Below are positions 1 to 64,000 of a stretch of DNA of 64,000 nt, piece after piece (the stretch's first letter is position 1; each line of letters starts with the position of its first letter). The position numbers and the translations under genes were made by a program. The notes under the pieces were generated by a model that was given only the letters and a program-made list of their open reading frames with translations, had not been told where the DNA came from and did no database searches. The stretch covers positions 124,001 to 188,000 of IMG/VR virus record IMGVR_UViG_3300005289_000052. One strand, given 5' to 3'.

Positions 1-771
1 ATGAAATTCGCACGTAGCATTCCAAACGTGTTGGTTTACACTTCTGGGTCTGGTGCTCAAGCTATCGTTTCTTCTTCCCAAGTTCCAGGCGGGGTTGTGG
101 CGGGAGTTGAGTATTACATCGAATGGTGCATTGACATGCCTAACGGAATGTACAGAGCGCGTATTGATGGTGTAGAGGTGACACCCGTTGCGATTGGTGC
201 TAGCGTTAAGACCTACCTGCTCCAGGGCGTTCAGTATTTGATGTACGGTAGCTGGAATACGACCGTCAGCGCAGCAGTCGACATCTATCTTCGAGATGGT
301 TACGTTCTCGAGAAAACACCCGACGGATTGATGAGTAGTTGGTTGGGTCCACAGCGTGTTCGTCGTCTTCCAGTAGCGGAGTTTGTAGCTCCTTGGGCAG
401 CCAGCAATGGTGCGGAACCCAAAGATGTTCTGAACACCCCAGTCACGACTGCTGCTAACCGCTTAACTCCGGTGGTTATTTCGGACAGCGACGTGACAGA
501 AGCAATCGTAAAGTTTGACACCTCTGTCATTCAAGGGAAAATCAATGGGGTGTCGATCAACACCTCTGCCACCAAACCAGGCGGTAAAGTTGGCAACGTG
601 GAGCTAGTTTTGTCTTCGGCTGGAGTAGACGGTGCTAAGACCACTATCGTCCCAACCACTGAGATGTTGATGTTCAGTCGCATCGGTCTTTCATCCAAGG
701 CACCAAACGGTAGTGCGTGGACTGCTGAGAACCTTGCCGCCGCCACTCTAAAACTCAAACCGGTAAACTAA
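1..771 (+). CDS. Putative tail-appendage/virion protein, beta-rich; may be 5'-truncated by the window
   Basis: 256-aa ORF from base 1. Paralogous to the next ORF (LGPQRVRRLPV..W.A..G..PKDVLN versus LGPIRIKRIPY..W.AVGGKTPKDILN). Confidence 0.55.
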   Translation: MKFARSIPNVLVYTSGSGAQAIVSSSQVPGGVVAGVEYYIEWCIDMPNGMYRARIDGVEVTPVAIGASVKTYLLQGVQYLMYGSWNTTVSAAVDIYLRDGYVLEKTPDGLMSSWLGPQRVRRLPVAEFVAPWAASNGAEPKDVLNTPVTTAANRLTPVVISDSDVTEAIVKFDTSVIQGKINGVSINTSATKPGGKVGNVELVLSSAGVDGAKTTIVPTTEMLMFSRIGLSSKAPNGSAWTAENLAAATLKLKPVN

Positions 772-781
772 GGGGTTTATA

Positions 782-1885
782 ATGAAAGACCTTAAACCCA
801 TTGGGGTTGAGCATTTACAAAACGGTCAATCGGTTGCTAGTTTACAGACTGGGCGAGGTTTGTTCGCTATCTGGGACATGGATACCATCAAGACCAACAG
901 CGCATACATGCCACTGGGTTTGTTCGTTCAAGGTAACCAGGTGCGCTACGGTTTAGGGAATGATGCGACTGGTGGTTCTGCCAATGGGATGGTGCAGATT
1001 GGTAACTTGGGTATGTGGGGAGACCGTTCCGACTTCCGGGTCTGTGTTTTTGGTTTCCGCTATAAACCTGGCAACAAATCCGGCATCGCCCAATTCGGCG
1101 TTAGGTTGGCACGGTTAACCGCTGACCAATCGGCAAACCCAGACAACATACTGCTCAGTATCCCAGCGAATTCGCCAGAAGGCTATTACGAAATCGTAAT
1201 TCGCCCTTACCTTAACACTGGTACGACTTACGGGGCGTCGGTCTACAAGGACGGTGATCTGATCAGTACGCCTGGTATTGTTTATACGCTTAATGCGTCC
1301 AGCTTTAAAAACGCATTCTTCTGCATCGGGTCTGCGGTCACTACTATGATGTCTTCAGCCAGCGCGTTGGCTGGCGACTACACATTCTCGATGGAAGACA
1401 TGTATACTGCATGGTCGAACGTCGGCGATGAAGATATTCGTCTGGGTCCAATCCGAATCAAACGCATTCCGTATGTATCGGTAGATCCTAGTGCCTGGAC
1501 TGCTGTGGGTGGTAAAACACCGAAAGATATTCTGAACTTGTCGGGTAATGGTGGTGCCCTTCGCACGGACTATCTGACTAACGACCCGGCCAATAGTTCG
1601 ATCAAATGTAAACTGGACGTCAGTGTACTTAAAGATATTGATCGTGTGGTAGCGTTAGGAGTCTCCTCTTCCGCTTGGCGGGATGGCGGGACGGTAGGTA
1701 GTCTGGGGGTTAAATGGAAACACCCTGATGGCGAAACTCTCCCTACTACCCATTCCCCGACTACTGGAATTTACCGTACTCAATTCGATGTCCTCAATCC
1801 GACGTTGATCACTACTCCGGGTGGGGCGGCTCTGACGAAGACTTCATTGGCTGCGTTGGAGTTGGTGGTCACCCCAAGCGCGTAG
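782..1885 (+). CDS. Putative tail-appendage/virion protein, paralog of 1..771
   Basis: 367 aa, SD-like AAGGGG upstream, shares C-terminal domain motifs with the preceding ORF. Confidence 0.6.
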   Translation: MKDLKPIGVEHLQNGQSVASLQTGRGLFAIWDMDTIKTNSAYMPLGLFVQGNQVRYGLGNDATGGSANGMVQIGNLGMWGDRSDFRVCVFGFRYKPGNKSGIAQFGVRLARLTADQSANPDNILLSIPANSPEGYYEIVIRPYLNTGTTYGASVYKDGDLISTPGIVYTLNASSFKNAFFCIGSAVTTMMSSASALAGDYTFSMEDMYTAWSNVGDEDIRLGPIRIKRIPYVSVDPSAWTAVGGKTPKDILNLSGNGGALRTDYLTNDPANSSIKCKLDVSVLKDIDRVVALGVSSSAWRDGGTVGSLGVKWKHPDGETLPTTHSPTTGIYRTQFDVLNPTLITTPGGAALTKTSLAALELVVTPSA

Positions 1886-1892
1886 GTGAACT

Positions 1893-2642
1893 ATGTCATT
1901 CAATCTTCGTAATGCTCCGACATACGCGGTCACCACAGAGCCTCAGCGCATTAACCTGCGCAACGCACCTGTGTACGCAGTTACCAAAGATGCTCCTGGG
2001 GTCGCTGTGCGATCTCTGGATCTCTCGGTTTTGGAGACCGTACCACCTGAAGTAATGATGCGTAGTCTCGACGCATTGGTCATGGAAGGAGTTGTTCCAT
2101 CCAGTTTGTTTTCGACCCTTAATGGGTTGGAAACTTTGAGGGCGGCGATCAAGAAGGAACTTGGTGTAGTCGTTAACGATGCGTTGGCAACGTTCGGTAA
2201 TCCCTTGGTTAATACTGGGGCCTACAACACTCGGGTTATCTTAACGGCTAACCCAGCGTCGGAATTTGGTGGCACTGTAGCTCTCCAGTACACTCGTTTC
2301 CCTCTGAGCGAAGCGTTCAAAGGAAAGGACACCAGTCAAGTCGTAGGAGCTGCAACTACTCTCCACGGACGCTTGGCTGCTATCAACGCGTTCTACGGTT
2401 TGAAGTTAGAACCGCGAGATGTAGTTGATCGAGTGTTGGTTCCAGACACCAAGAGCTTCACCTTGCGCATCACCAACGATAGTTACCTGTACGCCCCAAA
2501 CTCTACTGTGTTTATTGGATTGTTGGGTAACGACCTTGAACTGGAAATCGACAATAGTCAGATGAACGGTTTCGAGGAGATCAATGATCTCGAGTCCTGG
2601 ATCAAAGTCAGTGAGATGAATGGATTCACTCCAGCGACTTGA
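1893..2642 (+). CDS. Virion structural protein with N-terminal repeats, NT...Y.R paralog domain and duplicated MNGF tail
   Basis: 249 aa; YNTRVILTA..F.GTV.LQYTR; ends SQMNGF..SEMNGF. Confidence 0.65.
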   Translation: MSFNLRNAPTYAVTTEPQRINLRNAPVYAVTKDAPGVAVRSLDLSVLETVPPEVMMRSLDALVMEGVVPSSLFSTLNGLETLRAAIKKELGVVVNDALATFGNPLVNTGAYNTRVILTANPASEFGGTVALQYTRFPLSEAFKGKDTSQVVGAATTLHGRLAAINAFYGLKLEPRDVVDRVLVPDTKSFTLRITNDSYLYAPNSTVFIGLLGNDLELEIDNSQMNGFEEINDLESWIKVSEMNGFTPAT

Positions 2643-2676
2643 CGGCATAGAGGGAGGCCACCGCCTCCCCTTATGC
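2643..2676. terminator. Bidirectional hairpin terminator with TATGC(CG) on both arms
   Basis: CGGCATAGAGGGAGGC-CACC-GCCTCCCCTTATGC between convergent genes. Confidence 0.75.
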
Positions 2677-3126
2677 TCAGAGCTTACGGATCGTCAGATC
2701 CACGGCACCCAGGTAAACCCAGCTACCGTCTTTGGCGAGCAGTTGGAGCGTCTTGCTTTCACCAGCAGCCACCGGCAGGGTCGCATCTTGCTCGAAAGCC
2801 AGTTCACTGGCGATGAGTTTGTAGCGATCTGCAATCAGCGTGATAATGGAGGCCAGAGTGTCACCGGCTTGTAAGGTGTAGGTGGTCGACTTCACGATCT
2901 CCTCCACGTACAGGCGACGGTAGTTCAACGTCTGGGTTCCGTAGAACTCGTTGTTGAGGGTAGCCTCGACAGTGAGGGAAGAGTTCTTGACAGTGATGTC
3001 GCCGCTGCTGTCGATCTGCACCAGGTCTTTGATGACGAAATCATCGAGCGTAAACGACGTGCCGTTGGTCTCGTTGATCTGGTTGATGACGTTCTGAAGC
3101 GGACTTAAAGTGTGATCAACTAGCAC
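2677..3126 (-). CDS. Virion structural protein, same paralog family
   Basis: Start reassigned to GTG 3126 (AGGAG upstream); NSSLTVEA..FYGTQTLNYRRL motif. Confidence 0.65.
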   Translation of the reverse strand: MLVDHTLSPLQNVINQINETNGTSFTLDDFVIKDLVQIDSSGDITVKNSSLTVEATLNNEFYGTQTLNYRRLYVEEIVKSTTYTLQAGDTLASIITLIADRYKLIASELAFEQDATLPVAAGESKTLQLLAKDGSWVYLGAVDLTIRKL

Positions 3127-3231
3127 GTTGATACTCCTGTTGTAGTAGGGACGTCTATAACGATAGGTGCTCGGCGACGTATCATTTGACGGGAGCAATC
3201 CCACCCACTTTCTAAAGCAGGCGTCTTTGCC

Positions 3232-3762
3232 ATGTACCACATTGGAATGAAATCTGTAGAGCAGTTACTCGCTCTACTTAACGACACCAACGGGTTGTCG
3301 TTAACACTTGATGACATCCAGTTCAGTACTCCGGTTGTGCTGACCCCAGAGTCTCAGGTAGGCGACGACAATCCTGCCAACACTGAGATTCTGATTGTTG
3401 CCAAGCCTAATCGCAAGCCGATTGGTGAGGTAAAGGTTCGGTACGATCGGATTGATCTGGCTGACTTTGAAACTCTGCGTGACCCGACTGAGATCGAGGT
3501 TACACTCCCCCTGACCCATGCTCGATTAATGGAAGCTTTCAATATCCATTACGGTTCCGCTCTGGAACTGGAAGACATTGACGTCACCACTGTCCTACCT
3601 GAGGACATCGACGAGGAAACTTTCGTTGAGCTGAAAGCCTCTACAGGCTCGCTAGCTTATCGAGGAGAGATCCTACTGTCTGTGATCCCAGGTACGATCA
3701 AGCTCAGCAATGTGATCATTGTAAGAGCACTCAGTGGCCTTGAGTATATGGGTCGACCTTAA
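3232..3762 (+). CDS. Virion structural protein, same paralog family
   Basis: 176 aa; NTEILIVA..GEVKVRYDRIDL; ends LSNVI..LSGLEY. Confidence 0.65.
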   Translation: MYHIGMKSVEQLLALLNDTNGLSLTLDDIQFSTPVVLTPESQVGDDNPANTEILIVAKPNRKPIGEVKVRYDRIDLADFETLRDPTEIEVTLPLTHARLMEAFNIHYGSALELEDIDVTTVLPEDIDEETFVELKASTGSLAYRGEILLSVIPGTIKLSNVIIVRALSGLEYMGRP

Positions 3763-3764
3763 TG

Positions 3765-3791
3765 AAGGGGCCTTCGGGCCCTTTTATGCCG
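3765..3791 (+). terminator. Hairpin + TTTTATGCCG terminator
   Basis: GGGGCC-TTCG-GGCCCTTTTATGCCG just after the stop codon. Confidence 0.75.
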
Positions 3792-3861
3792 GAGTTTGTG
3801 TGTAATTTTTAATATCTTATGAGTAGGGCATAAGTCCTACTTCGTTTACCTGGAGATCCCC

Positions 3862-4368
3862 ATGAAAATCAATGTCGCAAAAACTGGTGCCGAGAACATT
3901 CTGGCCCTGGTACTGGACGCTAACCCAGGTCTGTCGCTGACCGCTGCCCAGTTCACTCTGGGTAACCCAAGCGCATTCGTGGGTACTGCTGGTCGTAACA
4001 CCCAAGTCACCCTGACCGCTGTTGAAGGTGAGGGCAAGACTGGCTCCAAAGTCATCGACTACACCCGTCTGAACCCAGTGACCGGCCCTAACGCTGGTCA
4101 AGCTGTGACTGGCGTGGAAACTGCGCTGGACGCTACTGACGTACAAGTCAAAGCTGCCCTGGTTGCTCTGTTCGGTCTGGTTGCTGCTGACGTTGTCGTG
4201 TCTGATCTGGTTCTGCCAGTTGACGCCGACACCGACGGTTCCATCACCCTGGCCGCTGGCGCCAACAGCCTGCTGTACGTTGGCTCCACCTCCGTGGTGC
4301 TGAAAGCTCCGGTCGACGATATCAGCGATATCGAAGGTCAGATGAACGGTTTCGAACCTGAAGCCTAA
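3862..4368 (+). CDS. Virion structural protein, same paralog family
   Basis: 168 aa, GGAG SD, strongly biased codons; NTQVTLTA..GSKVIDYTRL; ends GQMNGFEPEA. Confidence 0.7.
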   Translation: MKINVAKTGAENILALVLDANPGLSLTAAQFTLGNPSAFVGTAGRNTQVTLTAVEGEGKTGSKVIDYTRLNPVTGPNAGQAVTGVETALDATDVQVKAALVALFGLVAADVVVSDLVLPVDADTDGSITLAAGANSLLYVGSTSVVLKAPVDDISDIEGQMNGFEPEA

Positions 4369-4373
4369 GTAGT

Positions 4374-4410
4374 CGGCATAAAGGGAGGCCTTCGGGCCTC
4401 CCTTTATGCT
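4374..4410. terminator. Bidirectional terminator, TTTATGC on both arms
   Basis: GCATAAAGGGAGGCC-TTCG-GGCCTCCCTTTATGC, perfect inverted repeat. Confidence 0.85.
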
Positions 4411-4415
4411 GTCTG

Positions 4416-5063
4416 TCACAGGAAGTACAATTCCAGATGCTCTTTGATCTTCTCGAGGTTTTCAGCCACAGGAAGTTCTGCATCCAACACCAGCGAACGT
4501 TCAGTGGTGTGTGGGTGTCGCACTTGGAAACCTTCACGCACTGCATCATGGTACTCGATGCCTTTCAGCTCGATGCGGTCTTTGGCACGCACGAGATCAG
4601 ACTGACGAGCCATTGCCACACGAGGGTCGATATCGAGGAACACCACGAGATCAGGACGGAACCCTTTAAGAGCGATCTCTTCAACCTTGAGGAAGTCCAA
4701 CGTGTCTACCACAGAATCGTCCACAGCATGACATTGCATGGCGTAAGACGAATCGGTGTAGCGGTCGCTCAGTACGACGTTACCCAACTCAAGTTTCGGC
4801 TTGATCATCTCTTCGGTGTGTTGAATCCGACCAGCCATGAAGCAGAACAGTTCTGCCATTGGGTTGAACGGTTCGTCACGCCTTTTGAGCAGAAGCTCAC
4901 GAATCTCTTCAGCCAATTCTGTTCCACCCGGTTCACGGGTTTCTACCACATGGTTGGAGATACGAGTCCGCAGCCAGTTTGCCACCTCGATACGCATGGT
5001 GGTTTTGCCGCAGAAGTCAGGTCCTTCAAAAGCCATGAAGAACGGTTTAACTTGATTGCTCAT
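4416..5063 (-). CDS. tmk: Thymidylate (dTMP) kinase
   Basis: FEGPDFCGKTT P-loop, TREPGGT, LSDRY and PDLVVFLD motifs. Confidence 0.95.
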   Translation of the reverse strand: MSNQVKPFFMAFEGPDFCGKTTMRIEVANWLRTRISNHVVETREPGGTELAEEIRELLLKRRDEPFNPMAELFCFMAGRIQHTEEMIKPKLELGNVVLSDRYTDSSYAMQCHAVDDSVVDTLDFLKVEEIALKGFRPDLVVFLDIDPRVAMARQSDLVRAKDRIELKGIEYHDAVREGFQVRHPHTTERSLVLDAELPVAENLEKIKEHLELYFL

Positions 5064-6408
5064 TCTTGTCTGGTTCCAGGAAGAGAGTCAGGGACGTGTT
5101 GCTCGCATACCGCCGAGTTGTCGACCCTGTACCTTTGAGGTGAATATAGTCTTGAGTCATCGTGACCACACCAAACAGCTCCTTGGTTTCGCCACCCGCT
5201 TCGTACAGATAACGCACTGGCATTCCCGGATAGATCAAACTACCACGAGAGTTCTCCCACTTGACCTGCACAGGCTGGCCTTTGCGAGAAGAGATCTTGG
5301 ACAACGCAGACATCAGGTTGCTTGAGATCTTGTCAGCCGCTTGCACGACGTGGTTTAACCCGTTCTTGGCTTCTTCAAACAGCACCTCAGTAACGTTCTT
5401 CCCTCGGGAGAGAGTTGTTACGTTATCAATGGTTTTACCGAAGCTGTCGAAGATGGCTTTAGCATCCGTGAGACGGAAGCCGTTACCTTCACCAACTTGA
5501 CGAGCGTTAGACGAATCCACCGAACGAGTCGAACCAGTGGCCAGAATGATCAACTGGTTAGCCGTCTGACGGAACGTACGCTCTACCTCTGGGAAGCGGT
5601 TCTCAGGTACGTTGATTACCGTGAGGCCGCTAGGGGTAGCTTCGAAGCGTTGCGTGTTAAAGAGAGGCCATACATACCAAGAGCCTTGGTGTAGATAAAA
5701 ACCGATCTCACTGTTGTAGATGCCGCCACATTTATCTTGAATGTAGCTAGGCAGGGCTACCAAAGGCGTACCGTGTGGAATGACCACGTGGGCACGCTTC
5801 TCAGTGTTATCGGCCTCGACCATATCAATGGCTTCAATCGACAACCCACGCTCCAGAGGCATCTTGTTGGATTCATCTGCGAGCATGGATTGTAGCACTT
5901 GCCAAGGAGTGGCTTGCTTGAACACCCCACCAACCGTACAACCACGCAACCATTCAGTTACGTTGTCAATCAATTGGAAGTTGACTTTGATCACGTCACC
6001 CAAGTCACCCATCTGCACCGAATCGAGCATTGGTGAAGAACCTTCTTTCGCATGGTCCCGCACGTCCATCAAGATCGCAGTATAGATGAGGGTTTCAACT
6101 TGAGCATTGGCTGAAACCGTGTCAGAGATCTCTCCGATGTATTGGCGTTGGATTACTGCCTTGAGGTTATTCCGTTGAGGGAACACCTTCTGGCTATACG
6201 TACCAGCACCGAACACCACCTCCATCACGATCTCATCAGCAAAGCTTTGAGTGAAGTCTCGAACGATGTCCACCGACATGAACTTGAGTGGGGCTATCGT
6301 GTTACCGTCTGGTAACTGAAACCACATCTCGTACAAGTAGTGAACATCTTTAGGTCCATCCTTGGTGATCTTCGAGACCTCATTCATTAAGGTGCTTTTC
6401 TCGATCAT
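5047..6408 (-). CDS. Virion structural protein, probable baseplate-hub-like (phiKZ gp101 position)
   Basis: 453 aa; last of four coupled genes whose size and order fit the gp98-101 block as recalled. Confidence 0.55.
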   Translation of the reverse strand: MIEKSTLMNEVSKITKDGPKDVHYLYEMWFQLPDGNTIAPLKFMSVDIVRDFTQSFADEIVMEVVFGAGTYSQKVFPQRNNLKAVIQRQYIGEISDTVSANAQVETLIYTAILMDVRDHAKEGSSPMLDSVQMGDLGDVIKVNFQLIDNVTEWLRGCTVGGVFKQATPWQVLQSMLADESNKMPLERGLSIEAIDMVEADNTEKRAHVVIPHGTPLVALPSYIQDKCGGIYNSEIGFYLHQGSWYVWPLFNTQRFEATPSGLTVINVPENRFPEVERTFRQTANQLIILATGSTRSVDSSNARQVGEGNGFRLTDAKAIFDSFGKTIDNVTTLSRGKNVTEVLFEEAKNGLNHVVQAADKISSNLMSALSKISSRKGQPVQVKWENSRGSLIYPGMPVRYLYEAGGETKELFGVVTMTQDYIHLKGTGSTTRRYASNTSLTLFLEPDKNEQSS

Positions 6409-6977
6409 ACCGAAGCGCCTCGACGGATCAGTTGGTCAGCCAGACCTTCCACCATCATTGAGTGCTCCAGCGGGATCTCAGAAGCCACCTGAGCAGGTGT
6501 TGCCATGTCGCGACGGATAGCACGACGGTTCAAGCGATCCAGGCTACGGAACAAGCGAGAGCCGCTGACAGCCGTTTCAACATGCTGCCGTGCCATTGGG
6601 TAGATCATCGCTGCAAACTCTTCTAGCGTGCGCAGAGAGTCCACAGGGACCTGATCTCGAAGGCCTGGGTCTTTGTTGACCTCGTCTTGCCAGTCGTTGA
6701 TGTGCTCCAAGATCCATCCGTAGATCTGTTTGGATTCATCAGGGTTCACCAGCGCAATGGTTGCACCTTGAGCCATGTGATCTGCCATCTGGGCGACCGT
6801 CAAGTTAGCCTTTACCATGTTCTGGTAAGCTGCTGCGTCAACGGCGTCATCACCTGAGGAGTACAGACCAAACTTCTGCACGTACTCTTGCGAGTAGAGG
6901 TACATCTGTGGGATCAGGGCTTCCACGAAGTAGTGGAAGATCTTGTAGGCTGCGGTGTGATGCTTTTGTTCTAACAT
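6405..6977 (-). CDS. Conserved jumbo-phage protein (phiKZ gp100 position)
   Basis: 190 aa, overlapping start/stop with both neighbours. Confidence 0.55.
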   Translation of the reverse strand: MLEQKHHTAAYKIFHYFVEALIPQMYLYSQEYVQKFGLYSSGDDAVDAAAYQNMVKANLTVAQMADHMAQGATIALVNPDESKQIYGWILEHINDWQDEVNKDPGLRDQVPVDSLRTLEEFAAMIYPMARQHVETAVSGSRLFRSLDRLNRRAIRRDMATPAQVASEIPLEHSMMVEGLADQLIRRGASV

Positions 6978-8380
6978 CAGTAATCCCTCAAGCCAACCTT
7001 GATCAGGATCATCAACATTGGCACGTAATAGAACCGTTCCAGGTTAGACCAGTTCTTGGACGTACGAACCAAGTACAACAACACGGTCTTGTCGATGGCC
7101 TCGCCTTGCAACAAGTCCCACAACAGCTTCTCAAGCTTGGAGAACCCTTCTGGAGTGTTCTCGTAGAAAGCTCGGGACAGGACGTAGTAGTCATCCTTGT
7201 TGACACGGTGAATGTCAGGCAGTGCCGCAATCCCTACAGCTTCCTCAGAGGCCGTATGGAAGCCTTTCATCTCTGTCTGCACCAACACACGCCGTAAGTC
7301 GTTATAACGCGACTGGCCGCCTAATAGACGCCCTGGAACCAGAGGATCGTTGTACAGCTCCTGACCATCTACGTGACGCAGGGTAGAACGCTCCGTAGGG
7401 AACACTACTTCCTGCACACCGCTGTAATAGATGCCGTCAAACAGAGGACTCTCGTCGAACTGTCGGAAGGATACCAGTCCAGCAGTCTGGAAGCACAGAT
7501 CAACCATGTCACCATCGGCAGCAATCAAGCAGGTCCAAAGGTTGTTCTCTTTGTACCGGATCGAACGGTCAGTGTTGAGCGCGCGGATCTTCATGATGGT
7601 GTTGTTGTCGGTGTTATCCAACGTCGACAGGAAAGCGGTGACGAAGAACGGGTCGTAGCACACTGTCGGGATGCCATCGGTTTCTTGGTCAGGCAGAATC
7701 AGCGTAGCGTACTCGGTGTTATAGAAGTCGACCAGATACTGGTTCAACATCTTTTTGTAACCGGCGTTCAGAGAAGCGAGTTGTTCAAACTCACTGGTGG
7801 CGATCACTGGGTTCTGACCGTAGTAAATGAAGTCACGAACGAACGTGGTATCCTTCACTACTTTGCGACCGAGATCGTCCCGGTACTGCTTGGTCAGGTA
7901 ATCACGCATGACGTAGTCGATGGTGTAGACTGCGTCTTTGAACACTGCTTTCTTTTCAGAGCGAGTGATCGTGAACACACCTACTTGACCATCACCCACG
8001 TCAGCGAGGAAGATGTCGCCTTGGTTAGGTTTGGTGCCTCCGTAGATGGTAGCCGAACCGTTGATCACCGTATTGCGATCTGCGTCCTGTTGCTGATACG
8101 TCAGCGGTGAGGTCACCTTCAATTCCAAGTGACGAATCAACTTGTATTGTTGGTACACCGCTTTCTGCGTCAATTGCAGGTCGGATGTTTCGTTGTCCAG
8201 ATCGAGGATCTGGTTGTAGTAGTCAACGGTCCAGCTAGCACCTTCAACGTGCGTCAGTAACGCAGTCTGAGGAATGTAGCGAGAGTCGACCACCTGATTG
8301 CGGACTTCGGGAGCCACAGCAATCGGTTCAACCGGTTTAGCCTTGGGGGGCAAACCCTTGTTGGAATCTAAGATTGGCAT
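6977..8380 (-). CDS. Virion structural (putative neck) protein (phiKZ gp99 position)
   Basis: 467 aa, coupled to neighbours; synteny. Confidence 0.55.
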   Translation of the reverse strand: MPILDSNKGLPPKAKPVEPIAVAPEVRNQVVDSRYIPQTALLTHVEGASWTVDYYNQILDLDNETSDLQLTQKAVYQQYKLIRHLELKVTSPLTYQQQDADRNTVINGSATIYGGTKPNQGDIFLADVGDGQVGVFTITRSEKKAVFKDAVYTIDYVMRDYLTKQYRDDLGRKVVKDTTFVRDFIYYGQNPVIATSEFEQLASLNAGYKKMLNQYLVDFYNTEYATLILPDQETDGIPTVCYDPFFVTAFLSTLDNTDNNTIMKIRALNTDRSIRYKENNLWTCLIAADGDMVDLCFQTAGLVSFRQFDESPLFDGIYYSGVQEVVFPTERSTLRHVDGQELYNDPLVPGRLLGGQSRYNDLRRVLVQTEMKGFHTASEEAVGIAALPDIHRVNKDDYYVLSRAFYENTPEGFSKLEKLLWDLLQGEAIDKTVLLYLVRTSKNWSNLERFYYVPMLMILIKVGLRDY

Positions 8381-9885
8381 TAGGGTTTTCCTCTCTTAGC
8401 GATGATACCGGTAACGCCTACCGTGTACATCCGTCTGACTTGGGATTCCTTCTTCTTGTTGATGAGGTCTTTCAGCCAATCGATTGGGAAGATCTCACCG
8501 CCAATGAGTGGAGGTAGGGGTTTCTTACGAGGGTACAGAGTCTTGATGACTTCGATAGCGAACTCACCTTCCTTACGGATACGATCAATGGCCTCTGGAC
8601 TCAGGACTGACAGATCAGTCACGATAGCGAAACGCAAGTGGTACACGTAACGCGGGTTGAGATCCACTGACGCAGTCAAGTTGCCATCTGCATCCATGAT
8701 GACCGTACCGTCTGGCATCGGCTTACCCCAACGGTACAAACCGAAGTGGAAGATCGAATCGTACAGGCGGTTGATATACGGCCACTCTTTCTTCAAGAAC
8801 TTCAAGGTAGCAGGACTGAATTCAAAGTCCCCCAGCTCGGAGATGTTGAAGAGTTCACCACGATCCTCACCAACACCCACCAGGACGTCCAGCATGCTCG
8901 CTGTGCGCGAGTGCGTCCATTCAGGTACCCAGTCATCGAAGACGGGAATACGGTTGCCCTGGAGCGGCTGAGCGCGTTCCTTATAGAGGTTGGTGAACTG
9001 ATCGTAGTAGTAACGATCGTTAGCAGGTCGGCGAGCTTGTTTGATCAGCTCGTATACCGAGTACTCACTGCGGTACTTGACGTCAATCAGTTGGTTGTGG
9101 ATACAGACTGGGTAATGGAATTGAACACCCACTACTTTGTCGTACTGGAACGTGTAATCGAATCCAGTTTCCCACGGAGCACCATCACCAGCCTTAGAAC
9201 CTTTCTCTGGCTGCGCTACGAAGTTAAAGCCACCGACGATACCTACTTGACGCTCAGTGATTGCCATGATGGGCTGAGTGCCTGCTTGGGTAGTCAGTTG
9301 GGTAGCGCGACCAGTGATGTGGTCCTTCACCCACTTACCGAGTTCTTCACCGTAAGGTTCCACTCGCTCACGCATCTCAAAGATCTCGTGAAGAATGATT
9401 GCCACCACGTCAGGGACAGGATAGTGGTAGTCCATTTGATGGAGTAGTTCTACCCGACCTTGTGAACTGCGTACTCGAAACTCATCACGCCACCGCTCTG
9501 CCATGGTTCGGTCTGGGGCACGGTAACGGAAGTTGATAGTCACTTCACATTGTACGTAGATCGGCTTAACGTAAACGTCGAGCTTCTGGTCGTAGAAAAT
9601 AAAAGGTACGTTGGGCCGCTTCACTGCACTCGACAGTGTGCGGTCTTCAATGTACTGTTCGTCGGCTTCGATGTTGATACGACCATTGAACGGGAACTTG
9701 TTCTGAATCCCGTTGGTCGTCATCGTAGAGCCTGGTTGGAATTGAGACTCGGCTGCTCCGAAGAACTCAAAACCCGTATCCTCAGGAAGCCTCATAATGC
9801 CAATGAGCTGTTTCGCTACCTGGACAATAGCTGGACGGGTAATGGAGTTATACGTCTCTGGTAGTTCAACGACAATATTGGGCAT
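8380..9885 (-). CDS. Virion structural (putative neck/tail-terminator) protein (phiKZ gp98 position)
   Basis: Start reassigned to ATG 9885 (MPNIVVELP) with GGAG SD; 501 aa. Confidence 0.55.
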   Translation of the reverse strand: MPNIVVELPETYNSITRPAIVQVAKQLIGIMRLPEDTGFEFFGAAESQFQPGSTMTTNGIQNKFPFNGRINIEADEQYIEDRTLSSAVKRPNVPFIFYDQKLDVYVKPIYVQCEVTINFRYRAPDRTMAERWRDEFRVRSSQGRVELLHQMDYHYPVPDVVAIILHEIFEMRERVEPYGEELGKWVKDHITGRATQLTTQAGTQPIMAITERQVGIVGGFNFVAQPEKGSKAGDGAPWETGFDYTFQYDKVVGVQFHYPVCIHNQLIDVKYRSEYSVYELIKQARRPANDRYYYDQFTNLYKERAQPLQGNRIPVFDDWVPEWTHSRTASMLDVLVGVGEDRGELFNISELGDFEFSPATLKFLKKEWPYINRLYDSIFHFGLYRWGKPMPDGTVIMDADGNLTASVDLNPRYVYHLRFAIVTDLSVLSPEAIDRIRKEGEFAIEVIKTLYPRKKPLPPLIGGEIFPIDWLKDLINKKKESQVRRMYTVGVTGIIAKRGKP

Positions 9886-10034
9886 GTCGGGTCTCCAGTG
9901 TAAGATCATAGGATACCCAGAGAACAACAGCATAAGGACCAGCCCATAAGGCTGGCTATATTGGGAATAAAGAGCCCCTGGACAACAGCAGTGTTTTAAG
10001 GGCATTTGATACGGTTAGGTAATAGGAAAATACC

Positions 10035-10075
10035 AAAAAAAAACACCCCTAGACAAGCGGGTGTTTCTTATGCCG
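10035..10075. terminator. Hairpin with U9 on the minus strand and TATGCCG on the plus strand
   Basis: A9-CACCC..GGGTGTTTCTTATGCCG. Confidence 0.75.
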
Positions 10076-10079
10076 TCGC

Positions 10080-10589
10080 TTATTCGACAACGAAGCCATG
10101 AGAGGCAACGTCACCGGTCAGCTCACCGCGCAGGTTGCGGATCATCAGGTCGAACACCAGAGGCACTTCTTGGCGCTGGCCCAGAGGACCGGACAGCGAG
10201 GTAGTGAGGATCAGGATGCGATCACAACCGTGGGCCACGATACCGAAGTTCTCGTACAGGTACGGTTGACCACCGTAGGCCACTGGGTTTTGATCCATGT
10301 AAGACATACCCATGTTCAGCATGCGGGGTTGCTGAAACGCCAGTGTGCGCTGATTGACTTCGTTGGCTTCTGGACCGTTGACCTGATTGAAGGTGATCGG
10401 GTTCAGGATCAGAGAGAAGCCTTTGCCTTCTTTGATGTCGGCGGCGAACTCAGGACTGAGCTTTGCGATGGCTTCGACCACGGCGTCCACCGAAGTGATC
10501 AGGTAACGCTTGTCGAAGAACTGACCGCACACCAGGTTAGCGATTGGGAAAGTTTTGACGGGTTGCTTTTCTTGCTGTTCCATTTGCAT
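10080..10589 (-). CDS. Hypothetical protein, putative early gene
   Basis: 169 aa, AAGAGAG upstream, phage-typical codon use. Confidence 0.7.
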   Translation of the reverse strand: MQMEQQEKQPVKTFPIANLVCGQFFDKRYLITSVDAVVEAIAKLSPEFAADIKEGKGFSLILNPITFNQVNGPEANEVNQRTLAFQQPRMLNMGMSYMDQNPVAYGGQPYLYENFGIVAHGCDRILILTTSLSGPLGQRQEVPLVFDLMIRNLRGELTGDVASHGFVVE

Positions 10590-10626
10590 ACTCTCTTGAG
10601 CTTAAAGGTTGATGTAGCGACGGGGT

Positions 10627-10935
10627 TTACTTAGCAGGGTGATTCGGTGGAACACCGACCTTGAAGGTACGGACCCACTTGCGGACTTTGAAAAACTGAT
10701 ACCAGCCCACGATGTAGTTGACGATGATCAAAGGGATCAAAGCCATCATTCCAAAGTAGCCAGCCAGGATCAGGAAAACGGCGGTGGTCGCTGTGAACTT
10801 GTAGCGACTCGGACAAGTGGTCACGAGGAACTTCACAGCACGGTTGTCGTTCTTCTTCTCGAACAGATAGATCCCACGCAGGGTGATCAAGAATCCGAAG
10901 ATCAGAAAGACGTAAGCGAAGATGGTAAAGCCCAT
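10627..10935 (-). CDS. Small membrane protein, putative early gene
   Basis: ATG 10935 with AGGGAG SD; 2-3 hydrophobic segments. Confidence 0.7.
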   Translation of the reverse strand: MGFTIFAYVFLIFGFLITLRGIYLFEKKNDNRAVKFLVTTCPSRYKFTATTAVFLILAGYFGMMALIPLIIVNYIVGWYQFFKVRKWVRTFKVGVPPNHPAK

Positions 10936-10992
10936 AGTTAAAACTCCCTTGAGCATTGAGATTAGAAGGTTAGGTACCAATGTTACACTAGA

Positions 10993-11012
10993 GTAATATA
11001 GACTTGAGATTT
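10993..11012 (-). promoter_or_regulatory. phiKZ-type early (virion RNAP) promoter
   Basis: Minus strand AAATCTCAAGTCTATATTAC contains the phiKZ early motif TATATTAC. Confidence 0.75.
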
Positions 11013-11032
11013 ATTTATTTCCAGTTAACAGA

Positions 11033-11066
11033 CGGCATAAAAGCCCGCCCCGAAGGACGGGCTTTT
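11033..11066 (-). terminator. Hairpin + TTTTATGCCG terminator of the head-protein unit
   Basis: Minus strand AAAAGCCCGTCC-TTCG-GGGCGGGCTTTTATGCCG. Confidence 0.8.
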
Positions 11067-11097
11067 ACTAGACGACTGAATCAGTCGACTTCAAGAA

Positions 11098-12405
11098 TTA
11101 CTTCTTGTCGCCGTCTTTCTTCTTGTCATCTTTCTTTTCGCTTTTGCCAGCGGCAGCGATGGAACGCTCTACCAGTGCCAGAGCCGAACGAACGGCGCTG
11201 AAACCAGCGTTGTTCACTTGCAGCAGCGGACGGGTCAGGTCCTTGGTCGCTTTACGCAGACCACGGTTGACGGTGGCGTTCGACCAGGCTTTGCCCAGCT
11301 TGCCGGTTTCAGCAGCGTTCACGAACTTCTCGGTGGTCTGAACAGCCTTCTCGCGAGCGGTGTTCAGCTTGTCCATGTAGGAGCCCTTAGCCAGCAGGGT
11401 TTCCACGATGGTCGAGCAGTGGCCGAGGATGTCGCGCAGGGTGTTTGGACCTGGGCAATCGATCTCGGCGCCTTCGTTGATGGACGGCTTCTTACGAGCC
11501 AGGGTCAGAGTGCCCTTGGAGTCGTCGTCGCCAGCAGCGCCACCTTCGGCCGAAGCGGAGAAGTACCAGCCACCAGCGGCTTCTTTCGAACGCGAGGTGA
11601 TCTTGCCAGCTACGGTGCTGAACATGCCATCGGCGCTTTCAACGGCGCTGGAGATAGCGGACTCTTCCAGAGCAGCCTGGGTTTTCGGATCGGCCAGAAC
11701 GGCGCCCATGGCAGCGTAGTACTTCTCGGCAGCCGGAGCCAGTTCGGACCAGGATTCTTGAACCAGTTCACCCAGTACGCCCAGACCTTGGGAAACCGAA
11801 GCGCCGTCGACTTTGCCTTTGTAAGCGATCGACTCGCCGCCGGTTACCTTGACTTTCTTGCCTTGGTAATCGACTGCTTCGCCGGTTTTGCCTTTCAGGG
11901 CTTCGATGCGGGACTTCAGCTTCTTGGCGCCGCCGAAGATCTTGGCGAAGAAGTTCTTGACAGCAGCAATGGCCTTGGCCACGGCGTTCTTGATGGCCTG
12001 CCAGATCTTCTTGATGGTTTCCTTGATACCTTCCATCGAGATGGTGGTAGCAGCGGCTTGGCCAGAGGCACCGCCGAAGGATTCCAGGGAAGGAGTAACG
12101 GCGCTGACTTTCAGGCCCAGGCGAGAGGTGTAGGAACCAACGGCGTGTTGCATGAACAGCGCAGCCTGAGGGTTCAGACCGCCGTCTTGCATGGCAGCTT
12201 CCATCGAAACGAAGATGGACTCCAGGCCGTCGGAGATTTCTTCCAGTTCGCCTTGGTCGTCACCAGCTTGCTCGGATTCCGAGAAGGCTTCGGCGGTTTC
12301 GGCAATTTCTTGCTCAACGGTGTCGTCCGGGCTCACGACCAGGTCGGTTTCGTTGACGGTGTCGTCTTCCATGGAGACGAACAGTTGACGCAGAGATTGA
12401 GACAT
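11098..12405 (-). CDS. Internal head/inner-body protein, phiKZ gp93-like family
   Basis: ATG 12405; acidic propeptide with VSME, VSME, PSLE, ISME protease-type sites, then the amphipathic IKETIKKIWQAIKNAV segment. Confidence 0.8.
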   Translation of the reverse strand: MSQSLRQLFVSMEDDTVNETDLVVSPDDTVEQEIAETAEAFSESEQAGDDQGELEEISDGLESIFVSMEAAMQDGGLNPQAALFMQHAVGSYTSRLGLKVSAVTPSLESFGGASGQAAATTISMEGIKETIKKIWQAIKNAVAKAIAAVKNFFAKIFGGAKKLKSRIEALKGKTGEAVDYQGKKVKVTGGESIAYKGKVDGASVSQGLGVLGELVQESWSELAPAAEKYYAAMGAVLADPKTQAALEESAISSAVESADGMFSTVAGKITSRSKEAAGGWYFSASAEGGAAGDDDSKGTLTLARKKPSINEGAEIDCPGPNTLRDILGHCSTIVETLLAKGSYMDKLNTAREKAVQTTEKFVNAAETGKLGKAWSNATVNRGLRKATKDLTRPLLQVNNAGFSAVRSALALVERSIAAAGKSEKKDDKKKDGDKK

Positions 12406-12491
12406 GTGGAGTAACTCCGATAAACAATTGTTGATGCGTAAATGCACACGTGCATAACATACATACATTTACACAGATTGGCATTTTGGCC

Positions 12492-13061
12492 TTACACGAA
12501 CTTCGCGTACAGAGCCCGGAGGTCGATCGGGTCGTCGCCCTTGGCTTTGGGATTGCGCCATTCACCAAACATGATGTACAGCGTGATCACCAGGTCGTTC
12601 AGACCTTCTGGACGGGAGATCCATTCGGAAACTACCTTGCTCGGGGCAGTTCCTACAGTGGTGTAGAACTCGCGGATCTCCTTGCTGGCGTTACGTTCCC
12701 TATAATCATTACTGGGTTTAGGGTTCTCAGTCAGCAGGGCTAACCAGTTCTGAACAGACACCCGGCGACGACCCGTTTGGATGTACTTGAGGGTATCGAG
12801 CAGAAACTCATAATTATATCCGTACAGAAACGGATTGTTTTTCTGCGTGTTCAGGAACAGAGCGAAGTTATTGAAGCAACCCATCGCTACACGCAGGGCT
12901 CGTTTTTGGAACGCCCAACCATTACGGTCGACAGTCCCTTCGATCAAGCTGGTGTACAGTGTGTTAACGTCAGCGCTACCGCTAACACGACTGATGTCCA
13001 TACGATCGGAGGGAGCAATGAAGCCGCGTGGGTAGAGGTCACCCGATACGCGACTAGTCAT
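12492..13061 (-). CDS. Virion/head protein (phiKZ gp91-92 position)
   Basis: 189 aa within the head operon. Confidence 0.55.
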   Translation of the reverse strand: MTSRVSGDLYPRGFIAPSDRMDISRVSGSADVNTLYTSLIEGTVDRNGWAFQKRALRVAMGCFNNFALFLNTQKNNPFLYGYNYEFLLDTLKYIQTGRRRVSVQNWLALLTENPKPSNDYRERNASKEIREFYTTVGTAPSKVVSEWISRPEGLNDLVITLYIMFGEWRNPKAKGDDPIDLRALYAKFV

Positions 13062-13944
13062 TGAAGCCTTCCTCCATGTCGTTGAGCTTCTTGTTCAGCT
13101 TTTGCAGACGACCCTCGGTGTAGACGATCTCCTGCTCGATCTTCGCATCTTTGCTGCCGTCTTTCAGAACGAGCAAGCGGTACTCCAGAGCACGCTTCTC
13201 TTCCACAGCAGCCTTGTAGCGATTGACCTGCCACTCAGCGATAGCCATGCGGACATAGTAGATCGGGTTCAGGCGAACAGGGATGATGCCGAAGTGGAAC
13301 GGATCGGTCTTGGTAGCGCCAACGGTGGCTTCTACGGTCGATACGTCGTCCGGTGCTACAACCATGTCAGGGATGGCCTGGAACGAGCTTTCCATGCGAC
13401 GTACGTCGATGGAGAGGATGCTGAGGCAGTACGCGTAGTTATCGCGGTTGTCCCAGATCCAACGCTCTTCGGCACGAGACATGGCTTTCGGCACACGGAA
13501 CGGACCGTCTTCCGATTGCTCTTCGGACAGAGTCCACAGCAACAGGCGGCGCGCATAACGAGAAGCGAAGGAAGCCACTTCCAGATACTGGAGGATGTTG
13601 GCACGCAGGAAGCTGATGCTCGAGGACCCAACGTCTTTAGCGAACGCACGGTCGATCAGCTTGCCCAGCACTTCCATTTTGTCATCCACGTTGGACAACA
13701 CCTGGTAGGACGCCACGATGTAGTTGCCGTTGGCCTTTTCGATCTTGGCGATCTTGAGGAAGTTCTTGTCGTAGTTCTGGGTTTGTTTACCCTTGAACTT
13801 GGAGTTGCGATAGAACTCGGAAGCTTCACGCAGCGGAGGCAGCGTCAGTTCTTTGAGTTCGTTTTTCACGACTGCCAGCTCTTCGATCAACCGGCCCTTC
13901 TCGAAGGTCGGGAGCATCAGAGCGAGAAACTTTTGTAACTTCAT
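13054..13944 (-). CDS. Head protein (phiKZ gp90-like)
   Basis: 296 aa, C-terminal coiled coil, synteny. Confidence 0.6.
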   Translation of the reverse strand: MKLQKFLALMLPTFEKGRLIEELAVVKNELKELTLPPLREASEFYRNSKFKGKQTQNYDKNFLKIAKIEKANGNYIVASYQVLSNVDDKMEVLGKLIDRAFAKDVGSSSISFLRANILQYLEVASFASRYARRLLLWTLSEEQSEDGPFRVPKAMSRAEERWIWDNRDNYAYCLSILSIDVRRMESSFQAIPDMVVAPDDVSTVEATVGATKTDPFHFGIIPVRLNPIYYVRMAIAEWQVNRYKAAVEEKRALEYRLLVLKDGSKDAKIEQEIVYTEGRLQKLNKKLNDMEEGFND

Positions 13945-13956
13945 GGTGACCTCGAG

Positions 13957-15090
13957 TTAGATGGCGGGGCTGTTGCCCAGTTGGTAAGCTTTGAGGATCT
14001 CGCCTACGTCTGGACCTTTGCCCTTGTTGGAGACCGCCAGTTCTTTCACCGACATCTCGGTTGGGATGGCGATGGAGCGGTGGTAGAAGGTGACGTGTTC
14101 CCACTCAGGGTCGACCACGCACAGGATCATGCAGTAGGTCTCACGGAAGAGCTTCTCACGAACGCGGAAGTCTTTCAGGCGACCACCAACTTGACGCTCG
14201 ATGTCTTTCACAGCAGCCGAGGAACACACGATGATGTTCGACGCGGTAGCTACGGAAGGCTGGCCGGAGAAGATGGCGGAGATGCTGTTACCCTTACGAC
14301 GCTTACGCAGCTCGTCGTACAGACCGGTTGGGTCTTTGGCCAGGGTTTTCTTGTGAGCATCGATCAGGTCTTGGCACAGCAGCAGGTCACGAACGAACTC
14401 CAGTTGGCCTGCACGCCAAGCGTGGAAGCGTTCCTTGACGGAGATGTTCTTGCTGCCGACGCTTAAGATATGAACCAGCTCCTTGGTCCCGATGCCGCTG
14501 CAAATGAGGCGGACGTTGATCGGGAAGGTAGCTTTGTTACCCTCGGACTCGATGTTGACTTCCAGCATCTTGCCCACAGACAGGTTGGTCAGCTCGCCCA
14601 GTGAAGCCACGGCGTCACGACCAGTGGTCAGAGTTGGCGGATTGCCTACCGGAAGTTCGTCTTCGATGTCCTCGAGGCTCACCTTGAGGTTTTGCAGACC
14701 ATCACGACCACCAGGTACCGGCAGAGCAAAACGATACGAGCGCGCGTCTTCCAGGCTCACCATGGTGGCGACGCCGTTGGAGACACCGTTGATCAGGTTG
14801 TCGGTAGCGTTACGCTTAGGGTTCAGCTTGTCGAGCAGGCGGATCACGTCCACGCTACCAACGTTCACCGAAAGTGCAATCGCTTGCAGGTAGTAGCCAC
14901 TGAACAACGAGGTCAGGGACTGCATGATGTCGCCAGCATAAGGCAGACGAATGAGCGACTCGTCCATCAGAACGATTGGCTCAACGCGAGTGGGTTGGGT
15001 GTACTCGATCAACGAACCAGCCTTCGCGGCCCGCATCGTGTCCGTCAATTTACTGGCCATATTAAGGCCAGTCACAATGTCATTCATCAT
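13957..15090 (-). CDS. Head/inner-body protein (phiKZ gp89-like)
   Basis: Start ATG 15090; two VSLE processing-type motifs; synteny. Confidence 0.6.
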   Translation of the reverse strand: MMNDIVTGLNMASKLTDTMRAAKAGSLIEYTQPTRVEPIVLMDESLIRLPYAGDIMQSLTSLFSGYYLQAIALSVNVGSVDVIRLLDKLNPKRNATDNLINGVSNGVATMVSLEDARSYRFALPVPGGRDGLQNLKVSLEDIEDELPVGNPPTLTTGRDAVASLGELTNLSVGKMLEVNIESEGNKATFPINVRLICSGIGTKELVHILSVGSKNISVKERFHAWRAGQLEFVRDLLLCQDLIDAHKKTLAKDPTGLYDELRKRRKGNSISAIFSGQPSVATASNIIVCSSAAVKDIERQVGGRLKDFRVREKLFRETYCMILCVVDPEWEHVTFYHRSIAIPTEMSVKELAVSNKGKGPDVGEILKAYQLGNSPAI

Positions 15091-15115
15091 TACTGATAAT
15101 CCCTCGAAGGTGACT

Positions 15116-16246
15116 ATGGCTAAAACTATTAAAGATGTGTTGAGCATCATTCAAAAGGCAGGTGGGCTAGGTGATCTTTCGCAGGCCGCGATTAATAACC
15201 TTAAAGGCATCAACCACCGAGGTTTCGGAAACCCGTTACCAGTCAACAAAGATAACCAGGGCTTGACGTTCTTCACACGCCCTAACCTGAACTTATCATA
15301 CGATAATATCGCGGCGAAGCGGATTCTGACCCCATTGCTCGATGGTGACGGTCCAGCGATGAACACGTACCAGCGTGCCGTGCGTATGACACTCGACCCG
15401 TACCTTGGTGACCCGTCTGCTTTTAAGATGGGAGATCCACGGCGTGGGGCTAAGATGATGACTTGTGACCTGATCGATCAGAAGCAAGCATTCATTCCGA
15501 TCCTCACGAACTGCCTCATTTCGTTAGGGGGTTGGCCAGACCTTTCGGTAGAGACTTTCTCCTCGACTCCAGGTAACTACGGTGAGTCCTGGGCGATGGT
15601 TGACAGTAGCTCTCGCTTCTATGAAGTGTTCGAATTGAACGCTGCATTTAAGAGTCTCGAGGGTGACCCGATCTCCACGATCTTCTCGACTTGGCTACAC
15701 TATATGTCGGGGGTTTACGAGGGGTCCATGGTTCCTTACCCGAACAACCTCGTGGAACGTCGCATTGATTACCAGACTCGCATCTATCGAATCCTGTTGG
15801 ACTCGAGTCGTCGGTACGTGCAAAAGATCGCAGCCTGTGGTGCAGCCTTCCCGCTGAACTCACCACTGGGTAACGCGTTCAACTTCACGAACGAAGGGGT
15901 CTACAACCAAGACAACGACCAGATCCAGATTCGCTTTAAAGCGATGGGTGCTGACTACAACGACCCAATCACCATTCAAGAGTTCAACGCAGTAGTTCAG
16001 ATCTTCAACCCGGAGATGAAAGGTGACGACAATGATCGTTCCCGCTACTACCGCAAACTCGATGGCATTGATGAGATGAAAGCCTACAACTATAACGGCT
16101 ATCCTCGCATTGATCCTGAGTCGATGGAACTTACGTGGTGGGTGCCGATTGACAACAACTCAGTCAGCGTCGCTGTGGCTACTCCGTCTTCTGGTGTGGA
16201 CCTCTCCCCAATCACTGACCTCCTCAAGGGCACTGCTTCGACATGA
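15116..16246 (+). CDS. Virion tail/baseplate protein (phiKZ gp88-like)
   Basis: Start reassigned to ATG 15116 (GAAGGTGA SD); 376 aa; coupled to the next gene. Confidence 0.6.
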   Translation: MAKTIKDVLSIIQKAGGLGDLSQAAINNLKGINHRGFGNPLPVNKDNQGLTFFTRPNLNLSYDNIAAKRILTPLLDGDGPAMNTYQRAVRMTLDPYLGDPSAFKMGDPRRGAKMMTCDLIDQKQAFIPILTNCLISLGGWPDLSVETFSSTPGNYGESWAMVDSSSRFYEVFELNAAFKSLEGDPISTIFSTWLHYMSGVYEGSMVPYPNNLVERRIDYQTRIYRILLDSSRRYVQKIAACGAAFPLNSPLGNAFNFTNEGVYNQDNDQIQIRFKAMGADYNDPITIQEFNAVVQIFNPEMKGDDNDRSRYYRKLDGIDEMKAYNYNGYPRIDPESMELTWWVPIDNNSVSVAVATPSSGVDLSPITDLLKGTAST

Positions 16247-19155
16247 CGACTACTACCGCTGAGTTAATGGCCGCGATTGACGCGGTGCGTTTTAACCCCG
16301 CTGCGATCCACCGTTTGGCCCTGAACATTCTTGAGGAAACTCGGAACGGGGAGCGGGTGATTGTAGACCCTACCAACCCTTTTATGTTCCTGCTGGAATC
16401 CAGTGCGGTTAACGTTGCTGCTGCTATGGCGTGCAACGAAGCCAACCTGCGTAAACAGTACGGGAGCATGGCGTTGACTGAGGAGGAGATCTACCTCCAC
16501 ATGTCGGATCGGGATTACCTCGACCGCTTCGCCAAACCTTCACGCACAGAGATCGGCATACTGCTGTCGTTGGATGAGATCTACCAACGCGTAGTGCCCA
16601 CTGGTCAAGGTGGCATGAAGAAGATGGTGATCCCTCGTAACAGTGAGTTTACTGTTGCAGGCTACAGCTTCACCATGCAGTATCCGATTGAACTGCGAGT
16701 CATGGCCAACAAAGGCTTGCAGGTGATCCACGACGTCTCACGTCAGTCTCCTCTGATGTCGTTGAACTCGAACGTGGCTAAGACCACACTGATGAACATC
16801 GAAGGACAGAAGTATCTGTTGATCTATGCTCCAGTGCTCCAGGTCAAGATCGACGTCCAGTATCCAAAGCTGGTCTCGGCTACTGCGTTCCGTAAGCGTT
16901 ACAACTTCGACAACCAGTTCCACTTTGCACGAGTGTACCAAGCCAACGCGGCTGGTGAGTGGGTCGAAATGAGGACCACGCACACCGATCAGGTCTTTGA
17001 CCCGATGGTTCCTACAGCGTGCTTGAAAGTGTTGGATGGTCAATTGGAAGTTAGCATTCCGATGATCTACCAATCAGCAGGCACCGTGGATTCAGAGTTG
17101 CGACTGGAGATCTACACCACTGTAGGACCTCTGGACCTGATCCTGAACAACTACGAACCGGGTTCTTACACCGCTCGTTGGATTGACTTGGATAACGATG
17201 ACAACGGGATCTACATCTCACCCCTGTCTCAGTTCAGCTCAGTCTCTGTGTTCTCTGATCGCGTAGTGACTGGTGGTAGTGCAGCGCTGTCGTTTGAAGA
17301 TCTGCGTGAACGTGTGATCAACAACAGTCTGGGTTCTCAACAGCTTCCGATCACCAACCAGCAAGTTACCTCGACGCTGTCGAACTTGGGGTACAACCTG
17401 TCGACCAACATCGACTTGATCACTAACCGTCAGTTCTTGGCTACTCGCGTGTTGCCTCCTCCGACTGATGGTTCTGTGATTGCTGGCGTGGCGTCTACCG
17501 TGGCTACCTATCAAGCATCGTTCGATGACTTGAAGACCCATGAGTACATTCGCGACAACGGTCTGCGGTTGACCATCACTCCGAAAGTGTTGTTCCAAGG
17601 TTACAACGGTCAGTACGGTCTGGTCTCCAAGATGCGTACGGATCAACTGTTGGCAATGCGTGGGACCGATGCGTTCCTCCCAGAGCTGGAACAGAACCGT
17701 TACCTGGCGTCTCCGTTCTACTACGTGTGGGACATTGACAATGACCTGTTTGATTGCCGGATGTATCACCTCGATTCGCCGGAAGTTGAATCCAAGGTAT
17801 TCGTCCAGGAGAACGACACCACAGGTCTGATCGTAGCTACTGACACTTACGCGCTGGAGAAGATCGACGAAGGCTATCGCGTCGTCATCAAGACCCGGTC
17901 GAGTGAAGAGTGGAAGTTGTTGCGTGACGATCAAGTCTACGTGCAATTGGCATTCGTGGCTGAAGGTGAAACGGCTCGTGCGTACATCAACGGTACGCTG
18001 CTGGCGCGTGACATCGACACCAACGAGCGGATCTACGAGTTCAAGATCCTCACCAACTACGACGTGGATGAATCCCACGGCCTGATGATCAACAACTTCA
18101 CCATCTTCGGTCAGATACAAAACTGCCCGATTCCACTGTCAGGTAAGTTGGACATCCTCTACGCAGCGGCTGACTATAGTTACCTCGACATGACCTCCTC
18201 GGAGATCGACACTATCCTTGACAGCTCTTTGCTGCCAGAGAAATACATCGGTCTGATTCACGAGCAACTGAACGTCACCTTGGGACACACCTTGGATGGC
18301 TTCTGGTTGAACAGCCGGTCTGTGGTGTCCTCGATTGAGTACATGACCTACCCAACTGACGTGGTGGCTACTTATCAGGAAACCGTTTACGAACGTGATC
18401 CTGTAACTGGCACCGTGAAGGTTGAGATGGTCAACGGTAAACCTAAGTTCAACATCCTGCATGCAAAAGGCGACATCATTCGTGATGCGTTGGGAGAGGT
18501 GACTTACCAGTATCGTGCTGGTGATGTCATTATCGATGCTCAAGGTAACCCGGTGCCAGCTAACCCACGTGGGATGCTGCGTCAGACGGATCTGTTCTTG
18601 ATGGACGGTCTGTACTACTTCGCTACCGAGGCAGCCTCTAAAGACTACGCGGCGAGTGTGCCTAACACTATCGTTTCGTGGTTGGAAGATGACATCGCAC
18701 CAATCTCCAAACGTTTGCTGGAACAGACTGAATTGTTCTTCCATCCTCAGATCACCACGGGTTACGCCAAGGCACTGGTGATGGATAACTTTGAAGTCGA
18801 CTTGGATACCGAGCAGACGCTGGTAGTTCGCTACTACCTGTCGGAGTCTGGGTTCAAGAACGCTGAGCTGCGTAAGAGCTTGGAGACCACTGCTATTGAA
18901 GTGATCCATGAAGCCTTTGCTGTCGCTCGCGTTAGCACCAAAGACATCGCTAACCGCATCCAGTTGGCTGCTGGCGACGATGTTCGTACGGTGTCGGTAC
19001 AAGGCTTGGGTGGTGGTACTCCAGGTTACGACATCTTGACCCTGCAAGACGAATCTGCTCGCTTGGGGATTCGTAAAAAGCTGGTTGCTTTGGCTGATGG
19101 TACTTACGCTGTAGAAGATGCAGTGGAAGTGATGTTCATCCTGCACGGTAACTAA
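16243..19155 (+). CDS. Large virion protein, probable baseplate wedge (phiKZ gp87-like)
   Basis: 970 aa; VTGGSAALSFEDLRERV resembles the GG...E..R motif of baseplate J/gp6-like proteins. Confidence 0.65.
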   Translation: MTTTTAELMAAIDAVRFNPAAIHRLALNILEETRNGERVIVDPTNPFMFLLESSAVNVAAAMACNEANLRKQYGSMALTEEEIYLHMSDRDYLDRFAKPSRTEIGILLSLDEIYQRVVPTGQGGMKKMVIPRNSEFTVAGYSFTMQYPIELRVMANKGLQVIHDVSRQSPLMSLNSNVAKTTLMNIEGQKYLLIYAPVLQVKIDVQYPKLVSATAFRKRYNFDNQFHFARVYQANAAGEWVEMRTTHTDQVFDPMVPTACLKVLDGQLEVSIPMIYQSAGTVDSELRLEIYTTVGPLDLILNNYEPGSYTARWIDLDNDDNGIYISPLSQFSSVSVFSDRVVTGGSAALSFEDLRERVINNSLGSQQLPITNQQVTSTLSNLGYNLSTNIDLITNRQFLATRVLPPPTDGSVIAGVASTVATYQASFDDLKTHEYIRDNGLRLTITPKVLFQGYNGQYGLVSKMRTDQLLAMRGTDAFLPELEQNRYLASPFYYVWDIDNDLFDCRMYHLDSPEVESKVFVQENDTTGLIVATDTYALEKIDEGYRVVIKTRSSEEWKLLRDDQVYVQLAFVAEGETARAYINGTLLARDIDTNERIYEFKILTNYDVDESHGLMINNFTIFGQIQNCPIPLSGKLDILYAAADYSYLDMTSSEIDTILDSSLLPEKYIGLIHEQLNVTLGHTLDGFWLNSRSVVSSIEYMTYPTDVVATYQETVYERDPVTGTVKVEMVNGKPKFNILHAKGDIIRDALGEVTYQYRAGDVIIDAQGNPVPANPRGMLRQTDLFLMDGLYYFATEAASKDYAASVPNTIVSWLEDDIAPISKRLLEQTELFFHPQITTGYAKALVMDNFEVDLDTEQTLVVRYYLSESGFKNAELRKSLETTAIEVIHEAFAVARVSTKDIANRIQLAAGDDVRTVSVQGLGGGTPGYDILTLQDESARLGIRKKLVALADGTYAVEDAVEVMFILHGN

Positions 19156-19193
19156 CGGCATAGAGGGAGGCCTTCTGGCCTCCCCTTATGACG
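19156..19193. terminator. Bidirectional terminator with TATG arms
   Basis: CGGCATAGAGGGAGGCC-TTCT-GGCCTCCCCTTATGACG; nearly identical to 2643-2676. Confidence 0.8.
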
Positions 19194-20426
19194 TCACTTC
19201 TTGGACTTGTTCAGTTCGCGAAGTTTCTTTTTGGCATCTTCGTCATCCGAAGAAGTGATGGCAGCAACCATCGCTGTGTGCCCACGGTCAGCAGCACGAC
19301 GGCTCAGTTCAACGAAGTGGTTGCGCATGCGCTCACACTTGGCCAACATGGCATCGTACTTCTGTACAACGTCGATCATCTTGCGCATCGAGGACAAGCA
19401 AGAACGCAGAGCACGGTCAACGTCAGCACCCACTTTCGGGTTGAACGAAGACTTCTCGAGACGGTTCACTTCTGTGAGCAGACCTTCGAGTTGACCTGGT
19501 TGCTTGACCTTACGCAGCGGACACTTGTCAACCGAGTAGCCTTCCAGTTCGGCAACTACTTTGTCCCCATTGAAGGAGTTGGTGTAGGCTTGCGCGATGG
19601 TGGAGTTCAGGCTGTCGATGACCTCCCGCATGTCTTCTTGGTAATCAATCGGGTTACTGGAAGCCCGGTGGATCACTTGGAAGGCGTTACGGATAGTCGG
19701 GTCGGTGTCCCGGATCTCGATGTCGTTGATAGTGGTCAACACACGGTTGATTGCCATCTCATCGTTGGAGTTGTCCTTCTTGGACTCCTTGTCGATCAGC
19801 GTACACATCAACTTGAGCTTGGTGACCATCATGGAGAACGTGGAGTCAGCCGAAGCCAAGCAACGAGTGATCGGACCAACCGCCAAGATGTCACGCAGAA
19901 CACCGTTGTACAGTTGTGCCATTTCATCGTAGATCGGTTTCAGACGTTCAGCCTTACGCTCTTCGTAGTCACGACGGATAGCCGGAGAAACCATCTTCTC
20001 CAGATCACGCGTGGTCTTGAGGGAGGCAGTCATCTGCACAGCCGACTTCTCAGCTTCCTTGGAAGCCTTGTCGTTAGCCTTGAACATACCGAGCAACCAG
20101 AAGATCAGCTTGGCCACCAAAGCTACGAACGCAGCTACCGCACCACCAATCAGAGCCGCACTGGCAGCACTCATCGACTCCATCGAAACGGAGTAGTTGG
20201 TGAGCGTGGGGTTCTTACTGAAACTGTTGAGTTTCAGGTGGGCAGGCAACAGGTGCTGGACGGGCATGATCATCGACTTACTAACGCCGTTCTCACGACG
20301 CATAGCACGAACGACCATCTCGACGTCCAACGCTTTGGATTCCATCGAGAGCATGACCTCCTCTTCATCGAGGGTATCAGGACGCTCTGGTTCTGGCAGA
20401 CCAGTGGTAGTAGAACTGAGGGTCAT
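19194..20426 (-). CDS. Processed head protein (phiKZ gp84-86 block)
   Basis: 410 aa; LSME/VSME motifs then a hydrophobic helix (AALIGGAVAAFVALVAKLIFWLL). Confidence 0.6.
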   Translation of the reverse strand: MTLSSTTTGLPEPERPDTLDEEEVMLSMESKALDVEMVVRAMRRENGVSKSMIMPVQHLLPAHLKLNSFSKNPTLTNYSVSMESMSAASAALIGGAVAAFVALVAKLIFWLLGMFKANDKASKEAEKSAVQMTASLKTTRDLEKMVSPAIRRDYEERKAERLKPIYDEMAQLYNGVLRDILAVGPITRCLASADSTFSMMVTKLKLMCTLIDKESKKDNSNDEMAINRVLTTINDIEIRDTDPTIRNAFQVIHRASSNPIDYQEDMREVIDSLNSTIAQAYTNSFNGDKVVAELEGYSVDKCPLRKVKQPGQLEGLLTEVNRLEKSSFNPKVGADVDRALRSCLSSMRKMIDVVQKYDAMLAKCERMRNHFVELSRRAADRGHTAMVAAITSSDDEDAKKKLRELNKSKK

Positions 20427-20436
20427 ACCAGTCTCC

Positions 20437-20883
20437 TTAGAAAACGCTGTTGGCCTGGAAAACCTCGATCAGATCACGGTTCTCGTAAACGCACTTGTAG
20501 CGGTTTGCGATCTCGCAGGAGGTTGGGTCGGTGACTTCGCCGCACAGCAGCAGGTTCTTCAGGAGCGAAGAGGCCGCTGGGTGAGTAGCGTCGTGACACA
20601 GGCGGTAGCGGGTGATCCACAGCTTGAACACCAGGCCTTCCACGATATCCATGTCGATCACGTGCTGTTCGTTGATCACGTTCAGCGCTTGACCGATGTT
20701 GATACGCAGAGTGTTGCGGTACCAGGCTTCTGGATGATCCACAGCACTGGACGGCAGCGGGAGCTGACTTGCCAGGGCATCGGCCACCAACAGGCTGACA
20801 ACTTTGCAGCGGTCAGCGAATTGCACTTCACCACAGTCCAGAGCAGTCTGGAGAGCAGCGGCGATAGGTTTAATCTGTAGCAT
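20437..20883 (-). CDS. Small head-associated protein
   Basis: 148 aa between two head genes. Confidence 0.55.
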   Translation of the reverse strand: MLQIKPIAAALQTALDCGEVQFADRCKVVSLLVADALASQLPLPSSAVDHPEAWYRNTLRINIGQALNVINEQHVIDMDIVEGLVFKLWITRYRLCHDATHPAASSLLKNLLLCGEVTDPTSCEIANRYKCVYENRDLIEVFQANSVF

Positions 20884-20892
20884 GGCTTAGCC

Positions 20893-22161
20893 CTATGCGA
20901 ATTTCAGGTTGGTAAGTTTCTCGGCGGTTACGAAGAGCTGGTTGTTCACCAGTTTCTCCAGTTCCACCTGGAAGCGAAGTTGTTCGTATTGCTTACGACC
21001 ACTTGGCAGGATGCTGGTGTAGAAGAACTGCATCAGCGTGCGTTTGTCGTCGATGTTCTTGAGCAACGCGTCGACCGCTTCGATGTCGTCCACGATTGCT
21101 TTGCGCTGATCGGCAGGCAGGTCTTTTTGCTTGAGAGAAGCAACCAGCTCACGTTTCATGCGACCCAGACGAGCACCCGGATCATCGTACAGCTTCATGG
21201 CAGGGTTGAGCAGCAGAACCAGCAGGATCAAACCGGCGGTAGGGATGATCAACGCGAAGAACAGGATCACACGGATTACGGTAGCGAAGATGTGCATGCC
21301 AGTCGACATGTACGAGGAATCGCCGCCATAGTGACGGTGGATCTTGTCCAGACCAGTGGCGAGGAAACGGCCAGCACCTTGACGGATAGCGTACTGGTCA
21401 GCCAGAGCTTCGGTCGCGGTCAGGTCGTAGATGTTCGAGCCCAGGGAGGATTTCGCCTCGAGGATCGCTTTGCGCAGAACGACGGTTTGGAAGACTTCCT
21501 TGCTCTCGCACTTAACCAGTGCTTCAGGGTCATCCAGCGAGATATCCAACGCCTTGCAAGCCTCGTCCAGAACCTGGGTACGTTTGATCACGTCGTCAGA
21601 TTTGAAGAATGCTTGGGTGGCAGCGTGTAGAATTACGTTCGTCGTTAATGTATGACCGAGGAACTCGTAGTAGGTAAACAGGTGACCTACTTCGTGCAGG
21701 CAAACGGCTGCTCGCTCTTCGTCACACAGCAGGGTGCTTTCACACAGCCCTTTGTAGACAGTCAGGGAGTGTTCGATTTCTGAGAAGATACCGGACACTT
21801 TACCGCTTTTCAGGTCGACGGAACCCTTGATGATGTCACTGCGACGTGCTTTGATGAATTTCTTCACGTCAGTGTTGTCGATGTGCGGCTTCCACCAATC
21901 GTAGATCAGTGGGTTGTTCTTATCGACCATCGGCGGGATGACATACGCATTGATGTCATTGTTTTTCTCGACCTTGAAATTGACCTTGAGGCCAGTGTGA
22001 CGCTTGATGATTTCTGCGAATCCGATCCGCTTAAGGGCGTCTCCTTCGTAGGCCTTCTCCGTACGCATCCGTTGGAAAGCCAACGTAAGTTCTTTGAAGA
22101 AGAGATCATTCTGGACTTGAATGGCCTCGAGGCCTATGGAAAGTCGTTTACTGGTTAACAT
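20893..22161 (-). CDS. Virion protein with zincin-like HExxH motif and a transmembrane segment
   Basis: CLHEVGH, downstream EALADQYA, hydrophobic VIRVILFFALIIPTAGLILLVLLL, N-terminal IGLE. Confidence 0.65.
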   Translation of the reverse strand: MLTSKRLSIGLEAIQVQNDLFFKELTLAFQRMRTEKAYEGDALKRIGFAEIIKRHTGLKVNFKVEKNNDINAYVIPPMVDKNNPLIYDWWKPHIDNTDVKKFIKARRSDIIKGSVDLKSGKVSGIFSEIEHSLTVYKGLCESTLLCDEERAAVCLHEVGHLFTYYEFLGHTLTTNVILHAATQAFFKSDDVIKRTQVLDEACKALDISLDDPEALVKCESKEVFQTVVLRKAILEAKSSLGSNIYDLTATEALADQYAIRQGAGRFLATGLDKIHRHYGGDSSYMSTGMHIFATVIRVILFFALIIPTAGLILLVLLLNPAMKLYDDPGARLGRMKRELVASLKQKDLPADQRKAIVDDIEAVDALLKNIDDKRTLMQFFYTSILPSGRKQYEQLRFQVELEKLVNNQLFVTAEKLTNLKFA

Positions 22162-22247
22162 ATCAGCTCCATGGCTCGGGGGTGGGCTGTTAGAAAAGAT
22201 GACTCATAATGATAGTTTGAGCAAGGGCCACTAAAGGGAAACGTGCA

Positions 22248-23942
22248 GTGAACCAACCAAATTTTAACCCAGATGAAGTGAAAGGTTACGAAGTTAAACA
22301 CGTGACCTATACCCGTTCGAATAACCGAGATTCGAATGATGATGCGCTGATCATTAAGAAGATCGCGCACATGAAAAACGGTGACCAGATCCCGTTCCTC
22401 GATTTGGAGAAGAACTATAAACGTACGTTCTATCTGGAGCGTAATCAGAACTACACCGAGAAGAAGACTCAGCAGAAACTGCGGCGTCTGCAACAGTTCA
22501 CTTGTACCCAACGTAACCTGATCCCTTCGATCGGTCGTGCGTTAGGTCGTGGTAGCGTTAAAGGTGGTTTACGGACTATCGCTCGTAACCCTTTCTTATA
22601 CGGCACCGACATCACCAGTGCGACCCTGTACAAGCAGGACTTCCGTAAAGCGTACCCGGACTGTAACTCGCCTAACCGTGTAGCAGTATTCGACATTGAA
22701 ACTGATGTCGTAAACGGTGACGGTAGCGAACCGATCTGTATGTCCCTGACTTTCAAGGACAAGGTTTTCCTCGTTGTTACGAAGAAGTGGATCGGCACCA
22801 TTCAGGAGTTCGAGAAGAAAGCACACGCAGCGGCTGACAAGTATCTAAGCGAGCACTTCAAAGCTCGTAACATCACCATGGAAGTTATGGTGGTGGATAC
22901 TCCTGGTCAAGCGGTGGTGGAAACCTTCAAGCGTGCTCACGAGTGGAAGCCTGACTTCGTATCCGTCTGGAACATCAACTTCGACCTTCCAAAATGCTTG
23001 GCAGTATTGCAGAAAGAAGGCATCGACCCAGCACAGGTGTTCTCTGATCCGTCGGTTCCAGAAGAGTTCAAGTTCTTCCGTTATAAAGAAGGCAACGCCA
23101 CCAAGGTTACTGCAACTGGTCGAGTGGACTCCATTCACCCAGCAGAACGTTGGCACGTGGCCGAGTGTCCAGCTACCTTCTTCTTGATTGACTCGATGTG
23201 CGTGTACAAACGTATCCGCATGGCGAAGCAGAACGAACCGAGCTACGGCTTGGACGCAGTCATGAAGAAGAACCTCAAGAACCTGGGTAAGCTCAAGTTC
23301 GCTGAGGCAGATGCTTACAGTGGTCTGCAATGGCACATTTTCATGCAGGACAACTACAAGGTCGAATACTCGATCTATAACGTCTTTGACTGCATTGGTG
23401 TGGAGATCCTCGACGAGAAGATCAAAGACCTACAACTGGTTATCTCGACGCAATCCAAAGCATCGGAGTACACCATCTATAACTCGCAACCTAAGCGACT
23501 TGTGGATGACTTCTACTTCTTCTGCTTGGAGCGTGATTTTGTTCTGGGTTCTTGCTCGGACGAAATGGCTCACGAGTACGATCAGTACGTAACTGACATG
23601 AAGGGTTGGATCGTTACGCTACCGTCTCACCAGACTGTAGACAACGGTATTGCAGTGTTGGAGGAAATGCCAGACGTACGGACCTACATCCGAACGCACG
23701 TGGCTGACTTGGACATTGTATCCACCTACCCGAACGTACAGGTGATCCTGAACATCTCTCGTGAGACTACTCGCCGTGAGCTGTACAAGATTGCAGGTGT
23801 CGACGTCCGTACACAACGGATGGCAGGCATTAACCTGACGGGTGGACATGTCAATGCTGTTGAGATTGCGTGCTCGATCTACCAAGCACCTAACTTCGAC
23901 ATGTTGCTGAAAGACTTCGAAGAAGAGCAGAAGGCGGCATAA
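22248..23942 (+). CDS. Split family-B DNA polymerase, exonuclease + motif A subunit (phiKZ gp82-like)
   Basis: ExoI FDIET, ExoII WNINFD, ExoIII YNVFD, PolB motif A DLDIVSTYP. Confidence 0.85.
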   Translation: MNQPNFNPDEVKGYEVKHVTYTRSNNRDSNDDALIIKKIAHMKNGDQIPFLDLEKNYKRTFYLERNQNYTEKKTQQKLRRLQQFTCTQRNLIPSIGRALGRGSVKGGLRTIARNPFLYGTDITSATLYKQDFRKAYPDCNSPNRVAVFDIETDVVNGDGSEPICMSLTFKDKVFLVVTKKWIGTIQEFEKKAHAAADKYLSEHFKARNITMEVMVVDTPGQAVVETFKRAHEWKPDFVSVWNINFDLPKCLAVLQKEGIDPAQVFSDPSVPEEFKFFRYKEGNATKVTATGRVDSIHPAERWHVAECPATFFLIDSMCVYKRIRMAKQNEPSYGLDAVMKKNLKNLGKLKFAEADAYSGLQWHIFMQDNYKVEYSIYNVFDCIGVEILDEKIKDLQLVISTQSKASEYTIYNSQPKRLVDDFYFFCLERDFVLGSCSDEMAHEYDQYVTDMKGWIVTLPSHQTVDNGIAVLEEMPDVRTYIRTHVADLDIVSTYPNVQVILNISRETTRRELYKIAGVDVRTQRMAGINLTGGHVNAVEIACSIYQAPNFDMLLKDFEEEQKAA

Positions 23943-23984
23943 AAGGCAAAAAAAAGAAGGGGTGCAAGCCCCTTCTTTATGCCG
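23935..23984. terminator. Bidirectional compound terminator
   Basis: Plus strand: hairpin-TTTATGCCG. Minus strand: hairpin-T8-GCC-TTTTATGCCG. Confidence 0.8.
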
Positions 23985-24551
23985 TCAGCCTTCCAACTGT
24001 GCAGGACCACGATCCAGTTTAAACCGCACTGGATCTTCAAGGTCTGCATAGTCGTAGGACATGATCACGCTGGCAATTACTTTACCGTCAGTTCCAGCCC
24101 ACTCGACTTTATCGAAGTCAAAGTCCACGATCTCGAAGATCTTGTCCTTGTGTGCATCGAAGAAGTTGTGGACCAAGTTAGGGATTTCACCGTCCCCAAC
24201 GACAAACGCACGCATGGACTCAGGAGCCAACTTGCGTTGCATAACCAACGTTTCTGTACCACGCAGTCGAGTCTTACGATGTCTGACGATCGCAGCAAAC
24301 TCGTTGGTGAGTACGAAGTAGGTTTCGACGTGACCGAAGACCGGATCACGATCTACCTCTACTGTACAACGCCAACTAGGTTCATGCGCCAACAGATCAA
24401 CGTGGTGAAGCCGCCGGAGTTTCTCGGCTTCATCCAGAGACACTAAGTCTTCACCTTGACCGAGGAAGTACTGCTCAAATTCATCCACGGTAAAGTAAGA
24501 CATCTCGGGTTGACCATGGCCTGCATCAAGATCAACGCGTGAGTGTCCCAT
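23985..24551 (-). CDS. Hypothetical protein
   Basis: 188 aa, TAATG coupling to the upstream gene. Confidence 0.65.
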   Translation of the reverse strand: MGHSRVDLDAGHGQPEMSYFTVDEFEQYFLGQGEDLVSLDEAEKLRRLHHVDLLAHEPSWRCTVEVDRDPVFGHVETYFVLTNEFAAIVRHRKTRLRGTETLVMQRKLAPESMRAFVVGDGEIPNLVHNFFDAHKDKIFEIVDFDFDKVEWAGTDGKVIASVIMSYDYADLEDPVRFKLDRGPAQLEG

Positions 24552-25522
24552 TAGACGGCCCCGAAGATCGGCTGTTGGAAGTTTTCGTTGTAGCCTTCTT
24601 CGCCTGGCAGTACGTTCTCACCGTCAGCCAGCAGAATTTGCAGAACGCGCGGTTTGTCAGCACGAGTGATGCAGATGATCTTCTCGTACATTTCCGGGGC
24701 GTTCATTTCCACCAACGTAGCACGCACTGGAGTTTCGTCAGGACGAGCCAAGCCAACGCCGGTTTCGCCCAATTCCAGTGGACCTGGTGATTGTGCCAGC
24801 AACAGGATAACGTGCGACAACACGTTCATCGGTTGGGCAGCACTGATGAACAACTCGTAACCCACCGTGTTCACCAGACCAGTGGTATAGATGAACTGTG
24901 GAGTTGTGCCCTGGGCTTCCACGTGGTGTGCTGCAAAGCCGTGTTCAGCGATCAGGCGATCGGTACGATCTTGTACCTGACTGCGTTCTGCGGCTGCCAT
25001 CACCTTGGTCAGTTGTTCGCGGGACAGTTCCTTGTTGGCAACCAGACCTTTGAAGAACAGATCACGAGTGAAGTGTTCGTTGACGAACTCACGGGTGTGG
25101 TAGGCCGTGGCGATGATCTCGGCTTCGAACTGTTCAACGTGCAGGTTCGGGCACTGAGCAACCTTGATCAGGAACTCACGCAGATCAGCACCGGTTGGGA
25201 TCAGATCCCAGGTGAAGAACAACTGGCCAGGAATCGGCGAGGCGTTGAACTCTTCCGGCTCTACGTAACGACCATACTCGTTGTTGATCAGGTACTCCAT
25301 GAAACCACCGACGATTTCTTCAGCGCGTGGATGACCAGCGCGGTCGAGGTTCTGGTAGCTTGGCACGCCTTCCGGCAGAGTAACCGACGAGATGTAGATC
25401 TCGTACATCTGGTACGGGTTGAACTGTTTGCTGGCTTCAAAGCCGTAACCGAAGAACGAACCCAGTTGCATTGGGGCCAGTTGGAAGATTGCGCGTGCGC
25501 CTTTTTGTGCTTGCATTATCAA
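24551..25522 (-). CDS. Protein with C-terminal DUF4262-like domain
   Basis: HGFAAHHV..PQFIYTTGL..YELFI..VLQILLAD..LPGEEGY pattern. Confidence 0.6.
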   Translation of the reverse strand: MIMQAQKGARAIFQLAPMQLGSFFGYGFEASKQFNPYQMYEIYISSVTLPEGVPSYQNLDRAGHPRAEEIVGGFMEYLINNEYGRYVEPEEFNASPIPGQLFFTWDLIPTGADLREFLIKVAQCPNLHVEQFEAEIIATAYHTREFVNEHFTRDLFFKGLVANKELSREQLTKVMAAAERSQVQDRTDRLIAEHGFAAHHVEAQGTTPQFIYTTGLVNTVGYELFISAAQPMNVLSHVILLLAQSPGPLELGETGVGLARPDETPVRATLVEMNAPEMYEKIICITRADKPRVLQILLADGENVLPGEEGYNENFQQPIFGAV

Positions 25523-26004
25523 TGCTCCTGAGCATCAGTAGGTTCGTCGAACTGGATGTCGACAATTCGGAGAAGGTTTAGAACGTCGGCCAACACTGTT
25601 TCCAGCGGAGGACGACGCAGTTGTAGTTCGGGATAGAAGCGTGCAGACGTACCATCAGGGCGCAAAGCACCGATGAATTTGATAGCCTCCCAGTGCACAA
25701 CTGGATGGGTACCATAGATGTAGGTGGCGATCCCTTGGCCCCACCACATTGTTATCCCGTGAGAAGTGGCTCGGACATTGGTTTGTTTGTGGAACCAGAC
25801 CTTAACCGTACCGTCTTCTTGAATGTGGGGTGGTGTACGTTCCCAGTCGATGCCTCGTACATCCAGCACCATGTAGAACATACCACCCTTCTTAAGCTCA
25901 GCATGCTTGAACTTCTCGTACAAGTCCATCATGCGTTTGCCTGCCCACGGGTACAGTCGAGCGATACTTTGGATATCAGAGACCATGCGATCAGACTGGC
26001 TCAT
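25519..26004 (-). CDS. Hypothetical protein
   Basis: 161 aa, ATGA overlaps on both sides. Confidence 0.65.
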   Translation of the reverse strand: MSQSDRMVSDIQSIARLYPWAGKRMMDLYEKFKHAELKKGGMFYMVLDVRGIDWERTPPHIQEDGTVKVWFHKQTNVRATSHGITMWWGQGIATYIYGTHPVVHWEAIKFIGALRPDGTSARFYPELQLRRPPLETVLADVLNLLRIVDIQFDEPTDAQEH

Positions 26005-26666
26005 TTATCTTTCACCTTTTTGTAGACGGCCCAGTTGTCACGCATACCGCCGAAGCGGATGTGATGGCGTTCAAGCTCCATGGTCATTTCCCCATCACGC
26101 TCGAAAGCGAGATCGAAGTAATGGAACATCGAGTCAGAGCCAGTACAACCCATGAAGCCCTCGCCCTGATAGATCATAACCTGACCTACCCGCATTTTCT
26201 GGAGAACCTTTAGAGCAAAGTCGCTCCCCATCGGAGGCCAACCCATGACGAGCACGTCGTACGGATCGTAGTCCACTTCCAGGGCGTCACCACACTCGGA
26301 ACCGAAGTTCTTCTTGTCGTGAGTCCAGTACCACGAAGACCACAGATCCACAGCACGATAGTTCTCGACGCCACGCTGGCGCAGGTGTGCAGCCACGTAA
26401 CCAGTACCAGCACCCACCTCGAGGACGTTTTTGTCTTTGAGGTAGTTAGCCAGATAGTCAGCGTTCTCAGAGGTCAGGATGAACCACGCGTTGTTACGCA
26501 CATAGTCTTCACGCTGATGATAGTCGTGCTCGATCTCGTTGAAGATCTCGTTGAGTTCACCAAGAGACGGGTCTTGGAATTGCTTCCATTCCTGCTTAGT
26601 CATCAGTGGGAATGGTTCATCGAACTGTTCTGGTACGCCTGGCTTCTTGACGGAAGTTGCTTGCAT
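26001..26666 (-). CDS. Class I SAM-dependent methyltransferase-like protein
   Basis: VLEVGAGTGY motif I, AVD, GDA, VLVMGWPP; AAGGAG SD. Confidence 0.8.
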   Translation of the reverse strand: MQATSVKKPGVPEQFDEPFPLMTKQEWKQFQDPSLGELNEIFNEIEHDYHQREDYVRNNAWFILTSENADYLANYLKDKNVLEVGAGTGYVAAHLRQRGVENYRAVDLWSSWYWTHDKKNFGSECGDALEVDYDPYDVLVMGWPPMGSDFALKVLQKMRVGQVMIYQGEGFMGCTGSDSMFHYFDLAFERDGEMTMELERHHIRFGGMRDNWAVYKKVKDK

Positions 26667-26683
26667 ACTTGTTCTCCTTAGAA

Positions 26684-26947
26684 CTAGAAATTATCAAACT
26701 TGCCCAATTGGTCTTGCAGGCGAGTTCTGTACTTCTCGATATCGAACCAGTAGAAGTGCGGACAGTCAGCCGTTTGGAGCTGACCGTGGAAATGTACAAC
26801 GCAAGGGTAAATTGCTTCTACACCACCGGGCTGACGAGGATTACACTCCTTGCCATAGTGACGACCGGTGGCTTCACGAAAACCCTGACGGTTACGCACG
26901 ATGTAGACGCCATAAGTCAATTGGCGGTAAACGTCCCCCATAGTCAC
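26684..26947 (-). CDS. Small hypothetical protein, YPCVV paralog 1
   Basis: 87 aa; aligns by eye with the next ORF. Confidence 0.65.
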   Translation of the reverse strand: MTMGDVYRQLTYGVYIVRNRQGFREATGRHYGKECNPRQPGGVEAIYPCVVHFHGQLQTADCPHFYWFDIEKYRTRLQDQLGKFDNF

Positions 26948-27216
26948 TCCCCTTGCACTTCGCGAAATTGTGCCAACAACTTGTCTTTGTAATTCTCAAG
27001 ACACATCCAACGCACACCCATGTCACCCCAACGATCGAAGTACGTCCATACCACACACGGGTATTTCTTCGGGTAGTTGGTTGGGTAATCCAGAGGCTCG
27101 TCTTCCTTTTTATGCTCACGCTTCACAAGGTCACGGTAAGCGCCCTGGGTACGGCAGAGATGCCCGCCGCACATCAAGCGTTTGTAATTTGGTTTTGCAG
27201 TTACCGCAGTATTCAT
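26944..27216 (-). CDS. Small hypothetical protein, YPCVV paralog 2
   Basis: Start ATG 27216 with G-rich SD; 90 aa. Confidence 0.65.
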   Translation of the reverse strand: MNTAVTAKPNYKRLMCGGHLCRTQGAYRDLVKREHKKEDEPLDYPTNYPKKYPCVVWTYFDRWGDMGVRWMCLENYKDKLLAQFREVQGE

Positions 27217-27270
27217 TTTCCATGCCCCCTCTAGGGCTACAAACAAGAAGGGGTCCTGAGACCCCAATTG

Positions 27271-27657
27271 TTATTTTCCACGTTCCTCAAAGAAGCTGAG
27301 GATTTTTCCTCGGCAGCGACGCACCCAGCGACCACAGGGAACTTGAGTCCCAGTTTTATGGCCTTGAAGTACGCGATCCCGTTCTGTCTTAAAGACCAGA
27401 GGCAGAGGATAGTAGATCCACAGATCATTAACCACACGACGCACCAAGGAGTAGTTGTACTCCCGACTGTCTACCTTCTCGTAGATACCCAGCCTGCATT
27501 GTTCAATTTCTTCTTCACGCAACTCATCGTACAGGATAGTGGTGATCCCAGTTTCTTCGTCAAAGAATTGCTTCTTTCGGAAGAGTGTGCCTTCTAAGGC
27601 GTGACTGTAGATCTTGTCATCTTTCTTGATGATGAGGCGGTCGGTGGTCTCCGTCAT
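27271..27657 (-). CDS. Hypothetical protein
   Basis: ATG 27657 overlaps the upstream stop (ATGA). Confidence 0.6.
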   Translation of the reverse strand: MTETTDRLIIKKDDKIYSHALEGTLFRKKQFFDEETGITTILYDELREEEIEQCRLGIYEKVDSREYNYSLVRRVVNDLWIYYPLPLVFKTERDRVLQGHKTGTQVPCGRWVRRCRGKILSFFEERGK

Positions 27658-27947
27658 GGTACTTGTATCCCGTTCTTCTTGATCCATTCTTGTACTTCTG
27701 GAGCCATGCGTTGAAGCTGCTCGGGCGAGTACTTTTTCAGGTCAAAGACAACGTGATCGCCATCGCGCATCTCGAAGTTGAAGAACGATTTACCAGTGGC
27801 GTAGTTGTAGCAGTCCCCTGCATTGCAGTGAACCGGTTGCATGTCTTTCACCCATGCTGGATCTTGATCCGCTTTTGGTTGAGCACCAACGTTCGCCTGT
27901 ACAGAAGTGCAGGCTACCAGAGCGATTACTGCGAAAAGAGATTTCAT
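27654..27947 (-). CDS. Small secreted/periplasmic protein
   Basis: Signal peptide MKSLFAVIALVACTSVQA; C-x4-C pair. Confidence 0.65.
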   Translation of the reverse strand: MKSLFAVIALVACTSVQANVGAQPKADQDPAWVKDMQPVHCNAGDCYNYATGKSFFNFEMRDGDHVVFDLKKYSPEQLQRMAPEVQEWIKKNGIQVP

Positions 27948-27954
27948 TATTATG

Positions 27955-28266
27955 TCATTCCACAATGACTAGTTTTTGATTGTCAAACAGCGCAGGCAGA
28001 CTAACCGGGTCTTCTGCTTGTCGACGGAGAAAATCTTCCACCGAGATTGGGGTATCCAAGTCGGAGAAAGAGATGTAGCGAATCCCACCGCATTCGGTTT
28101 TCACGTAAGCGTAGGGGTACTTCGGTTTAGTGGACGGGAGGTTATCCGCGATCCACTGTGTTGCAGCCTGCGCAGCTTCCAGGGTTGGGTAGATCTTGTC
28201 GGAAGTGTGCTGGATCTTGACCGTTGCTTTGCTGTAGTCAGGCTGGTACATTGAGTAGTCCTGCAT
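27955..28266 (-). CDS. Hypothetical protein
   Basis: About 100 aa in a tightly packed run; start uncertain. Confidence 0.6.
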   Translation of the reverse strand: MQDYSMYQPDYSKATVKIQHTSDKIYPTLEAAQAATQWIADNLPSTKPKYPYAYVKTECGGIRYISFSDLDTPISVEDFLRRQAEDPVSLPALFDNQKLVIVE

Positions 28267-28513
28267 CAGAGAGGTCTTTGCGGATCATGCGGTACACGAT
28301 CCAGGTTGCAACCACAACGAAGAACAACAACCACACCTTGAAGATCGCCAGCACTACAGCGATAATCAAGAACCCAGTTGGCGAGAAGTTCTGGACACCC
28401 CACAGTGCAACCTTGGTCCAGAAGGTTTCTTTCTTGGTCAGGATGTATTCGCGACTAGCTTTCCAAACCACGAACAAACCGAACATCACCAACAACAGAA
28501 TCAATACGCCCAT
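28238..28513 (-). CDS. Small membrane protein
   Basis: 91 aa, AAGGAG SD, 2-3 hydrophobic segments. Confidence 0.7.
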   Translation of the reverse strand: MGVLILLLVMFGLFVVWKASREYILTKKETFWTKVALWGVQNFSPTGFLIIAVVLAIFKVWLLFFVVVATWIVYRMIRKDLSDAGLLNVPA

Positions 28514-28516
28514 GTC

Positions 28517-28732
28517 TCACTCCTTGTTTTTGATAGGTCTATAACAACACACCCCATCGAACTCATAGCGTTGAGTAGGATAGGTTTTTTGAGGCGGTGG
28601 CGCGGGAGGATCATTCCTGTGAATAAACGCATGAACACCCGCACCGATACCACCTACCACAATGCCAATGATGCACAGTCCGATCAAACCGCCGATCATC
28701 ATCATTGCTTCATCTTGAGCGCGCATGCACAA
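28517..28732 (-). CDS. Small single-pass membrane protein
   Basis: Gly-rich hydrophobic helix, Pro-rich linker; AGGAG SD. Confidence 0.65.
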   Translation of the reverse strand: MCMRAQDEAMMMIGGLIGLCIIGIVVGGIGAGVHAFIHRNDPPAPPPQKTYPTQRYEFDGVCCYRPIKNKE

Positions 28733-28735
28733 CTC

Positions 28736-29029
28736 CTAGAAGACGTACTTCACGACCTTGATGTTAGCCTGTGTTGCCACAGGGTACAGATCCTTACGGT
28801 GCCACGTTTCCGAGACACTTTCAGAATAGTTGTTGAGGTGTTGCACTTCGTCCTGAGAGGTCGCAGGAGGCTCTTGGACGTGCGGAAGAGCAATAACGGT
28901 GAGCACTAGGGCTACCACGAATACGAACACCAGCCAGCGCAGGAAAGCGTTCTGGCGGGCAAGTTCACGTTGATCCACGTTCTCCAGATTGTGGATCAGT
29001 TCTTTGTTCTTCTGGGATTCCTTATCCAT
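28736..29029 (-). CDS. Small single-pass membrane protein
   Basis: 97 aa, central WLVFVFVVALVLTVIAL. Confidence 0.65.
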   Translation of the reverse strand: MDKESQKNKELIHNLENVDQRELARQNAFLRWLVFVFVVALVLTVIALPHVQEPPATSQDEVQHLNNYSESVSETWHRKDLYPVATQANIKVVKYVF

Positions 29030-29229
29030 TACTTACCCACCCAAACTTTAGCTTCGGTTTGTTCGAACGAGCCATCTTCCAAGATGACTGTTTGTTTCAC
29101 AACACACCAGCCAGCTTCACACTGAGCAGGTTCAGACTTGAGGTCTTTCATCTGGTACATTGCGAAAGCCGACGAGCAGATGCCAGCGAGGGCGATAACG
29201 GCGATCAGAGCTTTAACGAATTTGTTCAT
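29029..29229 (-). CDS. Small secreted protein
   Basis: Signal peptide MNKFVKALIAVIALAGICSSAFA; CEAGWC. Confidence 0.65.
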   Translation of the reverse strand: MNKFVKALIAVIALAGICSSAFAMYQMKDLKSEPAQCEAGWCVVKQTVILEDGSFEQTEAKVWVGK

Positions 29230-29263
29230 GGTTCTATTTCCTTCTGAGGATATTTAAGTTAGG

Positions 29264-29905
29264 TTAGTAATGCGACTTCGGGTTGAAGTCGATACCGGGC
29301 AAACGGCTTACTGCTGTCATGAGTCGATGAACGTGGGCAACCTGGATGCTGATCCGGGAAGGACCACCACGAGGATAACCACGACCACGTGTAAGTTGCT
29401 GCGCTGCGTCATTGACTGCGACAACCAGTCCTTGAATGAACTTGCGTTCTTCTTCGCTGGGGTTGAAGCGCATTGGGCACAGACGAACGAATTCTTCTAC
29501 AGTCCAGCCCATGATGAAGATTTCGCCATTCTTGATGGTTACTTCTTCGGCAGGGTTTATGTGGAGATAGACACGATACAACAACGCCATTTCGTCATTC
29601 TTCTGACTTGGGCGTTCGGCAGGATGAAGTATCTCGCGAAGTTCTTCGATCGTGTGGGGCCGGATGGATTGTACCAGAGTCATCACAGAAGCTGGCGGTA
29701 GCGGTTCACGTCGCAACTGTTGATTGTGATCCAGAGCAAGCTTCACCTTTAACTTGCTAGGGGAGTAAGCGATTGCAAATGGTTTGTGTGCGTGAACCGA
29801 AACAATCGTGTAGTGTGTGGAATTCGAATACTGTAGACTGTTGTCGTAGTTGTAAATCAACGCGTGGATGAGGAGACGAGTCTCTTCGCGCATGGAGTTC
29901 TCCAA
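29264..29905 (-). CDS. Hypothetical protein, first gene after an early promoter
   Basis: About 210 aa; start uncertain (TTG 29905 or ATG 29893). Confidence 0.6.
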   Translation of the reverse strand: MENSMREETRLLIHALIYNYDNSLQYSNSTHYTIVSVHAHKPFAIAYSPSKLKVKLALDHNQQLRREPLPPASVMTLVQSIRPHTIEELREILHPAERPSQKNDEMALLYRVYLHINPAEEVTIKNGEIFIMGWTVEEFVRLCPMRFNPSEEERKFIQGLVVAVNDAAQQLTRGRGYPRGGPSRISIQVAHVHRLMTAVSRLPGIDFNPKSHY

Positions 29906-29950
29906 AGAACGAAAGGTTAGGGACCGATATAACTCAGTCTATTCACCAGT

Positions 29951-29970
29951 GTAATATAGATTTGAGATTT
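29951..29970 (-). promoter_or_regulatory. Early (virion RNAP) promoter
   Basis: Minus strand AAATCTCAAATCTATATTAC, 19/20 identical to 10993-11012. Confidence 0.8.
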
Positions 29971-29993
29971 TTTTGATTCCAGTTTACACGTAT

Positions 29994-30134
29994 GTAGTGA
30001 ATACAGGCAATGTCAACATTGCTCGCAAGGGGGTGATCCAGCCTTAGTGTGGTCTCCGAATCCTTGTATCGCTGGGAAGCGTAATAAAACGGATTCACGG
30101 CTGCCTGTATCCAGTCCGTCCTTCGGGACGGACT
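29994..30134 (+). ncRNA. Candidate structured RNA or structured leader
   Basis: Closing stem ATACAGGCA/TGCCTGTAT, inner GAATCC/GGATTC, GNRA loops, 3' cUUCGg hairpin; TATG at 29991. Confidence 0.4.
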
Positions 30135-30160
30135 CCTATTCCGCCAATCAGGTAAAACCA

Positions 30161-30667
30161 ATGGAAAACATCAAGACCGCCAGGACAGTGATCGATCTCG
30201 AGAAAACTGTGCAGAGGCTTATGGATTCAGTAGACCTTCTTCAAGACGCCGCAGAGATGTGTCGCGCTGAGGGTCCGATCTTACTGCGTGACTTCCGTAC
30301 CGTGGGTGTTAAAGTTCCACGTCAGTGCGGTAAATCCTTCGAAGCAGTACAACGCCTGATCCGCAATGAGAAGGCCATCATGATCTGTATCAATGATGCT
30401 CTTCGTAAATCGTTAGCCACCATCACCCACAGTCATCCGCATGGAGAGCCTCTCAAGCCTCACCAGATCGCGCGGATGTACACCGTGGACGAAGTCATCA
30501 AGGCAATCAAGTCAGTGCGTAACGGCCAACAGGACATCCTCTTGGCTGGCGCTAACGAGATCATCGTTGATGACTCTCACTGGTTCTTCCAACTGGTCCG
30601 CACTAACCAGTTCTACCAGTGGCTCTGGGATCGCCAAGGCGCAGACCAGAAAATCCTGCTCCTGTAG
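30161..30667 (+). CDS. Small P-loop NTPase (terminase-ATPase/helicase-like)
   Basis: ATG 30161; Walker A-like VPRQCGKS, Walker B-like IIVDD; 168 aa. Confidence 0.6.
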   Translation: MENIKTARTVIDLEKTVQRLMDSVDLLQDAAEMCRAEGPILLRDFRTVGVKVPRQCGKSFEAVQRLIRNEKAIMICINDALRKSLATITHSHPHGEPLKPHQIARMYTVDEVIKAIKSVRNGQQDILLAGANEIIVDDSHWFFQLVRTNQFYQWLWDRQGADQKILLL

Positions 30668-30668
30668 C

Positions 30669-30706
30669 AAAAAAAAAGCAGGGGATGCGGCCCCTGCTTT
30701 TATGCC
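30669..30706. terminator. Bidirectional terminator (U9 minus, TTTTATGCC plus)
   Basis: A9-GCAGGGG..CCCCTGCTTTTATGCC. Confidence 0.8.
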
Positions 30707-30707
30707 A

Positions 30708-31067
30708 TTACTTCTTGGCACCAGCCTTTTTCAACGCTGCTGTTACCAGAGCGTTTTGACGGGCGTGGTCTTCGGAGATGAGTTTCAGCAGAGACGGACT
30801 GGATTTAACCAGGTCGCTCATTTCAATCTCAAACCGACCACCCTTACGGATGTGCAGTATCCCGAGCTGCCAGCCGAACTCAATGCTGGCGAACTCAATG
30901 AAGTCGCCTTCGTTGCAATAGCTGATAGCCAACTGCAACATCCGAGGCAGTGCAGTATCGAAGTACGAGTAACGGCGGACGTCGATAACTTCTTTGGATT
31001 TGCCACGAGTCATGGTTGCGATAACGCGACGAACGTGGACAGTTTTCTTTTGTTCCGAGATTGCCAT
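30708..31067 (-). CDS. Hypothetical basic protein
   Basis: 119 aa, GAAGGA SD. Confidence 0.65.
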   Translation of the reverse strand: MAISEQKKTVHVRRVIATMTRGKSKEVIDVRRYSYFDTALPRMLQLAISYCNEGDFIEFASIEFGWQLGILHIRKGGRFEIEMSDLVKSSPSLLKLISEDHARQNALVTAALKKAGAKK

Positions 31068-31106
31068 GGGAGTTTTCCTTCTTAGGATTTAAGTTAAGAT
31101 GTCGCT

Positions 31107-31772
31107 TTACGACAAACGCATGTTGCGTTGGGCAATTTTCAGTAAGTCTTCGATCGGACGACTATTGTGAATGCGTTCCCGAAGTTTGAGTTTTTGTTCC
31201 CCAGACTCTTTATCTGGAGCCCAACCCACAGCACTATAGCGTTCGCTAGAATGTGGATCGAAATGCACAGCCATCCTGAAAGCATCCAACCAACCAATCT
31301 TGAATGTTTTCAGATAAGCTTCAAAGTAGGTAGCACCAGAACCGATAGCGATTGGGAGTTCTTTATCTGGCACTTCCCGAATATTGAGTATCTTCCTGCG
31401 AGTGATGATACTGAAACGATGTACCTTCCCAGTCTCAGTGACGATCAGCGCAGTGCCGCGAGGAATGTTGTTCTTCGTCAAGTTCAGCGCTTCAAACGAT
31501 TCAACAACGTGGTTCAGATCCGAACCCAAAGGCCAAATGGCCTCAAGGAAATTCCCTGTGTTGCCATCGCCAGCGCAACCCATGAACACGGCTACCTCAC
31601 CGCCAACCTTACGCTTCACTACGCCCTTATTGAGCATGATGATCTTTTGCGTGTTCTCTTTACTGCTGGTTCCAGTCGAGCCACACGAGTCACAGGAGAA
31701 TTCCATCGGATTGATGTGCGTCGATTTAAGGTCAGCGTACATCACTTTACCGTTTGTAGCAATCGTTGTCAC
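31107..31772 (-). CDS. HslV/proteasome-beta-like Ntn peptidase
   Basis: N-terminal (M)TTIA..YAD, QKI, AGD, AIGSGA, AVHFDPHS. Confidence 0.7.
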   Translation of the reverse strand: MTTIATNGKVMYADLKSTHINPMEFSCDSCGSTGTSSKENTQKIIMLNKGVVKRKVGGEVAVFMGCAGDGNTGNFLEAIWPLGSDLNHVVESFEALNLTKNNIPRGTALIVTETGKVHRFSIITRRKILNIREVPDKELPIAIGSGATYFEAYLKTFKIGWLDAFRMAVHFDPHSSERYSAVGWAPDKESGEQKLKLRERIHNSRPIEDLLKIAQRNMRLS

Positions 31773-31803
31773 AGGCCTTTCCTTCTTAGGATCTAATTAG
31801 AAC

Positions 31804-31832
31804 GGGGTCCCACAAGAGGACCCCATATGCCG
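31804..31832. terminator. Hairpin with plus-strand TATGCCG
   Basis: GGGGTCC-CACAAGA-GGACCCC-ATATGCCG. Confidence 0.55.
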
Positions 31833-31833
31833 C

Positions 31834-32904
31834 TTACTTCAGTTCAGGGAAGATTTCGCGGTATTGCTTCTTGAAGTGCTCGAGCAAACCAGCCTTGATC
31901 TCGGCACGCTTCTTGGCGCCGACACCATCGAGGATGATCATGTACTCGTTGATCGTCTTCTCGAGGATCGCTTCGTACTTGGCGTAGGAATCGACCTTCG
32001 GTTCTGGTACGTGCTTGGTGATGATCGCGCCCAGCAGAACCATGGTGGCGTGACCCAGCTCGCTGGTGTCAGCGTTAAGGATCGTTTGCAGCGCTTCGTT
32101 GATGTGCGCAGGCGCTGGCTTGAACTCGTCAGGCTGATCAGCCGGTTGTGACTTCGGCAGATGGTACGGCATTGGCCACATGGCGACAATAGCCCAACCA
32201 TTTACGTTGAATTCACGGTAGAAGCGCAGCAGTTCGGTGTGGGTGTAAGCATGGCCGACTGCACCTTCACCGATGATCATCGGTTTGCCATTACCGTTCT
32301 TGCGAGTGACCCAGAAGATGTCACCGGTTTCGGTCCACACCAACTGGTTACCCCAGCGCAAATGTTTCTTATCAGTGGATTGTCCACGATAGCGCAGGCC
32401 GCGATCTTCAACCCACTCCATGCCCAACAGCATTTTGGGTTTATGGATCAGACCAGCCGGATCGGTGAAGTACTCCACCGCATCGAAGACTTCGCGCGCG
32501 TTGCTGTAGAAGTGTTCGACCACTTCTGTTACTGGGAGGAACTCCAGCAGCTTGATATTGGCATGATCATAACGACCGCCCGCCAGATCACAGAAGAGAC
32601 GATCCAGAGTGATCTCACCACCACGATCCTGATACAGATTCAGTGCGTGGGCGTCCTCCTGGTTCATCTCCACGATCTGGAGAATGCCGTAGTCGCGCCC
32701 GCCGGGATGTTGCATCAGTTCGTTGGTCGGCGTCAGCGGCGCATTGATCTGCTTGGAGAACAGGAAGATCTTCGGAACATCACGGATGGTGAAGATGGCT
32801 ACAGCGGTGATGTCCAACACTTCCAGGTTGCGACCATGTGGGTCGATAATGACCTGGTTTTTGTCAGCGTGCAGTTTGTCAATTACGGGTTGCAAAAGGG
32901 ACAT
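31834..32904 (-). CDS. Hypothetical protein, putative early gene
   Basis: 356 aa, GAAGGAAG SD, downstream of an early promoter. Confidence 0.7.
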   Translation of the reverse strand: MSLLQPVIDKLHADKNQVIIDPHGRNLEVLDITAVAIFTIRDVPKIFLFSKQINAPLTPTNELMQHPGGRDYGILQIVEMNQEDAHALNLYQDRGGEITLDRLFCDLAGGRYDHANIKLLEFLPVTEVVEHFYSNAREVFDAVEYFTDPAGLIHKPKMLLGMEWVEDRGLRYRGQSTDKKHLRWGNQLVWTETGDIFWVTRKNGNGKPMIIGEGAVGHAYTHTELLRFYREFNVNGWAIVAMWPMPYHLPKSQPADQPDEFKPAPAHINEALQTILNADTSELGHATMVLLGAIITKHVPEPKVDSYAKYEAILEKTINEYMIILDGVGAKKRAEIKAGLLEHFKKQYREIFPELK

Positions 32905-32977
32905 GCGACATCTTCCTTCTAAGGATTCATAAATAGCTTAGGTGTGTGAGATTAAACAACTGTTGTCTCTCACCTGA

Positions 32978-32997
32978 GTAATATGTATCTCAAATTT
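32978..32997 (-). promoter_or_regulatory. Early promoter variant
   Basis: Minus strand AAATTTGAGATACATATTAC. Confidence 0.65.
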
Positions 32998-33006
32998 GTT
33001 TCATTG

Positions 33007-33031
33007 CGGCATAGAGGGCCCGAAGGCCCTC
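33007..33031 (-). terminator. Hairpin + TATGCCG with no U tract
   Basis: Minus strand GAGGGCC-TTCG-GGCCCTC-TATGCCG. Confidence 0.7.
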
Positions 33032-33032
33032 A

Positions 33033-33473
33033 TCAGAAAAGCAGTACGTCAACCGGCAATTCTGTTCCGCCCAGACACTCTTCGACCAAAGGCTTGAAGA
33101 CCTTGACGAAGTCGAGCTGACCGTAGCCACAACCCAGAGCAGGGATTCCCAGTTCAGTGATACCCAGCTCTTTATACCGCGCTACCAGATCCTTGAACCC
33201 AGCTTCGAGATATTCCTTCTTACTCGGTTTGCTCCAGTGATGCTTCGTGGGGAAGAGCAACACTTGGAACGGTCCCGCATTGTAGACCACCAGCTTCCCA
33301 ACGGTTAAGTCCCCCGAGCGCAAGGCAGCTTGATAGAACTCCAGCAACCCCGGAATCCTGATCTTGAACTGCAACGCCAAACCATTACCCAAAGTCCCCG
33401 CAGTGTTAACAGGACAGGCAATGGTCTGGAGTCCACTCGAGAACAAGTCACCCTCACCCATGAAACGGATCAT
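33033..33473 (-). CDS. Macrodomain protein, DarG/TARG1-like
   Basis: GDLF, PVNTAGTLGNGLA, FPTK.HW, PALGCGYGQL. Confidence 0.85.
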   Translation of the reverse strand: MIRFMGEGDLFSSGLQTIACPVNTAGTLGNGLALQFKIRIPGLLEFYQAALRSGDLTVGKLVVYNAGPFQVLLFPTKHHWSKPSKKEYLEAGFKDLVARYKELGITELGIPALGCGYGQLDFVKVFKPLVEECLGGTELPVDVLLF

Positions 33474-33886
33474 TAAGCTTTCCTCGTACTCTGATTCTGT
33501 TGGAGCTGACGAATCTGCTGTTCCGTAGGCAGGGTAGCCCGGTTAGCGTCTTCGGCAGTGATTCGCAGGATCAGTCGATGAATCTCTCGAGGTAAGTTCA
33601 AGAACTCAACGACAGTGAAGCCCCAGCGCTTATAAATCTCGTTGACGTTGTACTGATAGATCGCTCGATAAAGACCACCGTATTCGTGGTAGTCTTCTTT
33701 GTCGAAACGGGCCGCCAATGCTAACGGACGAGACTTATCATTGATGTGGTCGTAAATCCCATAATCAATGTCGTATGCGTCACGCAATACAAGTTGCGCT
33801 GAGATCCCGTCGAGTTTGCCTGAGGTTTCCAAGGCTCGCTCGACTTGACCTTTCTCCCCGACGCGGTTCAGACCGAAGCCTGGCAT
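33473..33886 (-). CDS. Probable -1 frameshift extension of 33925..35484 (tail chaperone T/E'-like)
   Basis: No SD at ATG 33886; the frame stays open upstream through the T8 run; WGFTVVEFLNLP motif. Confidence 0.55.
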   Translation of the reverse strand: MPGFGLNRVGEKGQVERALETSGKLDGISAQLVLRDAYDIDYGIYDHINDKSRPLALAARFDKEDYHEYGGLYRAIYQYNVNEIYKRWGFTVVEFLNLPREIHRLILRITAEDANRATLPTEQQIRQLQQNQSTRKA

Positions 33887-33924
33887 CGCGACGTGTCTGT
33901 CGTTGTGCTCTCTGATCTCCGGGT

Positions 33925-35484
33925 CTATTGTAAGAGGGAGACTTTTGAAAGGACTTTGTTGATGCGTTGGGAGAGCATGAAAAAAAACACTCGACTCACA
34001 TCCAGAGGGATGATGTGAGGGTGGCCTTTATGCTCTGCCGACATCTGCGGGAAGTTGCAGGCCGGGCAGTTGTGACGTGGCAAACCGACGAGGCTGATGG
34101 TGGCGTCATCGATGAACTTACCGATTTCTTCCACGAACCGATTGCGCAGTTCTTCGTTGGTCGAGAACATCGACATCAGACCTTCGATGGTCTCACGGTC
34201 AGTACCCATCTGAGTAGAACCGTCACCCAGGTGCATCTCACCGACCCAGTGGCCGTATTGACGCATGGTCGACAGGCGACCCTGGTTGCTGATGTAGGAA
34301 TCGCGCTCGTCGCCCTTGAGTGGGACTTGGAATGCGTTCTCCATCATGTCGATGATACCGCCGATCCAGGAGTAACCCGAATCTTCGTACTGTTGCAGGT
34401 TCGGTACGAACAGCGTAGCCGCTACGACTTCGGTCAGTTGCACTTGGCGCTGGCCGCCGCGAGTGTGTTCCGATTCGTAACGCTTGATGTCGTCATCGGT
34501 CATGCGAGCTTTACGCTGTTGCATGCGACGCTTCTGCCACTGGGTCAGCGACGACTTGTCGGTGTACACCAGTTTGCCCAGGTCGAGCATTTCCTTGATC
34601 ACGAACTTGCAAGACGCGTCGGTGTTGACGCACGCCTGAGCGTACGGGTAACCGTTCGGGTACATTGCCAGAGCCAGACCCCACAGGATGGTCGGGATGT
34701 CGGTGACCTTGATGATCGACTTGAGGTAGTCGACGCCCATTTCTTTCGCGTTGGTTTCGAAGACGTATTCGAACGCGAAGTTGAGCAGGTAGTTGATCTG
34801 GTACACCGAAGTGTTCGAGAACAACAGACCGTTGGTGAAACGCCCGAGGGTGATCTTGTCGTTGGCGATACGACGTTCAAGCTCGAGGATCGCAGCTTCT
34901 GGCGGGTTCTTGAAGCTCAGCCAGATACCGGTGTGCCACAGTGGAACAGACACGATCGAACCCATGCCGGTCATTGCAGCAGCGTAGATCTGCGCGCGCT
35001 CACCCGTCAGAGCACCACCGCCAGCATCGAAGCGAGGACGGGAAGCAGCCAGCTTCTGACCTTCTACTTCAATGTACTGTGCCCACTCGGAACCTTCGCG
35101 GTTCATCGAAGCAGCCAGCGGGTTACCGCGCATCAGGGTGTTCTGACCATCACGCAGGGTTTGGGTCCACAGGCGAGTAGCCGGGTCACCAGCAGCGTTG
35201 ATGTTCGGGTAGTTATCGATCAGCGCACCCAGGTCGAATGCGTCACCACCGAGCAGACGCAGAGTGGAGTTCTCGGCCTCGTAGTCGATGTACTGGAGTT
35301 CTTTGTCAGTCGGCTTACGCGAGTGAGGGAACTCTTGGGTGACGTTGTCGTTGTGGGTCTTCGCCTGATAGTCATGGCTCTCGGACGTTGGGTCCAGGCC
35401 AGCTTTGGCGGTGTCGCTTACCGGCGCGGCTTGTTCAGCATTGTCTGCTGGGATTTGACCTTGACCGTCATCATTGATAGGCAT
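33925..35484 (-). CDS. Conserved protein (phiKZ gp77-like), putative tail/baseplate assembly chaperone
   Basis: 519 aa, AAGGAG SD; C-x6-C..LDLGKL and C-terminal CPAC, reminiscent of T4 gp26/gp51-type chaperones (inference). Confidence 0.55.
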   Translation of the reverse strand: MPINDDGQGQIPADNAEQAAPVSDTAKAGLDPTSESHDYQAKTHNDNVTQEFPHSRKPTDKELQYIDYEAENSTLRLLGGDAFDLGALIDNYPNINAAGDPATRLWTQTLRDGQNTLMRGNPLAASMNREGSEWAQYIEVEGQKLAASRPRFDAGGGALTGERAQIYAAAMTGMGSIVSVPLWHTGIWLSFKNPPEAAILELERRIANDKITLGRFTNGLLFSNTSVYQINYLLNFAFEYVFETNAKEMGVDYLKSIIKVTDIPTILWGLALAMYPNGYPYAQACVNTDASCKFVIKEMLDLGKLVYTDKSSLTQWQKRRMQQRKARMTDDDIKRYESEHTRGGQRQVQLTEVVAATLFVPNLQQYEDSGYSWIGGIIDMMENAFQVPLKGDERDSYISNQGRLSTMRQYGHWVGEMHLGDGSTQMGTDRETIEGLMSMFSTNEELRNRFVEEIGKFIDDATISLVGLPRHNCPACNFPQMSAEHKGHPHIIPLDVSRVFFFMLSQRINKVLSKVSLLQ

Positions 35485-35494
35485 TTACGGCTCC

Positions 35495-36007
35495 TTACAG
35501 GGACGACAGTTCAGGGGTAGCGACGGCCGCCGGAGTCGGCAGGGTAATCGACGCGGTCACATCGGCAGGCTGGAAGAAACCGGTAACGTTGAACGCACCT
35601 GGGATCACTACCAATTGATATGACGCGATCCATTCACTGTATTCCTCAGCGATGGTCAGCACGGCAGCCAGCAGGTCTTCTTGGACCAGAGTCGGGTTGC
35701 CTTGTTGGCTACGAGCCAGTTCCACGTGTTTGGCGTGGATGGCATCGAGGCGCACTTTGTAAGCTTGCATGTCGTTGTTGAGAACCTCAACAGCGGCCAG
35801 CAGGCCCTTCGGATCTTTCACCGCACGCTTCACCAGCTCTTTGTTACGGATCAGGATCAGGGCGTTGGATGGGCTAACCCGCAGTGCGTTGCACTCGGCC
35901 AGCAGTTCATCGAGACCCATCCATACGGACAAGCCTTCGTTATGGGCCTGGAGTTGGGCCACATTATTCGGACCACGATAGCGTGGACTCTGTTGCGAAT
36001 TCGACAT
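35495..36007 (-). CDS. Hypothetical helical protein
   Basis: 170 aa, CAGGA SD. Confidence 0.65.
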   Translation of the reverse strand: MSNSQQSPRYRGPNNVAQLQAHNEGLSVWMGLDELLAECNALRVSPSNALILIRNKELVKRAVKDPKGLLAAVEVLNNDMQAYKVRLDAIHAKHVELARSQQGNPTLVQEDLLAAVLTIAEEYSEWIASYQLVVIPGAFNVTGFFQPADVTASITLPTPAAVATPELSSL

Positions 36008-36114
36008 TGATTCGATTTCCTGTGGTAAAAAGTTACGTGCCGGTGGACTGAATAAAAGAAAAGAGGCACTTTTCCTATAATTGGAAGTTTGCGTATTATT
36101 TAACAGGACAGTCT

Positions 36115-36969
36115 ATGACTATTGATGAACTTGAAGTCTTCCTTGATCAGCGTGTTTCACCAGAGGCGACTGAGTCACTGATTGACTGTGCTCGCGTAAT
36201 GTGTGAATCCGGTTTGACCAGTCACCTTGACGACATTGACGACCTCATCGCTTTAGAGGATAACGTCGGGCGTGACGTCACCGTGTCTCGGATCAGAAAC
36301 TATCTGGAAGACGCACTAGAAGCATGTGTGAACCAGTTCGGTGTTGAGCTGCAACAAGGCATCGACATCAACCTGCGACACCTGACAGCACTGCAACGCG
36401 GGATCAACCAGATCACTGACTTCGAGGACATCGAGACCTTAGAAGCTTACTGTCTGTCGGAAGAAGATCCCGAACAACGTTTGGCTGACATGATGGAGCT
36501 GCTCACCGAATACACGTGGGCTGACTACCTACTGTTTATTCAGACCGTCACTCCTTCGTTCTTCAAACGGGTGCTGGAGCAGATCACCAAGCCCGATAGC
36601 TTGGAAGAGATCGACAACACTGGTAATGCGATTCTGTTGCGTACCAAGTCGTTGTTGCTCAAGGTACAAAAGCCTTGGTTGATCGACGAGATCGAAGACG
36701 GTGCTACGCTGGGCTTGTCCCTCGATGCAATGATCATCCGTTTCCGGGCTCGCTACGAAGTAGCATTGGCTCAAACTATGGAGTGGAACCGTAAGCCACA
36801 ACTGTTGGCTGAACAGTACATGCTCTATATCTTGGCCTCTGACGTCCCGGATGACAAACTGCTGGAGGCTTCACAGACCCAAGCAGAGAACGTGATTCAC
36901 CACATGCCAACTCTGTCGGCTGTGTTGCGTCATTGCCAAGAACTCTTAAGCCAGGTGCCTTCTAAATGA
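36115..36969 (+). CDS. Conserved acidic protein (phiKZ gp79 position)
   Basis: 284 aa, coupled by ATGA to the vRNAP subunit. Confidence 0.6.
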   Translation: MTIDELEVFLDQRVSPEATESLIDCARVMCESGLTSHLDDIDDLIALEDNVGRDVTVSRIRNYLEDALEACVNQFGVELQQGIDINLRHLTALQRGINQITDFEDIETLEAYCLSEEDPEQRLADMMELLTEYTWADYLLFIQTVTPSFFKRVLEQITKPDSLEEIDNTGNAILLRTKSLLLKVQKPWLIDEIEDGATLGLSLDAMIIRFRARYEVALAQTMEWNRKPQLLAEQYMLYILASDVPDDKLLEASQTQAENVIHHMPTLSAVLRHCQELLSQVPSK

Positions 36970-38279
36970 AAGTAGCCGATTACTACTTGGCGGCCTTGAA
37001 TGCTGGCGCCTATAAAAAGAAGATCTGGGTACTGAGCTTATTCAGTCTTCTGGTGGAGCCTAAAGCCTACCGTTTCCCTTACGAGATCGTGAAGACCGAG
37101 AAGAACGTATTCTTCCGCAACCCAGAGGACTTGGATGACCTCGTGTTGTTGGACGATGCCCTCGTGTCACGCCCTGTGCTCACGTTTAAGGACAAGCTCC
37201 AGATCACCCCTGATCGTGTACCGAACTTGGCTGCACCGATCACTACGACCGCTGGGAACCTGTTGTTCAACTTCTATGTCCTGATCTACTCGATGGGCAA
37301 GAAGATCCCGTACATGGAAGGACGTCTGACACCAAAGATGGTTGAAGGACTGATCCAACCGCGCTTGACTTCCAATCCAGTCAACAACGGTGAGAACTAC
37401 GACCCCAACGATCTGAACCCGATCTACGTTTCAGAGTACAAGAAGTTCAACCGTGCGATGTTTGCACTGATGGGCTTCACACAGCTCTGTGTGCCCTCTG
37501 CTACGCCTCGGACGATGTCGACTGACCCTCGTATCCCTGAGATCCGAAACAAGCTGGTAGAGAAGTACAAGGACCGTCTGAACGACCCGGCTGTGATCTC
37601 CATGATCGATGCTGAGTTGATCAAGATCGACAAACAGTGGATGGCCGATGACCCGGATGGTGGCGCTGGCTTCTACGTGAACGAGAACAAGTCCTACGAC
37701 GTTGTGCGTAAGAAAGTGTTCCTGATGCACGGTGCTGAGGCTGGCTTCCAAGAAGGTACGGACGTTGACTTCATTAAGAACTCCCTGAACGAAGGCTGGG
37801 AGATCGAGAAGCTTCCGTCCATGGTCAACTCCCTGCGGGAAGGTTCGTACAACCGTGGTCGAGACACAGCGCTCGGCGGTGAGGCTGTAAAGTTCCTGGG
37901 TCGAGTTTTCCAGAACACTGTGATTGCAGAGAAAGACTGCGGCGCCACTATGGGCTGGGACAAGGAAGTAACAGAGGACAACTACAAGGAATTTGCTGGC
38001 TTCTATGAGAACACTCCGAAAGGACCTGTGATCCTGGAAGAAGCTTACCTCAAAGGTAAGATCGGCAAAACTATCAACATGAGAACACCCATGTTGTGTA
38101 GGACTCCGAAAACCGGCTTCTGCGAATGCTGTATGGGCGCAAAGAACGCCCTCAACCCAACCTCTCTCGGATTGTTGGCAGCAGACGTAGGTTCCCAGAT
38201 GATGGGCATCTTCATGGGTGCGATGCACGGTAAGTCCTTGAAGACCGCAAAGTACGACTACTTGAAGTCTATCTTCTGA
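36966..38279 (+). CDS. Virion RNA polymerase beta'-like subunit (phiKZ gp80-like)
   Basis: SLREGSYNRGRDTALGG bridge-helix-like region, EKDCG, RTPMLC..FCECCMG Zn site, SQMMGIFMGAMHG trigger-loop-like region. Confidence 0.85.
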   Translation: MKVADYYLAALNAGAYKKKIWVLSLFSLLVEPKAYRFPYEIVKTEKNVFFRNPEDLDDLVLLDDALVSRPVLTFKDKLQITPDRVPNLAAPITTTAGNLLFNFYVLIYSMGKKIPYMEGRLTPKMVEGLIQPRLTSNPVNNGENYDPNDLNPIYVSEYKKFNRAMFALMGFTQLCVPSATPRTMSTDPRIPEIRNKLVEKYKDRLNDPAVISMIDAELIKIDKQWMADDPDGGAGFYVNENKSYDVVRKKVFLMHGAEAGFQEGTDVDFIKNSLNEGWEIEKLPSMVNSLREGSYNRGRDTALGGEAVKFLGRVFQNTVIAEKDCGATMGWDKEVTEDNYKEFAGFYENTPKGPVILEEAYLKGKIGKTINMRTPMLCRTPKTGFCECCMGAKNALNPTSLGLLAADVGSQMMGIFMGAMHGKSLKTAKYDYLKSIF

Positions 38280-38311
38280 AGCAGTTCATTCTCAATACGG
38301 AGACAGTCCCA

Positions 38312-39274
38312 ATGGGCAAGCAATCGAATAACACCCAACCTCAATCCCAACAAAAGGGTGAACAGGATGTTCAGGACAAGAACGAGTTGGATAGCGCTGG
38401 CGCTGGCGACATCGCTGAGCAAGGCAATGAAACCTCTGGCGATCAGAGCGGCGATGCGGGCAACGGCGAGAGCGGCTCCGATTCCGAAGGCACCGAGGGT
38501 GCTGGGGACTCCGATGCAGGCTCGGACGCAGAAGCGCTGGCGGCACTCGCGGCGTTGAGCACTGCTGGTCAAGGCGATGGTGCTACCGATGAAGGCACCG
38601 ATGGCAATGAAGACCAAGGCGGTGATAGTGATGCCGATACCGATGGCGGTGACGTAACTGAAGCCACCGACGAACCAGGTGATGACGTCCAGATCAACGA
38701 TGCCCCTGCTGCGACCGAAGCCCCCGTCCAAGGCAACGCTGCTTCCGTAGCCGATGCTCCGAACGACACTCCGGTGGCCGCGCCTCACGCACGCATCCCG
38801 TCGGTTACCCTGAACCCGATTCCTACCAAGGTCGACATCAAAGTGCAACAAGACAACCTCAAGCTGACCATCATCGCGTCGCAACTGCAAGACTACGCGA
38901 CCAACATGCACCCGTCCAAGGCCATGAACGCCGTCGACGGCAAGGCGAACCAAACTGCGCTGTGGCGTACCATTGAAATGATCCTGAAGCTGGAAGGCCC
39001 AGAGTTCATCAAGGGCTTCACCATGCTGCTGGACTGGTTCTCCGAGAACCGCCAAGGCGCGCTGAACGAGCGTTACATCTACCGCTACTTCGCCGACCTG
39101 ACCATTCCGAACAACGATCGCAAGAACTTCAACCGCATCCTGAACCTGCTGGTTGCGACTGCTGATCCTGCTACTCGTCGCCTGGGCCTGGAACAAGCCG
39201 ACCTGACCGCGACCCTGTCCGGTTTCCGTGACGGTGCGATCCAACAGCGTGTGACCGAGTTCTACTCGCTGTAA
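38312..39274 (+). CDS. Putative virion protein with long acidic low-complexity N-terminus
   Basis: 320 aa; about 140 aa rich in D/G/E/A/S, then a globular domain. Confidence 0.65.
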   Translation: MGKQSNNTQPQSQQKGEQDVQDKNELDSAGAGDIAEQGNETSGDQSGDAGNGESGSDSEGTEGAGDSDAGSDAEALAALAALSTAGQGDGATDEGTDGNEDQGGDSDADTDGGDVTEATDEPGDDVQINDAPAATEAPVQGNAASVADAPNDTPVAAPHARIPSVTLNPIPTKVDIKVQQDNLKLTIIASQLQDYATNMHPSKAMNAVDGKANQTALWRTIEMILKLEGPEFIKGFTMLLDWFSENRQGALNERYIYRYFADLTIPNNDRKNFNRILNLLVATADPATRRLGLEQADLTATLSGFRDGAIQQRVTEFYSL

Positions 39275-39276
39275 AG

Positions 39277-39327
39277 CGGCATAGAAGCAAAAAAAAGAGC
39301 CCTGGGAAACCGGGGCTCTTTATGCCG
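39277..39327. terminator. Bidirectional compound terminator
   Basis: Plus strand: hairpin-TTTATGCCG. Minus strand: hairpin-T8-GCTTCTATGCCG. Confidence 0.8.
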
Positions 39328-39330
39328 CAC

Positions 39331-39939
39331 TCAATGGAGAGTGTGGTTGTAGTTGATGTGTTGCGTCACCACGTTAACCCGACCGCAGAACGCTTGGGTT
39401 TGATCGGCGTTAGCAGCCATGAAGTGCAGGATACGTCCTACCATGTCAACCGAGACATCCTTACGGAAGCAGGCTTGCATGTTAGCGAACAGGGCCACTA
39501 AGTAATCGTCAATCACAGAGAACATGCGACCAGGGTTGGGTTCTTTAACAATGTAGCGTTGATACATCGTGTGGTAGTACTGCTGGTAAGTCTCTGCAAG
39601 GAAGAACCCTGCAAACAGCGCACCGAGGTTACGCACCACTTGAACTACCCAGGCACCACCCATCAGGTGCCAAGCGAAGTTGAAGCCCATCAGCACTTCA
39701 TGTCGCAGCTTGTTGTCGGTAATCTCTTTGCCGCTAGAAAGCCAATGGTACGAGGTTCCTGGGATGCCATGACGATCAGACATCATGTAGCGCAAATAGG
39801 GTTGGTCAAGGAGATCAATCATCAATTGACGGAAGTCCCCTGGACACCGGGGATCTTTGAAGATAGCATCCGGTGGTAGTTTAAACAGGTATTCAGCGCG
39901 ATGCTTAGGCATCTCACCGAAGATTGCAGGATGTTCCAT
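39331..39939 (-). CDS. Hypothetical protein
   Basis: Start ATG 39939 with GAGGAG SD; 202 aa. Confidence 0.65.
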   Translation of the reverse strand: MEHPAIFGEMPKHRAEYLFKLPPDAIFKDPRCPGDFRQLMIDLLDQPYLRYMMSDRHGIPGTSYHWLSSGKEITDNKLRHEVLMGFNFAWHLMGGAWVVQVVRNLGALFAGFFLAETYQQYYHTMYQRYIVKEPNPGRMFSVIDDYLVALFANMQACFRKDVSVDMVGRILHFMAANADQTQAFCGRVNVVTQHINYNHTLH

Positions 39940-39961
39940 ACTCCTCACCTTTCTTAAGGCT

Positions 39962-39991
39962 GGCATAAAACGTAGGGGACCGAAGTCCCCC
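39962..39991 (-). terminator. Hairpin + TTTTATGCC
   Basis: Minus strand GGGGAC-TTCG-GTCCCC-TACGTTTTATGCC after the helicase. Confidence 0.65.
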
Positions 39992-39995
39992 ACAA

Positions 39996-41573
39996 TCAAA
40001 TCACATAATCGGTTGTAAACGTTTGGTGGCTGGTGACACGACCACGGAATGTTTCCATCTTGCGCTCGTGATACTCGATGTGCTTTTCAATATCAGTACA
40101 CACCAAGTAGAAGAACGTCGGTATTGCATCAGGCCAGATCTTGAAGATCGTATCCCGTAGGCGCCCCATTGCTTGCAGGTTAGCCTGACTGGAACCTAAC
40201 CCATCCGTCATGTACACATGGAGCAGCTTTGGAATGTCCTGGGCTGTACCAAGCGATTTCAGGGTGGAGACGATAATGTCCGACTCAAGCATCTCATCGA
40301 AATCATCTTCTGCTGTATACCGCATGACCTTCAAGTCAGGGTGACGAGGACGCAGGTAGTCTGCCATCAACGTACACATTTCCACCGTAGCGAAGTACAT
40401 CAAGCATTTCTGCCCATCCTTCATTAACCGGCGGTAGTTCTGCTGGATCAGGTCAGCGTTCATCTCCAGATACGCCCGCAACGACTCCTTGTTCTTTGGC
40501 TCCATGAGAGCTTGTTCAAACAAGATGTGGGAATAGGACTTACGAGCCCTGTTGATCCACTTGAGTCGTGTAGGCTGTCTCAACCGATAAGCAACCGCTT
40601 CCACGGCGGTGAAGATCACCCGCTCGCCGTTGTCGATGCGCTCCCGTTTAGGGAACATCACCTCCTTACGACGGTTCAGGAAATCGTCGTCCCCCTCCAG
40701 CGTACCGGAAAGTGAAAGCGCTTTCTGACAGTGCATGTACAGGTCTTGACGATAGTTAAGATGGAAGTCCTGGTGGACCTCGTCAATCAACCGGAAGCCA
40801 AAGCCCATGGTCTGGTAGAAGTTCGGGGGTGTGCACCCATACCCCAAGTCGAGCAAGCCGTCTTTGAACTTCTCATAGTCCTTGAGGTAGTTGTAGAAGG
40901 TGGTGTTGGAGCAGATTACAATCTTCGCATCCAACGCACCAGCCACTGCAAGGTTCGTCGCAAGCGCAAGCTGCTTCGACCCCTGCAACACCATCAAGTC
41001 CCCTTTCTTTAACTTGAACGCTGCCTCAATGTCACCAATCCACTTCTTGATGTACATGGCTTTGATGCAGATAAACACCCGCTTGCCATAACTCGCGATA
41101 GAGGTCAGTGCCATAAAGGTTTTACCACGGCCTGGATCAACCGTGATGATTTTAGTTACACCATCTTGCCCGACATACTCGATCTTTGGGATCTGGTCTT
41201 CTCGGGGAGTACGTTTGTCAATCACGTCAAACTTCGCAGGGAAGCCGTAGTTCTCAACTAGGTACTCGTACTGGATGTTCTGGTCGTTAAACCCGTACAT
41301 CTTCAGGTGTCGCTTCAGGTCGTCTAACTCATTCCGGTGGAAGTGAAAGAATGACCTGTCGTGTGCTACCCCTACAAAGACGCGCAGCATGGCTCTTTGA
41401 AACTGCCCATTGGGCTGCCTCTCGTAGCCGTACTGCGCTAAGCCCCTACAGAACTCAAGTAGGGCTGACTTCACCCGGTGGTCGAAGTCGACCACTCGGA
41501 TGTGGTGACTTGCCACAATGATGCGCACGTCTGGCTTTGCAATGGTAGGTGGAATCGGGGTTAAACACGACAC
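39996..41573 (-). CDS. SF2 DExH helicase (phiKZ gp75-like)
   Basis: PGRGKT, DEVH, SGT, QAMGRLR motifs. Confidence 0.85.
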   Translation of the reverse strand: MSCLTPIPPTIAKPDVRIIVASHHIRVVDFDHRVKSALLEFCRGLAQYGYERQPNGQFQRAMLRVFVGVAHDRSFFHFHRNELDDLKRHLKMYGFNDQNIQYEYLVENYGFPAKFDVIDKRTPREDQIPKIEYVGQDGVTKIITVDPGRGKTFMALTSIASYGKRVFICIKAMYIKKWIGDIEAAFKLKKGDLMVLQGSKQLALATNLAVAGALDAKIVICSNTTFYNYLKDYEKFKDGLLDLGYGCTPPNFYQTMGFGFRLIDEVHQDFHLNYRQDLYMHCQKALSLSGTLEGDDDFLNRRKEVMFPKRERIDNGERVIFTAVEAVAYRLRQPTRLKWINRARKSYSHILFEQALMEPKNKESLRAYLEMNADLIQQNYRRLMKDGQKCLMYFATVEMCTLMADYLRPRHPDLKVMRYTAEDDFDEMLESDIIVSTLKSLGTAQDIPKLLHVYMTDGLGSSQANLQAMGRLRDTIFKIWPDAIPTFFYLVCTDIEKHIEYHERKMETFRGRVTSHQTFTTDYVI

Positions 41574-41589
41574 TTCCTACCTCCAACAC

Positions 41590-43557
41590 TTACTGTCTAG
41601 TCAAGTCCCCCATCATCAGAGGGTCCAGTGGGTGGTCTGGTCGGCCCTTCAAGATGAAGGTGCGAAGGTCTTGGAGCGTAGCCCCTTGACGTTCGTACGC
41701 CATGGATGCAGCCAAGCTGCGGTTGTCCATGTTGTCCTCGTAGTACCCAATTTCACCGTTCTCACGGTCTAGCGGTAAGCGGTGGTCCCGTTTCTCCACG
41801 CTCTCCACCATAGTGGACAGAATGATCACCTCAAGGTGTTGGACGTTTACGTTCAGCTTCGAGCTGATCAGCCCGTAGAACGCAAACAATGCTTCCTCGG
41901 TGTTCGAGTAGGCATTCGAGGTCTGATAACGTGAGCGTTTGCCACGCGGTTTCCCTTTCCGGGTTGGGGCCGCTTTGATGAACTTCTCGATCTCGCCCAT
42001 GTATTCCACCATGTTGGTGTGTTTCATGGGGAGCTTGAACATTACATCATTGTAGTCCCAGTGGGTCAGGTCAATCACGTAGTCGCCACGTGGGGTCAGA
42101 TCCCAGCCATAACGCTTGATGTAGATCAACGCTTCTTCAGTCAGATACGACAGACGCGAACCCATCGAGACCGACAGGTTAACTTGGTCAGCCGAATCTT
42201 CGGGTCCAGGGATTTCCAGGGTGATGTCGACAATTTCCGACAGTCGTTCCAACGGTAGTGCCCGTACGGTCCTTACCCGGTTAAGGTCAGGTAGTCGTGG
42301 CGCGTAGTCCGCAGAGATAACCATCTTGATTGCTTGACCAGCGAACTCAGCATTGAGCTTGACTTCGTTGCCCATAGTACCCAGTCGCAAGTACGCCTGA
42401 TCGTGGTCGTTGATATAGAAGTCATCAACCACGGAGCTACCATCCAAGTGTTTGGTAGACAGAACGCTTTGCGACACCAGCTCACATAAGGTTGTGGCGC
42501 TGACGTGACCCAATACTGTTCCTGGTGGAATCGAGAAAGCCAACTCGCCCATACAGGTAGAACAGACACCGTAACGATCCGGGTGTTTACATTTCAGTAC
42601 GGTCCGCACTTCGATTTCAGTGCCGATCAGGAAACGCTGGTGTTTCAGAATCGGGAACAGACCCTCAGGGGTAACCCGATACTTACCTTCCAATGCCTGG
42701 AAGTTCCCAGCCGTAACCTTCCAACGCATGGTGCCAGTAGCACCACAGTCGCCGTAGTGCACACGTTGCAATGTTGCGCAACCGAGTTGAAGCTGTCGGT
42801 TGAAGTACTCGGAATCCGCTACCGGGTCCTTTGCTGCTTCCAACGCTTTGGATGCCGACCGGGATTCGATCAACGCGTCGTACAGACTGATCAGGCCCTG
42901 AGTGTAGTTCCGCATCACCGGATCGTGGAAGATCCTGGAGTCCACGTCGGTCAAGAAGCCCCGCAGAGAACACACCTGCAATGTCTGACCAATACTCACC
43001 AGCTTAGACTTCACAGCCTTAGCGATTGGGTTGTAGGCCAGTTCATTCGGATCTTTCAACACCGCCGTCACAGCACGATAAGTTTCATCGATGCTTTGTT
43101 GGGTTGGTTTCGCATTGGCGTTTGCCGCAGCGATCTTCGGATGACGGATTACGTCAATGAAGTCAGTAATACAAATACTGGCCACATGACGTTCCTGCAT
43201 CGTTACGGTGTTGTTGTAGATCGTCTGTTGCGTATCGTAGATCGCCCGCGACCACATTTCGTTGTCGTAGTTGATACGGTTCGCATTACAGTAGTCCACT
43301 GCCAAGGAACGCCCAGTAGCCATCAGGTCGTTGAACGTGTCCTTGGTCAAGCGGTCAGTCCCCATGTGCGACTTCTTCAAATGGGGGATCTCTGGGAACA
43401 TCCGGTTGAACAATGCGCAATACCACACGTAGATCGTGGCTTCACGCTCAACCGCAAGCTCACCATCATCAAACTCAATGATGAACTTGTCGTCCGGGAA
43501 GGTCCAGACTTCTTCCTCACTCTGCTGGTAAATCTCGCGAGCAGGGTAACGATTCAT
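41590..43557 (-). CDS. Non-virion RNAP beta' C-terminal subunit (phiKZ gp74-like)
   Basis: ATG 43557 with AGGAGG SD; GDCG, RTVLKC..VCSTCMG, SQSVLSTKH, HLEVI. Confidence 0.88.
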   Translation of the reverse strand: MNRYPAREIYQQSEEEVWTFPDDKFIIEFDDGELAVEREATIYVWYCALFNRMFPEIPHLKKSHMGTDRLTKDTFNDLMATGRSLAVDYCNANRINYDNEMWSRAIYDTQQTIYNNTVTMQERHVASICITDFIDVIRHPKIAAANANAKPTQQSIDETYRAVTAVLKDPNELAYNPIAKAVKSKLVSIGQTLQVCSLRGFLTDVDSRIFHDPVMRNYTQGLISLYDALIESRSASKALEAAKDPVADSEYFNRQLQLGCATLQRVHYGDCGATGTMRWKVTAGNFQALEGKYRVTPEGLFPILKHQRFLIGTEIEVRTVLKCKHPDRYGVCSTCMGELAFSIPPGTVLGHVSATTLCELVSQSVLSTKHLDGSSVVDDFYINDHDQAYLRLGTMGNEVKLNAEFAGQAIKMVISADYAPRLPDLNRVRTVRALPLERLSEIVDITLEIPGPEDSADQVNLSVSMGSRLSYLTEEALIYIKRYGWDLTPRGDYVIDLTHWDYNDVMFKLPMKHTNMVEYMGEIEKFIKAAPTRKGKPRGKRSRYQTSNAYSNTEEALFAFYGLISSKLNVNVQHLEVIILSTMVESVEKRDHRLPLDRENGEIGYYEDNMDNRSLAASMAYERQGATLQDLRTFILKGRPDHPLDPLMMGDLTRQ

Positions 43558-43567
43558 ACAGACCTCC

Positions 43568-45745
43568 TTAGGACTCTTCTTTCCGATAGACGAAGCGCAT
43601 GCCCGCACATTCAAGGATGTGGTTCACGAACACATTGTTACGACCGTTACCCACTGGGAACTCTTTCCGGTCGATAACTTCCTTGATACGGGTAGGTTTC
43701 TCGGCTCGCATGATGTTTGCCAAGATTTCCTTACCCACTGTCGGGTTGTTGGACTGATCGATGATATCTGCCCAGACTTCGCCGCCACAGGTAGCCGCAC
43801 CCAAACGCACTTCCGCCTCACCAGTCATCCGTACAGGCTGTGCAGCACCTGGATAACTGTTCTTGTCAGACTTGGTGATCTTGGCTGGGATGCCGTGGTG
43901 TTGCAGTTTCGCTGCCGATACGCCAGACCAATCGCCACCGGTTTTCTCGAGGACGATGATGTAAGCGGAACCGATAAGCACAGGTTCGACCGTGGTAACC
44001 TCTTTGCCGAGGTAACCAATAAACTTGACCGGACCATAGACTGGAGGGAATTCCTCCTTCAACTGCTCGATCATTGTCGGGTAGTCGATCGGGTTGTTAT
44101 TCGGCATCCACAAGAAGATCCCGTCACGCAGGACAGAGAGCACGTGTGGTTCGCCAGCGTTCGGGTAGTCTGGCTCCATCATCATCTGCACCATCCAAGG
44201 TGAGCAGATCTGGTAGAAGCGCAGCAAAGAGCCGTAAGCCAGCTTGACTTTCTCTGGGTCCAACTTGATACCAGGTTGTGGTGCCTGGAAACGAAGCAGC
44301 GACTTAACCTCCTTAGGAATGTCAGTGCCATCGCGGTTGAAACCGAAGAGTTCCCGCAGTTGCTTGGTGAGACGGTCAGCCGAGGCGTTGATATACGGCT
44401 CGTACATGCAGCCCAAGTTCATCCGTTTGATAACGGAGTAGGGTTCCATGATGATGTCAGCCCGATTACCCTCAGCGTCGACAGGCATCCGGTGGGCTGG
44501 CCACACTTGACAGATTACACCTTTGTTACCGTGACCGCCAGAAAGCTTCGCACCATCGGTTGGATGGGTGTCGAACTCGATCGTGATTTCAACCCGCCAA
44601 TCGTCCAGCGGTTGCCGACGATAAGTCTTGCTCGCTTGTTGCCCTTGCGAGTTAGGTTTGTTCACGTAGCCGAGCGCCTGGAAAATCAGCTCGTGGAATT
44701 CAGGAGTCAACGACAGGTTAGCGCCGTGAGACTTCTTGAGCTTGTAGTACACGTCCAGGATTTTCTGGTGGAACTTGAGGGCCGCCTGATAATACTTGTT
44801 CATCTGGCGTTCCATACCGACAGGCGTAGGAGGATTCCGATTGGTATCCTCGTGATACACCTGTACGTCAATTACGCGAGCACCTGGTGTTACGTAGGTG
44901 AGGCGGTCATAGACGTAATCCACTTCTTGCAGGGCACCCACGGACATTTCCACGGGAGCTAGCAGCGGATCATACGGTCTTGTTGCAAACAGCAATCCAT
45001 CGGGACGCACGATGTCGCCGATGTCCGGCCACGGTTTGTACAGCCCTGGGTTTTCCGGGTCGGGATACAGATTCAGGAACATGTGTTTCGAACCTGCCGA
45101 CTCGGTGTACTTCTTGAAGCCTTTCGCTACGAGATCAGGGCAAACGTCGTCTGCCACAATCACGCCGTCCTCGATAACCCCAGGCATCGTCATGTAAGCT
45201 ACCTTGAGTTCACGACCCAAGTTGTAGTTACCGTCTTTGTCATGGTTCGAGGAACGTGCCACCACAGACCCTGCCGCAATGCTAGCCCCGGCATAAAGCT
45301 TGGATGTCACGTCTTTGTTGAACTGGTACTTGAAACCAAAGTACTGGTGCTTGCAGTTGAACCGAGGAACGATCAGTACCCCGATCTCTAGTGTCTCCGC
45401 ATCTTCGTAGATGTATACAGTTTCAGGGTTTTCAGCAATGGTGTCCACACCAATGGAAAACGGATAGCGCTCGATCTCTGCAATGATGTTAACATTGCGG
45501 TCAAACCTTTTCTCAAAGGTGAAACGACCGAACTCTCGTTCTGTGCCGGTTTGTTGCCGACGGGGTGTTGCTCCCTTAATTACCAGCGCTTGACCGTACT
45601 GCGAGTTGACCATCTGCACACGAGACGAACTGTTGGCACGCAGGTGAGTAATGATACTACCTTGACCAGTGATCTCTGGGAACAGTTGGTAATCTGTTGC
45701 CATCGGGTCCGCGTTCGAATAGTGCGGAATGGGTGTATCGTCCAT
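43568..45745 (-). CDS. Non-virion RNAP beta C-terminal subunit (phiKZ gp71-73-like), intron-free
   Basis: ATG 45745 with AGGAG SD; EDG, GAKLSGGHGNKGVI, RMNLG, RMTGEAE. Confidence 0.9.
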   Translation of the reverse strand: MDDTPIPHYSNADPMATDYQLFPEITGQGSIITHLRANSSSRVQMVNSQYGQALVIKGATPRRQQTGTEREFGRFTFEKRFDRNVNIIAEIERYPFSIGVDTIAENPETVYIYEDAETLEIGVLIVPRFNCKHQYFGFKYQFNKDVTSKLYAGASIAAGSVVARSSNHDKDGNYNLGRELKVAYMTMPGVIEDGVIVADDVCPDLVAKGFKKYTESAGSKHMFLNLYPDPENPGLYKPWPDIGDIVRPDGLLFATRPYDPLLAPVEMSVGALQEVDYVYDRLTYVTPGARVIDVQVYHEDTNRNPPTPVGMERQMNKYYQAALKFHQKILDVYYKLKKSHGANLSLTPEFHELIFQALGYVNKPNSQGQQASKTYRRQPLDDWRVEITIEFDTHPTDGAKLSGGHGNKGVICQVWPAHRMPVDAEGNRADIIMEPYSVIKRMNLGCMYEPYINASADRLTKQLRELFGFNRDGTDIPKEVKSLLRFQAPQPGIKLDPEKVKLAYGSLLRFYQICSPWMVQMMMEPDYPNAGEPHVLSVLRDGIFLWMPNNNPIDYPTMIEQLKEEFPPVYGPVKFIGYLGKEVTTVEPVLIGSAYIIVLEKTGGDWSGVSAAKLQHHGIPAKITKSDKNSYPGAAQPVRMTGEAEVRLGAATCGGEVWADIIDQSNNPTVGKEILANIMRAEKPTRIKEVIDRKEFPVGNGRNNVFVNHILECAGMRFVYRKEES

Positions 45746-45810
45746 AAAACGCTCCTGACAGAGGGAGTTTGCTACTAAAGAAACAGGCGCACGAAGCCTA
45801 TGTCCCAATA

Positions 45811-45830
45811 ATAGTATAGGTTTCAAATGA
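45811..45830 (-). promoter_or_regulatory. Degenerate early promoter for the nvRNAP/helicase unit
   Basis: Minus strand TCATTTGAAACCTATACTAT aligns with the 20-nt consensus. Confidence 0.45.
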
Positions 45831-45855
45831 TTTTTGTTGGATGTGAGGTTTTACT

Positions 45856-46200
45856 ATGGCCATGCCTATTTCCCAGAAAATGATTGACCCTGGAGCGCAG
45901 GTCTATTACGACCAAGCTTTCAGACGAGTACTTGAAACACACTTGGGTCTGCTCCGAAATATGGCCGATACCAAAGCTGTAGAGATCACCAACGATCTGG
46001 CCTACAAGTTCGAGTACGACTTTTACGGGCTGCTCCAAGCTAAAAACGTGCCGGAGTACTTACACTGGGTTGTCATGCGGGTTAATGACATGACTGATCC
46101 ACGACAATACTTAAGCTCTATGAATCAGTTCCTCTATCCACCGGCTGAGGTCATTGAGAACATTCGCCGGATTTATGCAACCACTGTCAATAAGCTATAA
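45856..46200 (+). CDS. Small conserved protein, possibly T4 gp53/LysM-like baseplate wedge
   Basis: 114 aa, GAGG SD; YLHWVVMRVNDMTDP pattern. Confidence 0.5.
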   Translation: MAMPISQKMIDPGAQVYYDQAFRRVLETHLGLLRNMADTKAVEITNDLAYKFEYDFYGLLQAKNVPEYLHWVVMRVNDMTDPRQYLSSMNQFLYPPAEVIENIRRIYATTVNKL

Positions 46201-46241
46201 AAAAGAAAGAGAGGGTTTGACCCCTCTCTTTCTTTATGCCG
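46199..46241. terminator. Bidirectional terminator (U-rich minus, TTTATGCCG plus)
   Basis: AAAGAAAGAGAGGG..CCCTCTCTTTCTTTATGCCG. Confidence 0.8.
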
Positions 46242-46246
46242 TCAGG

Positions 46247-47596
46247 TTAGATCCCGTTAGGGAACATAACCTGTTGTTGCTGTTGCTGGCCGAACAGGCC
46301 ACCTTGCGGGCTACGGAAGCCACCGTTGTTGAACGCACCGGTTTGGAACGTCTGCGGTTGGGCGTAACCACCACGGGTCACTTGCACCGGCGGCTGGAAG
46401 CTCTGCGGGCTTTGGAACAGTTGAGGCTGAGCGAAACGATTCGCCTGCTGGAACGCGGCGTTTTGTTGTTGCAGCGCCGGGCTCTTGGCCACCAGGTCTT
46501 TCCAACTGCCAGGAGTTGGAGCTTGGTTCTGCTGTTGAGTTACCGGTTGCTGGCTGAACGGTGGATCGAACGGGATGTCGTTGTTCTGCGGCTGGAACGG
46601 CGTAGGCGCAGCGGACTCACGCTCAACTACAGCTTGAGCCAGACGATTCACGTTGTGCTTCGGCGCAGCCGTGGTAGCAGTCAGGCTAGCCTTGATGCCT
46701 TCGTGACCGTCACCGACGTCACCTTCGTTACCTTGCAGCGATGGGATCATGTCGCGGTATTGCGCCAGATCGTCGATGTGGTCAGCGAAGGACAGGTCGA
46801 TGTGCAGCTCATCAGGATTGTCCAGGTGCTTGCGGAACAAATGAGTCATCTTGTTCAGCTTCTTGGCGATCTTGACGAACGAACTCAGCAGGGCGTGCAG
46901 GTTTGGTGCTGCCATGCTGTTGCTGCCGAACGAGTAGGCTTCGGCTACATCTGCATCCGGGAGGATGTAGTTGAACAGCGCGAGGATTGCCTTCTTGTTC
47001 TTGAGCGAGCCCATGTTGACATCGTAGGCTTTGGTGCCTTCGGATTTCAACTGTTCGATCAGTGGGAAGTCCACGACCGCTACACGCTGGTAGCCTTTGC
47101 CCTTGTAGGTGCCGCCACGCTTGATGAACAGCGACATCAGGCGACGCTCGCCGTCAATCGAGATCACGTCCATCAAGTTGTTCAGCTTCTTGAGGGTGTC
47201 AGCGTTCACCGCGCCGATCAACGACAAGAACTCCGACTGGGTCGGCGACAGCTTCTTGTGGTAATCGGTATCAACCGCCATACCCATCAGGTCGGTCAAC
47301 AGGCAGGAAGCTACGGTGGTGATACGAGCCATCACCGCAACTTTCAGCTTACGGATCATCGGGGACTCGCCACGAATGATCGCTTCGGACATGGGGTGGA
47401 ACGCGATGGTGTTATCCCAGTCCGGGTTCTGGAGCACCGGTGAAGCCGGGAAGACGATGCGCTTCCCGTTACACATGGCCGGGACTTTCTCGCCGCCAAT
47501 TACATAGCTGACGAGATTGTCATCGCCGACCACGAAGTTGTTCGCTGCCAGAATGGCACGATACAGTTCGAGGATGGTCATAGTTTTCCTTCCCAT
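46247..47596 (-). CDS. Chimallin-block conserved protein (phiKZ gp70-like) with Q/P/F-rich tail
   Basis: 449 aa; follows the PicA-like gene. Confidence 0.65.
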   Translation of the reverse strand: MGRKTMTILELYRAILAANNFVVGDDNLVSYVIGGEKVPAMCNGKRIVFPASPVLQNPDWDNTIAFHPMSEAIIRGESPMIRKLKVAVMARITTVASCLLTDLMGMAVDTDYHKKLSPTQSEFLSLIGAVNADTLKKLNNLMDVISIDGERRLMSLFIKRGGTYKGKGYQRVAVVDFPLIEQLKSEGTKAYDVNMGSLKNKKAILALFNYILPDADVAEAYSFGSNSMAAPNLHALLSSFVKIAKKLNKMTHLFRKHLDNPDELHIDLSFADHIDDLAQYRDMIPSLQGNEGDVGDGHEGIKASLTATTAAPKHNVNRLAQAVVERESAAPTPFQPQNNDIPFDPPFSQQPVTQQQNQAPTPGSWKDLVAKSPALQQQNAAFQQANRFAQPQLFQSPQSFQPPVQVTRGGYAQPQTFQTGAFNNGGFRSPQGGLFGQQQQQQVMFPNGI

Positions 47597-49071
47597 GGGT
47601 TATGTTGACTCTGCATCGAGTCAAGGTTGAAGTTAGGCTGCTGCACCGGGACCTGAACTTGATAGTTCTGTGGTTCCTGTGGAGCATGGTGGCGGATGTC
47701 AAGGTTACGCGAGATCGTATCGAAGTCGCTCACCAGACCGAAGACGTGCTCCTTGTTGTACGAGATCACTGGAGCAAACAGTGCAGAGGCACAGGTCGGT
47801 GCACAGAAATCCTGAGCAGCGCCACCCTGCATGCTGACTTTCACCCAGGTTTCGCCGTGCATGTCCACCATACCAGTCAAGCTGAACTTGATTTGGCTGT
47901 TGTGGGACAGACCACGCAGAACCGAAGCAGTCAAGCGTTGCTTGAACATCTCGATCGAACGGGTCATGTCGAAGGCAGCGAATGCCTTGTAGTCCCGGAC
48001 TTCCACTTCGTATTGGCCGCCGAACGTGTCGTTGGTTGCTACGAATACCACACCAGTCAGGAACAGATCCGACATCAGAGCCGGTACCTGAGTGGCGACT
48101 GCGATTGCAGCCAGGGTCTCACCAGTAGCCGCATTCCAGTTGGAAGTCGAACCACGGTTGTGCAAGCTGTGTGCAAACTGCGACTGGCCGCCGATTACTA
48201 CAGCGACGTTGTCCAGACCCGGAGAGATACCGCACAGCGCACCGTAGGTGATGCTGCCGTCCTCGTTGAAGTTCAGCGTCTTACAGATCGCATGGAACAG
48301 TGGGTCTTCGGTGATTACGCCTTCTGCCACGTTGCCAATTGCGTACTGCATGGCATCTGGCATGGTGGACTGGCCACCCATTCCGTTCACCACCGAGTCA
48401 CGATAGTTCGAGAGAACCGACGCAGCGTAGTGGTTAGGGATTTCGTTGATCAGCTTGGACTTCTTCGGCAGCAGGTCTGCGAAGACCAAGCGACCGTCGG
48501 CGTAATGAGCACCGCCAGTTTGCGAGGACACTTCCAGTACCGAGAAGATGTCTTCTGGCCGGATAGCCATGGCGACGTTTTCTTGGGACTGGTTGAAGCT
48601 TGGGTTGTACGCACCGAACAGCAGGTGACTGGAATCGATCACGTTGGTACGATCACCCAGAGTCTGGATGGTCACCGACTTGTCGAAGTACATCTTCATG
48701 TTCTGGTCGATGATGGTCGATTGGCTGTCGACCCGGTGGAAACCAGGGTAGTCGGTGTAGCCCGACACGTAGGTTACCAGGTTAGCGCCCATGGCGCGGG
48801 AATGTACTTCCATCATGAAGCGCAGGCGTTGCTCGCCGAAACCGTTGGCGATTTGAACCTGTGTAAAGATGTCAGCACTCGGCTTGAGCATCATGCCACC
48901 CAGCCCGGACAACGTACCCGCGTTGATTTGACGTCCATTGCGGGTAGATTCCTGCAACATCGACAACACTTGGGTATCGACGTTATCGCCCATGTAGTAC
49001 GGGCGCAGGTACTGGTCGTTGTACGTACCGGTAGGGGTGAACAACAACTTAGCGATTTGGAAATTGGACAT
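47578..49071 (-). CDS. picA: Phage-nucleus protein import factor PicA/Imp1 (phiKZ gp69-like)
   Basis: 497 aa directly downstream of the gp68-like gene; assignment by synteny and size. Confidence 0.7.
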   Translation of the reverse strand: MSNFQIAKLLFTPTGTYNDQYLRPYYMGDNVDTQVLSMLQESTRNGRQINAGTLSGLGGMMLKPSADIFTQVQIANGFGEQRLRFMMEVHSRAMGANLVTYVSGYTDYPGFHRVDSQSTIIDQNMKMYFDKSVTIQTLGDRTNVIDSSHLLFGAYNPSFNQSQENVAMAIRPEDIFSVLEVSSQTGGAHYADGRLVFADLLPKKSKLINEIPNHYAASVLSNYRDSVVNGMGGQSTMPDAMQYAIGNVAEGVITEDPLFHAICKTLNFNEDGSITYGALCGISPGLDNVAVVIGGQSQFAHSLHNRGSTSNWNAATGETLAAIAVATQVPALMSDLFLTGVVFVATNDTFGGQYEVEVRDYKAFAAFDMTRSIEMFKQRLTASVLRGLSHNSQIKFSLTGMVDMHGETWVKVSMQGGAAQDFCAPTCASALFAPVISYNKEHVFGLVSDFDTISRNLDIRHHAPQEPQNYQVQVPVQQPNFNLDSMQSQHNPWEGKL

Positions 49072-49105
49072 CTGCGTATTTGACCTTCGGAGTCAGGAGT
49101 TTAGG

Positions 49106-50635
49106 TTAGGCCGGGACGCGCTCAAGAATCAAGCGGGCCAACTGATTTTTGATTTCAGCAGGCAAGACCATATCGCCGTTGACAATGTAGCGGGAGAGTT
49201 CCGGGAGCAGTTCCTGAGGCAGGTTCAAACTCCAGTAGTTCTTGGACATCTCGCTGACCAGGATATTGATCGCTTTGATGGCCACATTGTTTTGCCGGTC
49301 GTTCTGACCAGCATTCGCTTTACCGCCTTGACGCTGTGCGTATGGATAACGCTCCAGCAACGCAGCGACGTATTCGCGAGACACACGTGCACGGTAATCG
49401 TTGTTACCCAACGAATACTCATCAGCCAGCACGACAGGCTGTGCACTCATCAAGGCTGCGAGTTCCTTGAAGTCCCAATGCCACAACAGCGCCTGGGTTA
49501 CACCCATGGTGCGCAACAGGGCAGGTTTGCTCAAGCTTGGGATAGCTCGGGCTGACAGCGACTTGGACATTACCCACTGACACATGGTCATGTGGTGTTG
49601 CTCAATCCGCATCGTTGACATCCTCGTGAGAATTCCCACGAAGCCTTCTACCAGTTCTGGCGGGATTGTCGGATCGACTTTCCTTGCCATACCAAGGTAG
49701 TTCTCCGTATAAACAGACAACATTACAATGTCGCCGTTGGAGACTTCTTGCTTGATCTTGTAGTTCTCTGCCGAGGAAATGTTATCTTCCTCAGTTTCCC
49801 GCGACTTGTTAGTCTTAGGAATGATCGCGCCGTCTTTCCAGAAGTTACGATCCAGCGAACGCAGGCTGGTGTCGATGGTGTGGTATACGTTGGAGATCAC
49901 ACTGCAATTGTTATCTTCAACGGTCACTTCACCGATACAGACTTTACGCACGATGACTTTCGCCAGCAGCCACGTCGGCAAGGTTTCCGAGCCCAATGCC
50001 TTGAAGACTGCGCCGTTCGAAACTTTCTCTGCCTGAGCGTACGGTTCAATGTACACCCGAAGCCGTTCCATCGCTGGAGTTTCGTACAGCCACGATTTAC
50101 CGATCAAGCCCAGAGTGTGGAACTCTTTCAAGTTGTTACCAACCTGAGGCAAGATCACTTCGGCGTATTCACCGAAGATTGGCACCATGCCACCCAGCGC
50201 TACAGTCATGTAGGCCAGCACATAGTAGTCATCCCGCAGATAGGTCTTCTGCCAGGGTTTATCGTCCAGCTCCGTTTTGGTTGTGGTGGGCATGTAGATC
50301 TTGCCGTACATGCGGATGAAGTTCGTGAGTTCGTCCAGCGTAATCAGCCTGTACAAGTCACGGACCAGCAATTGCACACGGGACTTCATACGACCCATGT
50401 CTGCTACAGTTTTGATCACCTCGTGGATTGAGCAATAGGTTTGCCAGATGGCGTCCTGTTTTTCAACCGGCAAAGATGCAAAGAATGCGTTTATCTGTAG
50501 GAACAGACTTGGCAGATCTTTGAAATTGTTCCGACGATACAGAATCGAAACACTCCAGTCCAACGACTCTTCTCCGTGCACGATACGGATTGTAGTGAGT
50601 TCATTGGGCTTCTCACTAGCATTTAGAATTTGCAT
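49106..50635 (-). CDS. Non-virion RNAP promoter-specificity subunit (phiKZ gp68-like)
   Basis: 509 aa, largely helical; position between ChmC-like and PicA-like genes. Confidence 0.72.
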   Translation of the reverse strand: MQILNASEKPNELTTIRIVHGEESLDWSVSILYRRNNFKDLPSLFLQINAFFASLPVEKQDAIWQTYCSIHEVIKTVADMGRMKSRVQLLVRDLYRLITLDELTNFIRMYGKIYMPTTTKTELDDKPWQKTYLRDDYYVLAYMTVALGGMVPIFGEYAEVILPQVGNNLKEFHTLGLIGKSWLYETPAMERLRVYIEPYAQAEKVSNGAVFKALGSETLPTWLLAKVIVRKVCIGEVTVEDNNCSVISNVYHTIDTSLRSLDRNFWKDGAIIPKTNKSRETEEDNISSAENYKIKQEVSNGDIVMLSVYTENYLGMARKVDPTIPPELVEGFVGILTRMSTMRIEQHHMTMCQWVMSKSLSARAIPSLSKPALLRTMGVTQALLWHWDFKELAALMSAQPVVLADEYSLGNNDYRARVSREYVAALLERYPYAQRQGGKANAGQNDRQNNVAIKAINILVSEMSKNYWSLNLPQELLPELSRYIVNGDMVLPAEIKNQLARLILERVPA

Positions 50636-50666
50636 ACAAGCTTCCTAGTCGAAGTACTGCACTTGG

Positions 50667-50686
50667 ATGATATATACTTCAAAAAT
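50667..50686 (-). promoter_or_regulatory. Early promoter variant
   Basis: Minus strand ATTTTTGAAGTATATATCAT followed by CCAAGTG, like the other copies. Confidence 0.55.
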
Positions 50687-50744
50687 CTTCGTGTCAACTT
50701 TTTAGAAAGCGACCACATAGTCCTTTGTTAGGGACATTTACCTA

Positions 50745-50783
50745 AGAGAAAGGAGTGGATCGTATTGATCCACTCCTTTCTCT
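50745..50783 (-). terminator. Long hairpin after the ChmC-like gene
   Basis: AGAGAAAGGAGTGGATC-GTATT-GATCCACTCCTTTCTCT, 17-bp perfect stem. Confidence 0.7.
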
Positions 50784-50792
50784 ATTGAGGGT

Positions 50793-51554
50793 TTACATCG
50801 GGAAATCGTCGTCGCCGAACGAGTCCGAACCGCCACCAGTGCCTGGGGCGTCGTTACCACCGCCACCCCAATCGTTGCGCTGGCCACCGCCACCGCCGCC
50901 GTTGTTGTTACGGTTGTTGTTGTAGTTGTTGCTACCACCACCGCCTTGACGCTGACCGCCATTCTGACCGTCTTTCGGTTTCGGTTCGGTGTAGTTGGCA
51001 ACAGCAGTCGCAGCCATCATGTTTTCCAGCATGGTTGCGTAACCGGCCAGGTAGTAGTCGGACGCTTCACGCTTGGTCACCGGCTCGCCATTCACGCCGA
51101 TCATGACGTGGTAGTTCGACGGCAGCATGTTGAACTTGAGGTACGGACGATCCTTGGCCACACAGGCCAGGAACAGAACGCCGTCTTTGTCACGACCAAC
51201 CAGAGTGGTCGAAACCAGTTTCGGTTCAGCCGAACGCTCACCACCGAAGAACACGTGGTTGAGGTTTTGCAGCTTGAGGACCTGGTTGTCTTCCAGACTG
51301 ATGGCTTTGCGCATCATCTGGAGCAGCAGGTAGAACGAAGGCATGTCCATGGCGCCACGGATGTTGCCGTTGTTCTTGTCGTTTGGAACGTTGGTGTAAA
51401 CGTCGATCCGTGGGTTGTTCGCTACCAGCGAGATTGCCCAGGAACCAGGCTTGTTCGCACCTTGCACCGGAGGGCAAGACAAGCGCAGTTTGTATTCATC
51501 CAGAGCGTTCTTCGGACGGGGTGGTGCTTGGAAACGACCTTGTTGACCAGCCAT
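50793..51554 (-). CDS. chmC: ChmC-like nucleic-acid-binding protein (phiKZ gp67 position)
   Basis: ATG 51554 with GGAG SD; globular domain plus G/N-rich disordered tail ending DSFGDDDFPM; directly upstream of the gp68-like gene. Confidence 0.68.
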   Translation of the reverse strand: MAGQQGRFQAPPRPKNALDEYKLRLSCPPVQGANKPGSWAISLVANNPRIDVYTNVPNDKNNGNIRGAMDMPSFYLLLQMMRKAISLEDNQVLKLQNLNHVFFGGERSAEPKLVSTTLVGRDKDGVLFLACVAKDRPYLKFNMLPSNYHVMIGVNGEPVTKREASDYYLAGYATMLENMMAATAVANYTEPKPKDGQNGGQRQGGGGSNNYNNNRNNNGGGGGGQRNDWGGGGNDAPGTGGGSDSFGDDDFPM

Positions 51555-51615
51555 GTGAATCTCCAACTTGCGTACAAATGATGAGTGGTTCCTGTAAACC
51601 GTTACAGTTACCTAT

Positions 51616-52467
51616 TTAAAACATCGACAACAGGATGCTTTTGAAGGTCGGATGCAATGGTTCAGAGTTGATATCCATACGCATCTTGTCCAACGTGGTG
51701 GTAGGGTTCCACCGTCTGCGGTCCGCTAACTCGATGATCTGTTTCTTTTCCTTCATCGGGAAGGTGTTGAAGTGAACGCCGTCACCAAAGAACTGGAGGG
51801 TTACATGGTTAAACGGCATCCTCGACAATTCTTTACCACCTGTGAGCTTTGAGTTCCAGGAGGTGTATGCCTTGATCTTCCCTGTGTGGGACTCCAGCAA
51901 ACGTAAGCGGGAGAACTCGTACCGAGACAACAAGTCAATCGGCATGTGAGTAATGATCAAGGCGTCATCAGGATTCTGCGGCAACTTGAGATCACTCTCA
52001 ATCACCGTCATGTCCAAGTGCATCTCGTGCAGACGATCCAGAACACTCTTCTCCAAAGCTGCCCCGAACTTCTGCTTCTCGGTTTTGAGTTCCCGAAGGA
52101 AGCAGTTACGGTATTTGGATGGAATGCTCTTGTACGACTGGACGTAAGGCACCAGTTTACAACGACGCTGCGTGTTCAACTGAACAGCCGAGGCGATGAT
52201 TCGCAACTCGGCAGTCAGAGCGTCTAACAGCGGATCAGGGAAAACTTTATCCTGATCTTGGGTTGGGATTGCTCCCATGATGTTACGGATCAGAGTGCGC
52301 AGGTTAACCCAAAGCGCATCTACCGATTGCAGCGGCGGCTTCTGCTTGTGCTCTGGGTGATCTTCGGAGAGCCCCATCGCACTTTCTAAAGCCAAGGCTG
52401 TCGCAATGGAAACGGGCACTTGCGTACCCATCTCACGATTACCCAGTACTTGGTAGTAGCGATCCAT
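51616..52467 (-). CDS. Conserved protein (phiKZ gp66 position), possible degenerate FEN/PIN-like fold
   Basis: 283 aa; LWVNLRTL, LIITHMPIDLL, FFGDG. Confidence 0.55.
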   Translation of the reverse strand: MDRYYQVLGNREMGTQVPVSIATALALESAMGLSEDHPEHKQKPPLQSVDALWVNLRTLIRNIMGAIPTQDQDKVFPDPLLDALTAELRIIASAVQLNTQRRCKLVPYVQSYKSIPSKYRNCFLRELKTEKQKFGAALEKSVLDRLHEMHLDMTVIESDLKLPQNPDDALIITHMPIDLLSRYEFSRLRLLESHTGKIKAYTSWNSKLTGGKELSRMPFNHVTLQFFGDGVHFNTFPMKEKKQIIELADRRRWNPTTTLDKMRMDINSEPLHPTFKSILLSMF

Positions 52468-53584
52468 TCATGTATTCCTCAGCCAGCGCAAGTTGCTCTG
52501 GTGAAAAGCCTCTTCGCTTAAGTCTTTCCAGAACCATTGGTACGACCGACGTCGGTGTGATAGCCACTGGCGTAAACGGTGTAACGATCCGGTTGACTGC
52601 TTCGCGGGTAATCTTCTCGCCATCTGTCCACTTGCCGCTTAACGAGTGTAGGTTGAAGTGCTTCTCGACCTCTTTAAAGCCGAGTTGAATTGGGTCACCC
52701 TTGTTACCAAGGACCCGAATGAATGTACCGACCGGCATGGTATCCGCCAAAGCTTGGATGCGGTTCATGCAGTCTTCCAGCTCACAACCTTTAAGATCAA
52801 TGGTCTTGTACAACATCGCGTCTTCGTTTACCACGAACTTGATCTCGTGGTTCCCGTGTTCGCGATCAACTACCACCCGGTAGTGACCCTTGTCTTCTTC
52901 TTCCCCGTGACTCAGGCGTTCCAAAGAACCAGCAGCCAGGATGTTCCCGTACTGTGAGCGCTTGTGGATGTGTCCGCCAAAGACGAAGTACCTGGTGATT
53001 CCCATGTACCGCTCAGGGATGTGGGTTGGAACCGGGACGTGACTTGGGAGTTGGTAGTTGAACGCACCGTGCAGAATGGTGAAGTCTACTTTCTCTAAGC
53101 CTTTCTCGGTCAAAGCCTGAACAACGTCTTTCCAAACATCGTCAGTCTCCACACGCCATTCGTCAGGTACGTAAAGAATGTTGATACCGAAGCGATCGAT
53201 GTACTCGATCGACAAGGTGTCTACCCACTTTACGTCTGCACCAATAGCCGCAATCTCATTCTCAGAGATCACGTTGGCACTTTGTTTCCAGTCGTGGCTA
53301 GGTGTTCCTTCCAGAATACGCACCACAATGTCGCGGCGTTTACACATGGAAAGAAACCAGAAGAACCAACGACGGATCTGGTCGATCAGGACAACCTCAG
53401 AGTGCATCACCAGACGGTCGTAGAGATCGCCTGCAATGATGATCATGTCCAAGTCACCAGTCTCAGCATTATCCGGGAAAGCTTTGTACAGCGCTTTCAG
53501 GACGTGTGAGGTGAGGGTATTGTGATGGCCTAGGTGAACATCCCCCGTTTCACCTATTCGCAGCTTACGCGAGATCGTAGTCAT
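52439..53584 (-). CDS. sbcD: SbcD/Mre11-like metallophosphoesterase nuclease
   Basis: GDVHLG, AGDLYD, EGTPSHD, LHG, GHIH, AGS motifs; start ATG 53584. Confidence 0.88.
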   Translation of the reverse strand: MTTISRKLRIGETGDVHLGHHNTLTSHVLKALYKAFPDNAETGDLDMIIIAGDLYDRLVMHSEVVLIDQIRRWFFWFLSMCKRRDIVVRILEGTPSHDWKQSANVISENEIAAIGADVKWVDTLSIEYIDRFGINILYVPDEWRVETDDVWKDVVQALTEKGLEKVDFTILHGAFNYQLPSHVPVPTHIPERYMGITRYFVFGGHIHKRSQYGNILAAGSLERLSHGEEEDKGHYRVVVDREHGNHEIKFVVNEDAMLYKTIDLKGCELEDCMNRIQALADTMPVGTFIRVLGNKGDPIQLGFKEVEKHFNLHSLSGKWTDGEKITREAVNRIVTPFTPVAITPTSVVPMVLERLKRRGFSPEQLALAEEYMNGSLLPSTG

Positions 53585-54128
53585 CGGACAAGAAACCTTC
53601 AGACTGGACGGGGATAGCTTTTGCAGTAGGCATTTTGCCTGGTTCTGCATCAGCAGCGTCAGCGCTGAGGGATGTCAGTCCGTAGAACTTGAACACCTTT
53701 TGCCACTCGAGTACTTCACGATCATAGAGGCGACGACCCTCTACACGCTGCACCAGAGCGTTCTGGATGTAGCGCTGGCCAAGCATCGGGATCATGTCAT
53801 CCTTCTGCATAGCCTTCGAGATGTGCTCGAACATACTGTCACGCGGGTTGCGTGCAATCCCGAAGTTAACGGGACGACCAATGGCTGGACACTTGAACAG
53901 GAAGTTCTGTCCTTGGTATACAGCGATCGGGCGGAGTACAGAATCTGAGACGCGCAGCCAAGCTTCAAAAGATTTCGGCGGCTCTTTACTCAGAATCAAC
54001 GGCAGAATCGTTTCCCGGAATTGGTTTTCCTGGATACGGGGAAGATCTTCTTCGAAGGCTTTTTCTAATACTGCGAAGGCTTCTTTAACTCTGTCGTCGT
54101 TGGGTACCGGTTTGCTAAGTGGGTTCAT
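53565..54128 (-). CDS. Conserved hypothetical protein
   Basis: 187 aa, AGGAGG SD. Confidence 0.7.
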   Translation of the reverse strand: MNPLSKPVPNDDRVKEAFAVLEKAFEEDLPRIQENQFRETILPLILSKEPPKSFEAWLRVSDSVLRPIAVYQGQNFLFKCPAIGRPVNFGIARNPRDSMFEHISKAMQKDDMIPMLGQRYIQNALVQRVEGRRLYDREVLEWQKVFKFYGLTSLSADAADAEPGKMPTAKAIPVQSEGFLSDDYDLA

Positions 54129-54142
54129 GGTTAGTCCTCCTA

Positions 54143-54177
54143 CGAAAGACCCAGGGCTCTATACCCTAGGTCTTTCG
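54143..54177. terminator. Intergenic hairpin
   Basis: CGAAAGACC..GGTCTTTCG with no clear U tract. Confidence 0.45.
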
Positions 54178-54209
54178 CATAAAGAGTTACGTGGTTGGTA
54201 GCGGTACTT

Positions 54210-54965
54210 TTATCGCGACTGACCCGCACCAGGCAAACCTGGGCGCGAGTCTCCGACGGTACGGGCACGGACTTGTTGGGTCAGGCCTTGCACCATCTGT
54301 TGCATCTGCTGGGCTGGGGTCAACTGCGCGTACACGCCTTGTTCTACGGCAGCCAAGTCGGGGGTCGGCTCGAGAGCCGATTGCAGGGACTTTGGCAGCA
54401 CAGAAGCTTTACGATGTACGATGGCCGGGCGTTGCTCGAGGCCTTCGCGGCCAGGCAACGACTCTTGGGTCTCCACTTCCAACACGGGTTGTTGGTCCAT
54501 GATGAAGGAGGTGCCGTCGATCGGTTCATCGGACGAACGATACACTTCGACATAGAATGCGACATTTACGGTGCCGCCAGTTTGTTGCTGGAACTCGTGA
54601 ACCAACAGCGCAGCCAGGTTTTCGTCCACGTCCAGCGCATCGAACTGGTCCAGGCCAACTTCACGGCGGGTGTGGATGTGCACTTTACCGGGATTGATCG
54701 GGTGATCATAAGCATCCTGGTAGATGCGGTACATAGTATTCTCGGTCAGAGCCTCGTAAACCTTGAACACCAGTTGTGGCGCAACCGGGGCGTGATCGTG
54801 ATGATCGACGACGTGCTCATTGCCGCCGAGCTTGCGCAGGGAGATCAACTGGCTCACCACAATACCCAGGTCTTGGATAGCGCTGAGCAGATGATGTTCC
54901 AGACCATCGAGACGTTGCTCGATAGCGATCAGACGTTGTTCATGACTCGGTTGGTTCTTGGACAT
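54210..54965 (-). CDS. Hypothetical protein
   Basis: 251 aa, GAGGA SD, N-terminal coiled coil. Confidence 0.65.
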   Translation of the reverse strand: MSKNQPSHEQRLIAIEQRLDGLEHHLLSAIQDLGIVVSQLISLRKLGGNEHVVDHHDHAPVAPQLVFKVYEALTENTMYRIYQDAYDHPINPGKVHIHTRREVGLDQFDALDVDENLAALLVHEFQQQTGGTVNVAFYVEVYRSSDEPIDGTSFIMDQQPVLEVETQESLPGREGLEQRPAIVHRKASVLPKSLQSALEPTPDLAAVEQGVYAQLTPAQQMQQMVQGLTQQVRARTVGDSRPGLPGAGQSR

Positions 54966-54976
54966 CGGTATTTCCT

Positions 54977-55378
54977 CTAACCATTGTTGGCATCAAAGAT
55001 AGCAACCACTTTCGAGTTGATCACTTGGATTTCCTTACCGACGCTATAAATGACGGCGTCCTGGGTAACCGTTGCGTCCACTCGGAGGTTGATGTTGTCG
55101 GGGTTAGTGTCGTCCACTGCGGTAATCGTCACATCTACTTGGATGGTATCGAAGTAGGGGTTGATGAAGTTAGTCACTACGCGCTTGGTTTCAGTACGTA
55201 GCAAACTGCGGTTGTCCGCACACTCCTTGATCAGATTCGGCAGCGAAGACACTTGCCCTTGATACAGATGACTCTGGGAGAAGTCACTCAAAAAGAAATA
55301 GCTGATTAACTTATCCAGCTTCTCTGCAATGTTCCCAACCCAGCCGGAAGCACTGAGAGACGGCACTTGTACGGCCAT
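54977..55378 (-). CDS. Conserved small protein, possibly T4 gp25-like
   Basis: Start ATG 55378 (GAGGG SD); helix followed by three beta strands. Confidence 0.5.
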   Translation of the reverse strand: MAVQVPSLSASGWVGNIAEKLDKLISYFFLSDFSQSHLYQGQVSSLPNLIKECADNRSLLRTETKRVVTNFINPYFDTIQVDVTITAVDDTNPDNINLRVDATVTQDAVIYSVGKEIQVINSKVVAIFDANNG

Positions 55379-55427
55379 TAGCTCTACCCTCAAAAGACAT
55401 ATAAAGGAAGAAGAGGGTAGAAAAGAC

Positions 55428-55456
55428 AAAAAAAAAGAAAGGGAGCCGAAGCCCCC
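55428..55456 (-). terminator. Hairpin + U9 terminator
   Basis: Minus strand GGGGGC-TTCG-GCTCCC-TTTC-T9. Confidence 0.75.
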
Positions 55457-55477
55457 TAACTTTTCCCAGTCCGAAGA

Positions 55478-56092
55478 CTAAAGCGAGGCGTTGTAACGAC
55501 TGGTTGGGTCGTCACGGCCTTCTTTAATCTTACGGATCAGATTGCCAATCGAGTTTTCCAGAATGACTTGCTCGTCATGCTGCAACTCACGGTCGCCTTC
55601 GTTGAGTTCCTCGAAGAACGTCCATGCTACCCAGTCTTCTTCGGTTTCTTGCACCACACCATTCATGAGGCGGCGGTAGTCATAATGATCATGACCAATC
55701 GCATTGCCTTCGGTGTTCTTGTAGGTGTCAGAATAACCGTCGAGTTTCTGAGCCAGGTAGCGTGCCCGAATGAACGGGTCTGCCATGAGGTAACGCTGCA
55801 TCACCGGTGGAGCATTTTGCATCTGTGCAATCGATGATAACAGCCGGATAGCATCAGTATCCCACATGGTCTGGACACTACGAACAGCAGCACGAGCCGC
55901 CCGCATTGCATCTTGACCGAAATACTGATCCCACTTCTGCGTAGCCATCTGCACGAATGCTCGACCAGAATCCGTAAGGTTCTGAGTAAACATCGCGGCA
56001 GATTCAGCCAGGTACTGCATTGTTGATTCGGCTCTTGGCGCGTACGCCAATTCGTTGAATGCCAACGAGCCGCCTTCGATATAGCCTGCCAT
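55478..56092 (-). CDS. Chimallin-block conserved protein (phiKZ gp59/Imp3 position, tentative)
   Basis: 204 aa, GAGGGAG SD; ends DDPTSRYNASL; synteny only. Confidence 0.55.
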   Translation of the reverse strand: MAGYIEGGSLAFNELAYAPRAESTMQYLAESAAMFTQNLTDSGRAFVQMATQKWDQYFGQDAMRAARAAVRSVQTMWDTDAIRLLSSIAQMQNAPPVMQRYLMADPFIRARYLAQKLDGYSDTYKNTEGNAIGHDHYDYRRLMNGVVQETEEDWVAWTFFEELNEGDRELQHDEQVILENSIGNLIRKIKEGRDDPTSRYNASL

Positions 56093-56133
56093 GGTAGCTC
56101 CCTCGTTACATACTTTATTGGCTACCTGTAAGA

Positions 56134-56415
56134 TTAGACGTGCTCAAACCCTCGGGCAGCCAGCCATTCAGGTTGAGCGTTAGTTGCGACCAGCACCATG
56201 GAGTCGGTTCCTTTGTCCACCAGGTACAGGTCATATTGCTTCTTGTCATCGTGTTGACGACCGCGCAGTTCGAAAACCACGTTGTGTTCCGCGAGTCCTT
56301 GCTTCATCGACACGAAGTCTTCCGCCGGTTGTGGGAACATGGCAAGATAGAGAGCAGGGGTGGAGTGGTGTCCATCCTTGATCATCTGGAGCACTTTCTC
56401 AGCACTGGTGTTCAT
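56134..56415 (-). CDS. Hypothetical protein
   Basis: 93 aa, AAGGA SD. Confidence 0.65.
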   Translation of the reverse strand: MNTSAEKVLQMIKDGHHSTPALYLAMFPQPAEDFVSMKQGLAEHNVVFELRGRQHDDKKQYDLYLVDKGTDSMVLVATNAQPEWLAARGFEHV

Positions 56416-56462
56416 AGTTTCCTTTTCCTTAAAAGGGAAGGGGGACTCAAGTCCCCCAGAGG

Positions 56463-57905
56463 TTAGCGGCCATGGTGAATGAAGTTGGCAAGCGTTGCGA
56501 TGATTGGTGCAGGAAGCGATACGTGTCCAGAGATTGCCCTGGGGTTACGTAGATCCAGTACACCATTATGCGGGGCCAACGGGTCCAACTTGAGAAGCGT
56601 CTTTTCGTCCAGGATCACAATGCCGTTCAAGGCGTCACCGTCAAAGTCGGCGTTCATCCCGGACAGGATGTTCACAGATGGGCTGATGGTGTTGATCTTG
56701 GGGTCTTTCTTGATGCGACGGATGTACAGGCGCTGAGCCGAGAGACGGGTCAACGTCGGGTTACGCTGGAAGATTACCGCAATACCGCCACGGTGTCCTT
56801 CTGCGATCAGTTCCTCAAACAGCTCATCCAGCAGTGGGTGATACCGCAGGGTGTGCTCGTAAAGGAACTTGTTGATTTCGTTCGGGCTAAAGAGTTGGTC
56901 TGTTCCCGGAACGCAACGACGAAGTAGCTTGCTGGTCAGGTGAACCTTCAAGGTCATCACTGCCATCGGCCACGGTAGTTCGAGATCCTCGTAGTGGTGA
57001 GGGTCAGACAGGGACGAAATTACACCACGGAACGAGTAGTTAACTCGAGAGCCGAAGATGTGCTTACGATACCAGCCTGGCTTACCACCCAGTTGCCCTG
57101 CGATGAAAGGCGCATAATAAGCCACCAACATGTTCAGAGCTTTGATCGTCATCACTTCAATCTGCCGAGGTTTCAGCGGAGTGGGTGAGTTTTCGATCGA
57201 ACTGAATGTCCGCATGGCGTTAATCGCCGGAGTCATCCCTGTGTCAGCGTAGGTGCCAGTTGCCGTGTTCTCCGTAATAAAGGAGATCCGACTTGGACAG
57301 GGGATATACTTCGAGAAGATCGCATGACGGTACATCTGGACAAACATCAACGCGTCGTCCATTTGTTGCTGGTTCTTGTTGTTCGGAAGAATCTCCCGCA
57401 AGAACAAGTTCATCAGGTCATCGAAATGCCTGTAGAACGTATTGATACCCCGACCAATGTTCAGCCCTTTCAGGTACTGCAACACGTGTTGGGCATCGTT
57501 GTTGGGGGGAATGTACGATGGATTGGTTACCCAGTCCAGTAGGTTCGTTCCCTTGAAAGCGAAGATCGGCTTAAGCACATGGAGTGCCCAAGGGTTGATC
57601 AGTGCGTCAATGCCTCTTGGCGCAGCAATCCACAACAAGGACTCCAAAGGTCTTTCCGTAACCGACATACAGGGAAACCCGCAGTGGTCACACACAACAC
57701 CAACGTTGTGTTCGTACTTAACCCTCTTACATTCACATGACGGCACGACGTCTAAGGTGTCACCCTCATAACGCGTCATGATCATTTGGTTCAGTCGTTC
57801 CCGATCCAGCTCGGTAGTAACATCGAAGTCGTTGATGATCACGGGAGCTGTTGTCAACTTGTTGAACAACTCATCGTGACTAACGATTTCCGCTTCTACG
57901 CCCAT
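56463..57905 (-). CDS. Non-virion RNAP beta' N-terminal/catalytic subunit (phiKZ gp55-like), intron-free
   Basis: Zn ribbon CEC..CDHC, RGVIS, RNPTL, catalytic NADFDGD. Confidence 0.93.
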   Translation of the reverse strand: MGVEAEIVSHDELFNKLTTAPVIINDFDVTTELDRERLNQMIMTRYEGDTLDVVPSCECKRVKYEHNVGVVCDHCGFPCMSVTERPLESLLWIAAPRGIDALINPWALHVLKPIFAFKGTNLLDWVTNPSYIPPNNDAQHVLQYLKGLNIGRGINTFYRHFDDLMNLFLREILPNNKNQQQMDDALMFVQMYRHAIFSKYIPCPSRISFITENTATGTYADTGMTPAINAMRTFSSIENSPTPLKPRQIEVMTIKALNMLVAYYAPFIAGQLGGKPGWYRKHIFGSRVNYSFRGVISSLSDPHHYEDLELPWPMAVMTLKVHLTSKLLRRCVPGTDQLFSPNEINKFLYEHTLRYHPLLDELFEELIAEGHRGGIAVIFQRNPTLTRLSAQRLYIRRIKKDPKINTISPSVNILSGMNADFDGDALNGIVILDEKTLLKLDPLAPHNGVLDLRNPRAISGHVSLPAPIIATLANFIHHGR

Positions 57906-57923
57906 GGGCTACTCCTGAAGTGA

Positions 57924-57960
57924 CGGACATAAAAAGAAAAGGGGACCGAAGTCCCCTTTT
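57924..57960 (-). terminator. chmA terminator
   Basis: Minus strand AAAAGGGGAC-TTCG-GTCCCCTTTTCTTTTTATGTCCG. Confidence 0.8.
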
Positions 57961-57985
57961 GCTCAGTGCAACACGCTACCGCTTA

Positions 57986-60022
57986 TTAACGGTTCCAGGT
58001 CCCGGTGAAGGGGGAACCGAACATGCGGGAACCTTGTTGCTGACCGCCACCGTAGTTGAAGAAGCCACCAACGTTGTTGGCAACCAGGTGGTTGAGGTCG
58101 TAGCCGCCGCGCTGGGTCAGGACGTTGTTGTCGTCCAGGCCTTTCGCAGGACGCACGTTCAGACCGCAACGTACGATTGCTTCGGACAGCGCTTCCAGGA
58201 AGGAGTTGTCGAAGCTTACGCGACGAGCAAAGCCTTTGACGTGGATTTCCGATGCCAGGAGCTGACGCAGGATTTCTTTGCGCTGAGCCAGGCGGATTTC
58301 CAGAGGAACCTGGATGTTGCGGTGAGTTTCTTCCCACGCCTCGACCAGTTTCGGGTTGGTCTTGCCAGCCAGGTTGAGGATGGCCAGGTAGTCGATCTCA
58401 CGCAGGTCACGACGATTGCCTTCGCGATCGTAGTAGAAGCCCAGGTGGATACGGTCCTGATCGTCGTAGCACACTGGCTTGGACGCATCGAACAACTGCT
58501 GGAAGTGACCCATGGTCAGGTTGTTGGCTGCTTGCAGGATGGTCAGACGTGCGTTCTCGTCGCCGTTGGCGGCCGCGATGTAGGTCTGGTGAATCCAGGA
58601 CAGCTCGCCAACCTCGGCGATGTCGAGGGTGAAGATCAGCTTTTGACCGATCAGCATGTTGATGAGCTGGCGCATTTCGTTGTCACCGAAGTCGGCGGAA
58701 CGAGTTGGCAGTGCATCAGGCTTGGCTTGCGGATCGCCGGTCAGGTTGACTTCGTAACCGGTAGCACCCAGGTCTTTCAGGTCCACGTCGGTAGCCTTGC
58801 CCTTGTTGGCGCGCCAGGTACCGGTGAACAGGCCGTTGCGGTTCAGGCCGAAAGCAGTGGACAGGGCCAGGAGTTGCAGCTCCATGTTCACGGCGTCGGT
58901 CAGGGTGTCGACCGAGGTCAGCACCATACGCGGCTGGTACATCTGGGTAGCCATCATTTGCTGCTGGTTGCCGAACATGCCGAAGGCTTGCTGCTGAGGC
59001 TGGAAGCCTGCTTGAGCCGGTTGGTACATCAGGTCGACGTAGCCAGCGACGCGAGTCAGTTGGCGGGTCTGTTGCAGGCTGAACTGCGAGTCGGCTTGGG
59101 ACTGCGCGGACATGGTGACGATGATGTCTTCACGTACCGGCATGCCCACGATGTCTTCGCCGTGCTGACGAGTGAACTCGACGCGCGCGCTCAGTTGGTC
59201 GCCGGAGCCGACTTCACCCAGGGTGAACGGTTCTTCGTTGCCGCCGAGCTGGTTGTCCATGATGGTGTAGCAGGCCTGGGTGCTGTTGTGCAGCAGGCGG
59301 TTGAAGCGGTTCTCGGTGCTGACTTCAGCTTCGGCTGGAATCACAACGCCACCGGCATCGTGGATCTGAGCGTTGAAGCCGTAGCTGTTGATGACGAACT
59401 GCTCCAGAACTTGCCAGTACGACTTGTTCAGGTAGATGTCGCCAGGCACGATGTCGACTTCGACGGTGGTGCCGCCCAGGTTCACGCTGCTTGGGTCCAG
59501 TGGAGCGCCGCTCGATTCGACCAGCAGGCTGTAGACAGCGATGTGCTTCTGGCCCTGGTATTCTTCGTAGTAGCAGACCAGGATGCTGGAGAAAGTCACC
59601 TTGGACTGGTTGTTGTCCAGTACCAGGATGTTGAACTCTTTCTTCTGCTGTTCGGTCAGCACTTTGCCAGCGCGTTCTTTCAGACCCAGTTGAATGGTCT
59701 GAACGTCTTCACCGGACATGTTCCGTGGAACAGGGCGGCGGTGGTTGGCGTTGATGTCCAGGACCGAACGGCCACGGCTACCTACGCGGGAGTTGTTGTT
59801 GGATTGCTGGTTCATCTGAGCACCTGCGTTGAAAGGCTGTTGCGGTTGAGCATTGCCGCCAGTTGGCTGCTGTTGCTGCCCACCGGTTGGTTGTTGAGTT
59901 TGTTCTTGGGGCTGTTCAGCACCCGTTGGAGTCATACCCGCTTTCAGCATGGCATCTGCCATTGCGCTGTTCTGCGGCTGGTTCCCCTGGCTCTGGCCAG
60001 GTCCATTACGTTTGACGGACAT
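57986..60022 (-). CDS. chmA: Chimallin, major phage-nucleus shell protein
   Basis: 678 aa, very strong codon bias, disordered termini, directly upstream of the NADFDGD subunit (diagnostic synteny), own promoter and terminator. Confidence 0.88.
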   Translation of the reverse strand: MSVKRNGPGQSQGNQPQNSAMADAMLKAGMTPTGAEQPQEQTQQPTGGQQQQPTGGNAQPQQPFNAGAQMNQQSNNNSRVGSRGRSVLDINANHRRPVPRNMSGEDVQTIQLGLKERAGKVLTEQQKKEFNILVLDNNQSKVTFSSILVCYYEEYQGQKHIAVYSLLVESSGAPLDPSSVNLGGTTVEVDIVPGDIYLNKSYWQVLEQFVINSYGFNAQIHDAGGVVIPAEAEVSTENRFNRLLHNSTQACYTIMDNQLGGNEEPFTLGEVGSGDQLSARVEFTRQHGEDIVGMPVREDIIVTMSAQSQADSQFSLQQTRQLTRVAGYVDLMYQPAQAGFQPQQQAFGMFGNQQQMMATQMYQPRMVLTSVDTLTDAVNMELQLLALSTAFGLNRNGLFTGTWRANKGKATDVDLKDLGATGYEVNLTGDPQAKPDALPTRSADFGDNEMRQLINMLIGQKLIFTLDIAEVGELSWIHQTYIAAANGDENARLTILQAANNLTMGHFQQLFDASKPVCYDDQDRIHLGFYYDREGNRRDLREIDYLAILNLAGKTNPKLVEAWEETHRNIQVPLEIRLAQRKEILRQLLASEIHVKGFARRVSFDNSFLEALSEAIVRCGLNVRPAKGLDDNNVLTQRGGYDLNHLVANNVGGFFNYGGGQQQGSRMFGSPFTGTWNR

Positions 60023-60070
60023 CGTGTGTTCCTTTCATTGAGGGTGAGCACTACAACAAACCATTTGCCT

Positions 60071-60221
60071 ATGCTCTATTTAATTACACTTGGCATGGTC
60101 TCACTTAGGTAATATGTGGCTCAAATGACTTTGAATCAAACATCACCTAAGCGGGTTACCAAGATCATGCGCCCATAAATCTAAATGCCGAAGCATCCAG
60201 TTGAGAGCATTCTCCTATAAC
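60071..60221 (-). promoter_or_regulatory. Structured chmA leader containing an early promoter (60109-60128)
   Basis: Nested stems with G-U pairs on the minus strand; TCATTTGAGCCACATATTAC promoter motif; TATG at 60224-60221. Confidence 0.55.
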
Positions 60222-60243
60222 ATAGTGCAGTGTATGTAAGAAA

Positions 60244-60540
60244 TTACTTTATCCTCACATTACTGATCAGCGAGTAGACGGTAAGTCCTTTCGCTTTAGC
60301 AGCTTTTCGAGCATCCATCTCGGCTTGAAGTTCCATCATTGACTTGGAATCAAATTCAAACTCCGTGATATCGTGACCACGGTTGTTGCTGATCCCCAGT
60401 ACAACTTTGCGTTCGAACTTCTTTCTGGCCTTAACAGCGGCCTTCACCGGCTCCGATGCAACGGACACTTGACCAGTAGACTGGGCAATTGCCAAACGCA
60501 GTGCTGCTTCGAAATCCGAGAGTTCATTGCTAACAACCAT
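60244..60540 (-). CDS. Small basic hypothetical protein
   Basis: 98 aa, AGGAG SD. Confidence 0.65.
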   Translation of the reverse strand: MVVSNELSDFEAALRLAIAQSTGQVSVASEPVKAAVKARKKFERKVVLGISNNRGHDITEFEFDSKSMMELQAEMDARKAAKAKGLTVYSLISNVRIK

Positions 60541-60599
60541 GGTTCAACTCCTAAGTTGAAAAAGTTTATAAGACAGATTACCTTGTGTCTGTCACGTGG

Positions 60600-60619
60600 A
60601 TATTATGTATTTGAAATTC
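60600..60619 (-). promoter_or_regulatory. Early promoter variant
   Basis: Minus strand GAATTTCAAATACATAATAT followed by CCACGTG. Confidence 0.5.
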
Positions 60620-60648
60620 CTTTTAATCAACTCTAAAGGGCCGCCCCA

Positions 60649-61749
60649 ATGTACACCCTTTTCAATGAACCGATCTGGGGTACGCAAGGTGCTAGCATTA
60701 CCTTCCCCAAATATCAGCGAGCTATTCAGGGGCTGCGCCAGAATCTGGACAAGGTGATCGAGTACAACCGTACCTATCCACGTGCCGTTGATAGTGGTCA
60801 CTTCCTCGTGAAACTGCTGCAATCCCTTAACGTACCATTGTCCATGGACGTGAACATTTACAGGGATCGTGTCGAGGAAGCCGCAGAAGGTCTCGCTATG
60901 GCGATGAACCTCACCTCTTCATTATACCGTGGTCGAGTCTTTAGTCCAGGACTTTTCTACGGGCCGGGTTCCTACGAGATCGTGGTTGCCCATGCTGAGG
61001 AATTCGATTTACGGGATATTGAGGATAACTGGGAGCAGTTGTGCCCAGTGACTTTCCTGACTCACCCCAAGACCGACCTCGGAATGGATACCCCCATGGG
61101 TTTCCAAACCAACGGTGAAGAAGGGTTGTCGATTATCCTGATCAACATTCCCATGCTGGCTGTGCAGTATAAACAGTGGCGTATTCGGGAGTGGCACCAG
61201 AATAATGAAGCGCAGCGGACGATGATGCAGTTTGTATCCTCGTATCCCCTGAACAACGCTTTGCATTCGCAGTTGGACATTGCGATCCTGAACCGTTTCA
61301 TGAATGTCTACCGGGGAGACCCAGTGGGACTGAGCATGATCCGTAAACCGTTTACCATGACTCGATGGGAAGCGGAACTGGACTTTGGGTTGGATCAGTA
61401 CGCCGAAGACTTGCAGAAACGCAAGTATACCTTCGATCACTTCTTAGCTGTCTTTAAAGGAGTGTCAGCATGGACCCTACGAGACGCTCTACGCATTCCT
61501 ACGATGGCACCGACCCGTCAGGTCACGTGGGCGCTTGCGATGTCCAGAGCGCGTCTGGTGGACTTCCTGTTGGACTGGACCAAAGAGAACCGAGTGGATC
61601 GTAACAAGAGCTACTGTAACGATATCCAGTTGGAAACTTCTCGACTGCTGAATGACAGTGCTCTGCGTAGCTCCCTCCCGCGTTGGGCATATCCAGCTTG
61701 GGAAGACCTCTTTAAAGAGATCATCGCCAAAGCTAAAAGCGTCCGCTAG
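60649..61749 (+). CDS. Conserved protein (phiKZ gp52-like), putative virion component
   Basis: 366 aa between the polymerase and chmA, on the opposite strand. Confidence 0.6.
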   Translation: MYTLFNEPIWGTQGASITFPKYQRAIQGLRQNLDKVIEYNRTYPRAVDSGHFLVKLLQSLNVPLSMDVNIYRDRVEEAAEGLAMAMNLTSSLYRGRVFSPGLFYGPGSYEIVVAHAEEFDLRDIEDNWEQLCPVTFLTHPKTDLGMDTPMGFQTNGEEGLSIILINIPMLAVQYKQWRIREWHQNNEAQRTMMQFVSSYPLNNALHSQLDIAILNRFMNVYRGDPVGLSMIRKPFTMTRWEAELDFGLDQYAEDLQKRKYTFDHFLAVFKGVSAWTLRDALRIPTMAPTRQVTWALAMSRARLVDFLLDWTKENRVDRNKSYCNDIQLETSRLLNDSALRSSLPRWAYPAWEDLFKEIIAKAKSVR

Positions 61750-61793
61750 GGAAACGGGGAAGCCTTGCGGCCTCCCCGTTTCCCTTTATGCCG
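61749..61793. terminator. Bidirectional hairpin with TTTATGCCG
   Basis: GGGAAACGGGGA..TCCCCGTTTCCCTTTATGCCG; the polymerase stop codon lies inside the motif. Confidence 0.75.
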
Positions 61794-63999
61794 CTGCGGA
61801 TGCTGGGACAAAGTCCGAAACCAACTTGGTATTGTTGTCGTTAGACAAGAACACGCCGAGCGATTCCAAGATCAGATAGAACGGCCGGACTGTAGAGTAG
61901 ACCAGTTTACGAATGTTCATTGCTGACAATACTTCTTTTGGCAGACCAGTCAACTCCACAACGTCCTTCGGCAGCAGCAACGTGGTAGCGTTGGTTTTGC
62001 CAGCGTAGGTATCGGTGAGGGTTTGTTTGATCTGAGGATCTTCGATCGTATCCAACCACAGGCCCAATGCCGTTTTGTTAGGCAAGTCCAGGGAGACTTT
62101 GATCGCAGAGTACGGAGGTTTTGGAGCTTCCCCGTATTTTGGACGGAACACACGCTCCCACAGGAGGTAGTGTTGATAAGGAGACTGACCTGGGTTGACG
62201 TATGCCGCCGGGTCTTTCACCTGAGTCCGTGCCAAGTAAGTAGATTCAGCGCGCATCACAGAACCAATAATGCCGTGTTCGATATCAGCAACACGCTGCA
62301 TGATTTCCGTGATCTTGATCTTCTTGCCGTCGATGATGCAGTCCATGATTTCACACATGGTCGACGTCACTTGTTTCATGATCTGTGGCGGACAGTTAGA
62401 GTCTTTGAGGTAAACCCCTTTGATCTCTTCTTCCAGCTTCGAGAACACGTTCCCTTCTTTGGCTGCCTTGTAGGCGTAGTAATGCTTAGCCATCGAAGTC
62501 AGCGAGAACACCGAGAATGCAAACTCGTTCTTCATCGCCAATACGTTCAGCTTCTCTGGTACCACACCGAGTGTAGTGGACAGCATAGCCAAAACGTGGA
62601 TGATCGACTGGGTGGCCAGGTAAACCATGGTGTAGTCCACGGCAAACGCGGTTTCACTAAAGTCAATCTTACCGGTGTACCACTCAACCCAGTTCTGCAC
62701 GGTGAAGATCGTGGAGTCTGTGTCGGAGGTGATCGCTACGTGTCGGACAGAATCCCGAATCCATGCAACCGAGGCTGGCATGTTGTCGGATACCCAGAAC
62801 GCTTTGATCAGGTACTGGTATTCGTTCAGTACGTGGTGGATGTTCTTGATGGTTGCCCCGATCAAGCAGTAGCTCGTTGGGTTTACTTCCAGCAAGCGAC
62901 CCAGACCCAAACCTTGTAGCTCCTTAGCGCACAGGAGGCTCACAAACGCTTTTAAGTCCGCATCCATACCCTTGACATAGACCTTGGCTTCTTCCAGCTC
63001 CAGCGGCACTTCTACCTTCATGGAGAGGCGAGCCATGAACACCCGCATTGGTCCGTCGTTGAACTTCGCCAAGTGCCAGCAATCGCCGACATAAGCAAAG
63101 GCCGAACGTTGCAGATCGTTCATACCTTCAACCAGCTTACGGATTTCCGCAATCTGACTTTTGTTGGTCCAGTAGTGGTGAGTCGAGTAAAGGATCAGTT
63201 CCATTACTTCGTCTACGGTTGGAGCACGGAACCCGTAGAGGCTCATCGCTTTCTCAATCAGATCGTAGTCAACGTGACCGATGATGCTGACGATATTTGC
63301 CTTCACTACATCAGGACACCAATAATGTCGGTTGCCTGCCAAGAACTTCTCGTTGTTGGCGTTCCCCAAACTGGTGGCTACACGGCAGGTCGAAGTCAGG
63401 CTCGAGTGAGCAGACTTGTTGTGCAGGATCGTGGAGGTCGACGCTTGTGCCCCGGACAGACTGTTGTTCGCAATCTTGTACGTGGTTTGTTCGTTCTCCT
63501 TAAGTTCTGCCAGTTCTTCCATCTGTACAGCATGGCGGCGGAACTTCTTGACTGCTTCAACATCCCCGGCTTTCTCAGCCTCATCTGCTTTCAGATTGGA
63601 TTCTTGTTGCTCCATCTGTGCATTGTGACCTTCCTTCTTTACAGCACCCCGGCCCACAATGTTACCGGTGATGTATTCCGACAGTAGAGAAGGAATAACG
63701 TCCGGGTGTTCGTACACAGTCATGGACGGTGCAAACAACCAGTTGTTATCTTTGATGTCCTTGAGGTAGGTCGAGTAAGTCATCTCCGTACGCTCACGGT
63801 CACCGACTTTGTTCCGGTGCAGGCAGTACAGAGCTGGGTCTTTGATCTCGAATTTACCACCCGGACCTGTCACACGGTGAATGTACCCTTGACAGTCTTC
63901 CAACGGCTTCCCCGTACGCACATGCAAAAAGATTGCCATGTCACGACGGTAGTTAGCCAGAATATCTAGGTCGCGCTTATAAGCGGACGCTGGCTTGAT
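61786..63999 (-). CDS. Split family-B DNA polymerase, catalytic subunit (phiKZ gp50-like); 5' end probably beyond the window
   Basis: Motif B KIANNSLSG, motif C SDTDS, KHYY, IKGV. The frame is open to the window edge (IKPASAYKRDLDILANYRRD before Met 63939). Confidence 0.88.
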   Translation of the reverse strand: MKPASAYKRDLDILANYRRDMAIFLHVRTGKPLEDCQGYIHRVTGPGGKFEIKDPALYCLHRNKVGDRERTEMTYSTYLKDIKDNNWLFAPSMTVYEHPDVIPSLLSEYITGNIVGRGAVKKEGHNAQMEQQESNLKADEAEKAGDVEAVKKFRRHAVQMEELAELKENEQTTYKIANNSLSGAQASTSTILHNKSAHSSLTSTCRVATSLGNANNEKFLAGNRHYWCPDVVKANIVSIIGHVDYDLIEKAMSLYGFRAPTVDEVMELILYSTHHYWTNKSQIAEIRKLVEGMNDLQRSAFAYVGDCWHLAKFNDGPMRVFMARLSMKVEVPLELEEAKVYVKGMDADLKAFVSLLCAKELQGLGLGRLLEVNPTSYCLIGATIKNIHHVLNEYQYLIKAFWVSDNMPASVAWIRDSVRHVAITSDTDSTIFTVQNWVEWYTGKIDFSETAFAVDYTMVYLATQSIIHVLAMLSTTLGVVPEKLNVLAMKNEFAFSVFSLTSMAKHYYAYKAAKEGNVFSKLEEEIKGVYLKDSNCPPQIMKQVTSTMCEIMDCIIDGKKIKITEIMQRVADIEHGIIGSVMRAESTYLARTQVKDPAAYVNPGQSPYQHYLLWERVFRPKYGEAPKPPYSAIKVSLDLPNKTALGLWLDTIEDPQIKQTLTDTYAGKTNATTLLLPKDVVELTGLPKEVLSAMNIRKLVYSTVRPFYLILESLGVFLSNDNNTKLVSDFVPASAAA

Positions 64000-64000
64000 G

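What the first reader, a model, noticed from the sequence alone, without database searches (positions are those of the whole stretch)
60023..60243. ~140-nt multi-stem RNA leader of chimallin that buries an early promoter
Seen on the minus strand: outer stem ATGCTCT (60210-60204)/AGAGCAT (60077-60071); hairpin CTGGATGC-TTCG-GCATTTAG; stem GCATGATCT/AGACCATGC; a ~13-bp stem GCTTAGGTGATGT/ATATTACCTAAGT; apical TCAAA-GTCA-TTTGA. Several G-U pairs work only on the mRNA strand. The early promoter (60109-60128) lies inside the structure and a TATG sits at 60224-60221. Inference: an early short leader lacks the fold, while longer later transcripts contain it. This could be a switch for chmA translation, stability or localisation, for example via ChmC or ChmA binding.
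Basis: partly seen in the sequence, partly recalled or inferred. Interest (0 to 1): 0.66.

Follow-up and report, generated by a model that had tools for sequence, protein, structure and literature searches.

The report
Structured two-promoter leader of chimallin gene
The 221-base gap in front of the phage nuclear-shell (chimallin) gene carries two promoter-like elements in tandem and a set of conserved RNA hairpins, one of which folds around the RNA copy of the early promoter. The layout recurs in many nucleus-forming jumbo phages, but its function is untested.

Summary
The minus strand of window 60023-60243 folds far better than shuffled sequence (z -4.95). The plus strand does not (z -1.07). 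G-U pairs outnumber A-C mismatches 60 to 7, so the selected structure is RNA in the chmA sense.

Their 3' halves instead form HP3, a conserved hairpin at the start of the short early leader.

The "early promoter" belongs to a family of about 19 promoters in this genome. Only the chmA copy sits inside a long hairpin.

Upstream lies a conserved TTAC-N15-TATAG element followed by two hairpins. It is found in front of chmA down to 29% protein identity, including Xoo-sp14. By eye, similar elements precede chmA in phiKZ, Goslar and RAY. It matches the published phiKZ middle-promoter pattern, and phiKZ chmA is known to have an early and a middle start site.

I read this as a tandem-promoter leader whose longer transcripts carry modular hairpins. 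These most likely protect or insulate the mRNA. Predicted ribosome-site access is the same in short and long leaders, so a translational switch is not supported. No transcript ends are available for this phage.

The parts
57986..60022 (-). chmA (chimallin, phage nuclear shell protein), 678 aa
   Evidence: PF25677 E 9.3e-61. A graded series of homologues from 100% to 29% identity.
60030..60034 (-). Shine-Dalgarno AAGGA, 7 nt before the ATG at 60022
   Evidence: Read. AAAGGAA is invariant in groups A-C.
60058..60101 (-). HP3: hairpin at the very start of the predicted early (short) leader. Its lower stem is ACCAUGCC/GGC..AUGGU and its upper stem is GUGU/GCAU.
   Evidence: MFE. 88-94% of cells paired in 10 relatives and 5 pairs changed on both sides. 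L047 replaces the lower stem by ACACAC/GUGUGU.
60100..60141 (-). Early (virion RNA polymerase type) promoter. The core ATATTAC is at 60115-60109. The start site is expected near 60102 (+/-3).
   Evidence: Twelve strong sites and about 7 weaker sites of one motif, all on the minus strand. The same motif precedes chmA in Goslar, RAY, 201phi2-1, phiKZ and RSL2. The start position is inferred from the phiKZ rule that the core is centred at about -10 (PMC7598289).
60102..60153 (-). HP2: 22-bp hairpin whose 3' arm and apex are the RNA copy of the early promoter.
   Evidence: -24.6 kcal/mol, z -7.48. The core pairs are conserved, with G-U/A-U swaps on the 5' arm only. L002 and L047 show compensatory changes below the core. 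The core's pairing probability with an upstream partner is 1.0 here, against at most 0.69 in the 18 other promoters of this genome.
60163..60177 (-). Invariant 15-mer TATGGGCGCATGATC. GCATGATC is also kept in group D at 47% ChmA identity. Its role is unknown. It contains a TATG, the phiKZ late-promoter core.
   Evidence: Invariant in 13 leaders. GCATGATC is present in groups A-D. It is not repeated elsewhere in the genome in this context. Its pairing partners differ between groups.
60181..60200 (-). HP1: 8-bp hairpin CUGGAUGC-UUCG-GCAUUUAG with a UNCG-type tetraloop
   Evidence: 98.9% of cells paired in 23 leaders and 7 of 8 pairs changed on both sides. Covariation score is 0.63 against 0.26 in shuffles, with 0 of 500 shuffles as high.
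60203..60214 (-). P2: small hairpin GAGA-AUGC-UCUC that begins 1-2 nt after the predicted middle start site
   Evidence: MFE. 81.5% paired in 23 leaders, with GC/AU exchanges at 2 of 3 pairs. Absent or different in group D.
60215..60239 (-). Putative middle-type (non-virion RNA polymerase) promoter: TTAC (60239-60236), 15 nt, TATAG (60219-60215).
   Evidence: TTAC (TTAA/ATAC in a few) and TATAG (TATAA in group C) are kept in all 23 aligned leaders, down to 29% ChmA identity. phiKZ has TACT-N17-TATGTAG at the same place. The published phiKZ middle motif is TACT centred 22 nt before the start site, and PHIKZ054 has such a secondary start (PMC8244752). Here the G at 60215 lies 22 nt after the A of TAC. 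Two other TTACA-N14-16-TATGTA sites lie just upstream of genes in this genome. No transcript ends are available.
60244..60540 (-). Upstream 98-aa ORF of unknown function. Its stop codon abuts the leader.
   Evidence: No Pfam or PHROG match. A small ORF occupies this position in most relatives but is absent in L048/L049. No similarity to PHIKZ053.
60591..60632 (-). Second, weaker early-type promoter (core ATAATAT) in front of the 98-aa ORF. It predicts a read-through transcript that contains the whole leader.
   Evidence: PWM score 28.1, against 41-60 for the strong sites. No terminator-like site between it and chmA apart from one weak in-ORF match. L048/L049 have an early promoter directly upstream of the 5' module.

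Best explanation
The spacer is a tandem-promoter leader of chmA.

A proximal early promoter (core 60115-60109) gives a short leader of about 80 nt that begins with hairpin HP3. About 115 nt further upstream lies a conserved element with the phiKZ middle-promoter pattern (TTAC-N15-TATAG, start near 60215). Further up is a second early-type promoter in front of the 98-aa ORF. Both predict longer transcripts.

Only these longer RNAs contain P2, HP1, the invariant 15-mer and HP2. In HP2 an upstream arm has been kept complementary to the RNA copy of the early promoter. The promoter sequence is otherwise fixed, A/U-rich and would be single-stranded.

The hairpins fold as independent modules and are not predicted to touch the ribosome-binding site. 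Most likely they act on the RNA itself:
- P2 and HP3 are stem-loops at the 5' ends of the two transcripts and protect those ends.
- HP1 and HP2 keep the long leader compact and hide the A/U-rich promoter copy from endonucleases.

This would make chmA mRNA from every promoter similarly stable and translatable.

Shown: the structures, their conservation and covariation, their strand, the promoter family, and the uniqueness of the chmA arrangement in this genome.

Inferred: both start sites, the existence of the long transcripts in this phage, and the protective function.
For: Structure and strand:
- Strand-specific excess stability.
- In the top 1% of genome windows.
- G-U 60 against A-C 7 in the helices.
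- Covariation in HP1 and P2 over 23 leaders, and in HP2 and HP3 over 10 leaders.

Promoters:
- Early-promoter family.
- Only the chmA copy is wrapped: pairing probability 1.0, against at most 0.69 in the 18 others.
- The same wrapping has probability of at least 0.8 in groups A-C, 201phi2-1, RSL2 and L036.
- PhiPA3's changed core (ATATCAC) has a matching GUGGU arm upstream, read by eye from the sequence.
- The 5' module is found by covariance model directly upstream of chmA in groups D and E, Xoo-sp14-like phages and L036.
- The module is single-copy in this genome.
- phiKZ, Goslar, RAY, RTH11 and 201phi2-1 show the same order of elements.

Modularity:
- The segment upstream of the early start folds on its own at z -4.1. 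The short leader as a whole is unremarkable at z -0.4.
- RBS accessibility is unchanged between short and long leaders.

Literature:
- PHIKZ054 has an early primary and a middle secondary start site (PMC8244752).
- PHIKZ054 is transcribed in several units, one together with PHIKZ053 (10.1101/2023.10.13.562163).
- Jumbo phages put several consecutive promoters before very abundant proteins (PMC11512511).
Against: - No transcript 5' ends or RNA reads exist for this phage. The only pieces from RNA-Seq-labelled runs are contigs that may be DNA.
- The middle-promoter assignment rests on a short pattern and on analogy. Only 2-3 further sites of that pattern were found in this genome.
- HP2-type pairing is weak in group D, group E, Xoo-sp14 and phiKZ (probability 0.14-0.28), so it is recurrent but not universal.
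- The invariant 15-mer is not explained by the model.
- The protective function is a plausible reading of the anatomy, not a result.
- The alignment used was fitted to the model's structure and leans towards it.
Confidence: 0.55

Rival explanations
1. Attenuator or leader-derived small RNA. P2 and HP1 stop part of the transcription that starts at the middle-type promoter or comes from the upstream ORF. This releases a short structured RNA of about 40-60 nt and meters read-through into chmA.
For: HP1 is a very stable hairpin with a UUCG loop, like many terminators of this genome. It sits 15-35 nt after the predicted start. In 201phi2-1, termination sites immediately after promoters and eight 5'UTR-derived small RNAs were reported, one with a conserved fold in phiKZ, EL and PhiPA3 (PMC11512511).
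Against: HP1 is not followed by a U-tract in the window or in most lineages. The terminator scan finds nothing in the spacer. HP1 has only 8 pairs, 2 of them G-U. The genome's real terminators have long G+C-rich stems and a conserved TATGCCG flank that is absent here. This model does not explain HP2.
Confidence: 0.15
2. RNase III processing site. HP2, a 22-bp irregular helix, is cut in long transcripts. The cut separates the upstream ORF's message from chmA and leaves a chmA mRNA whose 5' end lies close to the early start site, so all transcripts mature to the same short leader.
For: HP2 has the length and the small internal loops typical of phage RNase III sites such as those of the T7 early region (own knowledge). 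Its 3' arm ends exactly at the predicted early start. The helix is under selection on the RNA strand.
Against: In group C the helix has only about 15 pairs. In groups D and E, Xoo-sp14 and phiKZ it is weak or absent. The host is unknown, and no cleavage data exist.
Confidence: 0.12
3. One reading: a regulatory switch. The long-leader fold is bound by a phage protein (ChmC, ChmA or another) or changes conformation to control translation, export from the phage nucleus, or localisation of chmA mRNA made late.
For: The 5' module keeps primary sequence as well as pairing: the invariant 15-mer, the GAAU-type P2 loop and the UNCG loop. It is specific to chmA and is conserved more deeply than a plain stabiliser would need. 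In group A the 15-mer can pair either with the P2 region or with the 5' half of HP3.
Against: The alternative pairings are not conserved outside group A. Predicted RBS accessibility does not differ between leaders. No Rfam family matches. ChmC eCLIP showed no sequence preference and peaks near start codons in general (10.1101/2023.09.22.559000).
Confidence: 0.13
4. A DNA-level element. The inverted repeat around the early promoter forms a cruciform or is a protein-binding palindrome that tunes promoter use.
For: The repeat is centred on a promoter. N4 virion RNA polymerase uses hairpin promoters (PMC4496689, own knowledge).
Against: The 11 other strong early promoters of this genome have no such repeat. 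The helices hold 60 G-U pairs against 7 A-C, so the other strand would be full of mismatches. The plus strand folds no better than chance. Arm changes preserve pairing, not sequence.
Confidence: 0.03

Closest known systems
phiKZ PHIKZ054 (chmA) upstream region with early primary and middle secondary start sites (Wicke et al. 2021, PMC8244752)
   Same: Same gene and same neighbours: a divergent virion-protein gene, a small ORF, a long spacer, chmA, then an RNA polymerase beta' subunit gene. An early promoter lies about 70-95 nt before the AUG. A TAC(T)-N17-TATGTAG element lies about 90-115 nt further upstream, with hairpins between the two.
   Different: No detectable DNA similarity, and ChmA is under 30% identical. 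The hairpin sequences differ. Wrapping of the early promoter is weak in phiKZ (probability 0.18). The start sites are mapped in phiKZ but only predicted here. I found no published description of the RNA structures.
Conserved 5'UTR-derived small RNA upstream of the tail gene gp182/gp277 in phiKZ-like phages (PMC11512511)
   Same: A structured, conserved RNA segment lies between a jumbo-phage promoter and an abundant protein's gene. It was recognised by position and fold rather than by sequence.
   Different: That RNA ends by premature termination. Here no terminator is evident, and the segment contains a second promoter.
5'-terminal stabiliser stem-loops of bacterial and phage mRNAs (E. coli ompA leader type; own knowledge)
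   Same: P2 begins 1-2 nt after the predicted middle start and HP3 1-2 nt after the predicted early start. This is the geometry that shields 5' ends from RppH and RNase E.
   Different: The start sites are not mapped, no half-life data exist, and HP1 and HP2 are internal rather than terminal.
RNase III processing hairpins of the T7 early region (own knowledge)
   Same: A long irregular helix of about 22 bp lies in an intercistronic spacer of a phage early transcription unit.
   Different: The helix length is not conserved among relatives. No cleavage evidence exists, and the helix embeds a promoter.

Membership tests
phiKZ-type early (virion RNA polymerase) promoter | A highly conserved A/T-rich core of about 10 nt, with further conserved positions near -20 and -30, repeated before early operons of the same genome | tested here: met
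   Twelve strong and about 7 weaker sites share the motif gaAtnaAAnaAATcTcAnrtryATATTACynnaGTGaa, all on one strand. The chmA site scores 45.1. The criterion comes from PMC7598289 and PMC11512511.
phiKZ-type early (virion RNA polymerase) promoter | Transcripts start about 7-10 nt after the core, independently of host RNA polymerase and of protein synthesis | not testable with these tools
   No raw RNA reads for this phage. Only contigs were available.
phiKZ-type middle promoter | A TAC(T) motif centred about 22 nt upstream of the start site | tested here: met
   TTAC is at 60239-60236 and the conserved TATAG ends 22 nt after the A of TAC. The pattern is kept in 23 leaders. phiKZ has TACT-N17-TATGTAG. 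The criterion comes from PMC8244752. This is a sequence pattern only.
phiKZ-type middle promoter | An A-rich repeat precedes the motif, and the motif recurs before other middle genes | tested here: inconclusive
   The upstream 20 nt are A/T-rich but are the end of an ORF. Only 2-3 further TTACA-N14-16-TATGTA sites were found in the genome.
Intrinsic terminator / attenuator | A G+C-rich stem-loop directly followed by a run of U | tested here: not met
   No terminator-like site in 60023-60243. HP1 is followed by AUUUAUGGG here and by non-U-rich sequence in other lineages.
RBS-sequestering translational switch | The Shine-Dalgarno/AUG region is paired in one transcript form and free in the other | tested here: not met
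   Mean unpaired probability of the SD is 0.56 in both forms in the window. It is similar in most of 16 lineages, with a clear drop in the long form in only 3 (L056, phiKZ, Goslar). This is a thermodynamic prediction only.
Known RNA families (Rfam 15, including riboswitches and phage RNAs) | A match to a curated covariance model | tested here: not met
   Only chance-level hits (E at least 0.34), none in the leader on the right strand.
5'-terminal stabiliser stem-loop | A hairpin within a few nt of the transcript's 5' end, whose removal shortens half-life | tested here: inconclusive
   The geometry fits the predicted start sites, but the starts are inferred and half-life cannot be tested.
RNase III processing hairpin | About two helical turns of mostly paired RNA, cut by RNase III | tested here: inconclusive
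   22 bp in the window, about 15 bp in group C, and weak elsewhere. Cleavage is not testable.

The most novel reading that the evidence does not exclude
The segment from the TATAG start region through P2, HP1 and the following conserved bases, together with the promoter-wrapping helix, is a dedicated cis-regulatory RNA element of the chimallin gene. It would be shared across Chimalliviridae and would distinguish nucleus-made or read-through chmA mRNA from vesicle-made early mRNA. A phage or host factor would read it to set the timing, export, localisation or amount of shell-protein synthesis.
Probability: 0.25. Interest if true: 0.75.

Novelty: new variant of a known kind. Interest (0 to 1): 0.55.

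Why it matters
Chimallin must be made first and in large amounts for the phage nucleus to form. Blocking its mRNA stops infection in phiKZ (PMC12571901).

How its synthesis is controlled after the nucleus closes is not known. At that point transcription moves from the injected vesicle to the nucleus and to a different polymerase.

A leader layout kept from 100% down to about 29% protein identity, with hairpins that exist only on the longer transcripts, gives a concrete and mutable target for that question. It can be tested in cultured phages such as phiKZ, Goslar, 201phi2-1 and Xoo-sp14.

It also gives a sequence handle, TTAC-N15-TATAG plus two hairpins, for the poorly defined middle promoters of these phages. 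If the hairpins turn out to be plain stabilisers, the result is ordinary but still useful for annotation and for phage engineering.

Tried and rejected
- DNA similarity to cultured phages: none.
- Rfam: nothing.
- A 9-codon mini-ORF (ATG 60210 to TAG 60181) overlaps HP1 and stays open in groups A-C. I rejected it as a leader peptide. The SD-like AGGAG is 1 nt from the ATG, the peptides are unrelated, group D has no ATG, and the predicted middle start lies inside the SD.
- TATGGGCG as a copy of the genome's common TATGCCG motif: rejected. That motif is the 3' flank of about 40 G+C-rich terminators, which have nothing in common with HP1. A late-type TATG promoter at 60177-60174 is neither supported nor excluded.
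- A three-way junction closed by CUAUG/UAUGG: the pairs are A/U-rich, need register shifts between groups, and the 5' strand lies upstream of the predicted start. Left as unproven.
- A small palindrome CTAT-GTT-ATAG (CCCTAT-NNN-ATAGGG in Xoo-sp14-like phages) overlaps the TATAG start region. It may be part of the promoter. Not resolved.
- Long-range pairing of UUACAU (60238-) with the HP3 loop RUGUAA: short, A/U-rich, and upstream of the predicted middle start. Not pursued.
- Pairing of the 5' end UUUCUU with the SD in the full-spacer MFE: not conserved in group C.
- Sigma-70 promoter reading of TTACAT/TATAGG: the spacing is 12-15 nt and the scan finds none in the spacer.
- Scan of IMG/VR for the 15-mer: only the six relatives already held. 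The other 26 hits were chance matches.
- Sequencing runs: no run on record as RNA holds the stretch well. One 2.6-kb contig at about 90% identity, from a run labelled RNA-Seq, spans upstream ORF, leader and chmA, and two 151-nt pieces cover 60162-60336. The tool rates these runs as probably DNA, so they show nothing about transcripts.
- A first genome-wide folding scan timed out and was repeated with non-overlapping windows.
- The 98-aa upstream protein has no detectable similarity to PHIKZ053 or to any Pfam or PHROG family.

Full report
**Setting.** The window is bases 124001-188000 of a 243,669-bp virus record with direct terminal repeats. The ORF at 57986-60022(-) is chimallin (PF25677, E 9e-61). 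It is followed by an RNA polymerase beta'-like gene. A 98-aa ORF (60244-60540) precedes it, and beyond that lies a divergent 366-aa gene related to a virion protein family. This is the gene order around phiKZ gene 54. The finding concerns the 221-nt spacer 60023-60243.

**Is the fold real?**
- On the minus strand the spacer folds at -70.6 kcal/mol against -50.7 +/- 4.0 for dinucleotide shuffles (z -4.95, 0 of 200). On the plus strand z is -1.07.
- Among 2204 non-overlapping 221-nt windows of the genome, on both strands and corrected for dinucleotide content, it ranks 22nd. Most of the better ones are terminators.
- Most of the excess lies upstream of the early start. HP2 alone has z -7.5 and the 113 nt from 60215 to 60103 have z -4.1. 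The 80-nt short leader has z -0.4.
- In the conserved helices, G-U pairs outnumber A-C mismatches 60 to 7. Selection therefore acts on the chmA-sense strand as RNA, not on a DNA cruciform.

**Relatives.** No cultured phage is similar at the DNA level, and the closest cultured ChmA is about 30% identical. Public assemblies give a graded series:

| Group | ChmA identity | Loci |
|---|---|---|
| A | 86-92% | L002, L003, L047 |
| B | 73% | L004, L026-L028 |
| C | 67-72% | L005-L007, L030, L050, L052 |
| E | 56% | L048, L049 |
| D | 45-48% | L008-L012, L029, L053, L054 |
| F | 41% | L056, L057 |
| Xoo-sp14-like | 29% | L017-L019, L060 |
| — | 32% | L036 |

- HP1 is paired in 100% of cells, with two pairs changed on both sides.
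- The 13-bp stem is 83.5% paired. Its six core pairs are essentially invariant in pairing. The 5' arm toggles between G and A opposite fixed U, and there are three compensatory pairs in the lower part.
- The apical stem is 88% paired.
- The outer stem (64%) and GCATGATCT/AGACCATGC (67%) lose pairing outside group A and have no compensatory change.
- The minimum-energy model instead pairs their 3' halves with each other to form HP3 (60101-60058). HP3 is 88-94% paired and five pairs change on both sides. L047 replaces its lower stem ACCAU/AUGGU by ACACAC/GUGUGU.

The supported picture is therefore a row of hairpins (P2, HP1, HP2, HP3), not one closed 140-nt domain.

**The early promoter.**
- ATATTAC with about 26 conserved bases upstream and GTGA downstream occurs at 12 strong sites and about 7 weaker sites, all on the minus strand.
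- The chmA site spans 60141-60100.
- The same motif precedes chmA in Goslar, RAY, 201phi2-1, phiKZ and RSL2.
- By the published rule that the core is centred near -10 (PMC7598289), transcription should start near 60102. That is the last paired base of HP2 and one or two bases before HP3.
- Of the 19 promoters in this genome, only the chmA one is wrapped. The probability that its core pairs with an upstream partner is 1.0, against a maximum of 0.69 elsewhere.
- The same wrapping has probability of at least 0.8 in groups A-C, 201phi2-1, RSL2 and L036. It is 0.47-0.57 in Goslar and RAY, and below 0.4 in groups D and E, Xoo-sp14, phiKZ and PhiPA3. It is recurrent, not universal.

**The upstream module.**
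- The 83 nt from the stop codon of the small ORF to GCATGATC are more conserved than the protein. A 15-mer is invariant in 13 leaders.
- A covariance model of this segment finds it once in the genome.
- The model finds it directly upstream of chmA in groups D and E (E about 1e-3), in Xoo-sp14 and its relatives (E 0.03-0.15), and in L036 (E 0.08). The weak E-values gain weight from position and from inspection.
- In the resulting 23-sequence alignment HP1 is 98.9% paired and seven of eight pairs change on both sides. P2 is 81.5% paired with GC/AU exchanges. The covariation score is 0.63 against 0.26 +/- 0.03 in shuffles, and at most 0.17 when partners are slid. This alignment was fitted to the model and leans towards it.
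- Constant across all 23 are TTAC (or a one-base variant) and, 15 +/- 2 nt later, TATAG.
- phiKZ has an A-rich run, then TACT, 17 nt, TATGTAG, two hairpins, and then its early promoter. Goslar, RAY, RTH11, LucasX and 201phi2-1 show the same order.
- This is the published phiKZ middle-promoter pattern: TACT centred 22 nt before the start, preceded by an A-rich repeat. The same paper reports that PHIKZ054 has an early-type primary start and a middle-type secondary start (PMC8244752). PHIKZ054 is also co-transcribed with PHIKZ053 (10.1101/2023.10.13.562163).
- In the window the G at 60215 lies 22 nt after the A of TAC, and P2 begins at 60214.

I therefore read 60239-60215 as a middle-type promoter, by homology of pattern and position. 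This is an inference, because no transcript ends are available.

**Other sources of long transcripts.** A weaker early-type promoter lies at 60632-60591, before the 98-aa ORF. Nothing like a terminator separates it from chmA. In L048/L049 the small ORF is missing and an early promoter sits directly upstream of the module. The long leader is therefore expected early as well as later. Reads could not settle this. The runs that hold the stretch are DNA or of uncertain kind, and they are available only as contigs.

**What the hairpins do.**
- The predicted unpaired probability of the SD/AUG region is the same in short and long leaders in the window (0.56 in both). It is similar in most of 16 lineages, so RBS masking is unlikely.
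- HP1 lacks a U-tract, and the genome's real terminators look different. This weakens the attenuator reading.
- The geometry fits end protection and insulation. P2 and HP3 sit at the predicted 5' ends of the two transcripts. HP1 carries a UNCG loop typical of purely structural hairpins.
- HP2 buries a long A/U-rich stretch that cannot change, because it is a promoter. Only its partner arm evolves, and it does so in a way that keeps pairing with U.
- I commit to this reading with moderate confidence for the anatomy and low-to-moderate confidence for the function. RNase III processing at HP2, attenuation at HP1 and a protein-read switch remain live rivals.
- The invariant 15-mer is unexplained. 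It contains TATG, the phiKZ late-promoter core. In group A it can pair with either the P2 region or the 5' half of HP3, but neither pairing is conserved further.

**Novelty.** Two start sites for phiKZ chmA, multiple promoters before abundant jumbo-phage proteins, and conserved structured 5'UTR RNAs are published (PMC8244752, PMC11512511). In the searchable library I found no description of conserved RNA hairpins in the chmA leader, of their spread across chimalliviruses, or of the promoter-wrapping helix. The library is incomplete.

**Limits.**
- All start sites are predicted.
- The covariation statistics rest on 10-23 related sequences.
- The cultured-phage comparisons beyond Xoo-sp14 are by eye and by single-sequence folding.
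- The controls for promoter wrapping come from one genome.

Noticed in passing
Whole genome G000; in the window e.g. 2649(-), 3785(+), 4380(-), 11039(-), 19162(-), 23941/23978, 33013(-), 39283/39321, 61787(+): About 40 G+C-rich terminator hairpins share conserved flanks: GCATAA before the stem and TATGCCG(T) after it. Several are bidirectional pairs. TATGCCG occurs 45 times in the genome, most of them at such hairpins. The motif contains TATG, the phiKZ late-promoter core, so it could be a combined terminator and promoter cassette, or a polymerase-specific termination signal.
   Followed up: partly
Whole genome G000; in the window 10999, 29957, 32984, 50673, 60115, 60606 (all minus strand): All 19 early-type promoter matches (PWM score above 12) lie on the minus strand. 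Several sit 10-30 nt after a terminator.
   Followed up: partly
window 61641-61861, both strands: This is the most stable 221-nt window of the whole genome (-103.6 kcal/mol, z -5.5 against genome windows). It lies between the convergent 366-aa gene and the DNA polymerase gene and includes a long terminator hairpin with the TATGCCG flank.
   Followed up: no
window 60181-60210 (-): A nine-codon ORF (ATG CTC ... TAG) overlaps HP1 and stays open in groups A-C with unrelated peptides. It is judged a by-product of the hairpin.
   Followed up: yes
window 56107-56130 (-) and genome 205180 (-): TTACA-N14-16-TATGTA(A/G) sites lie 20-40 nt upstream of start codons. They are possible further middle-type promoters of this phage.
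   Followed up: partly
L048/L049 1199-1500: In the 56%-identity relatives the small upstream ORF is absent. Two early-type promoters stand in tandem about 200 nt apart, with the 5' module between them.
   Followed up: partly
window 57920-60112 (+): A 730-codon open frame lies antisense to chmA. It is taken as a shadow frame of the G+C-biased coding strand and was not examined.
   Followed up: no
window 60244-60540 (-): The 98-aa ORF before the leader has no Pfam or PHROG match and no similarity to PHIKZ053, although a small ORF holds this position in most relatives and in phiKZ.
   Followed up: partly
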